DNA from: Eledone cirrhosa
Lineage: Eukaryota
DNA length: 64,000 nt
Assembly (NCBI GenBank): GCA_964016885.1
Contig: OZ024742.1
Location: 265,112,001-265,176,000, forward strand
Direction: 5' to 3'
Shown: in pieces, positions 1 through 64,000 of the stretch
Layout: each line of letters opens with the position of its first letter
How positions within the stretch are numbered: the first letter of the stretch is position 1
Made by a program: the position numbers and the translations under genes
Notes under the pieces: generated by a model
What the model was told of the DNA's origin: nothing
What the model saw: the letters and a program-made list of their open reading frames with translations, nothing else
Database searches by the model: none

Positions 1-2689
1 GTTAGAAAATTAGACGAGGCGCTTAGTAAAGGCATCGCGACCGACGTCCTTGCGGCGAAATTGGCCCTTGACCAATTCTTCAATGCAAAGCACGAAGGCT
101 GCGTAGTCAGAGCTAGGGTGCGTGCTGTCAGACACCAGTGGACGAAAGCAGTTCAATGGACCCAAGTGGCTGAAGCGCGTCGTGGCAACAAAGCCACGAT
201 CCGGTCTTTGGTGGACCACGACGGGCGCATGCTACTCGATCCCGGGCAAATGAGTGAAGCTTTTCAGCGACACTCCGCCCAGCTGTTCGGGGGCAGCGGT
301 GGGCCGGATCGTCGGATGGACTTTAGTGCCTACTTATACGGACTGCCGCGGCTCTCGGCCACTGAGGCGGAGTGTTACAGAAAGCCGAAAACAGCCGCTG
401 AAGTACGGTAGGAAATGACTGGCTGCACAAGGGGTAAATCGCCTGGTTCTGATGGTTTGCCCTACGAACTTTACGTACACATGCCAGACTTTTTCGGAGA
501 CCTCATGGCAGATATCTACTGAAACTGGCAAGAGAATGGAAGAATTCCCAGCTATGTGAGCCGAGGAGCGGTGGCGCTGCTGAGAAAGGATCCGAACAAC
601 GTGGATAAAATAGATAATTTCAGGCCCATAACTCTGCTAAACACAGAGTTCAAGATTTTGGCCAAGCTGCTAGCAAAGAGGTTGGCGCTTGTCGTTGGTG
701 GTCTGGTGGGAGAGGCGCAGAGATGCGCCATTCCAGACATATCCATCCACGACAACCACCACCTCATGCGATACATCCTGGAGAGGGTAGCAGGGGAACC
801 TGGCACAGGTGGGTCCTTGATCAATTTAGATCAGTCGAAACCTTTCCATAGGGTCGACCATCGTTATCTGGCGGATATCCTGAGGGCGGCCGGCTTTGGG
901 CCCGTCTTCAGAGGCTGGATCGCTGCCATGCACAGCGACATCTGCTCTGTGGTGAGAGTGAACGGTCACATTCGGAACCGTTCATTATTATGCGCTCGGT
1001 ACGCCAATGATGTCCCCTCTCGTCCCTGTTGTACGTATTGACTCTCGAACCATTACTGCACAAATTGGAGACGTCGAGGGGGGTCCCGCGTGAACTGGCA
1101 TGCGGAAGATCCGTGTCAGCATATACAGACGATGTCGCCGTAGTGGTGTCTAAGAGAATACGAAGCGGTGACAGGAGCAATGTTCAACCAGGAAAACTCG
1201 GGGGGGGGGGATGCAGCTCGGCACCTGGAGAGGCAGGTCCATGCGGTCCAACAGCGTCGTCGGGCGCTGGACGGACGGACTGGTTAAATTGCTAGGGGTC
1301 TAGTTCGGTCCATATCTGCAGACGGACAAAAACTGGGACGAGGTGACGAGCAGGGTCGCTTCTCTCACCCAGAAATGGGCGGAGAGGAAGCTATCCCTGA
1401 AAGGTCGAGCGGAGGTGGCGAATGCTTACATCGCGTCCGTCATCTACTACCGTCTGACCGTCGTTCCGTGTCCTAAGCCTCGCCTGACTGCGCTGGAATG
1501 TTTGCTCTTTCGCTTTTTGTGGAAGGGACGCGCTCCGATGATCAGGTGGTCCATCTGCTGTCAACACCCGCTACGTGGAGGGCTGGGCATGCCGTGGCTG
1601 ATGAAACGCAGACACGCGCTCAGGCTACGACATCTCCACCTCTTCCTCGGCGGTGATCAGGTGTGGTCGCCGTTTGCTAGACGCGTGTTTCCCCAGCTCG
1701 TCTCCTTGATGGAGCTGCAGTCCTGGGTCAAGCGAAGACCGAGAGGGAGCGCTTGGAGACGGGATTGTCTTCAGGCGCTCACAGCCCTCGACCAGTCGGG
1801 TAATGTGATCGGTGGAAACTCCATTTCAGCGTTCTATTGAGGATTAGTGGAGGGGTAGAGCGACGACATACTTGGGGAGACTCTGGGCGCCGACGAAAAT
1901 CAACTAGGTAATCTGTTCGGGAGAACTTTCGGGCCGGGCCCTATGGACAAATTCCAGAAATCCCTTCCTGGCAGTGCTACCGAGGAGCTTTGCCAGTTCG
2001 GGATAAACTCTACAGACATTGAAGTGCCGTCAGCCGGTTATGTCCGAGATGCACGCAGGGGGACGAAACCATCCTGCACGCACTCGTCCAGTGTCCGAGC
2101 ATTGCTAACTTGTGGGTTTATGTCGGACACCTGCTGTCGCGTGTAGGACGAATCCGGCTATTAGCTGAGTCCATCGTGATGATTGCCTCGCCCTCCTCCT
2201 TCAGCCGGGAAGGGCAGGCAATTTTTATCTGTCTGGTGGCCATGGCGATAGTGTGGTGGGCGCGTTTGAAAGAGTTGAAGACGAGCACTTATCTCTTGGG
2301 TGATGCCCTGATTAACTTTTTCAAATTTCATTTGAAAAGGAAAATCATAGTAGAGAGGGAAGTGCTCACTTCCCAGCATTTTGTTGAAAGATGGGTGAGA
2401 GAGGCATGCATGGTCCGAGTATACGCCTGTAAATGGAAGGTGGAAAACTGGGAGAGGGCACTTGCCCTGGTGGTCAGGGCCACCGTGGCTTTTTTAATGG
2501 GCTTTCTGCACGAATGTCCCTCGGAAGTCTCCCCCCTATTGGGGAATTTTTCATTGTTTCTTTTTTTGTTACATCCTCTGTTTTTTTGTTTTTTTTACAC
2601 GCAGAAATGCCCATTTGTACCGTCCTGTATTGTCCTGTATTGCCCTTAATGTTTTACTTTGTGTTAACCCTTGTGGTTTATAAAGAAAG

Positions 2690-2722
<33 letters not shown>
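1..2722 (+). mobile_element. Tx1-clade non-LTR retrotransposon, 3' part of ORF2 (RT and C-terminal region), frameshifted, with (ATT)n tail
   Basis: Translated motifs FRPITLLNTEFKILAK, LDQSKPFHRVDH, AYTDDV, LSLKGR, GGLGMP and CPRC..DET..HALVQC. 3' UTR ends TATAAAGAAAGC followed by (ATT)n at 2691-2722. Runs off the window start. Confidence 0.92.
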
Positions 2723-2786
<64 letters not shown>

Positions 2787-2835
2787 TGAATTAATGAAGG
2801 AGTTACTATCCGTTGAGACAAGTTCTAAATATAAA

Positions 2836-2873
2836 TCTTACATAATGTCTCACCCACATGGGCTTCTCAGAGA
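2836..2873 (-). ncRNA. Decayed minimal hammerhead ribozyme motif
   Basis: Minus strand: tct CTGAGAA gccc-atgt-gggt GAGA cattatg TA aga. Stems are recognisable but both core boxes are mutated. Lies downstream of a minus-strand PLE fragment. Confidence 0.5.
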
Positions 2874-2919
2874 AACGTTTGTTAATATAATGTTATCAAT
2901 AAATACATATATATATACC

Positions 2920-4323
2920 ATCAGAGCAGGTTGAAAATATTTCCATTAGATTTACGTCTTTGTGCATGGTAGACGAACATATTAATGGTGTCAGTGAAAA
3001 GGGCATCATCCCCAAGGGAGGCAACTGCATGGTGTAAAGGCAGAAAAGCACCCAAGAATATTTTGTATATCCCAGCTAAAGGGATGGTTTAGCAGGGTGA
3101 GTCTAACTCACTATGTGGTGAGCAGTGCTTAGGCAAAAGTTAGGTGGCTGGTAAATAGCATCATTAAATACTGTACTTAGGCCTAGCCCTCGTAGGAAGG
3201 ACTTAATGGTGGTGTGATGTAGATAGCTGTGGGGATAGGAGGTTATCCCTGGTCTAGAGACCAGTTGTAGAACGAGTGTTGTAGCCTGTGCTTGTAATTT
3301 ATCACCGTCTCAGCTCTACTATTAATGAGTTCGTGGGGCGAGCTTACTATATATTGTTTCCATTAGGCACAGCTGACAATTCTTCCTAAAGATGTAAGGC
3401 GTTGCTTGGTCTACTACTCCCCACTGTGTTGTGTAGCTAATGGTAAATTCTATTAATAATGAATTAGTTGCTGCAATAAGTTGTTTGAGGTAGGTTTTTC
3501 TGCTTGGTAACTGTATAGAATTGAGAGACATCGGTAACGGTTGTTTCTCCAGCATGATGGCAAATAGCGTGTTGAGCTCAACATTTCGCTTCGGCTATTT
3601 TGCACTTAGTAATCTGTATCGCACTTCTCTGTATCTCTCCATCTACTCCTCTCCTAGGATACATATTTCCTATTATTATCATACATATTTCCTATTATTA
3701 TCATACACATTTCCTATTATTATCGTACTCCTTATAGTTGAACTCAACACGCTATTTGCCATCATGTTGGAGAAACAACGCTTACCGATGTCTCTCAAGT
3801 CTATACCGTTACCAAGCAGAAAAACCTACCTCAAACAACTTATTGCAGCAAATAATTCATTTATACGTAGGGTCAGATGGAAGGCCTACCATTTGGACAA
3901 GGATGCAGTTAAACAACCAATGGCTAAAGACAGGTACGGATTCAAGACCTAGAAGAACCCACCGCATAACACCCTTTTGGACACCTTTGAAGACGACTTG
4001 CTAAGTATGATCAAGAATGTCTAATTTAAAAAAGGTTACAAGTGCACCAATGTTTTCCTAAACTCTTTAGACTCCCTCATCACTAAAATTAGGAATTATA
4101 AACACTTATATGTAGCCTCCGACAAAACCAAAAACCTGTATAAGTTAGATATAAATAGATGTAGGCAAGATCTGCTTGAACAATCTACTAAATATTAAAT
4201 CCTCTCCAATATTTAACTCTGCTATTTAGCACATTTCGCTTTGGCTATCGGCATTTAGCAATCTGTATCGTACTTCTCTGTATCTCTCTATCTCCTCCTC
4301 TCCTACGATACATATTTCCTATT
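2920..4323. mobile_element. Penelope-like element fragments in inverted arrangement
   Basis: Plus 3763-4200 encodes SLKSIPLPSRKTYLKQLI..FIRRVRWKAY..YGFKT (PLE RT N-terminus). 3452-3582 is an inverted copy of 3737-3865. Minus ~3045-2960 has CSC..CPF..VYHA, like the Cys motif preceding GIY-YIG. Confidence 0.75.
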
Positions 4324-4324
4324 T

Positions 4325-4513
4325 GGTGGATTGGCAGTATCGGTAGAGGGTTGGACTCAATGCTTTGCAGCATGGAGTTGCGGGCCTTTACGATCTGAGT
4401 TCAAATCCCGCCGAGGTTAACTTTGCCTTTCATCTTTGCGGGGTAGATGAAATAAAGTACCAGTGATGCACTGGGATGATTGCTGGCCTTGTGCCAAAAG
4501 TAGAAACAATTAT
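4325..4513 (+). mobile_element. tRNA-derived SINE
   Basis: A box TGGCAGTATCGG and B box GAGTTCAAATCC, followed by a core ..CTTTCATC..ATAAAGTACCAGT..GTAGAAACAATT. Recurs many times in the window. Confidence 0.85.
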
Positions 4514-4760
4514 ATATGGATTGGCAGTATCGCATAGAGTTACGCCCCTTGCCATTCTGAGGTCACATATATATATTAAAGTTTTCGCTCCAACATAGCA
4601 GTATGCATATAAGTACTTGGATTTTGTATATCTAATGATATACGGTATGTTTACGAATAAACATTTGCGAATAAACATTTGGAATGCTCTTTAGCTATGA
4701 ATATTGAAAAGCTGATGGCTAGCGCCGTCTAGCGGATTCGAGCAGCAGCACCAGGGGATA

Positions 4761-4801
4761 ACTGTCAACATGTTTTTGGCTTAGGCCGTCACCAGGACAG
4801 T
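4761..4801 (-). ncRNA. Minimal hammerhead motif with two core mutations
   Basis: Minus strand: actgtc CTGGTGA cggc-ctaa-gcca AAAA catg TT gacagt. Perfect 6-bp stem I and palindromic stem III (ACATGT), with core changes A6G and G12A. Confidence 0.65.
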
Positions 4802-5689
4802 GCTTCTCCCGCGAAGTTCTTTACTGGAATTTGAAAGAGGCAAAAATATATAATATTTTCGACTATGTACATGGGCTGATTAACTTCCTTTGCATATGGA
4901 GCTGTCAAGTATAATTAACATTTTCGCTCCGACATAGCTCTATACATATAAGTATGTGAATTTTGTATATCTAATGATATAAGGAAGTTGGAAAATCGGT
5001 AATTTTTCTAGATTGTCTCTGTTGATTTTTTTTTTAAATCAAAATTTCGCCGGAGCTAAATTTGCAAAATCTAATAAACGGTGTGTATGTGTGTGGGCGG
5101 GGGTGTTTGGAAAAATCTGAAAAATAAATATGCGTGGTGGGGGTGGGGAGGGGAATTATTAGAGACCCGAGCGTACATATATATGGTAGCATTTGAACAG
5201 AAAGAGGTGAAAGAATTCTGGCCGGACATGGCCGGTTTAAATGCTAAAGTGTTAAGGCCAAAACCTCTGAATGTATAGAGGAAATATTTCATCAGTTTTA
5301 TTTAGACTATGTCTATTGGCAGGTTTAGGGATAGTGGAATCGTCATCTCTGTATAAGCGAAGATTTGCAGATGGGAGAAGGTGCTAGCTACAAAAGTGGA
5401 AGCAGTAAATACGATGCCATAACTTTTAAAAAGATTAAAAAACGATTTAACAAGAAATATGTATACAGAAAAATAACATGAAAATAAAGCAGATATACAT
5501 ATAAACCCAAAGTCTGTGAATGTCTATACCATTCTGACCTCTTGCGGTGATGGGGATAATGTTTATCATCACACCTTTGGTAACCCATTTTATATGACAG
5601 ATTTTGTATCGTATATATGGTCCCTTGCGGCAAATAAAGTCAAGATTATTATAAATATTACTGGCAAAAAGAGAACACACACGCACATC

Positions 5690-7374
<1,685 letters not shown>

Positions 7375-7375
<1 letters not shown>

Positions 7376-7500
7376 CAGGAATAACAAAACAAACAGAGAT
7401 GCAATAACAAAAAATATTATTAGTTTCACGCTTGTTGGAAAAGGAAAATAAATAAATGTTTTAACTATCGGACGTTTGTCTTTTATCAGGAAAGAGCAAA
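7375..7500 (-). mobile_element. PLE pLTR-like repeat with decayed HHR (same family as 32090 and 36795)
   Basis: Minus strand: ttc CTGATAA aagac-aaac-gtcc GATA gtt aaa ... AGCGTGAAACTAATA, shared with 32090-32220 and 36795-36935. Confidence 0.55.
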
Positions 7501-9711
7501 AGTAAAACAAAAGTTTTTTAGTATAGGTGAGGAGAACATCCCTGTCTAAGGCGAGTGGAGGAAGGTTTCTTGATTGGGTATGTTGGGGGTGGAAACACAT
7601 AGGAACAGAAGAAGAGAGAGCAAGGTGATGGAAACAAGAGGGATAGAAAAGAAAAGAAAAAGGGATGTAAGGAGATTAGAACAGCGCAAGAGCAGTTCAA
7701 AAAGTCCAGCAAGTCCTTGCATAATCTATGGGTGATCCGAAGGATGACCGAGTAAAATCCCAAGGTGCCGAGTAGATATATTGGTTCAAATAAGAGAAGT
7801 GCCAAGTAAGTGTTGAAATAAGACTCGATATAAGATGTCAAACACTCCTATTTGAATCTGAATATCCACCCGGTACCTTGCGACTCTACTCACCTTACGG
7901 ATAATCATAGGTTTACCTACGGATTACCCACTACGAATTACGGGATTTTTTAAACTGCTCCTATATATATGTATACGTGTTTGTGTGTGTTTGTCTGTGT
8001 TTGTATGTGTGTGTGTGTGTATGTGTGTGAATGTGTGTGTGTGTGTGTGTGTGCGGGTGTGTGGGTATGTGTGTGTGTGTGTTTACGTTTCACATTCCAA
8101 GCAAAAAGTAAAAAAGTACTCAATGTAGGATAGAAGTGTAGTGAAGAGATTGCTCTCCCACTTCCCCCTCTCTCTCCCATGCTATCCTTTCACCTACGCC
8201 TCTGATCACGTAGTATCGTATTAATAACATATATTGTTTATGAGCAGTCAGTCATTCGATGGAAAATAGACCATTAAAAAAAAGAATTTAAGAAAAGAAT
8301 AAAAAAAGTTGGGTAAATAAATATTAAGTGTATCTATAGAGGCGGGCATAGGGACTGGTCATGACAGTGATTATGGCCCTGAAAATAAAGTTAAACCCAT
8401 AAGAAGGTCAGACAAAAATTCAACCTGGATAAACTCAGAGACCTGACCACCAGAGAGATCTTCCCATTTATTAGAGTTGGAAGGCGTGCACCACTGCTGT
8501 CGTGAGACAAGGATGGCGACGTTGATATATAAACAACAATATTCAACACTGGTGTTTGAAGCAACAAACGATATACCGAGGATGGAATGACACAAGAAGT
8601 GAGCTTTGGTGGTTATGGAAGGTATCCTAGACGTGTGCGACACGAAATGAGATCTGAACAAACTGAAACAACCGGAGAGGTAAGTATTGAAAAGTCAATA
8701 AGAAGATCAGAGGAGAGATGAAAAGAGCGAAAGAAAGGTGGATTGAAAAACTGTACATCGAAATCGAAGTTAGCTTGAGCAGAAACAACAATAAAAAAGG
8801 GGTTTTAAGATACTGAAGCTACTTATTTGCCCAGAATCGATAAACGAAAAGCTGCCGGAATAGAAAGTATCCTAGGATATAACATGAAGGAGAAACAGCT
8901 GTATGCAACAAAACCTGTCTAATAGAAGAGTGGCCAACCCCTAGACGCTATCGCTAATCAGAACTTTTACCAAGAAAGACGACTCTGAACAATATTCAAA
9001 CTATCGTACTATAATGCTCATCATTTTTCCTAACAAAGTCATTCTTAAAGTGATTCTAACTCGATTGAGTCCACAAGAAGAAACTATCGAGGAGGAAGAA
9101 AATGGATTTTGCAATGGAGGAAGCACCATAGAATAGCTCTTTAATCTCTGGCATCTGTATAGGAAATACAGGCAAACCCAGCAAGTGATACTCCTTAACG
9201 TGATAGATTAAAAAAAACCCCAGTCGACACGGTGTGGAACAAGGCACTACAGGTGACGATGAAGAAATACAACACGAACGAGAAATTGACTGTAATCAAC
9301 AGCCTACCGTACGAGAAAGTAACAAATTCAGTTCTCATTCAGGGCAATATAGGGAAGTGATTCTCATAGCGGTCGTAGTTAGGCAGGGATATCCCCAGTC
9401 ACCTCCACACTTAACACCGTCAGCATAGGAGGACGAAACATCAATAACACCAGACTCACCGATGATACTGATGGACTAGCAGGTAACAAAAGAGGACACA
9501 TTAGTTTAGTAAAGAGTCCTCACACAATCTAATACGGAACGGAAATCAACATTGAGAAGGCAAAATAAATGAGTCAAGTCAGGATCAACCAAGAGCTTGA
9601 CATGGAGACCGCTTCAAATACCTAGGAGCCATTATTAATGAAGAAGAGTCGAAGCAGGGAGAAACAGAAAGAGAGAGAGAGAAAGAGAAAGATGGAGAGG
9701 GATGGAGAGAA

Positions 9712-9815
<104 letters not shown>

Positions 9816-9835
9816 TGCCTTCCATATACACATAT

Positions 9836-10017
9836 TACTTGATTTCCCGGCGCCGAAGACGCGTCCTCCTCGAGGATGTACCCTAATTTTGAAAACAAAA
9901 AGTTTGAAAAAAGAAATGATAATGAAAAATATAACCTTCGGCCTCCAGGGCGCATTGTAGACTTTTGAGACTTATTTTAGGAGAAAAGTAGTGTCTTCGA
10001 CGCCAGGAAATACGGTA
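9836..10017. mobile_element. MITE, Tc1/mariner-pogo type with TA ends
   Basis: Left TActtgATTTCCCGGCGCCGAAGACGC versus right end reverse-complement TACCGTATTTCCTGGCGTCGAAGACAC: ~27-bp imperfect TIRs. Confidence 0.75.
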
Positions 10018-10437
10018 TATTTCCTTATTTTACTACTTGATGTACATTTCAATACTTTTCATATTTTACGTAGTTACATAATCCAGGGCATATAGAAGGT
10101 ACATTTTCTAAAGCATTAATTGAGAATAAGTACATATACATACGTCTGAGAAACCTGCTATGGCAATAGATGAACTTGTTAAACCACAGGTCTTTCTCAT
10201 CCAGTATATGAACGAGTGTTCGCCATACAGAGAGAGAAATTAGCTAGAACAACTTTTAAAATGCTATGAGTATCAGGTCTAGATTTTACTCCTTTACATG
10301 TCAATACATTTCGCCGGCTGTGTGTATAACATATCTAAATTATGGACATAATGTGTTAGCGGATAAATTGTAAATACATCTACACGTGTACGTTTGATAA
10401 ACAGACAATTAGCCTCGTTGTGTAAATAGCACAGCAA

Positions 10438-10665
10438 TTAACCCCTTAGAATTTGCATTACTCTATATATACTTTTGGATTTTTGCAGTAAAAGTTTTAC
10501 CTCACATAATTATCTCACATATTGAATCTATGAGATTTTGATATTATTCATTTTGAGAACAATACCTCCTTACGAAAGTATGATTGGTCAGTTACAGCCA
10601 GTTCGAACAGAAAGAGGTGAGAGAATTCTGGCCGGTTATAGTTGGTTTAAATGCTAAAGGATTAA
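10438..10665. mobile_element. piggyBac-type MITE (TTAA target)
   Basis: TTAA-CCCCTTAGAATTT ... AAATGCTAAAGGA-TTAA. A related right end occurs at ~5190-5255. Confidence 0.65.
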
Positions 10666-10959
10666 ACAACAGGAAGCTAGAAGATTGTAGATTCAGTACA
10701 TGTGTAGAATAAACATTTTTATTGAGAAAATTGAAGGTACACTACTTCACAATGACTGGGTAGTTATATCTCAGTAGAGATGTAGCTAGTCAACTCGGGC
10801 AGAATTTAAACTGAATAGTAGTGCCATGAAAATACATATAGTCAGATATTTCATTCTGCCAAAATATAAAGCCATGTGTTGTGACTAAAGTAGTATATAG
10901 GATGGTAATAAATGAATACGGAGTGGCGACTAATGGCTAAACAATAACTAGGGGGAAAC

Positions 10960-11268
10960 CTAAATATGGAATGCTACGCGATGCCCCCCCCCCCCACACA
11001 CACACACAGCCCCAGCGGACAGGATGGAGAAGGCGTTCCCACGGAGGACGGCAAGGGAGACGCGCTGGGAAAGCCACTCCAACTCGCAGGGTGCACACCT
11101 GTGGCTGGCCAGCTCAGCGCCTATGGTGGTGAGTAGGGAGGTAGCCCTAGGGCCGAGCACACCAGAAGTCTCCACTGCCAGGGATACAACCGCAAACCTG
11201 TCGGAGAGCGACCGGTATTTGAGGAGCATGGCCTCCTCAGCCCAACGTACAGCAGAACCTGGGTTAGT
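10960..11268 (-). mobile_element. CRE-type non-LTR retrotransposon 3' fragment (RLE C-terminus)
   Basis: LLKYRSLSDRFAVVSLAVETSG..EWLSQRVSLAVLRGNA, nearly identical to 28765-29060. Confidence 0.88.
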
Positions 11269-11892
11269 ATATGTATATATTTTATTTCATCTTAGCAAGA
11301 TATTTAATCAATGAGAATTCATAATGTCTTAACAGGTAGTCGGCGCTATACATTTATGTGTCTATGAGAATTATACAAACAGGAAGATAATGAACCTCAA
11401 ATAGACCACATAGAATAAATATTGAGTATCCTGTATGATACTTCGTGGCGTGTGTGTATGTGTGTGTATATGTAATTAAATTATTTCTTCATACTTAAAG
11501 GTTTAAAGGTTTTATGCGACTGACTTTAATCAATCGTAAACTTAAAATAATCTATCTATCCATCTATCTTTCTATCTAGCTAGCTATCTATGTGTGTATG
11601 TATGTATACACACATACATATTCAGGTGTGTATGTGTGTGTGTATGTGTACGCGTATATTTACATACATACACACACACAAATACATACCTAAATACATA
11701 TGTGCGTGTCTCTGAAATGTGTGGCTCTGCTTGAGGCAGAACTTCATATGATTGCTTACATCCATCATACAGTATTTTAAATACCATACAAGACAAGTTA
11801 TCGTGCAAATATTCCAGACATTTTTTTACTTCTTTTCCGTAACATCTTTTGTATCCTTCCTCTCTCTCTTTCTCACTAACCCAATCTCTCAC

Positions 11893-11943
<51 letters not shown>

Positions 11944-12439
11944 TTAAGCCTTTTTTTTCGCTGCTTTCTTTTGAATCTATTAGTCAATAAAAACACACTT
12001 AAGCAACGAAAGCATTAATTGTTTCTTACATAAACAACAATCTTGAGATTTTTGCAGGAGGGGAAACAGTTATTTTTGACGTTTATTACTTTTCAACACG
12101 CATTATCCACGTAAGTGAAGTGAAGTGAAGCGATTCGAACTGGAAGTCGAAACTGGATCGTGTAATTCGTTTCGTCGAGATCTTATCACTGCATTACAGA
12201 CATCTCCGTAATTAATAGCTTCGTCCATAGGCATCGATCCAGTGTTGATGTCTCAATACGGTCATTCGAACTGCTAAAAGAATTGCCAACTTTTTTTCCA
12301 AATCATTCTCTAACATCTTTAAAAAAAATGAAAAATACATTGGTCAATATACTTCTAAGTCTATGTTCGATAAAGACAAGATGGCCACGACAGGAATGTA
12401 TATTATAGTAATCCGCTCAGATTGTAGCTGACTCGAGAC

Positions 12440-12645
12440 TAAATAATGGTTTTGGAACAAGGCCACCAATTTTGGGGGAAGGGAATGTCGATTAAATTTA
12501 TCACAGGGCATTACTGGCACTCCATTTTACTGACCCCGTAAGGGTGAAAGTCAAAGCTAACATCCACGGGATTTGAATTCAAAACACAAACGGCCGTAAC
12601 GATGTTGTCCGACGTTCTAACGATACTGTCAATCCACCACCCTTG
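12440..12645 (-). mobile_element. tRNA-derived SINE, diverged
   Basis: CTGGCACT..GACCCCGTAAGGGTGAAAG..GATTTGAATTC matches the SINE family in reverse orientation. Confidence 0.7.
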
Positions 12646-13264
12646 ACCAGAGACAAAATAATATCTTATTTAAACATTGTAAGAATGTAGAGTGGGAATA
12701 TACTCCTTGCATGGCGACTATCTGATGGGGTTTCAATTCTCAGTCAAGCGATTTCAGTCCAATTCAATTAAATGTCGTAGCTATGATTTTCAATCATAAT
12801 TGGTAGCTTGTTTAGTTCCACATCGAGCCTGATCAAGCCAAAGACATTCCAGTTGTGGTCACCGATTCAGTCATTTGATGCTTCTAGGATGAATCATCTC
12901 CCACGCCATTCCTATTTTAAGACCGTAAGTATTATTTGAAGGAGATTTACCTGCTATTTCTAACTAGTCAAGTAACCACATATAAGCTCCTTCGTTGATT
13001 CTCAATCAATAAATTGTATAGGTAGGGAGGAAACTTCAGATTAAAACGATGTCTACTTAACTCCTGGTTTTGTTGATCTTCTAACAACTCACACTTGTGC
13101 AGGTTTCACAGATTGCATCTCACAAGAGGTTTCTTATGTGGTTTTAATTATGGGGGCTCCAGTTCTAATATATCACCATTTTTTTCGGTGTCAGATCGTG
13201 GAGAATCAGAAGAAATATAGCAAGGCAATCCGACTGACACACTAACAACCCCGCCAATCTAATC

Positions 13265-13410
13265 CTTTGACCGAGTACTTTATTATCTCCAGAATAATGA
13301 AAGGTAAAGTTGACCTCTGTTGGATTTGATCCCACAGCACAAAGTGCCGCGACAAATATTGCAAGGCACTTAATCCGACGCAATAATGAGTCTGCCAATT
13401 TGCCACCTTT
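13265..13410 (-). mobile_element. tRNA-derived SINE, diverged
   Basis: GTACTTTATTAT..ATGAAAGGTAAAGTTGACCTC..GGATTTGA..CTGCCAATT. Confidence 0.7.
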
Positions 13411-14789
13411 ACTTCATTGATACGGACAATGGAGACCCCACGTATTATATTTATTAATGGTTATGAAAGTGGATGTTTTCTTTTCTCACGAGATAAGGGA
13501 AGATGGATGAGCCAATATAATGGTTTGCAGTGTCAATTGTCAAAATGATCAAATCTCACTGGATCTATCCATTAAACTATAGAATTCATGGCTAGAATAT
13601 TTAAATTTCGGTTGCTAATTCTATCAAACCATAAATAAACAGAAGGGTGTAAATGTAAGTAGTTTGGGAACAATGTATAGCATTTCATTAAATCATAAGC
13701 AACTAAACTGAAGTTGCATAATAAGCAAATTAATACACTAACAAACACTCCTTTTTTAAAGCATTTCTTCAGAAACATAAAAAAACGAAAATAAACTGAT
13801 TCGAGGTTCGACTTTTATTAAGTCTGTCAGAGACCACTCATATCTCTCTCTGCCCACGGAGAAATACGCAAGAAATGGCTTTATAAGACCAACATATGTC
13901 GTAGTGTTAGTGAATTGGAAATTTGAATTGGCATAATATAAGTGCTATAGCTGGCAGCTATTTCAATTAAATACTAAACTATGAAGAAAGCAACTGAAAT
14001 ATGAGATAGATACTTATATGTACAGAAACAATAAAAGATTTAACTGAAGCTTAGTAATGCGTAAATGAATACTAACAAATGTAAACGTGTGATCTTTTAC
14101 CCATTTCTCCGCGATAAAAGCAAGAATGAACGATTTGAATCGAGTTTCGTCTATTAATAGGTTTCCCGTAAGAGACTTCACTCACTCATATTTACATTTT
14201 GTGAAATATGTAACTAATGGATTTATAAGTACATGAAATGTATTATTATTAGTGAATTGGAAATTTCAATTTGCAAAATATTAGTGATTTCGCTGGTAGT
14301 TAATATATTAATTCCTAATTTACTGTTTCATTAAGATGTAGTAAGGAGTTGGAGAGCGGGGGGGGGGGGGGGGGCAGGAACTAGTTCCAGAATATTCATA
14401 AACATAGGCACAGGATCTGAAGGTAAGGTGAGCAACCCAACTTCAAATCCAGGCCAGACATTTTCGAAACTTTTGGCAAAACAAGAACATAATTCAGGGA
14501 GGCTAAAAAACTGACTCTGCGCACGACCTAACTCATTATCCTTAAATTTCAGAACATAGCAGATACAACCTCAGAAAAGATAACAAGACCCAAACGGTAA
14601 CTTTAGCGCCGAAATTTCTGTGTGTAACACTAATATAAGTGTGACTTGAAATCCAATATACAAAACAGGGTGAAGAATTTTGAGACCTAGGAGAAAGTGG
14701 AGAACCTCAATACAGTATCTGAGGACCAACATACCCACGCTAGACGACCCAGGAAACGTACACACTAAGTTATTGAAATGGTCTGAGAG

Positions 14790-15320
14790 TCTATTGAGCA
14801 AATCCCCAAACGATCGTTGCGCAGGAGAAGCCAATCTTTGGGTCTCTCTACAGAAGCTTGCATAAGGGTTGTTAACGAGGATCTTAAGATGTACCTAAAC
14901 AGAATACAAACTAAACAAAAGCTTACAGTAGCTGATAGACGGACCTCGGCTGAGAAAATGCTGGAGCAGATGACAAACACCACACATTTTCTGAATCTGC
15001 TATGGACTGCTGATGAAGTCCACTTTTACTTAGAGGAGAAGATAAACTCTCAGAGCAAAGGGTCTGGGAGTCAGAGAATCACACTGAAGTGGCTATGAAA
15101 CTGACCCAGTCGGATAAATGTACCATCTGGGCTACTATTTTTGAGAGAGAGAGTTGATTGGCCCATTCTTCACCGAAGAAAATGATGTCACCCAGAATCT
15201 CCACTGAACTAAAGGAAAATATCAGGAAGGAGATCAGAGTAATCCCTAGGTCTGTTTGTAAAGACGTTATGCTAAACTTCACCACACACCTCAAAACATT
15301 TGGTAAAGATATACAGGGTG
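14790..15320 (+). pseudogene. Decayed Tc1/mariner transposase
   Basis: NLLWTADEVHFYLEEKINSQ resembles the first catalytic D motif (WSDEAHF). ELKENIRKEIRVIP..VMLNF resembles the C-terminus. Internally deleted. Confidence 0.65.
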
Positions 15321-15360
15321 TAGAGCACTCTGTCCAGGGGACTGGTTTTAATATATTATC

Positions 15361-15494
15361 AAATTCAATACTACAACGAAGACATAAGACGGAGAAGCGC
15401 ATGGACGCGCGTTTCGTTGAATAAGTTGAGTTCGCTCAACGGACACGAGGCCTTGTGTTTTTCAGTGTTATGTCTTCGTTGTAGTTTTGAATTT
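15361..15494. repeat. Imperfect ~60-bp-arm inverted repeat (hairpin)
   Basis: AAATTCAATACTACAACGAAGACATAA.. pairs with ..TTATGTCTTCGTTGTAGTTTTGAATTT. The inner half is more diverged. Confidence 0.85.
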
Positions 15495-15724
15495 ATTAAT
15501 AATACACACACACATACACACACAGATATATATATATATATATATTATACAGAGTCGGGATCCGATGGCTGAGTTATTGCCGTTTCAACAGATAGTTCCA
15601 GATTCTTGATATATTTATATATATAAATATATGCTTTCTTTATATATATATATATATAAATGAAGTAATTCCATCGGAAAAGTCCAGGAAAAAAGAGTGC
15701 TCTATGTAAGCAACAGAGCTTAAT

Positions 15725-15994
15725 TATTATTATTATGTAATAAACAACATAAGGCAATTATTCCATTTACCAGTGGTTTCTTAAAAGCAAAAGGTTTTGC
15801 TTTCAATCCTCAGAATGAAAAATCCTGGTTTGTTTATTGAATATGGATTCTAAAAACCTAGGTTTTTAGAATCCATATTCAATAAACAAACCAGGATTTT
15901 TCATTCTGAGGATTGAAAGCAAAACCTTTTGCTTTTAAGAAACCACTGGTAAATGGAATAATTGCCTTATGTTGTTTATTACATAATAATAATA
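15725..15994. repeat. Perfect 270-bp spacer-less palindrome centred on CCT|AGG (15859/15860)
   Basis: The two 135-bp arms are exact reverse complements as checked by eye. Confidence 0.95.
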
Positions 15995-16013
15995 TATATA
16001 TATATATATATAT

Positions 16014-16047
<34 letters not shown>

Positions 16048-16343
16048 AACAACAACAGCAACAACAACAACAACAACAACAACAATGATAATACTTTCTT
16101 TATTAACCACAAGGGTTTACATAAAGTAGACATTAAGGACAGTACAGGACAATACAGGATGGTACAAATGGGCATTTCTGCATGTAAAAAAACAAAAACG
16201 GAGGATGTAACAAAAAATAACAATGAAAAATTCCCCCATAGGGGGGAGACTTCCGACGGACATTTATGGAGAAAACCCATTAAAAGGCCACAGTGACCCT
16301 GACCACCAGGGCAAGTGCCCTCTCCCAGTTTTCCACCTTTAAT

Positions 16344-19300
16344 TTACAGACACATACTCAGAGTAGGCCGATTCACTCGGGCCATACTTGCTACTCTCAC
16401 CCATCTTTCAACAAAATGCTGGGACGGGAGCACTTCCCTCTCTACCCTGATTTTCCTTTTCAAATGAAATTTGAAAAAGTCAATCAGGGCATCATCGAAG
16501 AGGTAAGTGCTCGTCTTCAGCCCTTTTAAACGTGTCCACCATACTATCTCTTTTGCCATGGCCACCAGACAGATAAAAACTGCCTGCCCTTCCCGGCTAA
16601 AGGAAGAGGGCGGAGCAATCCTCACGATGGACTCAGCTGATAGCTGGATCCGTCCTACACGTGACAGCAGGTGTTCGACAGAAACCCACAAGTCAGCAAT
16701 GCTCAGACACTGGACGAGTGCGTGTAGGACGGTTTCGTCGCCCTGCGCGCATCTCGGACATGACCGGCTGACGGCACCTCCATGCCTGTAGAGTTTATCC
16801 CGAACTGGCAAAGCTCCTCGGTAGCACTGCCAGGCCACGGATTTCTGGAAGCTGTCCGTAGGCCCCGACCCGAAAGTTCTTCCAAAGAGATTGGCTAGTT
16901 GATTTTCGTCGACGCCTATAGTTTCCCCAAGTACGTCGTCGCTCTTCCCCTCCACTAATCCTCTATAGAACGCCAAGGTGGAGTTTCCACCGATCACATT
17001 GCCCGATTGGGCGAGGGTTGTGAGCGCCTGAAGACATTCCATTCTCTAAGCGCTCCCTCTCGGTCTTCGCTTGACCCAGGACTGCAGCTCCGTCAAAGAG
17101 ACGAGCTGGGGAAAGACGCGTCTAGAAAACGGCGACCACACCTGATCACCGTCGAGGAAGAGGTGGAGATGTCGTAGCCTGAGCGCGTGTCTGCGCATCA
17201 TCAGCCCCGGCATGCCCAGCCCTCCATGTAGCGGGTGTTGACAACAGATGGACCGCCTGACCATCGGAGCCGTCCCTTCCACAAAAAGCGAAAGAGCAAA
17301 TGCTCCAGCGCAGTCAGGCGGGGACTTAGGACAAAGTACAACGGTCAGGCGGTAGTAGATGACGGACGCGATGTACGCGTTAGCCACCTCTGCTCGACCC
17401 TTCAGGGATATCTTCCTCTCCGCCCATTTCTGGGTGAGAGAAGCCACCCTACTCGTCACCTCGTCCCAGTTTTTGTCCATCTGGAGGTCTGGACCGAACC
17501 AGACCCCTAGCAATTTAACCGGTCCGTCCGTCCAGCGCCCGATGACGATGTTGGACGGCATGGACCTGCCACTCCAGGTGCCGAGCTGCAGGCCCACTGA
17601 CTTTTCCTGGTAAATCATTGCTCCTGTCACCGCTTCGTATTTTCTTAGTTTAGTGCCGATCGCCTCGATGTGTTTGGAGTTAGACAACACTACGGTGACA
17701 TCGTCCGCATATGCTGACACGGATCTTCCGCATCCTAGTTCGCGCGGGACCCCCATCAACGTCTCCAGTTTATGCAGTAATGGCTCGAGAGTCAATACGT
17801 ACAAGAGGGACGAGAGGGGACATCCTTGGCGGACCGAGCGCTTGATGTTGAACGGTTCCGAAAGGTGACTGTTCACTCTCACCACAGAGCAGATGTCGAG
17901 GTGCATGGCAGCGATCCAGCCTCTGAAGACGGGCCCAAAGCCAACCGCCCTCAGGACTGCCGCTAGGTAACGATGGTCGACCCTATCGAAAGCTTTCGAC
18001 TGATCTAAATTGATCAAAGACCCACCCGTGCCAGGTTCCCTAGCTACCCTCTCTACGATGTATCGCATGAGGTGGAGGTTGTCGTGGATGGATCTGTCGG
18101 GAATGGCGCATGTCTGCGCCTCTCCCGCCAGACCACCAACGAAAAGCGCCAACCTCTTTGCTAACACCTTGGCCAAAATCTTGAACTCTGTGTTTAGCAG
18201 AGTTATGTGCCTGAAATTATCTATGTTATCCCCCTTGTTCGGATCCTTTCTCAGCAGTGCCACCGCTCCTCGGCTCACAGAGCTGGGAATTCTCTCGTTC
18301 TGTTGCCAGTTGCAGTAGACGTCCGCCAAAAGGCCTCCGAACAAGTCTGGCATCTGTACGTAAAGTTCATAGGGCAGACCATCCAAACCAGGCGATTTAC
18401 CCCTTGTTCAGCCAGTCATTGCCTCCCGTACTTCAGCGGCTGTTGTCGGCTTTCTGTAACACTCCGCCTCAGTGGCCGAGAGACGCGGCAGTCCGTCGAG
18501 GTAGATACTAAAGTCCATCCCTCGACCCGGCCCACCGCTGCTCCCGAACAGCTGAGCGAAGTGTTGCTGAAAAGCTTCACACATTTGCCCGGGATCGAGT
18601 AGGATGCGCCCGTAGTGGTCCACCAAAGACCGGATCGTGGCTTTGTTGCCACGACGCGCCTCCGCCACTCGGGCCCATTGAACGGCTAAAGCCTTACTAA
18701 ACCTAATGGATTCTATTCTAATCGCTCTTTTCAGAGCAAACCACCACTTGTTGTTGACGATGGCCCCCGTCAACGCCCGCTTAACTAGTTCGCTAATCCG
18801 GTCTCTGTATGCCTTGCGCGCTGGTAAGGACGCGTTTAGCTTCCAGTAGCCGGGTCCTCCTCTATGAAGCCTATCTATGTCAAGCACACAGATCACGAAT
18901 TTGTGGTCCGTGTAGCTGACTATCTTCAATTGTGGACAGCCTATGCTAGACCTATCTATTTCCCTACAAAATACTCTATCTAGATATGATCTGGATGACC
19001 CTATGCGATTTGTCCAAGTCCACATTGGCACATTCGGGAAAACCAATCGATACCTGTCAGACAGTTCAAAACGCCTGAGCAGGTTAGTGAGGCTCTTGCA
19101 CCCTCGACCCCTATCCGCTAATCCCACACAGTCCCAGCCTGCATCTAAGATCCCGTTCCAGTCTACCCCACTAACACTAAATAGCGGGACGTTCCAAGAA
19201 AGGTCTACAGACGCCGGAAGAAATCAGGCCGCCCTGCGCCTGTCGGGGCATAGACGGCCACTAGCTTGAAAGCTTGCCTGTCTCCGCTGGTCACCACCAA

Positions 19301-19575
19301 CTTACCCTCTGGGTCCAGGAAGATGGCCCGTATGGCGAGATCTAAACCTCTCCGAAAAAGCACCGCAACTCCTCCCCCGATCCAGGACGGCTGGGAGATG
19401 CGTACACATCGTAGCCGCCGAAGATCGGTGCGAAGGCCCGTGCTTCGGAGATTCTGGTGTCGCTGATGGCCACTACATCTATGTTTAGTGACCTGAGGTC
19501 GTTGAGCAGGTGGCCCTGCTTCCATGACGACCCCAAGCCACGCGCATTTATGCTGCCTATTCTGAGTGAGGTCAT
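16344..19575 (-). pseudogene. Tx1 ORF2 (apurinic-like endonuclease plus reverse transcriptase) with stops, frameshifts and an internal deletion
   Basis: ORF pieces 19342-19614, 19205-19648, 18408-19127, 17046-18386 and 16344-17042 are collinear. About 50 codons present in the copy at 1-150 are missing near 18685. Confidence 0.92.
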
Positions 19576-19610
19576 GTTTAAAATGGAGTGGAAAAGATGG
19601 GAAAGACCAC

Positions 19611-21573
19611 TCACCGTACTTTTCGTAGAGGAAGGATGGTTTCTCCATCCCTTTTCACTTGATCGTCTGGTGAAGGGACCGTTGAATCGTCCCTTCGGCT
19701 GGTCGTCGGCTCTTCTATGAGTATGTCCGAATATACTCTTTGGTTGAGAGTCCCGCGTTGGGGAATTTCGTTTTAATGTTTGTGTATTGTTTCTGTGCTA
19801 TTTTTAGCAGTCTTATGTTCGTTGGTGTTTTGATTGGTGCTGGTATTATGTAGTCGTGCTGTGAAATGTCTGTGTGTTCAATTATGTAAGTCATTAGTTT
19901 CTTGTGCGTATTTATTGCCATGCATTTCTTTTTCTAGTGGTGGGGTGTGGTTCTGCTATTTTCTTGTCGTTGTTGCTGGGTGTGTGTGTTTTGTTGTTGT
20001 GTTTGCGATGTTGGTGCTTGTGGTGGTGGTGTTGAAGGTGTTGTTGTTGTTGGCGGTGGGGTTGTCGCCGGTGGCGATGGTGGTGCTAGTGTGGTTGGTG
20101 ATTGTGTTGGTGGTGTTGCTGCTGTGAGTCTCTTTGCAGTAGCCTTTACCCTTTTTTCATTTCTTTCCTCCCTTTTCGAAGCCGACGATGCGCTGCTTCT
20201 GCGTTTGTGCCTTCTTGCAACCTTTTGCCATCCCTCTCCCACCTCACACTCCATGTCTGATTCTGTGAGGTCAGGGAAGGGTACCAGCTCCACTCTTTCA
20301 CTTGTTGTTGTTGGTGATGTTTGCACTGGAGTCTCTGTTGCAGCTGCAGTTGGTATTACTGTTATTGTTGTTAATACTTCCACTGCTGTTGCTGTTCTTG
20401 ATTTCCGTGGCGTGGGAATTGGTGCCACGGACCTATCGTTCCTGGTTGCCGCTTGTCCTGTTGCTGGTAGCAGTGGAGCCGGTTTCGGAAGGAGGGGGGT
20501 TTTCTCCTTTCTCAGGGTCTTCTCGTTGCAGAAGGCCCTTAGGTGAGTCTTCGATCCACAGCGAAAGCATTTCGGGCGTTTGCCCTCAACACTTATGGGC
20601 AGTTGAGTGCAGTTATCGAAGTCTATCACATCCGGGATAGCTTCGATGCACTCCTGGTTGGTTTGGATTAACATCTCAATGGAGGTGCCGACCCAATCTT
20701 CTCTTACTCTTTTCTGTATTTGCAGTACAGTTTTTTTCTCCTCGATTCCGACGAGGACAGACGCGGCCAGCCAAGAAGGGGCCATCCCGGGGGGGGGGGG
20801 GGTTCAGTTTGACCCTCACAATTTTTTGCCCGCAGTAGGAGCGCACCAACACCATCCTCGCTCCTTAGGGTCACTAAGGATTGAGCCTTTGCCTCCTGGG
20901 GTGTGGCAAAAAGCACGTCTACGGTGGCATATTTCTTGCCTCGGGTATTATTTTTTTTTCCGCTGCCACACAGACTCTAAGGCTTTTTGTATTTGAGCCT
21001 CTGTGGCTCTTTCAACCCTACGTGATTTTGTGCTTACTGTACGGTACGTGACCGTACAGTGCTGTTGGTTTTTCTTTGCTGCTGTTGTTGTTGTTGTCGT
21101 CAGAGCTGCTGTTACTTTTATTGTTGCTGCCGGTACTACGACTACTGCCGCCGCCGCTGTTCCTGTGGTTGTTGTTGTTGCTGCTGCTGCTGTTGTTGTT
21201 GCTGTTGCTGCTAATGCTGTTGTTGTTTATGCTTCTGCTGATGCTGTTTCGGCTGCTACTGTTGTTTCCCTTGTCACTGTTGCTGCTGTTATTACGGCTG
21301 CTACTGCTATTATTCATGACGTCAGACGAATGAAATGGGTTTTCGTATTTACCGCACACCTTTTTCGTCGTTGTCGTGGTCGTGGAGAAATGCTCCATGC
21401 TTTGCACGTGATTTTTCTTTACTGGCGTCGCTTGCGAAAGAGAAGGGAGGGAGAGAGACACATTTAGAGAAGGGAAGGAGAGAGACAATATTCTCTCTGC
21501 TGTAGTGACGATTGAGGAAGAAGAAGACGGAATGAGTGGGAGTGACTTATGAAAATTCTTTTTCGTAGCCATG
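19611..21573 (-). pseudogene. Tx1 ORF1 (low-complexity N-terminus, CCHC zinc knuckle, Pro/Thr-rich linker), frameshifted
   Basis: Pieces 21018-21599, 19934-20785 (VEGKRPKCFRCGSKTHLRAFC) and 19715-19921. The C-terminal KFPNA..DG..P..R-stop aligns with 52306-52500. Confidence 0.8.
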
Positions 21574-21780
21574 TTTTTTTTTTGTTCAAAATTAGGCACA
21601 AAACCCTAATAAGTGGTTATTTAACCCCGAAGGGCCAAATAACGGACAGAAAGACCCCTCTCACGAGGAGGAGGGTGTTTTTGTCTACAATTTGGTTAAA
21701 GTTTTAAAAATTTACAATTGTTATAGCGGTCAAAATTTACAATACCTTACAGAGCCGAGCCTCTGTCAACCATGGCATTC

Positions 21781-23826
21781 AATAATAATAATAATAATAA
21801 TGATTTCTTTATTGGCCACAAGGGCTGACATCAAGAAAAACATTACAGACGACACAGGACGTTACAGGACGGTACGATATGGGTTTTGTGCGTGTAAATA
21901 TTTTTATTATTTATATAAGAAAAGAAAAAAAGACAGAAACATATATGTATAAACAATAAAAATGAAAATGGAAACAATGAAAAAATCCCCAATAGGGGGG
22001 AAACCTCCGAGGGTTACTCGTGGCGAAAACCACACAAAAGACCACGGCCACCCTGACCACCAGGGCAAGCGCCCTCTCTAAACTTTTCCATTTCTCAAAC
22101 TACAGACGTATATTCAGAGCGGTCCCGTTCACTCGGACCATTCTCGCTACATTCACCCACCTTTCAACAAACTTGCTAGAAGACAGCACTTGCCTCACCC
22201 CCCTAATTAACTTTTCAAGTGAAACTTGAAAAGTTAATTAGGGATTCGCCGAAGAGGAAAGTGTCTGTCTTTAACCCTTTCAACCTTGTCCACCACACAA
22301 TCTCTTTCGCCATGGCCACCAGGCAGATGAAAACCGCTTGCCCTTCCTCCTCGAAGGAAGACGGCGAGATCATCTGCACAATGGACTCAGTCGATAACCG
22401 GATCAGTCCTATACGCGACAGCAACTGTTCGACATAGCTCCACAAGTCAGCAATGCTCGGGCACTGAACGAGTGCGTGCACGACGGTTTCGTCGCTCTGC
22501 CCGCATCTCGGACAGGCTCGGCTAACGGCACTTCCGTATCTGTAGAGCTTATCTCGAACCGGCAGCGCTCCCCGGTAGCACTGCCAGTCCAGGGATTTTT
22601 GGAAGTTATTCATAGGCCCTTGGCTGAAAGTTCTCCGGAAGAGAGCAAACAGCTGATCTTCTTCGACACCCAGGATCTCTCCGAGAACGTCGTCGCTCTT
22701 CCCCTCAACTAGTCCTCTATAGAATGCCGAGGTGGATGTTCCACCGATACTGGTGCCCAGCTGGCAGAGGGTAGTGAGCGCTTGGAGACATTCCAGTTTC
22801 CAAGCGCTATCACTCGGTCTTTTTCTGACCCAGGACTGCAGCTCCGCCAAGGAGACGAGCTGTGGGAAAACGTGCCTGGCGAACGGCGACCACACCTGTT
22901 CACCGTCAAGGAAGCACCAGAGATGTCGCAGCCTCAGCGCATGTTTGCGCATCATCAGCCATGGCATGCTCAGTCGTCCACGCAACGGGTGTTGACAGCA
23001 GATGGATCGTCTGACTATGGGAGCGCGTCCCTTCCACAAAAAGCGGAAGAGGAGGCGCTCCATTTTGGTGAGAGTTGGGCCGGGGCAAGGGACTACGGTG
23101 AGGCGGTAACAGATGACGGATGCGATGTACGTATTGGCCACCTCCGCCCGGCCTTTCAGGGACAGCTTCCTCTCGGCCCATTTCTGGCTGAGGGAGGCCT
23201 CCTTGCTCGTCACCTCGTTCCAATTTTTCTCCATCTGGAGGTCCGGTCCGAACCAGACCCCGAGCAATTTAACCGTTCCGTCCGTCCAACGCCCCACGAC
23301 GCTGTCGGACGGCATGGACTTGCCTCTCCAGGTGCCGAGCTGCAAGCCCACCAACTTTCCTGATTTATCTTTGCTACTTTCACCGCTTCGTATTCCTTGA
23401 GAGCGGTGCCGAGCATCTGGACGTGTCTGGTGCTCGACACCACCACAGTGACGTCGTCGGCGTAAGCCGCCTCGGATCTCCCGCATCCTAGTTCGTGTGG
23501 GACGCCCCTCATCGCCCCAGTTTGTGCAGTAACGGCTCGAGAGTCAATACGTACAAGAGGGACGAGAGGGGACAACCCTCGCGGACCGAGCGCATGATGC
23601 TGAACGGCTGCGACAGGTGACCGTTCACCCTCACAACTGAGCAAATGTCGGTGTACATCGCAGCGATCCAACCCCTGAAAACGGGCCAGAAACCGGCTGC
23701 CTCGAGGACCGCCGCCAGGTACCGATGGTCGACCCTATCGAATGCTTTGGATTGATCCAAGTTGATCAGGGCCCCACCCGTGCCAGGTTCCTTAACCACC
23801 CTCTCTATGATATATCACATGAGGTG
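21781..23826 (-). mobile_element. Tx1-clade LINE, second subfamily, 5'-truncated
   Basis: LDQSKAFDRVDH, VREGCPLS, AYADDV, LSLKGR and CPRC motifs. AATAAAGAAATC followed by (ATT)n at 21781-21800. Confidence 0.92.
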
Positions 23827-24216
23827 ATAACCGAAGATGGAGCTACGAGTAGCAGGTTCGTAATCGATTTATTCGAGGCTGCCACGAAGCACTCAATGAG
23901 AAGAAATCAATACATTAATGCTCAGAGTAATTAACATAAGTTTGGTAATGTTACACAATGAAAAATAAGACGAGAAGCGTGCTGCCACCTTAATACTGCA
24001 ACAACGAAAATACAAAGAGGTTAAAAACGAATCTGGACGTGATCGATTGATATTAGATATTTGATATTAGATATTAAATGATAAGTTAGTAATGTATACT
24101 AAGATGGAGTGAGGATTTCCCTTCCTCAACATGCATTTCGTTCCGGTATCCACCAAGCACGGCTTATGAACCCGACTGTCAACGACTATAGCAGTAACTT
24201 TGGCAGTGGGGTCACG
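23826..24216 (-). mobile_element. Possible solo LTR-like insertion
   Basis: On the minus strand it starts near TGACCCC and ends AATAAA..35 nt..TTATCA at the Tx1 break point. No TSD or PBS confirmed. Confidence 0.25.
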
Positions 24217-24304
24217 TGTTCTTTCTCAAGAAAAGAGGAAGTTCACATCTGGGTTTGGTAGGTACATTCAAAAGTGTGAACAGAGAAATATTTTCATATA
24301 TATA

Positions 24305-25760
24305 TATATATGAAAAATATGAAAACTTGGCGTGCTGCGTGGTTGCAAATGGGTTACATATGAATAAATTTAGTCCTTCATCAGTGATCTTCCAGCCTTC
24401 AGTGGTATTTCATCGCTTTAAAGACCATATATCTCTGGTTGGTGCGAGCAACGGCTAAAAAAAGTCGTTGGGACACGTAAATAGGGGGAACGAGCGAGAG
24501 TGTAAATAAACAAAGATGGTAATGCAACGAAAAGTGAGGAATAAGGAGTCAACTCCCTGAAATCGATGAACATAAGTTCTGTGAAATCGTGGACGAGAGA
24601 GAATAGAGACCATCAAACCTGGTCGAAATGTGAGTAAGGAAAGAATTTCGCCAGGTCAAACGGGAGGAAGAAGGAGCCAAGTCCCTGAAATCGATGAACA
24701 TAAGTTTCTCTATATCTCTCACTTCCTTTTACCCCCTCTATCAGTCACTCTCTCTGTTAGCCTCTTCCTCACACTTTCACTCACTCACTCTCTGCTACTC
24801 CCTCTCCCACTTCCTCCTGTTTGACCTGTGCGAGATTCTTTCCTCACTCACACTTCGACCAGGTCGGATGGTCTTTATTCTCTCTCGTCTACGATTTCAC
24901 AGAACTTATGTTATCGATTTCAGGGACTTGACTCCTTCTTCCTCTCGTTTGACCTGTGCGAAATTCTTTCCTTACTCACATTTCCACCAGGTTTGATGGT
25001 CTTTATTCTCTCTCGTCCACGATTTCACAGAACTTCATCGATTTCAGGGACTTGACTCCTTCTTCCTCACTTTTCGTTGCATTACCATTTTTGTTTACTG
25101 TCTCGCTCGGTCCCCAATTTACGTGTCCAACGACTTTCTTTAGCCGTTGCTCGCACCAACCAGAGGTATATGGTCTTTAAAGCGATGAAATACCAATGAA
25201 GGCTGGAAGATCACTGATGAAGGACTAAATTTATTCATATGTAACCCATTTGTAACCACGCAGCACGCCATGTTTTCATATTTTTTATATATATTTTCCT
25301 CCGCTGTGACCCGTCTGTTTCTTTCTTACTGCTTCCCCTTCTCTCTGTATCTCTCACTTTCTTTTACACCCTCTATCAGTCACTCTCTCTGTTAGCCTCT
25401 TCCTCACACTTTCTCTCACTCACTCTCTGCTACTCCCTCTCCTACTTCCTCCCGTTTGACCTGTGCGAAATTCTTTCCTTACTCACATTTCGTCCAGGTT
25501 TGATGGTCTTTATTCTCTCTCGTCCACGATTTCACAGAACTTATGTTCATCGATTTCAGGGACTTGACTCCTTCTTCCTCACTTTTCGTTGCATTACCAT
25601 CTTTGTTTGTTTACTGTCTCGCTCGTTCCTCCTATTTACGTGTCCCAACGACTTTCTTTACCCGTTGCTCTCACCAACCAGAGATATATGGTCTTTAAAG
25701 CGATGAAATACCAATGAAGGCTGGAAGATCACTGATGAAGGACTAAATTTTTCATATATA
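24305..25760. repeat. Three copies of a non-coding repeat: one inverted, two tandem, with an internal ~127-bp duplication
   Basis: 24305-24705 is the reverse complement of ~24900-25290. 24705-25240 is repeated at ~25340-25760. Confidence 0.9.
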
Positions 25761-25775
25761 TATATATATATATAT

Positions 25776-25851
25776 AGGTTTACATATACATAAACTAGAC
25801 AGAGCCATATATATATCTATGGCTCTGTCTAGTTTATGTATATGTAAACCT
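25776..25851. repeat. Near-perfect 76-bp hairpin
   Basis: AGGTTTACATATACATAAACTAGACAGAGCCATA / TATGGCTCTGTCTAGTTTATGTATATGTAAACCT. Confidence 0.93.
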
Positions 25852-26049
25852 CTATATGTTATATACTCCCATAAGGTTGAGTAAAGATTTAGGCAGTATT
25901 CGGCTGCGCTTTCCAGCAACCAGCCTACTCGCCGTCAGGCACCAATCACAAGCTTTCTGACTTGAACACTGGCCATGTGACAATTCTTAGCCATTTTGAA
26001 TTCGTTTCTGGCGGGGATCATTTAAGAAAAATCTTTGTCCAATTGAGTT

Positions 26050-26134
26050 TGTTTCCTGATGATTTCGAAACTCGTTGATTTATCCATGATCGGATATTTC
26101 CAAAAAGCAAATGAAACCTCCGGGGGTAGAAACA
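26050..26134 (+). ncRNA. Type I hammerhead ribozyme motif, intact core
   Basis: tgtttc CTGATGA [50 nt, t...t] GAAA cctcc-ggggg TA gaaaca. 6-bp stem I, quasi-palindromic stem III, GUA site. Stem II is irregular. Confidence 0.75.
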
Positions 26135-26427
26135 TAATTTTGGTATGTTTATGTACATTTTTTCTTCTAACTTTGATTTTGTACCTAATTGTGTATGGTT
26201 AGCTATATGTCTAGTCAATTTCTACGGGCTATTAGAAATACTAGGTAAATATTCTGTGGCTGTTGATCGCGGATAAAATAGCTATAATTTATTTATCTAT
26301 TATTTCTTCATAGGTACATTTTAAACTTATAGCCTCGTTTAATTGATTTTTTATGTGGTTGATTATGCTGATTGGGAGGAGAAATACTGTATATATTTTG
26401 TCAAATGATTCTATGGACTTACTTTCT

Positions 26428-26459
<32 letters not shown>

Positions 26460-26833
26460 TAAAAACACACACATATAAAATGACTAATTGCCTTTGATGT
26501 GTCTAGCCATAAAGGAACTAGGGTCGGCTTAAAGGTGGTTCGAAGGCTGACCATGACATTCTCATGGAATGACCAAATGAGGTATAATTTTCAAAAAGTC
26601 CCTTGAATAAAACAAAGCAGATATTAATAAGTAAAGTTGAAATTAATGCATACAATATTTCACAGTTCTAGCATCAATCTTTTATAGCCAGCCTATGAAT
26701 GTTTCAGTTATTCAATACCCGAATAACAAAGCTTATAGTGCTTGAAGAGTCACCCTTTCCTCCGAATTACTATTACATCAGGGTTAACTCTGCAGAATGA
26801 CCATTTCTACCCAGTGGTGAACTAAATTTAAAC

Positions 26834-26870
<37 letters not shown>

Positions 26871-27001
26871 AGTTATTCCGGGTTCAATCGGGGGTAACTA
26901 CAGTAAGTAAGGTAATTAATACATAGCAGAGTATAAATGTTTTAATATAGAAAAGCTTATACGAATGAAACAGTTCTAGTCCTGTAGAATTTTCTATATT
27001 G

Positions 27002-27147
<146 letters not shown>

Positions 27148-27354
27148 TATTTATATATACATATTAAATTCAAAGTTGTGGATGCCATCTTTGAGAAATC
27201 TCAAACATATCCAATGATATAAATGTATAATAGGATACATCAATCTTTAACAAGAGACAATTTGTATAGAATGTAAGAATACATAGCTCGTTACAGTATC
27301 ATATTAAAATTTAACAAAAATTTAAAACATAGATACCTGATAAAAATCATATAT

Positions 27355-27442
27355 ATCTCCCTCATATGTATCCTTCATAAAAAGGAATACATTTCACCAA
27401 ATATCAGTCAGATAATCGATGTGGATCGTCAGTGAGGGAAAT
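27355..27442 (-). ncRNA. Type I hammerhead ribozyme motif, intact core, long stem III
   Basis: Minus strand: atttccctca CTGACGA tcca..tggt GAA atgtattcctt-tttatg-aaggatacat A tgagggagat. 10-bp stem I, ~10-bp stem III, AUA site. Confidence 0.85.
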
Positions 27443-27739
27443 CGATCCATCTAAACTTATACCCATCAACATACAGAAGTGAAGACGACGATTACACATA
27501 TTTAGGGCACTGGATAAATACTTTTCGAGGACCCACAGGTACCACAATATCTTTTATAAGCACACGGTGAGGCTCTCATACTCCACCACGCGCAGCAAAG
27601 CTCAGCACATAGCTAGTATGAATAGAAATTGACTTAGGACATTTAGACAGACAACAGTTGATCCTACAGATACCTAGCAGAGCCATGGCAGGGTAAACAG
27701 TAGACCCAGGATTGACCTGAGTAACACCAACCGACCCAG

Positions 27740-28170
27740 GGAACCTGTGCAAGTCACAGGGATGGACCACCACAACCTACCCAATGGGCACCCCACAGTA
27801 AGCATGCAGTCGTTGACCACTTCATGCAACTTCAGAAACCCCGTCTTATGCCCCCTTAGAAATGAATGCCTGTTGAAGAACTTAGTCTACCGATGCATGC
27901 CAACTCGGAACATATTTACATATGAGCCACGTCAACGAGCTTCAAGGACAAATGGTATAATCACTGCCATTCCTTCAATAGGATCGACAAAAGGAAAAGT
28001 ATGGCCCTTTCCGAACTGATATGGAAGCTCAAGCTGGACAAGACCCCGTACACTTTGGTTTGGTCCAAAGTTAGGGAGGTACGTCCAGACGGAGGCCGAT
28101 CTGGCATTTGCAGCCTCTGTCTGACTGAGACCCTCGAGATACTCAGTGGTGGATAAATAAATAAGACGTA
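27740..28170 (+). pseudogene. Penelope-like GIY-YIG endonuclease fragment
   Basis: CNFRNPVLCPLRNECLLKNLVYRC, then in a shifted frame FKDKWYNHCHSF..ALSELIWKLK..WSKV..CSLCLTETLEIL. Confidence 0.82.
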
Positions 28171-28764
28171 TCTATTATTTCTTTTTCCAACCCTCTAAAG
28201 GGTACATATGTGTTTGTGTTTGTGTGTACGTATACACCTATATGTGTGTATGTGTATATATATGTACATGGATATGTTTATGTATGGATGTATGTGTATG
28301 TATAGATATATGTGTGTATGTGTGCATTTATATATATATATTTGTGTATATGTGTGTATTTGTGTATATGTGTTTGCGGGTGTGTACTAAATGTTTACAA
28401 TGTGGATTATAATTTGTAACACTTACAAATTTTAACACTTATAAATTTTAACACCTACAATTATAATTCTAACATCTCTTACTATCAGGACTCTTGATGT
28501 GGATAAGCATTTACACTCCCAGATGAACCCATATCGGGTTACATACATGAATTCTTCACTAGCAACTACAAAACTACTGCAAATTGAGTGGTAGTAGTTG
28601 ACCTGTTTACACCACTGCCACTAAGGTTAATTAGGTCACTTAGACCAGAACACCCCTATATTCTAGGTATTTTCTAGGTACATACAGTTATTATAGGGTA
28701 ACATTTTAAATATTCAACAGAATTGTGTTCGTAATTGTTTTCTAAAAGCCATTAATCTGGATAC

Positions 28765-30030
28765 CTAAATATGGAATGTTACGCGATGGGGCCCCCCACA
28801 GCCCCGGCGGACAGGATGGAGAAGGCGTTCCCACGGAGGACGTCAAGGGAGACGCGCTGAAAAAGCCACTCCAACTCACGGGTTTCACACCTGCGGCTGG
28901 CCAGCTCAGCGCCTATGGTGGTGAGTAGGGAGGTAGCCCTGGGGACGAGGACACCAGAAGTCTCCACTGCCAGGGGTACAACCGCAAACCTGTCGGATAG
29001 CGACCGGTATTTGAGGAGTTTGGCCTCTTCAGCGCGACGTGCAGCAGAACCTGGGTTAGTCGCAGACTGCACCAGGTTGCGGCTGCAGAAAGTGTCGGTG
29101 CAAGTAGCATCCCAGACGAGGGGTTTGCCACCACGGAACGGGAAGATGGACATGCCATCTGGCCTTTTGCTGCCCCCTCGGTCCAGCCCCACCGGCTCGA
29201 GCTTAGAAGGGAAGCCCGCAGCATCCAAGCCATGCTTTATGACTTCGTTGAGGGCAGCATGGCGTGGAAGGCGGCCGACATCATGGCGACAGGAAAGCGA
29301 GTGGATGCCGAAAGAGTCCACGGTGGATCCGCAGCGACATTGGTGTCGATCGCAGATCCGGAGGCCGAGCCTCAAGGAAACACAGATGCGCAGGCTATTG
29401 CTATCTAGCTGCGTGCCAGTGGAGAAGTAGGGCAGGGCATGGAGCCAGGCACCACTGTGGGGTTTGGTGACCGCACGAAAGCAAGCAAGGCGGTGCTGGT
29501 TGAGCTGGCGCGTGAGCCTCTCTGAGGCCAGGCTGCACTGGATGGCACCCCAAGTGATTTGGGGGGACTTGACGTCAACAGGGGTAGAAGGAGGAGGTAC
29601 GTCTACTGGGCTAAGTCCCAGCCGGTCCCACGTCTCACAGGCGGCCTCACGTTCTCTGAACACGGAGGGTTCTGTTGTGTTTTGAAGAACCCTGCTGACG
29701 AGGACGCGGCACGAGGTTACCGACGAAAGATACGCCGGCAAAGCCAGTGAGATCGGGGACCGGAGGCCAAGGCCGCCATACCTGACAGGTCAAGTGGCCT
29801 ATTGCCATCCAATATCGTCAAACTTGACGTTGCATATCTCCTCAGCTGCTGCTCGGATACAAGTATCAAGGTCAGCGAGGAGAGATGTGTGGTTGTAGCA
29901 CGGAGTGCTGCGAAGGGTATAGAGGAACTTCGGCATGGCGAAGCAGTTCCTCGGCAGAAAGAGAGCTGGGTGGCCGTCGATCTGGTTGTTAAAAACAACC
30001 CTAGCAGGCTGACCTGTTTCAAGGGCCGCT
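28765..30030 (-). mobile_element. CRE-type non-LTR retrotransposon, 3' part (RT C-terminus, zinc finger, restriction-like endonuclease)
   Basis: PVRYGGLG, SGAWLHALP, LRLG, CRC..HSLSC, RHAALN, KRPDG, WDATC, E..K..KY and PLAVETSG. The 320-aa ORF 28779-29741 is open. Confidence 0.9.
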
Positions 30031-30034
30031 GACC

Positions 30035-30363
30035 TAAGAAAATCAGTAGACTTGGAACTGGAGTGTTAAGATTGTAACTGACCAATGAGAGGAAGGTATA
30101 TTCTTCGGATGTTGGAATCCGTTCATTCCAATTCATATGCACCAGTTCTTTGAGAAAACAACACCACACTCCGGGACTGGGAATATCAACGAAATAACGG
30201 AGCTAAACTTTGTTCCACCATTATGTTTTCTTGTTTTTTTTTCTGTTCAAGTTCTAGCTGCCTGATGAGGTCATACCTGTTGAATAAAGGTTATCAGCGA
30301 AATATATATTGCAGTGAATATGAATAAACGATGTTAATTTTAACCTGTTGACTTACACTTCTT

Positions 30364-30365
<2 letters not shown>
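30035..30365 (+). mobile_element. PLE 3' end / pLTR fragment
   Basis: LRMLESV resembles the GIY-YIG C-terminus. It is followed by an HHR and AATAAA, then (TA)n. Confidence 0.55.
30257..30315 (+). ncRNA. Type I hammerhead ribozyme motif with palindromic stem III
   Basis: gctgc CTGATGA g..c GAAA tatata TT gcagt. Canonical G10.1-C11.1 pair, partly mispaired stem II. Confidence 0.75.
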
Positions 30366-30420
<55 letters not shown>

Positions 30421-30777
30421 CATGTGTGTGTATGTGTGTGTGTATGCGCGTGCGTGCGTGCACGTGTGTGTATTGATTGCCATCTAAATAGTAATTTCAT
30501 GAGGTTTATCTATGATCTTTCGCCCAGCGAGTGCGTGATGTTTCACATGTACGTGATTCCATCATGCTCAAATTTTTATTTATCTTAACAAACTTTTCAT
30601 TCAAAATTCCATAACATATGTGTAACCACGAAAATGGGATACAGCAACATAAATTGATTCGCGTTAAATATTATCAAATGCGTTTCTTCTAGTAGTTGCA
30701 TTATTATCAACATTTACTATGAGGAAAACCTTAAAGAAAAGTAGATCTTATTATACAGCAACTATAATTTCTATACA

Positions 30778-30900
<123 letters not shown>

Positions 30901-30905
30901 GTACG

Positions 30906-30942
<37 letters not shown>

Positions 30943-31409
30943 TAATTATAATTTTCCTAAATAAAATAGGGTAGATCTTATTCCATACGTGAGAAAAAAA
31001 ACATGGCTCTGCGAATTGTATGATTATATTTGTATATTATATCATGAAGAGCATTCATATATCTGTTTTCATAGTTGTTATATACATTGTGTAGATTAAA
31101 TCGTATGGAAAAACACGCAAGTGGTTTTCTCATCAACGCATCAAAGAGTGTCTGATTACAAAAACGTATTATAACTGTTCCTGCCGGTTAGACTGTGACA
31201 TTTCCCCCTATACTTCGCAACAGATAATGACTGCTTTTTAAAAAATATTATTTAGCACCAAATATTTCAGATTAAGAAATGAGTGATAATGATAACCATA
31301 TAGTTTTCCAAACTATCACAGAATCGCTTTGTTGGTGTGGACACTAATTATCTGGAAAAACAAAACTCATAAAAAAATGAATCTTTACAGAAGAGTTCCT
31401 CCGAACCTG

Positions 31410-31830
31410 AAAGAGATGGGAGGGCAACATCCCGGAATGGACAGGTATGAGGTTGGGTGCAACCACGAGGAATGTGGAGAGGCGAGAGGAATGGAAGTAG
31501 ATGGTTTCCAGGTCTTCTGTGGCACCCCAACGATCCATCAGACTACGGGACAGATGAGATGAGATACATAAACAGAAACATCAATGAGCTGAGAGGAAAA
31601 CCGGGCATAAGATGGGTCGGATGTAGTGTGCAGGTGAGGAGACTGTGATAGTGTGGATGACAGTTGCATAAAGAAATGCAGAGTGCTTAAAGTCAATAGT
31701 ACTTTTGGAAGGAGATGATTTAGGAAATCTGGGATGATGCAGTGAAGGCCAACCTCACACAGCTTAATCTCATGAAGGAGATTAGCTAGGATCGAGATGA
31801 CTGGCAACATGCTCTACTACAGAAGGATGG
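31410..31830 (+). mobile_element. Two adjacent RTE-like LINE 3' fragments
   Basis: RWEGNIPEWTG..REEWK..VAPQR followed by a GATGA tail. Then KKCRVLKV..DRDDWQ. Confidence 0.6.
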
Positions 31831-32089
31831 AAACAGGGCTTTCCATCTGCCCGTATGTTCTCGACTCCATATCCACACCCCTTATCTATATTCTTCAAAA
31901 TTAATCTCCTTATACATTAGTTATCTCCCTTCTTAAACCTCTCTTACGCCGTAGTTACAATTCACTAGCCACTCTCCAAAATGGCCGACTGAATACGCAC
32001 GCGTATTCTTTCTCCCCAATATTTTTTTTCTCATTTTCTCCATTCTTTCCTCTCAACACGCTTTACTTTCTATTTATCTTCTATTTCTA

Positions 32090-32220
32090 ACTCTATCTTC
32101 TGTTGAAAGACTAGTGTCCGAAACGTTAAGGCTCTCTTCCCGCTATTTCAAGCGTTAAACTAATATATTTCTCCCATGTACTGTGCCGTTTATTTTGTTA
32201 TTTCTGTTTACCTATTACAC
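32090..32220 (+). mobile_element. PLE pLTR-like repeat with HHR-like motif
   Basis: ctt CTGTTGA aagac-tagt-gtcc GAAA cg TT aagg ... AGCGTTAAACTAATA. Core change A6U. Confidence 0.55.
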
Positions 32221-33152
32221 CCCCCCCCCACACACACACAGGCACATATGTGTGTGTGTATAAAAGACGAAGTAACTCAGCAGGCTAAACGGCCATCCAA
32301 ATAGCAATTTTTTTTTTTTTTTTTTTTTTTTTTCACCTGGGAGTCACAACACCTTTCTAGGAGAGGCAAACTCTGAAAAAAGACCTGCGGCTTCGGAAGC
32401 ATCCGATGATGCTGACCAGTTCTTCTTTTCGGGTAGTGTTTTCGATGCTCAGGGTGTGGGATTGGTCGAGTGAAAGGCCTTTCCCCACTTAAAAAACATT
32501 TAAAGCATAGGCATTGCTTGTTCCAGATATGTTACATGTTCGTGTGGCTGGTCGTAGCCTAAAGGTGCACCAAACTCTATAATCTGACAAGCCATTGCAA
32601 TACTTTTAGTAGAGTCTGCAGCCATCATATATATGGCCCATTTGTGTGTGTGTCATTTTAACGACTTGATTCATTATTCATTCACCGGGCAGAAAGCGAT
32701 ACATCTACATCTACATCTACGTGGATTTATGCCTAGTAGGTTTGGAAAAGCTATCTGAAGAGCTATATCTTTCTCTGAATTTCCAATATTTTGATAAGCG
32801 AAACCGTCGGTCATGGCACTAGAAGAGGTGAATATTTAAATCGTATTTTAATTTATTTAAAAGATTGTTTAATGTTTACTTGTTCCGCTCATATATATAT
32901 ATATATATATAATATTTATATATATATATATATGTGTGTGTGTGTACGTATGTATGTATGGTTGGATGTAATCTTTGATCGATTGCTGAACAGTCTTAGG
33001 CAAAAAGGTACACAAATGGGATTTGAAATCATAAAATATAAAGGCCGTCACTGAATTCCGCACCGTCGGTCGTCCTGGCGATTCTTCCACATAACAATCT
33101 ACTGCTACTACTACTGCTGCTGCTGCTGCTACTGCTGCTGCTACTGCTGCTG

Positions 33153-33207
<55 letters not shown>

Positions 33208-33750
33208 AATAACAATATAGTGGCAGAATGTGAAATTGGCATGAAGATCCTTAACAGAAAAGCCGGGAATGTTAAAAGAAGCAAAAACAACAATAACAAA
33301 AATAAACAAAGACAAACAACAAAAGAAAAAGAAAAAAAAGAAAACGAAAAAGAAAACAGGCAAAAAAGTAATGTAATGCAAAAATATATAAAAATATAGA
33401 TAAAAAGATGCTAGGAAGAGGTATTTGGAAACATGTTAACAGAAGGTTAAACTATGGATTGAAAATAATTCTTGAAATGTGTGTATAGGGGGAGGTGGAA
33501 ACTTTCTCTTTGTGGAGGTAGGTGGATATTGGTTCTTTTGTTTTCTTAGGAATTTCTACATCTTGAGAGATTCCATGCATTGTTTCAAAGAAATAGAAGT
33601 GTAAGCCAAACAACTTACTGACTAAAGAATAACAGAGTGTTTGAATGATAGATTCAGATAGCGAAGAGGATGAAACATCAATTTTATAATTATTGGCAAT
33701 GGACAGGAAAATAGATCAATACGAGGAGTGTGTATATGTATGTATGTGCG

Positions 33751-33822
<72 letters not shown>

Positions 33823-33926
33823 TGTGTGTGTGTGAGAGAGAGGAGGAGAATGAAGAGCTAGAGGGAGACTGGTGAGAGATAGGAGAGAGGGGATAGTGAG
33901 AGATAGAAGAGAGAGAGAGAGGGGGA

Positions 33927-33991
33927 AGACAGAGGGGGAGAAAAAGTGTGAACGCACATATGTGTGATGTTTTGTGATTGAGTGCCTGTTT

Positions 33992-34046
<55 letters not shown>

Positions 34047-34468
34047 TATGTATACGTACATACATATATGTGTACAGACGTACAGTAGTATGTAATTATA
34101 TACATACATGCACACATATATATATGTAGGTATGGATTTACCGAACATTTATTATAATGCTCCGTTTGTTTGTAAACAAACAGCCTGAATTACGCCGTAC
34201 AGTGCTCGGCAACCATCGTCGCCCTTTTGTTCAACACTGACACAGGAACGATGTACTAGTTTCAAGCTTATTAGTTATCGTCAGCATCGTATACCGACCA
34301 TTATAATAAATGTTCGTTAAATCCATACGTACATATATATATGTGTGCATGTATGTATATAATTACATACTACTGTACGTCTGTACATATATATGTATGT
34401 ACGTATACATACATTTAAGTATCAGCCGTACTAAGAGTGAGAATTGAAATTTCGTTTCATTTTTTTCC

Positions 34469-34504
<36 letters not shown>

Positions 34505-34564
34505 AGGCACTCAATCACCAAACATCACACATATGTGCGTTCACACTTTTTCTCTCCTCTGTCT
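33927..34564. repeat. Nested inverted repeats (outer ~65-bp arms, inner 114-bp arms)
   Basis: 33927-33991 pairs with 34501-34564. 34046-34159 pairs with 34299-34412 (3 mismatches by eye). Confidence 0.92.
34248..34290 (-). ncRNA. Minimal type I hammerhead ribozyme motif, intact core
   Basis: Minus strand: acgatg CTGACGA taactaataagctt GAAA ctag TA catcgt. 6-bp stem I, palindromic ACTAGT stem III, GUA site. Confidence 0.85.
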
Positions 34565-34579
34565 CTATGTATATATATG

Positions 34580-34798
<219 letters not shown>

Positions 34799-35039
34799 CC
34801 CATTGTAACGTGACAATATTTGATGTTAAGTGACTATGCGTATGTACGTACATGTGCTGATCTGCGAGTGTGAGCATGTATGTGTTTCTACATTTGTGGT
34901 TATTAGCAAGGGAATTAAAGTATTTTGTTGTATATGTATTGTATCTAAATGTGTGAGTATTTCTGTGTGGTGCATTGATAGTGCATGTGTGTCGGTGTTC
35001 ATGTAGATAGGACGTGTGTGTGTGGAGTGCTGTGGGGGA

Positions 35040-36700
35040 AGCAGATTAGAGGAAGAGGATGGCGGAGCATTCAGGCCATAGGCGTTAGATGTATATAGAA
35101 AAAAATTAATCTGCTGTTCCTTCGGCCACTTTGCAGGATGCGTAGCCGAAAACAGTGGGGGTGGTGTGTAACATGGCTGGAGGAGCGGGAATGTAGGGAG
35201 ACTAGAAATGGATTGACGTTCTGGATGTCCCAAATTATGATCCACAAATCTGTCGGTCAGTTGACGGCCAGGTTGATCGATGTAGTTAACCTCTCATAGA
35301 GTGCAATAGAGGACATAGACGAGGCCCGTAGATGTACACCTGAAGCGGTCGCTGGGCCTGAGGGGGTTGGTGGCGTTGGGGATGAAGCAATATATGTGAC
35401 AGCGGGGTTGGGAACTGGGTTGGAATCCAGGAGGGGTGTTGGGGAGAAAGAGAATTGTGGAGAAGGAGGCCCTTGAAATTGCGTACACGCTTAAAAGATG
35501 GGAGGGGTGGGGAAAATGTAGGAGGTGGTGGGTCTAGGTACGGGAATGTTAGGTGAGGGAGAATGTTAGAGGGTTGGGGGAGTGGCGGCGTCGTGGTATG
35601 AGGGCAGTGGTACGGTCAACTCCACCGGAACGGGTGAGGATGGGTCGCATCAGGGTAGGGAAGTACTCGCGCTGAGTGAAGTGTCTAGTCATGTATAGAG
35701 TCATAAACTCAACATCATGGGTTCGGCTACATAGGCGGCAGAGACGAAGGAACTTGGAGTAGAAAATGATGTATTTGGCGTAAGTAGGGTGGGATGGGAA
35801 AGATGAGGTCGAGGTAGGAGTGAAGTCAGTGGGTTTGAAGAAGGCTGAAATAAAGAGAAAGAGATGGGAGGCATCAGTAGAGACAGAAATGTCCAGGAGT
35901 GGACAGAAATGGTGGAAATAGTGGTGATGTCAAGGGCGGGATGGAAAGAGCAGAAGAAAGAGGAAGAATTCGAGCTGTGAAAGGGTGAGTGAAGTTAGGC
36001 CGATACAGTCGTCAACGTAACGTCTGTATACCTCGAAGGTGGGGCTAGTATAGTGAGAAAAAATTGGGCTCAACAGAACCGGCGAATAGGTTGGCGTAGC
36101 TTGGGACCATTCTTGTGCCCATGACCACCCCCGTTGTCTGTTGGAAAATCTCACCCGAGAAGGAGAAACAGTTGTGGGTGAGGACCAGCTTGGCCAAGCG
36201 AATAAGAGTGGGGGGTGAATGGTTGAGGGGAGGGGTGAAGGTTGAAAAAGTGTTGGAGAGACAGGAGGCCGTCGGTGTGGGGGATGACCGTACATGTGGA
36301 CTTGATGGCAGAGACAATGGAGTGTTCAGGGTTGTCCGGTTTATATATTTTGGAGAGGATGTAGATGGTGTAGATGTTGGTTGTGTAGACAATAAGCTTA
36401 GTGACTGTGGTGGGTAGGAGTAATGAGGCGACTTGTTGCTGATACTGAAGGGGAGGGATCAGAAGGCAGGAGGTGGTAGAAGAAAGGGTTGTAGGGCTGC
36501 CGTAACGCTTCCGTTTTGTAGAGTTCCGTGCACCACATTATCATAGCTCTCCCCTTGTAAGCCGGTTTGATGACGATGTCATCATGGCCATGGAGGGAGT
36601 GGTGAGCGGCGATATCTGTCCGGGGATGTTGCTGCGTTGTAAGTGTTTCAGGAAATTGAACCAATTCACTGCGTAATAGCAGGTGTTGAACGTGTATAGA
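35040..36700 (-). mobile_element. Decayed Penelope-like element (Neptune-like RT plus GIY-YIG)
   Basis: DIVIKPAYKG, HNCFSF..VMGTRMVPSYANLF, RRYVDDCIG, FRCTSTGLVYVLYC and YIDQPGRQLTDRFVDH. Confidence 0.88.
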
Positions 36701-36794
36701 CCCTTGAATTGGCCGGAGTCTGGCGTCATTTTTAGCTCCTATCTATGAACACGGTTTTTATGTTACTTTTACTCTCAGAACCTTATCTCTGAAC

Positions 36795-36935
36795 TTTTCT
36801 ACTCCTGATGAACGACCAACGCCTGATAAAATGAACTTTCCATTTTCATTTTTCAAACGTGAACCTAATAAGACTATTATTGTTATATCTCTGTCTGTTT
36901 TTTTAAACACTATTTTCTACGTTCACACACCTGGA
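36795..36935 (+). mobile_element. Inverted pLTR-like segment with decayed HHR upstream of the PLE
   Basis: ctc CTGATGA acgac-caac-gcct GATA ... CGTGAACCTAATAA, same family as 7375 and 32090. Confidence 0.5.
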
Positions 36936-37036
36936 AATCTACTTGTTGCCTTGGGACTGTACTGGTCTATCATTCTGACCAATTATGGATCACCAGTAGC
37001 CTGTATATAATAGATATCTTTCTTTATAATAGATAT

Positions 37037-37090
<54 letters not shown>

Positions 37091-37424
37091 ATACATAAAT
37101 AGAATATATGTGTGTGTGTATGTGTATGTGTATATGCTTGTACTACTCATTATGTCTTTGTTAAGTCTTACATTCCCGTAGCATTGACAGATTTAGGGAT
37201 CAGAGAAATAAAAGGGAAATAATTAGTGTTGGTACTCAATTGGGATGCCCGGTGTGTATACTAGTATCAGAATTGATAATAAATTAATAATTTGTTGGTT
37301 TTAACTCTATTGATAAGCTAAAATTAAGGCAAATGTTCTAAGTTAGAAAATAGCAGACTTAGTAGTGAAAAGGTAGGGAATTTAAAATAAATGTAGTAGT
37401 GATCAGAGAAAATCTAAATAGAGT

Positions 37425-37560
37425 TACGGCCCTTTACGGTTTGAGTTCAAATCCCATCGACGTTAACTTTGCCTTTCATCCTTATCGCCTCGATAAAATA
37501 AAGTACCAGTAATGCACTGGGATAATTGCTGGCCTTGTGCCAAAAGTAGAAACAATTATT
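37425..37560 (+). mobile_element. tRNA-derived SINE, 5'-truncated
   Basis: GAGTTCAAATCC..CTTTCATCC..GTAGAAACAATT. Confidence 0.8.
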
Positions 37561-39135
37561 ATCAACTTTACGCTTAAGATGTGTTTTTAGATGGTTAGGA
37601 TTTTTATTTAAATTCATTCTAAACTTATTGCTATGTGTGGGAAGTATATCATCATTCTTATTTCTATTACTTATAGGGTATCGAATAAGGTTTACAAAAT
37701 TAGTATAGGCTATTGTCAAATAGTCGCTAGGTAGAGATTATTTACGAGTTTACTGTTTTGTCCATTTATACCAGTGTTTTTATTTCTATCTACATTCTTT
37801 TTACCCAAGAGATTACTAGTCTGCGTAATAATGCTCTTATTTATCACGGTAGGCGTGGACTCACTATTTGGGGTATATGTGATTTTATTTTTATATTCTG
37901 ATCTAGGGAGGTGCTTCGTTATAGTACCAGGCTATGTCGTTAAATAAGTTCTCATTTCCTGATAGTTTTCATATTCTATGTGAAACGCTTTTGACAATAG
38001 AAGTAACAATTGTCGGAGGATGGTTTACGTGTCTGTTAATATAAGTTAGGAACTCATCTGGCTTATGGTAGGGACGGTAGTATCGAGCATTAAAGTCACA
38101 TCCAGGAAATTTACGACCTTATGGTTTGCTTCAATTGTTATGGCGCGTCCATAGTTCTTAAAATACCTATGCAGTTGCTTCTTGAGGCTTACTATTTTAC
38201 GAGGGTTATAATTACTAACGGTAAATAGAGCGTCGTCTCTATATAAACCTCCTTGCAGAATAGGTATTCCCTCTTTGAGCTTGTGCAAGAGGTGAATTCC
38301 AACAAGATCTGTAACTTGTGCGGAGTCACTTGACCCCATAGTGATATCAAAACTGTTTGGGTAGTTGGCTCTAGTCAAGAAAGATCCATTAAACTCTATA
38401 ATTGTTCGTCTAACGGTAATAATATCTATTTATTTTCAGTTAATTTGTCAATTCTTAGCTGAAATTAAGGCCTTATTAAACATGTTAGGGGAGATCGAGG
38501 CATGATAATTATTTATGTTAAATTTTATAAACTTAAATTTATCCCTATTACCAATACTTTTAAACCAATTAATAATCTCTTCAGTGTTACCCCAAAAGTT
38601 AATATTAATTTTATCTTTTAAATATGGTATAATTCTATCAAGTGTTATTTTCTTTTGCTAATTCTACCTACATCAGAAGTAGAGGTGCTTATTAATCTAA
38701 TTTATGTGTTTTCAATGAAATTACATTTATGATCCTTAAGGGTGAATTTTGGTGTCATTGGTTTGTAAGGGTCTGTATACTTATCAATATCTAAATCAGT
38801 TACAATATTCTTTCCTTTTCTATTTATATTAGTGTTTCCTTGTGCGTTTTTTGTTTTTGTAATGTTTACTTAGTTCCTTTAAAATTAAAGATTTATATGT
38901 TGCATGCCCATCTTATGAATGTTCTTTGTTTTAACATGTAGACAATCCTGGTTTCTGATATTCTTAATTGTAGTGTCAAGAGAGATCAGAAAAGAGTTAG
39001 TGCATGTCGGCTTCTTTTTAAATTTTGTTTTTTATCATTCTAAATAAGTCCTGTTCTAACGAGTCGAGTAAAAGATTGTGAGGTGGGTTTCTATATGTTG
39101 TAAAACAGTATTTATTATTGGTGCTTTCATATCCT
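37560..39135 (-). mobile_element. Decayed Penelope-like RT
   Basis: FDITMGSSDSAQVTDLVG..GLYRDDAL..VNFLDVTL. Upstream KYCFTTYRNPPHN resembles YGFKT..PPH at 3935-3970. Confidence 0.85.
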
Positions 39136-40302
39136 TGGTGTTTTCATACAAGCATACAACGGCGCATGCCTGCACATGTACATCTATACATGTGTATCCT
39201 TTATTCATATAGAGTTTGGTATAACTTATGAATGTAAGTATTTGTTGTATTACTTTTGATGAACTAAATAATTGTTATCGTCTACAGCAATCTGGGGTAT
39301 AACATTATAAACCTTTCCTGTAGCACAGCACTTCCACATAAGAGTAGATTATGTACTAAGGATCCTGAATCAATAGTATAGACATTATTCAAATTTTAGA
39401 TATATTTGGTTAGTTGCTCTTTATACCGTATAACACTTACATCCCATCACATCAGTAATTCCATTCTTCAATTTTAGAAATTATGACATAGCTTTATATT
39501 GACTATTTGATTTAATACTTAATATAGTTTTATATTCAATTAAGTAAATTTAAAGTTAATTATAATTATGACCAAATAAACATTTAACTAAGTATTGGTA
39601 TGTGGAGCTCTGTAAATATATTGATATAATAATTACCTTTCAAGTTTTAATGAGTATCTTTAATTTAACAACACAACACCCTCTTTTTTATATAGAAACA
39701 TTATACATATATAACACTTATACGCCTTTTATAGCTTAACTGGTCTTAACTTATTCTTAGGGATATGTAATTTGTTAATTGTCTTATTTATCTATTAACC
39801 TTAACTACGTACGTACACATTTATACTTAATAGAGTTATCTCTTTGAGAGACAACTTTGTCTTCTGGTTACTTACTAAATGCAATCCGAGATAAAAATAT
39901 TACTTTCACCGTACTATCCGTTAAACAACAATAAGAAAACATGGCAAAAGATATATTCCACAAATTTATAAAAACCCGGAAAAAATTCTTTCAACTAATT
40001 TTCAACTAATTTTCTGTAAATTCAAATTATGATATGGTTTCGTTGATTTCTATTGCTTGATGTCAGTTAATGTTTTATGTGACTAAAAACTGAAATTAGT
40101 TTATACCACTCTGAGGAAGAAAGTATCTCGTGTGGGAATCGCTAAAGTCTGTTCATTAAATAAAAGAAGTTGATCGTTTGCGACAATTAGTCGAATTCAT
40201 TTCACAGTTGAATTTCATTTTATCACAATTGTAAGTGATTACAACTGTTTTTAATAAAGATTGATTTTCTTCAAATAATTTTGAATATATATATATATAC
40301 GT

Positions 40303-40430
<128 letters not shown>

Positions 40431-40891
40431 TTATATACACGGTGGCGTAAACGTCATGCATCATCATGTCATGTAAATAATATATAAGCTTCTCGCTTCT
40501 CATATAAAGGTTTTTATTTTTTGTGATTAGGATGGTGCATGTCTTTCGCGCCATCCTGTATATATATTAATATAAGACGGCATAACTACAGTTTTGAGGC
40601 CCCATTTGACTTTGTTTTCACACAACTTTCTTCATATTGCATATTTTGTAAAAATATTTCTTCGAAAGTGTAGATTGCAATTATGCTGATAATCTTTTTT
40701 TTATTGTCATCTCCACTTACAGAAATTACCGGAAGGTAACTCTGATCTTAAAACGAAGACTTGCCAAATTTAATTTCTTTATAAATAAATAAACATTGTT
40801 GGCATATAAACAAAATTTATATAATAAATATCATTAAGAAAAATTAATACATTTCAATTAAAAGGATACTTATACCTTGTGTGTGCGCGTG

Positions 40892-41012
<121 letters not shown>

Positions 41013-41082
41013 TCTTTATTATGGCTAAATTGTGCATCTTATTACTTTCGAGTTTCATCTGTTCACCTATGTGATCATCATC

Positions 41083-41163
<81 letters not shown>

Positions 41164-41702
41164 AAATCAAAAGATGGTTAAAAGAGTTCCATGTATTAAA
41201 TTATGCGCATTTCAAAAACAAATATCATCATGGGATGATATTTACGTTCTCGTCAGATAAAATAGGGAGACATGATATGAAGCTTAAAAAACAGTTGCGA
41301 GCAGTGATGTGCTAAATCAACATATGAAAAATAAAATAAGAGGGATATATGAGATTGGGAAAAAAAGGAAAGGAAGGGGGAAGGAAAAGGTAAGGAAGAG
41401 GAAGAAAGAATATAATAAGAAAAAATATATATAATAATAAGGAAAGGATGACGGAGGAGAAGTATAAGAAGGAAGGATGAGAGATGAGGAGAAAATGAGT
41501 GAGAGAGAGAGATAACCTTTAATACTGAGAAACACTGTCTCACAGAGAGAAATAAAAAAAAACGTTGTAAGATAATACATAATTTAAAAGAAATTTAGAA
41601 ATTAAAAGTTAATGAGGTTTATGAATGGTGATGCTTATGATTAAAGAAAAATGAATTAAGAATCATATTTATTTAAGGTTTATATATTGAAGGACCTCCT
41701 AC

Positions 41703-41739
<37 letters not shown>

Positions 41740-41745
<6 letters not shown>

Positions 41746-42371
41746 AGATAAGCAGAACAAGTAAAATTCAACCAATTTTTCAAAATAAATCAAAATTAAT
41801 ATACAATTAAAATTAATCAAAATTAAAAAATATAATATAAATATTTACCTATTCAAATGGCCCTAACTGTACAGTTTCACTTTGCAAAACATTAGATATC
41901 ACGTAGATATTAATGGAAAAGCAAAGATCATCAGAGAAGCATTTTCCTATCCTAGGGTTAAAAACCCCAGGAACAACAAAATATATGACCTCACTCCAAC
42001 TAATACAGGTCTGAAAGGTCGTGAAAGTGACCCATAAATACGTTGGTGTATAGTGAAGGCGGGAAATCATAGACTAGCCGTCTATGATCGCTACCAAAAA
42101 AGATTTTTAGTAACTAAATAGAACGACAAGATTTTTCTCTACATACTGGAGAATATTGAATAAGGTTAATATATATCTGAGGGTACAATGTACCCCAGGA
42201 AATATATAGTGTGTCTATGATTTAAGGTGGTTCTATGGTAATAATTTGATATACCAGAACTTAATATCAAGATAAGCAGAACAAGTAAAATTCAACCAAT
42301 TTTTCAAAATAAATCAAAATTAATATACAATTAAAATTAATCAAAATTAAAAAATATAATATAAATATTTA
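41740..42371 (-). mobile_element. Non-coding HHR-bearing element, 524-bp unit plus 108-bp terminal direct repeat, inside (TA)n (retrozyme / PLE-pLTR-like)
   Basis: 41740-41847 is identical to 42264-42371. There is one HHR between them and no credible ORF. Confidence 0.8.
41855..41944 (-). ncRNA. Type I hammerhead ribozyme motif, intact core, long stem II
   Basis: Minus strand: aaatg-c-ttct CTGATGA t-ctttgc..cattaatatc-tacgt-gatatctaatg..gcaaag-t GAAA ctgtacag TT aggg-c-cattt. Palindromic ACTGTACAGT stem III. Confidence 0.85.
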
Positions 42372-42590
42372 TATATATATGTATTCGTTACTGCTGCGTT
42401 TGAACACTATTATTTGGATAAAACGATTTTTGCATACGTTTGTTTAGATAAGGAAAGTAGGACGAAAATGAAATTTGTTTCTGCCCTTCAGCTGTTCGTA
42501 GGTTTTGCACTCAGTTCCGGCATATTTTGGTTATCATTGTGCATGCTTTACCTGTACCCAAAATAGAAACTTCTAAAATATAAATAGACC

Positions 42591-42623
<33 letters not shown>

Positions 42624-43224
42624 TGTATGTATGTATGTATGTATGTATGTATGTATGTATGTATGTATGTTTGCGTGGGGACATGGAAATACTCGGTTTG
42701 GTGCCCGAATGTGGTTAGCCCACCGTGAGTAAGACACCCCTAGTTCTTGTTTGGACATCATTCTAGGAAAAGAAAAACTATGTGACTCGATGTCAACCAA
42801 TGATCTTGACTTGTTCTTCTTTTTGGATACTTATCAACGTTGACCATACAACACTGGATGGCATCCCATATGCTTCTGGGGGTATTTGACGTCTACAGGG
42901 GGAAGAGGATGTCTAATGAGCGGAGTCCGAACCGGTTCCAAGTGTCGCAGGCGATCTCAACCGACGAAAGAAACGCCGGCAAAGCCTGCGAGACCGGAGA
43001 CCAAGGCCACCGTTTCTAACGTACGTACGTATGTATGTATGTACGTATGGTCCGGTAACTCCTGATAGTTGTAGGGGCGGGGTATTGACATACGGCGTTT
43101 CTTGGGTACTTTAAGCCTGGCGGAGCCCATCCCTCTAAAGGCATGAGTACAGAAGATTTCTTCCAGAGAAAGATAGAAAGTGAGAGAGAGGAAAGTGAGC
43201 GATGAGAAAGATATATAGAAGAAT

Positions 43225-43362
43225 CGACTGGACCGGTACTTTTTTTATCGACCTCGAAAGGATGAAAAGCAAAGTTGGCCTCGGTGGGGTTTGAACTCAG
43301 AGAGCAAAGAGCCGGAACAAATACCATACGCGACGTTCTAACGCCTCTGCCAATTCGCTGCC
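43225..43362 (-). mobile_element. tRNA-derived SINE
   Basis: GGTACTT..ATCGACC..GGATGAAA..TTTGAACTCAG..CTGCCAATTCGC. Confidence 0.8.
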
Positions 43363-43410
43363 TATTTTTATGCATATATATATATATGTGTGTGTGTGCG
43401 TGTGCGTGTA

Positions 43411-43538
<128 letters not shown>

Positions 43539-43882
43539 CACACAAGAACTCACATACTCTTAAAAACAAATGTATTATTTACATATACCCGATCGCACAC
43601 ACATTCACAGGTACCCACCCTCATATATATATATATATATACGTATTTATGTGTAACGTTGTGATATATCTAAATGGTTAGGTAGGTAGATGTATGGTTA
43701 GACATCTGTGAAAAGTGTCTACTCCATGGATGCTTCTCAGGTGTACAACACTTCAACTGACATAATGATGGATAAATTACAACTGAAGAAGGAGCTGTCT
43801 TGTCCTGTTTATTTCACTAATCTCTCAACCTCGTATCTGCTTCCGCTCACTTCAAAATCTCACTGCCATGTTCAATGGTCTG

Positions 43883-43974
<92 letters not shown>

Positions 43975-44110
43975 AGCACACACCAGCACACATGCACACA
44001 CATATGTATATATATATATATATATATAAACATGCCGATAGTTTTGTCGATGTGCTTATGTAATTGCCTATATAAGTATGTGCGTGAATAAATATCTATG
44101 AACGTGGATA

Positions 44111-44165
<55 letters not shown>

Positions 44166-44989
44166 GTGTGTGTTTGTGTGTACGTGTGTTTCGTTGTTTT
44201 CTTCCGAATACAATACTAATGGTGAAGTAGAAACGAAAGAAGATGGCAAAAATTAATTGCGGTTTGTTGGTGGGGATGTTATTTTCATCGCCTTAGCTCC
44301 AGAGTTCAAAACTAACTTATGAAAAGTGTAACAGAAATGTTGGTGTTTAAGTTCAATTGACATTTCATTTATTGCTGTGAAGGAAGGGAAGTTGCTTTCC
44401 AACGCAGGGACTTCGAGACTGGAAGACAGAGTGGGCTCCTCTAAAAACATCCAAGGACGATGTGGTGGTGTTAAAGCGGGCAAGGTATTAAATATATTAC
44501 CCAAATAGACCACAGTGGAATTTAAACGTAGAGCAAAAAAGATCTGGAACAAATACAGTAAAGCATTCTCAACCGGCTCTCTAACATTTCTGCCATCCCT
44601 CGTAGTGGACTGGTACTATAGTTTATCGACCAAGATAAGATGAAAGGCGAATTTGATTTCGCCCGTATTTTAACTCAGAGTGCAGATGTCCAGAACAAAT
44701 ACCAAAAGGAATCTAATTCCGTCCATTATGACTGGTATTATACCACTTTATTTGTCATTTGATGTTATCTATATCTAAATTAGGAATGGGTATATATTTA
44801 ATTTTACAGTATATAATAATTTCTGTTTTCCGGTCATATCCCTTTGTTTTCATAGTTCGGCTTCTACTGTGGATAGCTTGTTATATACCCAATTTAATAA
44901 TATATGTACCATATCTGTATATAGGAAAAGGTTAGGTAAATATTAGAGTCCTCTTCAAAGAACAACGTTTCAGGTGTCAATGGAATCAC

Positions 44990-46110
44990 AAAAGAAGGCA
45001 TCACCGCATGCGGAGTAACTGGCATCAAGAGGTACACCACATTATTTCAAGAATGACTTAAGTATTTCGAGAGGCATCTTCCTAATCGGTCACACTGCCA
45101 AGATCTCCAAGATCCCGGAGCAGCACTCAAGAGCTATAGTGAAAATACTGGCGAGTGAATCCCAGTTAGGCTTCAGAAAGGCACGAATGCTGTCTTCGCT
45201 TTCCAACATAAACCTCTCAATCTTGTCTTCGTAGTTCACGAAGAAACATTTGACAGAGTCGTCAAAAACAAACCCTGTGTGTTACTGGAACTATATGGTA
45301 TGAATGGGCAACTCCTCCACAACATGAGTACAATCTACATCAGCAATCTGAACTCCCAATGAACTCTATAGCTATTTTCAAATGTTAACTGGGATTAGAC
45401 AATAATGTATGTTGTTACCGTCGCTGTTCATCGTGTGCAAGGAGAAAATGATCAAAGAAACCTACTTAGACTCAGATACACTAAACGAATTATTATTCGC
45501 TGACGAATAAAATATCAACAAGGAACAGCTACAAGAACATACTGATATCCTGAACAACATATGTGAACACTATGGATTGAATATCAGTACAAGGAAGACA
45601 GTAATCATATCAGTAGTGCATACGGGCAGCTGCTGAGCAAACTACAGAGTTTACATTCTCGGGGAAAAACGTTTCCAAAGATGGAAAACTGGACGAAAAA
45701 TTAGAGACTAGTGTTCAAAAAGTAAACTGAATTTGGTATTAAAGAAAAAAACATACCTATAGATGTCAAAGCCAGACTGATCAACATAATATTCGTTTCC
45801 CCTCTCATATACTTACGCTAGACATGGTCTCTGAACAAATCCCTGGAGTAAAATCTCACTATCTGTGAGATAAAATATCTCTCACGAGCAGAGGAAAAAT
45901 CCAGAAGGGAGCAGATCAGAAACGAATATAGCAAATGGCCCCGGTTCATAGTTCAACAACTCGTAAAAAGGTTTGATTAACTGATAACAGAACCCATTGG
46001 TAAGAAAGCCCTGCGGGTCTATAAAACCAAAGGATTGGGAGTCAGTGGTAGAGGAAGACAACGCCGGGGTGGATTGATGGAGTCGCACAGACACTCCACA
46101 TCCTCAGTAT
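44990..46110 (+). pseudogene. Heavily decayed RTE-like RT
   Basis: ESQLGFRKG, TFDRV, GIRQ*CMLLPSLF, LLFADE, YGLNISTRKT. Confidence 0.75.
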
Positions 46111-46207
46111 AACACTATTATAGACTTTCCTGCAAATCGCCAAATTTATCTTTTCTGAGCAGATTTACGATAAAGGCGCACGTACCAAATTACATACACA
46201 CTCGCGG

Positions 46208-46311
<104 letters not shown>

Positions 46312-46422
46312 ACACACACAAACGCTCCAACACAAACGATCCAAAACAAACACACACAGACACAAACGCACACACATATTACCGAATTACAAAACGAAAT
46401 TTTTTAGCTTTTATATTGGTAA

Positions 46423-46605
46423 TAATTGTTTCTACTTTTGGCACAAGGCCATAAATCACCCAGTACATTACTGGTACTTTATTTTATCGACCCCGTAAGG
46501 ATGAAAGGCAAAGTTAACCTCGACTGGATTTGAACTCAGACCGTAAAGGGACGTAACTATGCTAGAAAGCATGGCGTCCAAACCTCTACTGATACTGCCA
46601 ATTCA
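46423..46605 (-). mobile_element. tRNA-derived SINE
   Basis: Close match to 59545-59731. Confidence 0.88.
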
Positions 46606-46990
46606 CATAATTGATGTTATTCAAGGGTAAGCGAAAGTTCATAAAAGAATCGAAACCTTAATATAAACTATGGCATCCGGACTGTAATCTGTATACATCA
46701 TCGCAAGGCATATGTACATATATAGTGTAGAGGTAATATATGCAGGTATTTAGTCATGTGTGTAAATATTACAATGAATGTATGATGATAGCTAAATATT
46801 CATAACGGTATGTAAGTATTTGAGTAGCTGGCTGTGAAGGTTGGAGACAGCTAAGTGGGTAGGAATGCGTATCATTTATAAGAATGCACATACATGTGTG
46901 TGTGGTGATATATATATATATATATATATACATCACGCAAAAATGCATACACACATATATATATAAATAAATATATACATAGCCATACAT

Positions 46991-47032
<42 letters not shown>

Positions 47033-47034
47033 AA

Positions 47035-47080
<46 letters not shown>

Positions 47081-47429
47081 TTACACACATACATATACTC
47101 ACAGAAAAATAAATAGTGAAATAAAGATATGTAGACAGATAGGTATGAGTATATAGAGTTATATGAATATGCATATGAGACATTGCTTAAGTAGGGCGTT
47201 GTGATTGATGTTATGAGGTAAATATTTGTCATAGAACAGGGGTTCGATTTCACTCTCCATTTGTAGGCATACCTTACTTCTATCACATCATTAATGTATT
47301 TAGGAAACACTCTTGTCTCAGCCCTATAACATACCTCAGATCTCGAACTAATTTTAAGAAAACATAATTTAGTGTTTTATTCAACAAATTTCAATTTAAG
47401 TACACAGAAAAAAGTATCAAAAAATACAA

Positions 47430-47800
47430 ATGAATTGTAGGAAGGGGAGGAATCGGCATTCCACGTGTGCCTCTCGGAGAAAATGGCGAAAACAGAGAAC
47501 AGCCAGCGATATTCCCTGCATTAGCCACTCTACCTCACAGAGATTCTTTCTCAGGCAGGATGCCCTCCTCCCAGTTTTACGAAGAAAAATGGCAGTTCAG
47601 AGACACAGGACGGCAGAGGTTTCGATGGCAACGGGCAGGGATAGGAAAGGGTCGATCAAGTCTCGGTATTTGGTTATTTTCCGCTCCTCTAACTTACAAT
47701 GCTCGGGTTTGTGAATAATTACATATGTGATAATTTCTCAGTGGAATTCCCTTTCTGCCTGAAACTATTTCGTAATACTTGCGTGGATCCATCATGGCTG
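47430..47800 (-). pseudogene. Diverged CRE-type RLE C-terminal fragment (not in the ORF track)
   Basis: Minus translation KITKYRDLIDPFLSLPVAIETSAVL..EVEWLMQGISLAVL aligns with KLLKYRSLSDRFAVVPLAVETSGVL..ELEWLFQRVSLDVL. Confidence 0.8.
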
Positions 47801-48413
47801 AATGGTTAAGAGCTTTTGTTCTCAATCATTAGATCCTGCGTTCGATCTTCGGCAAATGTTATTTATTATAGCCATGGACCAATCAATGCGTTTTAATGGA
47901 CATTTAAGGAGAAGGACACTGTTTTGGAAGCCAAGCAAATGTAATGTACCTATAATTCAAAGAGTCAAACTTGTCAAATACCATGTACCGCTGCATCTTC
48001 CTAAAAATTACACTGTGGGTACACTCATATGCGGAATGGTGATTCATTTACATGTTAATTTCAACAAAAGCCATGAAGTTCTTAACCTTTCATCTGTTAT
48101 ATCAGAACTCTATAAGAAAAATAATTATAAAAAAACATCTAATAAGCTTCTGTGAGCAGGTTTTCGATTACTATTAATTTATAGAGGGATAAACGTTTCA
48201 ATTCGCCATTTGACGCCAGAACTTAATGTGTCAGACAAATACCACAAGGTATTTCATCAAACCTTCTCTTTTGACTGGTACTTTAGTTTATTGACCTCCG
48301 AAAGGATAAAAGGTAAAGTTGACCTCTGTGGGATTGAACTCAGAGTGAAGAGAGAAGGAACAAATACAACAAAACTTTCTATCTGACGTACTAACGCTTG
48401 CCATTTATCTGCT

Positions 48414-48670
48414 TTAATCCTATCACTGCCATATTGCTAATGAAAGTCACTGCCAACAATTTTAAAATGATTTTCAAAATAATTATGAATTTGAGGGGAT
48501 TTAGGAATACAATTAAAAGTTTCATCATTTATCTGGTGTTTGGAACATGCCTTAGCACTTAACATAGATTCTTATGTAAAATTATGATTGAAGGGTTTTA
48601 GATACATATAAAAAACAAATTTGTGTCATAAAACTAGCGGCCGTTTCGGGTGATTTATCGAAAGGGTTAA
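48414..48670. mobile_element. piggyBac-type MITE, diverged
   Basis: TTAA-TCCTATC ... CGAAAGGG-TTAA ends. Confidence 0.45.
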
Positions 48671-48814
48671 TGTGCTTTAATATGCATGTGTGGTGTTGTA
48701 GGGGTACCGTATTAACATATAGCGGGATATTTATCTAAGTCTGAACACTGATTTCTTCCAGAGCATGAGAGAGAGAGAGAGAGAGAGAGAATGAGGGATA
48801 GAAGAGGAATCACT

Positions 48815-48965
48815 ACCAGTACTGGACTGGTACTTATCTTATCGACCTGGAAAGGAGGAAAAGCAAAGATGACCTCTGAGGGTTTAGAACTCAGAGCACA
48901 GACAGCCGGAACGAACACTGCAAAGCATTATATTCGATGTTCTAACAAATCTGCCAATCCGCCGT
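48815..48965 (-). mobile_element. tRNA-derived SINE (others at ~44560-44730, 48270-48410, 50370-50600, 51660-51775)
   Basis: GACTGGTACTT..ATCGACC..GAACTCAG..CTGCCAATCCGCC. Confidence 0.75.
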
Positions 48966-49619
48966 CTGTATTTTAAAATACAGACAATAATAAGCAATAC
49001 GTGCAGAGTAAGCGTGACTGTTATGCTATGACTTAATCTACCTTCGTTGCTTCCACCTGAGGGCAGAACCATGGTACTTATAGAAAGGTAAATCTCTTGG
49101 ACTGACTACCTAAGGGTTATAAGGGTACTCGGATCTGGGGATGAAAAATATTGCCAACCAATAACAACAACGACTACATGAACTACAACAGTAGTTCCCT
49201 ACCTTTTCTTTTTCACTACCAATAACCCATCCTGTTTATTTCAATAAATTATTCCATCACCCCTTAGGATTTTGAAAGGTCTGTCTACTCCCGAATCATA
49301 GATTAGGAGGCCCAATCAACAAAAACAGCGGGAAAAAGAAGAAAAAACCCTCAAAAACCAAGAACGACGATAATATAAGCTAGTAGAAAATTCCAAAACA
49401 TAATTATAGTGATCATGCTTTTGACATCTTCAACATCGATCTGCTAGAAATAACAACAAAATCTCGCTGAAATCCCACCATATTATAATAGGATAGCTAC
49501 AGGAGCTAATTTATCCTTATATATAAAAGCTGAATGGTTATGGCTGAAATGGCAGGCATCATAGGTCTATTGGATGAGAGTTGAGCAACAACTACTTGGA
49601 TATCATGGAAGAAATTTTG

Positions 49620-49978
49620 ATAATTATTATCGTTATTATTCTTCATTATCCTCATATTTATGTCACCCCTACTCCTCCTTCTCCTCCTCCTCCTCCTAAT
49701 CATCATCATCAACATTATCATCAGTATCATCATCACCACCATCATCATCAGCATCATCCCATCAGTCATCATCATCTTCATCGCCACTATCATTGTCTAC
49801 AAAACAACAACGATATAGTTTTTTTGTCTCTAGTAAAAACACTACCAACAACATCAATAATAATATTAATAGTAGTAGTAGTAGTAGTTGTTGTTGTTGT
49901 TGTAGGAGCAGCAGCAGCAGTAGTAGTAGTAGTAGTAGTAACAGCAGCAGCAGTAGTAGTAGTAGTAGTAGTAGTAGG

Positions 49979-50013
<35 letters not shown>

Positions 50014-50050
50014 TAGTAGCAGCAGCACCAGCAGCAATAATAATAATATG
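49620..50050. repeat. Compound trinucleotide repeats (CCT/CAT/AGT/AGC)
   Basis: Directly visible. Confidence 0.95.
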
Positions 50051-52284
50051 CTACTCCCAGAAGTAAATGTTAAAGCTATTTTCCGTCTCGTTTGCCGACA
50101 AATACTGGTTCACACTTTGCGCTCCTCCAAGCCAAACAGATGGATTATTCGTTATAGATAGATCAGCCAATAATAAAATTTCTATTCTTAAACATGCAAA
50201 ACATTCTTGGTATCTTAATTACACAGACTGACTTAATTTCCTGGTATCACAATAGTGCAAACTGAAAATGGCTGACTAGATAAGGAGGTGTATTGCAATC
50301 CGAACGGTCAACAGTTCAGATCCTGTCACTGGAAATGATCTAACTGTGGTTTAAATTTCGATGAATAGGCAATTTTTGTTAGAGCGTCGGATAAAATGCC
50401 TCGCGGTATTTATTTCGGTTCTTTTCGCTCTAACATTAAATAACCGTCATGGTCGACTTTGCTTGTCACCCTTTCGTAACAAAGTAATAAAGTTCTAATT
50501 AAGGGTGGTGGATTGGCAGAATTGCTACAGCACCGGACGAAATGTTTGTGATATTTGTTACCTCTCTTGACGTTATGTGTTCAAATCCCGAAAAAGATAT
50601 ACTTCACCTGCCAATCGGTTTAACAACATCATCTCGTAATTGGGTGTCTTTGGCAGAGTCCATTCTGTCACAACGGATTCGTCACCAAACTTTGATGCTC
50701 GTAATAAAAAAACTTTGATTACTGAACATTTTGGGTTGACACTCTAATTTGCAATAATCCTAAGCACATCACCGCTAATTGGAGGATATACCATTAAAAA
50801 ACTGTTATCCAGAGCAACCCCCTCCCCCCCTCCATGGGGACGGGCCTGTGTTGCTGGAATTCGGGGCGGGACAATTTGAGGATACCTCTTATCAGTCTCG
50901 AGGGCCCAGAAAAGAGATCTCACCCCTGTAAAGAGTAGCAACTCGGTAAATTTGATGAGGGATTTGTTTACTGTCCACCGTGCTTAAGTTAAACTACCTG
51001 TGCCTGGCCTCGACTGACCTGATATGGATTGGCTCTGTTGATCTACTCTGCCGTAGATACACTGAACATGATTACTACAACTCGTATAATGATTAAAAAA
51101 ACATTTTACCGGCAGTAATGTGCGGCTTGTACTTAAAGAAGATTTGATCTTCTCGTGATGATTTCAACCTCTGTTATCATCTAAACACACGAGGTTATGC
51201 ACCCCCCACCCCCATTCACATATATATATATATAAATCAAAATGTAGGAAGCGCAAACGTAGAAAATAATTGTAAAAACAGTATAAATATTACCTTGGGA
51301 AATCGAGTAAATTACTCCTAGATGCGGTAAAAAGTGACCAACAACTGGCTGTATAGAATGGAACTTCGTACCTCTCGAAATTAGAGTTCAACACTCCTTA
51401 GCACCTGCTGGTATCTTATTTGCATTTTTAAACCTATTATTAACATCAATCAACTGTTGCTACAGCTATTTTCTGTGTTTGGGACCCCTCCATTTTCAAA
51501 CATTTGAAATCGCTCAGTGCCTTGATAATTTATAAAGGTATGTAGTTCACCTATCTAAACATTTCCCCCGTACACCAACTGTTTTGTTGTTAAAATAGCG
51601 GTGGTTATGATGATGAGAATGATGAAAATGGTGACGATGACGATAATGAAAATAAAGATGTCTACTCTAGGCACAAGAACAGCAAATTGGTGGGAGGGGA
51701 AAGTCGATTAAATCGACCCCAGTGAATTACTGGGGCTTTATTTTATCGACCCCGTAAGAATGAATGGTAAGGCTTTACACGAACAATATCACATTTTCAT
51801 CCATGTTTTCTTGGTGTAAGTACTTTGCGGTTAATAAAGAAATATTCAATTTTCCCTATGTCTATTGGGACAAGATTGAAAGGGTCGAAGACAGACACAT
51901 TGCACTTCGGTCAATTTCTCATCAAACTTTTCAACGTTCAGTTAGAGAGGATGCCGAGGGAGGAGATAGAGGCGCACTCCTCCAATAAATTTACTAAAAG
52001 GTAGATGATATTAGTGAAAATGGTGAGAATAAATGGGACTACACACAGCATGTGCCTGTAGGTCAAACAACGACAGTTGGGAGAGGGAACCCGGCCTTGA
52101 TGGGCAAGGTGATTGTGGATTCGTGGGGTCCCTCAGTTAGTCTAAAATATTCAGTTCTCATTAACAGAATTTCTGAATCCCCTATATAATTGTATACTGT
52201 GTACACGTAATTTGTATACTCTATTACTATTTTATGTCACTTCTATGTAAACTCCAAGATTGATATTGTAACTAGTATCTTTAA

Positions 52285-55200
52285 TGTCCCCACACACACG
52301 ATACAATGTGGCAAACAAGAGAATTCATTATACCAATAGAGCAAAGCAAATACACAAAATTAAAAAATAAATTCCCCAACGCAACTGGAGAACCCCGTGA
52401 TACAATATCAAGAAAAATATGCTCATACATTATTGTAAAAGAACTCACGACTGGCCAGAAGGATGGATCAATCACCCATCCTCCAAAGGATTCGAGGTAA
52501 GTGGTCTTTCCCACTCTTTCCCACACATAAATTAACATGGCCTTACTCAGCATAGGCAGCATAAATTCACGTGGCCTAGAGTCATCATAGACGAATAGTA
52601 ACCTGTTCAATGACCTCCTGTCAATGAACATAGATCTGGTGGCCATCAGTGAGACCAGAATTTCCGAGGCATTAGCCTTCGCATCCATTTTCGACGGCTA
52701 AGAGGTGTATGCATCTTCAAGCCGTATGTGATCGGGGGGTGGAATCGCTGTGTTGTTTCGGAAAGGCCTGGATCTTGCGATACGGACCATCTTCCTGGAC
52801 CCAGAAGGTAAGTTGGTGGTGCTGGACGTGACCAGTAGCGAAAGCTATGCTTTCAGGCTAGTGGCTCTATATAGCCTGACAGGGGCTGGATGGTTTGATT
52901 TCTTCAGGCTCCTGGAGATCTTTCTAGGAACGTCTCGCTCTTTAGTGTTAGTCGGAGACTGGAACGATCTTAGATGCACGCTGGGACTGTGTGGATTAGC
53001 CGATAGAGGAAAAGTGTGCAGAAGCCTCGCAAACCTACTCAGACATTTCCAATTGTCTGACAGGTATCGATTGGCTGGCAGGTACCTGAATATGCCAATG
53101 TGGACATTGAGAAACCGCATCAGGACATCCGGATTATATCTAGATAGGGTATTTTGTAGGGTAGCAGATAAGGCTAACATAAGCTATACCCATTTAAAAA
53201 TAGTGGACTATAGAGAGCACAAATTTGTGATCTGTACAGTCGATTTAGATAGGCTTCATAGACAGGATCCCGGTTACTGGAAGCTGAACGTGGCCTTTCC
53301 AGCGCGCAAGGCTTACAGAGACCGGATTAATGAGTTGGTTAAGCGGGCGTTGACGGCAGCAATTGTCAAAAACAAATGGTGGTTTGCACTGAAAGGGGGG
53401 AATTAGAATAGAATAAATAAGGTTTAGCAAAGGAGTAGTAATTAAAAAACTAAATTAGAGGATGAGCTAGTTAGAAAGTTAGAATAAACTTTTATGAAAG
53501 GGAAAGCAACCGACATGCTAACGGCAAAATTGTCCCCCGATAAATGCTTCAACGTGAAGAACGAAGGCTACGTTGTTAGAAAAAGGGGGTCTGCTCTTAC
53601 ACAAAAGGGGGACGAAAGCCGTTTGATGCGTCCGTGTGGCGGAGGCGTGATGCTCGAAACAAAACCACAATCCAATCTTTGGCAGTCTATGTCGGGAACA
53701 TGTTGCTCGATCACGAGCGGGTATATGCGGTATTTCAGCGGTACATCACTCAACACTTAGGGGGCAGTGGAGGGCCGGATTGTGAGATGGACTTTAGTGC
53801 CTGACTCGACGGCCTACCGCGGCTCTCGGCCATTGAGGCAGAGTGTTGTGAAAGGCCGATAACAGCCGTTGAAATTAAAGATGCGATGACTGAATGCACG
53901 AGGGGAAAATCACCTTGATTGGATGGTCTGCCTTACGACTTTACGTTTACATCTCAGGCTTGTTTGGCGACCTCTTAACAGACGTCTACTGCAGCTGACA
54001 GCAGAAAGGGAAAATTCCCAGTTCTGTAAGCCGTGGAGCTGTGGGGCTTCTGAGAAAAGACCCCCAAAAGGGGGAAAATATTCATAATTTTAGGACCATA
54101 TCTGCTAAATTCAGAGTTTAAGATTTTGGCTAAGGTGTTAGCGACGGAGTTGGTGCTTGTCATCAATTGTCTAGTAGTGGAGGCGTAGATAAGTGCCATC
54201 ATAAGCAAAACCAACCACGACAACCTCCACCTTATGCAATACATCATAGAGACGGTGGCTAAGGAACCCTGACCAGGTGTGACCCTGATCAATCGAAAGC
54301 TTTCGATAGGGTCGACCATCGATACCTGGTAGCTGTCCTCAAGGTAGCCGATTTCAGGCCCGTTTTCAGGGCCTGCAGCGCAGCAATGCACAGTGACATC
54401 TGCTCTATGGCTGGAGTGTATGGTTATCTTTCGGAACCATTCAACATCATGCGTTCGGCCTACCGAGATGTTCCATTTCGTCTTTCTTGTATGTATTTAA
54501 TCTTCAGCCATTATTACACAAATTGGAGGCTTTAAGGAGCGTTCCACATGAACTAGTATGTGGGAGATCCGTGTCAGCATATGCCTACGACGCCACCGTA
54601 GTGCTGTCGAACAACAAATACATTAAGATCATCGGCACCAATCTCAAGAAGTAATAGGCGGTAACAAGAGTAGAATTTAACCAGGAAAAGTCCCTGGACC
54701 TACGACTCGGCACCTGGAGAGGCAAGTCCATGTCGTCCAACAGCCTCGTGGGGTGCTGGACGGACGGACCGGTTAAATTGCTAGGGGAAGTAGTTTGGTC
54801 CAAACCTCCAAATGGACAAAATTTTGGATGAGGTGACAAGTAGGGTGGCCTCTCTCACCCAGAATTGGGCTGAAAGAAAGCTATTTCTGAATGATCGGGC
54901 AGAGGTGACGAACGCGTGCATTGCATCCGTCATGTACTTCCGCCTGGCCGTCGTAACGTGTTCCGGTGCACGTCTGACTATACTGGAGCGCCTACCCTTT
55001 CGCTTCTTGTGGAAGGGACAGGTTCGACTGGTCAGGCGGTCCATTTTCTGTCAACACCCACTGTGTGGAGGGCTTGGCATACCGTGGCTAATGATCCGCA
55101 AACATTCACTAAGGCTACGACATCTCCAGCTCTTCCTTAACGGTGAACATGTGTGATCACCGTTCGCGAGACATGTTTTCCCAGCTCATCTCCTTGGCGG

Positions 55201-56400
55201 AGCTGAAGTCCTAGGTCAAGCGAAGACCGAGAGGAAGCACTTGGAGAATAGAATATCTGAAAGCACCCACACCCGTCAGCTAATCGGACAGTATGATCGG
55301 TGGAAACGGGGAGATTTTGGGCATCGGTGAAAATCAACTAGCTAATCTTTTCCGGAGAACTTTCGGACCACCGCCCATGGACAACTTTTAGAAATCCCTG
55401 CCAATTCAAGATAAACTCTACAGCACAGAAGTGCCGCCAGCCTCACCTGTCCGAGATGCACGCTGGGTGACGAAACCGTTTAACATGCACTCGTTCAATG
55501 TCCCAGCATTGCAGACTTATGGTTATATGTCGATGGTTTGACCTATGCGTTGTACGTAGATATTCCAGCATGCGTTCATCTCGGTCCGTTTTCATCTGTC
55601 TCGTGGTCTTAGCAGAAGAGGTTGTGTGGTGGACCAGGTTGAAAGGAAGGAAAAAAAGACACTTTTCTCTTCGGCCAATCCCTCGTGAACCTTTTTAAGT
55701 TTCATTTGAAAAGGAAGGTGAGGGTGTACATTTGCTAAAAGGTGGGTGAATGTGGCGAGAATAACCCGTGTGAATAGGCCTAATCTGAGCATGCGCTTAC
55801 AGGCGGATGCTCAGAGTAGCCAAAGCGTGGAAACGGGACCCAAAAGGGCTATATCGGCATATGCGGGCGACAGCACCGTGATGGTATCGCAAACCTCGGT
55901 GGTCTACCCCTTATTAAAAGAATGTGAAAGGTTGGCAGGGGGAATACTTAAAACAGAAAAGTCAGTGGGTTTGTAGTTCGGCACCTGGAGGGACAAATCC
56001 ATGCCGATCAACAGCGTCGTCTGATGGTGGACGGATCAGTGAAGTTGCTCGTGGTCTGTTTTAGACCAGACCTCCAGGTGGATAAGATCTGGGACGAGGT
56101 AACGAGCATGGTGGCTACTTTCGCCTAGAAATGGGCCGAGAGGAGACTAGGTGTGCAGTGCGGTCAGTGGAAATTTCACTCTAGATTTCTACAGGCGCTG
56201 CCAATTCGAGATAAACACTACAGGCACGGAATTGCAGTCAGACGAACAAGCCTGAGATGCGGGTAGTACGACGAAATCATTGTGCCTCCTGAGAAGTACT
56301 GACCCCCAGTACATTTGCTAAAAGGTAGGTGAATGTGGAGAGAATGGCTCGTGTAAATAGGCCTACTCTGAGCATGCGCCTGTAGACTTGTTCATTTGAA
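52285..56400 (+). mobile_element. Older decayed Tx1-clade LINE (ORF1 C-terminus plus ORF2) followed by a duplicated, deleted 3' segment
   Basis: MALLSIGSINSRGL at 52537, LVGDWN, YLDR, GYWKLN, KAFDRVDH and GGLG. 55850-56150 repeats the post-YADD region and 56200-56385 repeats the ORF2 end. Confidence 0.9.
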
Positions 56401-56477
56401 GAGGAGAGGGCTTGTAGTTGTTGTTTTGGCACACGGCTACAGATTTTGAAAAGGGGTACGTATTTTATCACAGTCAT

Positions 56478-56478
56478 G

Positions 56479-56545
<67 letters not shown>

Positions 56546-56657
56546 AAATGATAAAGTCCACGCAGCTAACAAAGAGCTACAGCAGAGCGAAAGTAATAAC
56601 ACCACTTACATACCACATTACGGAGCTAGCTAACATTACCACCCCCACAACCACCAC

Positions 56658-56692
<35 letters not shown>

Positions 56693-57843
56693 ACACCAAC
56701 ACCACCACCACCACCACCAATATCACTTCCAACCTACCGACACCAACACCACCACCACCACCACCACCACCACCACCACAACCACAACCACCACTACCAC
56801 CACCACCACCACCACTAACACCATCACCACCACCACCTTCTCCACCACCACCACCACCTTCTCCACCACCACCACCATCACTACCACCCCACCAACACCA
56901 ACACCACCATCACCACCACCACCACCACCACAACCATCACCACCACCACCACAACCACCACCACCATCACCACCACCACCATCACTACCACCCCACCAAC
57001 ACCAACACCACCATCACCACCACCACCACCACCACCACCACCACAACCACCACCACCATCACCACCACCACCATCACTACCACCCCACCAACACCAACAC
57101 CACCATCACCACCACCACCACCACCACCACCACCACCATCACCACCACCACCACCACCACCACCACCACCACCACCACCATCACCACCACCACCACAACC
57201 ACCACCCCACCAACACCACACCACCATCACTACCACCCCACCAACACCATCACCACCACCACCACCACCACCACCACCACCACCACCACCACCACCACCA
57301 CCACATCAACCATCATTATCACCACTACTACCACAACCACCATCACCACCACCACCACACAACCATCATCATCACCACCACCACAACCACCATCACTACC
57401 ACCACCACCACTACCACCACTACCACCACCTTCACCACACGATCATCATCATCACTACTCCCACCAACACAAACACTACGACCACCACCACCGCCACCAA
57501 CACCACCACCACCACCACAACCATCAACACCACACCACCATCACCACCACACCACCACACCACCACCACTACTCCCACCACCAACACAAACACTACGACC
57601 CCCCCAATCACCAATACACCCCACCCCCAACCGCAATTACCCCCACCCACCACTACTCCCACCACCACTATCGCCACCACCACCACCACCACCACCACCA
57701 CGACCACCACACCACCACCACCACTACTCCCACCACTATAACCACCAACACAAACACTACGACCACCACGACAACAATAATCATATATCCTCACAACCAT
57801 AACTCCCAAACACCACCATCACCACCATCACCACTACAAATAG

Positions 57844-57904
<61 letters not shown>

Positions 57905-57910
57905 AGCAAC
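56478..57910. repeat. (ACT)n/(CCA)n/(CAT)n compound array with higher-order units
   Basis: Directly visible. The 431-aa ORF is a stop-free repeat translation. Confidence 0.95.
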
Positions 57911-58398
57911 ATCATGATCACTATAACCAACAACCACCTACACAAACTAAAACCAGTCCCTGCCAACCTCTCCCCTCGACGACAAGCACCCCTACCCTCG
58001 GAACACGTCAACACACCTTACACTTAGCTGAGATCCCGGCACATAGCTGTATCTTAATTTGATACATTGGCACTGCATCAAAGCAAGACCTTCCGAAATA
58101 TTTACAAGACTTAGTGGAGGTGAGTGGAGCGGATAGTGGCGGGTAGAAGGGATGAAGGTAATTCTTCACATTCCTTGGACCTCTCTCAACACACCGCATG
58201 TCTATAATGAATAGAAATGTATGCGTTTCTCTGTACCTATGTCCATGTGGATGTGGGTGTATATGTCTACATATACGCAAATTTATATATCTTCGTCTCT
58301 GCAGTTTGTATGTATATGAATGTATAGGTATATGATTATCTATATGTACATATATATATATATACTCGTATATATATATATACATACACACACACACA

Positions 58399-58443
<45 letters not shown>

Positions 58444-58453
58444 TCGTATATAT

Positions 58454-58535
<82 letters not shown>

Positions 58536-58609
58536 TTGTACATATATATATATATATATATATAGACATACACACACACACATATATATATATGTGTGTG
58601 TATATATAT

Positions 58610-59162
58610 ATGGTGGCTGCCAACTCGTTTTCGAGTACGGCCACTACTTTATATCCATGTAGGAGAACCCCTACCGAAGCGCTGAACGAGTGTGACTTTT
58701 TAGTCCAGCCAGCGACTTGAAAACTCTGGTACAAACACTACACTTGTGACAATTATTGACACATAGTGCTGGGGCCATGGTACCATGTGAGGACAAGTGC
58801 AGAGAGATCTCCAGATATAAAGCAATGCCTGTGCCGTGAAGCTTTTATAGTGAGCAAAGGCACTGCACAAAGCCAGTCCCACTCTCTTAACCAAGATGAT
58901 ATTTACCAAAAAGAAGAACAAGTCAACATCATTGGATACCATCAGGGTTGCAGGTGTTATATCAGAGTTTTCCTTCTCCTAGAATTCTGCCTTGACAAAG
59001 GCTAAGGGGTCATCTCTCCCGGTGATTCTGGATGGCCATTGACTCTTAAGAGCTCCTTTGCCCTTTGACAGGTTTTGTTTTTAGTCCTGCAGGATGTCCA
59101 AAGTCACCCTCCTCACCAAGAAACCTTGGTGGGGTTGCCAGTTTAGTCGCCAACGACCCGAC
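58610..59162 (-). mobile_element. Non-autonomous element derived from an RTE 5' UTR
   Basis: Minus strand TTAGCCTT..GGCAG..CTAGGAGAAGGAAAACTCTG matches the RTE 5' signature at 63630-63670. Related pieces occur at ~32340-32500 and 42710-42800. Confidence 0.6.
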
Positions 59163-59544
59163 TAATTAGATTAGAGCAAACATCACGAGCGCTCTATCTC
59201 AAAATTATTTTTGAAAAGCATTAGAAATGCGCAACCGGTGAAAACTTAAAACTAAAACTGAATACTAACCAATAATTATTACTAATTTTTACTTATTCCT
59301 AATTAAACTATTTTTCACTGGGAACAATTTGTCAGCATTTTCTTTTCCTTTTACCAATATATATATATATAGTATCATGCAGGAGAGAGATGATACTACG
59401 ATGAAAACAAATTGCTATGGAACGTTTGTAAATGATGATGTGAACTTTTATAGAGAAATTAGTCAGAGTCAGTTGTCAACAGGTTTCAGAGGAAGTCTGC
59501 AGAATTCCACAACTAAATACACACCTTTTTGATTAGAAATGTAA

Positions 59545-59731
59545 TTGTTTCTACTTTAGCCCCAAGGCCAGCAATTACCCAGTACATTACTCGTACTTTA
59601 TTTTATCGATCCCGTAAGGATGAAAGGGAAAGTTAACCTCGGCGGGATTTGAACTCAGATCGTAAAGGGACGTAACTATGCTAGAAAGCATGGCGTCCAA
59701 CCCTCTACCGATACTGCCAATTCACCGCCCT
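59545..59731 (-). mobile_element. tRNA-derived SINE, near full length
   Basis: Minus strand GGGCGGTGAATTGGCAGTATCGG (A box) ... GAGTTCAAATCC (B box). Confidence 0.9.
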
Positions 59732-59856
59732 TTTGATTAGAAAAGTAATGTGCGTATTAACATACACAAACACGCCAACACTGAAACATATGTATAAATA
59801 TATGTATATACACGCGCACGCACGCCCCCCCCCACACACATACACGCACACACACA

Positions 59857-59904
<48 letters not shown>

Positions 59905-59908
<4 letters not shown>

Positions 59909-62900
59909 TGGTGGATTCTTCGCTTGCGAAGATCAGTGGGGAGAAATATTGTCCTGCTCCGTGCAGTGGCACACCCTGAGGTGACTGTAGAAGCCAATCC
60001 TGAACCTGTAGGAACTGGTACAGTTGTGGCAAGTGTATATTTGGTCAGTTCGTTGTTGGGTAGCTGAGAGCTTTCTTCTTTGACGTTTGTTTTTCAGCCG
60101 CCGCCCTCCTGCCGTCTTCGAAACTGGCTGCAGCTGTTTTGATGGTCACTCTCCATTTCTCTCTGTCCTCCGCCAGGTGCTCCCGTTGCCTGTGATCAAT
60201 ATTGCCTTGGGTCAGCTGGCGCTTGAGTTGGTACCTGAAGCGTTTTCGGGGTGGGGAATGGGGGGGGGGGGGCTTGGTTTCGATTGCCTTGACGTTCACC
60301 CAGAGTCGTTCATGCGCGAGACATGACCTGCCCAGTGGAGCTGTCTCAGCATCAGCATAATTTCAATGCTTATGATATCGACCCTATTGAGAACTTCCTC
60401 GTTTCCTGGATGAGTGACCTCAGTTCACTATAAAAGGATTCTTTTGCAGTAGAGTCTGCTTGCAGTGTTGGTGCATATACACTAATGATGGTGATAAATT
60501 GGTTGTCCCTGCCAACGGATGCCCATGATGGAGTGAAGGCATCGCTGATTGAATCTTTCCAGTAGCTTGATCTGCTTTTGCTAAAATGCCCAGCTTTCAG
60601 GTCCGTAGAGGAGGGTAGTCAATACAACAGATTTGTAAACTCTGATCTTTATGGTGATGCGTATAGTGTGGTTCTGTTACGAGCGTTTCTGCAAACGTCC
60701 GAATGAATTGCTGGCCTTGGCAATGCGGTTGTCAATGTCCTTTGCTGAGGTAACGTCATTGGTAATGACACTTCCCAAGTATGTGAAGTGTTCCACTGAT
60801 GGAGGGTGGTATTCTTCGTTTGTTGGCTTCTGGCACATGACTTCCGTTTTCTTGAGGCTGATGGGCAATCCAAAGGCTTTTGCTACGCGAGCAAAGCATA
60901 TGACGGCTACCTGGAGATATTCAGTGCGCCAGAGGAGCGCAGACGTCTGCGAACATCAGATGCTGGGTAAACTCGTTCAATGTTCTGGTCCGGGCGAGCA
61001 GTCTTCACAAGTTAAACACACTTCCATCAGTACGGAACAGGATGTAAATGCCCTCCCACAGATATGTGTTTGCTTCGCAGAGCATTTTGTTGAAGAATAT
61101 GGCAAATAAGGTTGAGGCAAGGACACAGCCTTGTTTCACGCCATTCTCGAAGGGGAAGTGTTCGGAGAGACCATCATTGTGTTTCACCTGTCCCTGTTGT
61201 CCTGTTTGGAGTTGCTGGAGCATTGTCAGAAAAGTTGGCGAACATCCAAGTCTGCTGAGGATCTTCCAAATTCCATCCCTACTGACGGTATCAAATACAT
61301 TCGTCAGGTCAATGAAGGCAGAGTACAAGGCCATATTTTGCTATCTACATTTTTCTTGAATCTGGCGGAGGACAAAAATCATGTCTGTAGGTCCGCGGTT
61401 GGCTCGGAATCCGCATTGGCTTTCTGGGAGGACATCTTCTGCAATGGCTGGGATGAGTCTATTGAGCAGGACACGAACTACAACTTTGCCTGCGGTTGAG
61501 AGTAACGTGATGCTACGGTAGTTTGAGTAGTCTGATGTTTGGCCTTTGTTCTTGTACAGGGACACTATCATGGTATTTCGGAGAACTGTTGGTATCTCTC
61601 CATTTGAACTGCACTGTACAAATAGGTCCGGGAGCTTCTCAAGGAGTGAGTCACCACCATGCATGTATACCGTAACGGGAATACCGTTAACACCAGGAGC
61701 CCTGTATGTTTTCATGCGGGTGACTGCAGTCTTTACCTCCTCTAGGGAGGATGGTGCATCCAGCTCAATTTTGACCTTCTGCTGTGAGATGTTGTTGATC
61801 GAAGTGCCTGCTACCGAGTGTTTGTCACCAAACAGGTTACTATAGTTTTCAATCAGGTGGTTCATGGTGATCTTTTTGACTATGAACAGTGCTGACCAAT
61901 CTGCTGAACGGAGAGGCGCTTGTGTTTGATGAATAGGGCCATAGACCTTCCGGAGTGCCTCATAGAAGGCTCTTGTTTTGCCAGTATCCACATAGTGCTG
62001 TATTCTCTCGGCCTGTTCTATCCACCAGTTATTCTGGATCTCCCTAAGATTTCTCTGTAGAGTGCTGTAGATTTTCCTGTATGTCGACATGGTTGACTGG
62101 CTATTCGGACTCGACAGCACTTCTCGGTGTGCAGAGCGTTTCTCGTCAATGAGATTTGGATCTCCTCATCATTCTCGTCGAGAGACACACCACTTCTGCT
62201 GTTGTGTTTTGCAACGTCTTCTTCAGGTCTTTCCAAACAGTCTCTGGTTCGTGTCGGCAGCTACAATGATATTGAGCTCTTCTTGCAGCTTTTCCTTTAA
62301 TTTCCCCTTCAGCAAGGGGAAGTGATCCCGATTAATTTTCTTGAATTATGAGGTTTTTTCTTTACTGTAAGCTTGATCGTCACCAATGGTCAGTGTAGCA
62401 GTCAGCACTCGGCATAACTCTGGTATTCAGCACATCTTTCGTATCTCTCTGGCGCACTAGGATATGATCTAGTAGGTGCCAATGCTTGGAGCCTGGGTGC
62501 CTCCATGTTGTTTTGAACCTGTTTTTGTGCTGGAAAAGGGTGTTGGTGATGGCCAGAGAGTGCTCAGTGCATAGCTCAAGGAGCAACCGGCCGTTGTCGT
62601 TGCAATTGCTTATCCCATGTCGTCCGGCCACGCCAGGCCAAGTGGCATGATCTTTGCCAAACTTTGCGTTGAAATCGCCCTTGATGACGATTTTGTCAGA
62701 GTTGTTGGTTTCCTGGATGAGTGAACTCAGTTCACTGTAAAAGGATTCTTTTGCAGTAGAGTCTGCTTGCAGTGTTGGTGCATATACACTAATGATGGTG
62801 AGAAATTGGTTGTCTTGCTAGGGACAATGGAGAGACGTCAGTTGGTCAGAGTGACCAAATGGAAGACCTTCAAGACGGTTAGCGATGCTGTTTTTTTATC

Positions 62901-63822
62901 ATCAAACTCCAGACAACCTGTGATTGTCTTTGGCCCTGCCAGACCAGTATAAGGTGTAGCCTACACCATGTTCTATCAGAGACCCCTCGTTCACGGCAGT
63001 GATGTTAATGCTCAGTCGATCTAACTCCTTGACTACTAATGCTGAGCACCTCTGTGGGCGATCGTTGTCGTCAGAATCCCGCATAGTGCGAACATTCCAA
63101 CATGCCAGTTTGAAGCTTCTTGTTTTTTTAATTATCAACTTGTTTCTACCGTTGTAATGAGATGCCTGTTGGTTACGGTGAGCCAGCCAGGTGAATGTGA
63201 GACAACTTTCTTTAGACCAGTTTTCTTGGTCCATTTCCTTGTGGAGTAAGCAGTACTGTCCCTGTAGAGAGCTGCTTGGTCACCCAGAGTGCGGTCGAAT
63301 GCTGCTGTCGTCTCGTTCATTGGGCAACCAACCCAGACATCTGAGCTGCCTACATGCGAAGTTGTGACTGCGAATTCCAGTCCATCTAGCCCTTTCTCCA
63401 TCGCTGTAGGACTTTTAGACAACTACTTCTCGCCTACGGCCAGTGGTTTTTAAGTGAGAGTCAGTGCGCGGAAACCGATCTCACTCTTTACGATATGGAG
63501 TCCTTTCCCAGGGGCTCAGCATGCTGAGACGACTGGGGCGACTGCTAGTCTGTAGGTTTTACATCAAAGTGTCCTTCTAGCCTCTGGCTCAAAAGCCAGA
63601 TCTCGGAGGCACTGGGCGTTTGGGGTCACAGTTTTCTTCTCATAGGCTGGTTGCCAACCAAGGCTAATATGAGCCCAGCCAGCCCATCGCTCAGTCATAC
63701 CGCTGAGTACCCGTACGCGCTTCATGCAAGCTCTGTAAAAACAGGAGATACTACGGAAAGGTGTTGCATGTGCGCACAGCAGGCTTCCCCTGCAATCGCA
63801 TCACCATCCTTACTCCCCCCCC
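59905..63822 (-). mobile_element. Near full-length RTE-clade LINE (APE-RT-zinc finger), inactivated
   Basis: ACWNVRT, SICTNT/GDFNAK, HLLDHIL, CYTDH, YRSITLL, PESQCGFR, FIDL..FDTV, GVKQGC, FADVC and CHNC..GFYSHLR. 3' hairpin CTTCGCAAGCGAAG. (TA)n at both ends. Confidence 0.93.
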
Positions 63823-64000
63823 CTTATATATATATATTTCAGTTGTTAATCCATGGGGGTTTTTTTTCAGATTCCCAATAATTCACGAAGAACGTATAAG
63901 TAATGTGTTAGGAAAAAACATACAAGGCTTAATTAGAAAAAATATTACTTAATTATACATTTTACACGTGTTTTCTTATTGAATTATGTCATCATCTGCA

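Follow-up and report, generated by a model that had tools for sequence, protein, structure and literature searches.

The window analysed here, a stretch of 64,000 nucleotides from Eledone cirrhosa, contains a hammerhead motif in the loop of a long inverted repeat, which is itself enclosed by a second pair of inverted arms (Table 1). The locus raises the questions of how such a nested structure arose and whether the ribozyme works within it. An earlier note, made from the letters of this DNA, had described arms of 114 bp with ∼3 mismatches around a 139-nt spacer, an outer pair of arms of ∼65 bp, and (TA)n between the two pairs. All of this was recovered. The 114-bp inner arms (34046–34159 and 34299–34412; 3 mismatches) could be extended to the limits given in Table 1, with 115 of 120 positions matching, and the outer arms were 95% identical across 65 nt. 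On both sides (TA)n separated the outer from the inner arms. A non-repetitive segment of 59 nt, which the earlier note had not mentioned, was present on the right side only. When the minus strand of the whole structure was folded, a free energy of –357.9 kcal/mol was obtained (z = –32), and none of 20 shuffled sequences folded equally well. Within the 64-kb window there was no further copy of the loop, the 59-nt segment or the outer arm. We consider it moderately probable that an old fragment of a hammerhead repeat was inserted into a TA tract in the manner of Penelope elements, as two back-to-back copies, with the outer arms made separately. We take the locus to be, most likely, a fossil without activity.

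Table 1. Features of the nested inverted structure and its surroundings (positions in the window; strand cell empty where none applies)
Feature	Positions	Strand	Remarks
Outer left arm	33927–33991		Low-copy; continuous with the GA-rich sequence to its left; interpreted as host flank
(TA)26 tract	33991–34043		Left part of the presumed target
Inner left arm	34046–34165	–	Read as the 3′ part of the long copy; 34141–34165 are family sequence
Loop	34166–34295	–	5′ part present only in the long copy; very high-copy family sequence
Type I hammerhead motif, canonical animal kind	34248–34290	–	Predicted cut between 34254 and 34253
Head-to-head joint	34293–34295		Three letters fit both the 5′ end of the long copy and the start of the short copy
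Inner right arm	34293–34412	+	Inverted, 5′-truncated short copy
One-sided 59-nt segment	34413–34471	+	Probable tail, bounded by two start points of reverse transcription
(TA)15 tract	34472–34501		Right part of the presumed target
Outer right arm	34501–34564		Inverted copy of 33927–33991; 2 substitutions, 1 indel
Long interrupted (TA)n	34566–34796		Outer right arm runs into the tract

RAD reads from two runs (X21 and X23) and contigs of a second organism were mapped to the stretch, with 33979–34140 and 34318–34620 (the distal arms and the 59-nt segment) masked as repeats. It was found that 30,916 of 12,467,656 and 30,738 of 12,785,554 reads mapped, nearly all of them on 34141–34295, and the second organism also carried the loop sequence, in 28 contigs. 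The loop is part of a hammerhead repeat family present in very many copies. Contig depth was ∼1.9 million on the ribozyme versus ∼8–12 on the outer arm, RAD depth being biased and summed contig depth not being a copy number. For the outer arm the depths were 6.75 and 4.86 (bin 33964–33989), or ∼12 and ∼8 after correction for the masking, as for single loci. A pattern scan gave no match in metagenome contigs and none in viral contigs. A shorter pattern gave one metagenome match (L001), which was attributed to chance because no similarity extended past 17 letters.

The two ends of the loop behaved differently in these reads. At 34295, 15,250 of ∼15,889 reads (X21) and 13,533 of ∼14,226 reads (X23) continued into other, mutually consistent sequence (∼95–96%). 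At the opposite end (34166–34169), the loop was followed by the initial 25 nt of the arm in 3,682 of ∼3,964 and 2,964 of ∼3,316 reads among the joints listed, with up to 70 start places per listed joint. Positions 34141–34165 are, by these reads, family sequence that is collinear with the loop in other copies. Since the arm thus begins with what follows the loop 3′ in the family, the right arm represents a second copy, inverted and 5′-truncated. To the question posed in the earlier note, whether the arms accompany the loop in other copies, the reads give a negative answer for the 5′ side of the loop, where ∼96% leave into family sequence. By that note, other copies lacking inverted arms, together with an untranscribed locus, would point to a one-off local rearrangement; as to the copies, others of the family do exist without an inverted arm at 34295. 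Inverted joints of other family copies accounted for 4 of the 11 joints listed. In the joint from 34182–34183 to 34293–34295 the ribozyme lay within the loop (5–18 reads per joint per run, where intervening letters may be hidden), while it was excluded in that from 34201–34204 to 34240–34243 (a single contig per run, in two runs of the same sample). Since inverted joints elsewhere occur with and without the ribozyme, the content of the loop varies with the joint.

This layout is known from Penelope-like elements with an endonuclease, for which an inverted 5′-truncated copy at the 5′ end, a one-sided tail of 30–40 bp and TA targets are standard (PMC8557442 and PMC3846280). In PMC11167929, the anole Penelope enzyme is described as extending both strands in vitro, with two internal start sites defining the tail, and as taking uncut RNA as its main template, the ribozyme cutting only with protein. 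The locus resembles such elements in its inverted 5′-truncated copy, which adjoins the 5′ end of the longer copy (established over the innermost 25 nt of the arm), in its one-sided extension, in its TA target, with (TA)26 and (TA)15 on the two sides, and in its terminal hammerhead. It differs in that the copy at the locus has no ORF, the extension is 59 nt rather than 30–40, and there are extra low-copy outer arms. A target-site duplication is unreadable inside the flanking TA repeats.

At this locus, a Penelope-type reverse transcriptase would have copied RNA from both ends of a cut in the TA tract. At the left end, priming at the proximal start would have given a cDNA running through the uncut ribozyme to 34295, the long copy. 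At the right end, priming ∼59 nt further out, which would leave the tail, and a stop at the equivalent of 34165 would have given the short copy. The long and short products would then have been joined over three shared letters at 34293–34295, a joint placed on the basis of the loose read ends at 34295, the majority letter at 34163 and the read joints to 34293. The ribozyme would lie in the loop because of the stopping place of each product, one copy being longer than the other. As the anole enzyme uses mainly uncut RNA (PMC11167929), an uncut ribozyme in the longer copy would be accounted for. The earlier note had listed the scar of a Penelope-type insertion as one alternative, and the reads fit it, the inner end of the arm being the 3′ continuation of the family. 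Its remark that it knew of no standard element with this layout is incorrect for the inner hairpin, whose layout is known from PMC8557442 and PMC3846280, although the outer arms need an extra step. Several points count against the two-ended insertion. The 3′ ends of the element are not fixed, 34046–34140 and the 59-nt segment having been masked in the reads; the other single hammerhead-like motifs in the window (n = 3) reach TA 43–78 nt past the cut site versus 128 nt here; the distal 83 nt of the arm resemble host microsatellite; and the outer arms require a second event.

The 59-nt segment is probably the tail of the element. In one contig of the second organism, family sequence is joined at 34236 to a stretch of 13 letters, 12 of which match the end of the segment. 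Such 13-letter matches numbered 2 in the window versus 0.10 in shuffled sequences. The contig is one of 24 loose ends listed, with 279 further ones beyond those, and its link between the segment end and the family gives modest support. Two other head-to-head structures in the window have a one-sided extension ending in a T-rich CAT beside (TA)n (∼15659–15724 and 24313–24354). A T-rich CAT at the end is shared by other elements in the window, which weakens the tail argument, and 59 nt compares with printed tails of 30–40 bp. A loose bulged-stem match at 34413–34438 was discarded, since the pattern had been loosened after the sequence was seen and was not enriched (13 matches versus 9–24 in 20 shuffles).

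The core of the motif in the loop is complete and its site is GUA; helix I has 6 bp, and helix III is a palindrome of two pairs. Helix II shows an A-C mismatch at 34275 and a U-U at its base; the latter is also found in the axolotl HHR_Amex2 (PMC7229834). The pairing base at 34275 was present in 10,868 of 11,025 and 7,157 of 7,243 family reads of run X21 (99%). The canonical type I hammerhead is the majority form of the repeat family and is damaged in the copy studied. The upstream letters of the family, as given by the loose read ends, pair by eye with the letters after helix I to give a distal part of that helix, of which the copy studied lost the 5′ strand through the joint at 34295. By folding prediction, the pairing probability of helix I in the hairpin context was <0.01, forcing it cost 7 kcal/mol, and the pairing probability of helix III was 0.0. 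It is reported in PMC4209133 that the weak helix III of canonical animal type I hammerheads impedes cleavage of the monomer, which makes them a dimer-dependent kind. Poor cleavage of hammerheads with a weak helix III on their own is stated in both PMC4209133 and PMC7229834. By sequence and folding, the features of an active monomeric hammerhead are wanting here: helix II is not intact, helix III is not stable, and the distal strand of helix I is missing. The copy is damaged, predicted to misfold and probably inactive. The earlier note had described a compact intact hammerhead; a motif is indeed present at 34248–34290, but its intactness was not borne out, given the A-C pair at 34275 and the lost distal helix I strand.

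Several minor observations concern the same region. The joint makes a short local inverted repeat (34284–34298), and by prediction this repeat ties up helix I together with some of the ribozyme core. The start of the inner arm appears by eye similar to the first 20 letters of the ribozyme. A near-palindrome of 17 nt (34166–34182) is located at the left edge of the loop and adjoins the starting place of the short copy. Rfam gave no match at gathering score across the window; at E up to 10 on 33900–34600 there were 81 matches, none of them a hammerhead, and the matches below gathering score were driven by microsatellites and miRNA-like only.

From the type of the ribozyme, the family likely belongs to the retrozymes. 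Animal non-LTR retrozymes (PMC7229834 and 10.64898/2026.07.22.740005) share with this family a type I hammerhead in which helix I has 6 bp, helix II 4 bp (in the family) and helix III is short and palindromic, as well as a U-U at the base of helix II and a high copy number. Unlike their tandem arrays, with monomers of 150–450 nt, the locus consists of a single sub-monomer fragment. Four motifs of the family were absent from the supplement text of PMC8557442.

Being low-copy, the outer arms probably represent 65 nt of host flank that were duplicated in inverted orientation. To form them, a break end at the TA tract of the insertion would have folded back and copied these 65 nt, shortly before or during that insertion. 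The divergence of the two pairs of arms was alike, with 5 of 120 positions in the inner and 3 of 65 in the outer arms (Fisher p = 1.0), and was about twice the rate of private changes (about 3/155). One private change per inner arm was located near the joint (34163 and 34298). The proximal 40 nt of the inner arm were more diverged than the distal 80 nt (4/40 versus 1/80; p = 0.04, post hoc). The distal 83 nt were microsatellite-like, with a purine-pyrimidine alternation of 0.93 versus 0.57 in the loop. It was also observed that a motif at 33977–33986 (+) in the outer left arm points into the TA tract, and the outer left arm itself may be an old element stub.

The equal divergence and the collinearity of the inner and outer arms would also be expected if all arms had been made at once, and this is the most serious competing explanation, although we regard it as rather unlikely. 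A single cDNA would have run from the left flank to 34295, snapped back at 34163–34165 and been extended through the 3′ part of the element and ∼200 nt of host flank, after which the 59-nt segment would have disappeared from the left side or been added on the right. Apart from the like ages, such a copy-back would suit the distal 83 nt of the arm, which look like host microsatellite, the shorter distance at which the other single hammerhead-like motifs meet TA, and the three letters common to both sides of the joint. There are precedents: snap-back of cDNA by R2 proteins (PMC11371274), foldback of 52–220 bp of flank at 0.3% of L1 insertions (PMC10191854) and self-priming proposed for Penelope (PMC3846280). 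The L1 and R2 cases share with the locus an inverted duplication of flank or cDNA during insertion, but they concern other element classes, and at the locus the whole insertion lies between the two copies of the flank, with the TA tract at their centre. In the titles and abstract starts searched, which covered few subscription papers, flank duplication at Penelope or retrozyme insertions was not found. Against the copy-back stands the additional 59-nt indel that it requires, at the very position which a one-sided tail would occupy; such tails occur in the two other structures of the window mentioned above, and one contig links sequence like the segment end to the family. If the copy-back were true, the locus would be fossil evidence that Penelope-type mirror ends can arise through self-priming of cDNA, with host flank duplicated too, and priming from both break ends would not be the sole route to mirror ends.

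Equal ages and collinear arms would likewise result if the insertion had been templated by read-through RNA of a donor copy together with its flank, both arms then being RNA-derived, outer parts included. Penelope can mobilise unrelated sequence in trans, as stated in PMC3846280. This transduction is nevertheless improbable: the contig depth of the outer arm corresponds to one or two loci, the arm merges with the local GA-rich flank, and internal initiation, as reported in PMC11167929, makes the capture of 3′ flank unlikely.

The leading idea of the earlier note was that a hairpin RNA functions here by cleaving itself in the loop and releasing dsRNA for siRNA or ADAR pathways. A transcript would indeed fold very stably, and the catalytic core letters and helix I are complete. 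This idea was not supported, and we give it very little credence. The helix II mismatch is private to the copy studied, its helix III is of the dimer type, the joint has removed the distal helix I strand, and helix I would be formed in less than 1% of the folds at the energetic penalty given above. Ribozymes with a weak helix III are poor cutters alone in the two papers quoted for this point (PMC4209133 and PMC7229834), and that of the anole cleaves only with protein (PMC11167929). Moreover, the stem is present without any cleavage. A fossil of ADAR editing was rejected as well, because only 2 of the 7 arm substitutions were A/G.

The slightest chance is left to a foldback DNA transposon or MITE that had captured a ribozyme between long terminal inverted repeats, also raised in the earlier note: the long near-perfect inverted arms stand in a TA context, but no terminal inverted repeats travel with the interior in other copies, since ∼95–96% of the reads exit the 5′ side of the loop into other sequence, the arm starts with collinear family sequence and the outer arm is low-copy.

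Taken by itself, the locus matters little, as a decayed head-to-head insertion of a hammerhead repeat of a kind that is common in this genome: the structure is real, its ribozyme damaged and its insertion layout known, the inverted flank duplication being a modest extra. Its use is as a test case. Given the 3′ ends of the family and an empty site, a low-copy flank duplication separates two-ended priming from cDNA snap-back in the origin of Penelope-type inverted ends.

The surrounding window was rich in microsatellites and contained many decayed retroelements. Decayed ORF fragments at 35050–36540 (–) point toward the TA tract at 34566–34796, and we presume that they resemble Penelope-like RT and GIY-YIG motifs. 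No Pfam family was found in five translated fragments, which included these ORFs and that of 3458–3861. A tie between the hammerhead insertion and the fragments at 35050–36540 could not be shown; these gave no Pfam family and look far older. Single hammerhead-like motifs in unrelated sequences were located at 30262–30310 (+), 32755–32812 (+) and 41200–41256 (–), with the TA run 43–78 nt downstream.

There were four other inverted structures in the 64-kb window. At 3458–3861, inverted arms of 125 bp surround 154 nt with a 22-nt tandem repeat and overlap the start of an ORF, which we take to resemble a Penelope-like N-terminus. In the loop of a small imperfect hairpin at 15349–15501, a hammerhead-like motif (minus strand) is present with its 3′ half only. 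A perfect palindrome with 135-bp arms is embedded in TA at 15659–15994, with one outward hammerhead-like motif per arm and a one-sided extension of ∼66 nt. The structure at 24313–25760 consists of head-to-head arms, 92–95% identical, of a repeat with an internal 128-nt unit. Its ends in TA differ by a one-sided extension of 42–50 nt, and only half a hammerhead core was observed near the ends. Its right end adjoins a palindrome with 44-bp arms (25770–25857), which is centred on a short TA run and, apart from TA-like matches, does not recur in the window; this palindrome is possibly a fold-back of flank resembling the outer arms.
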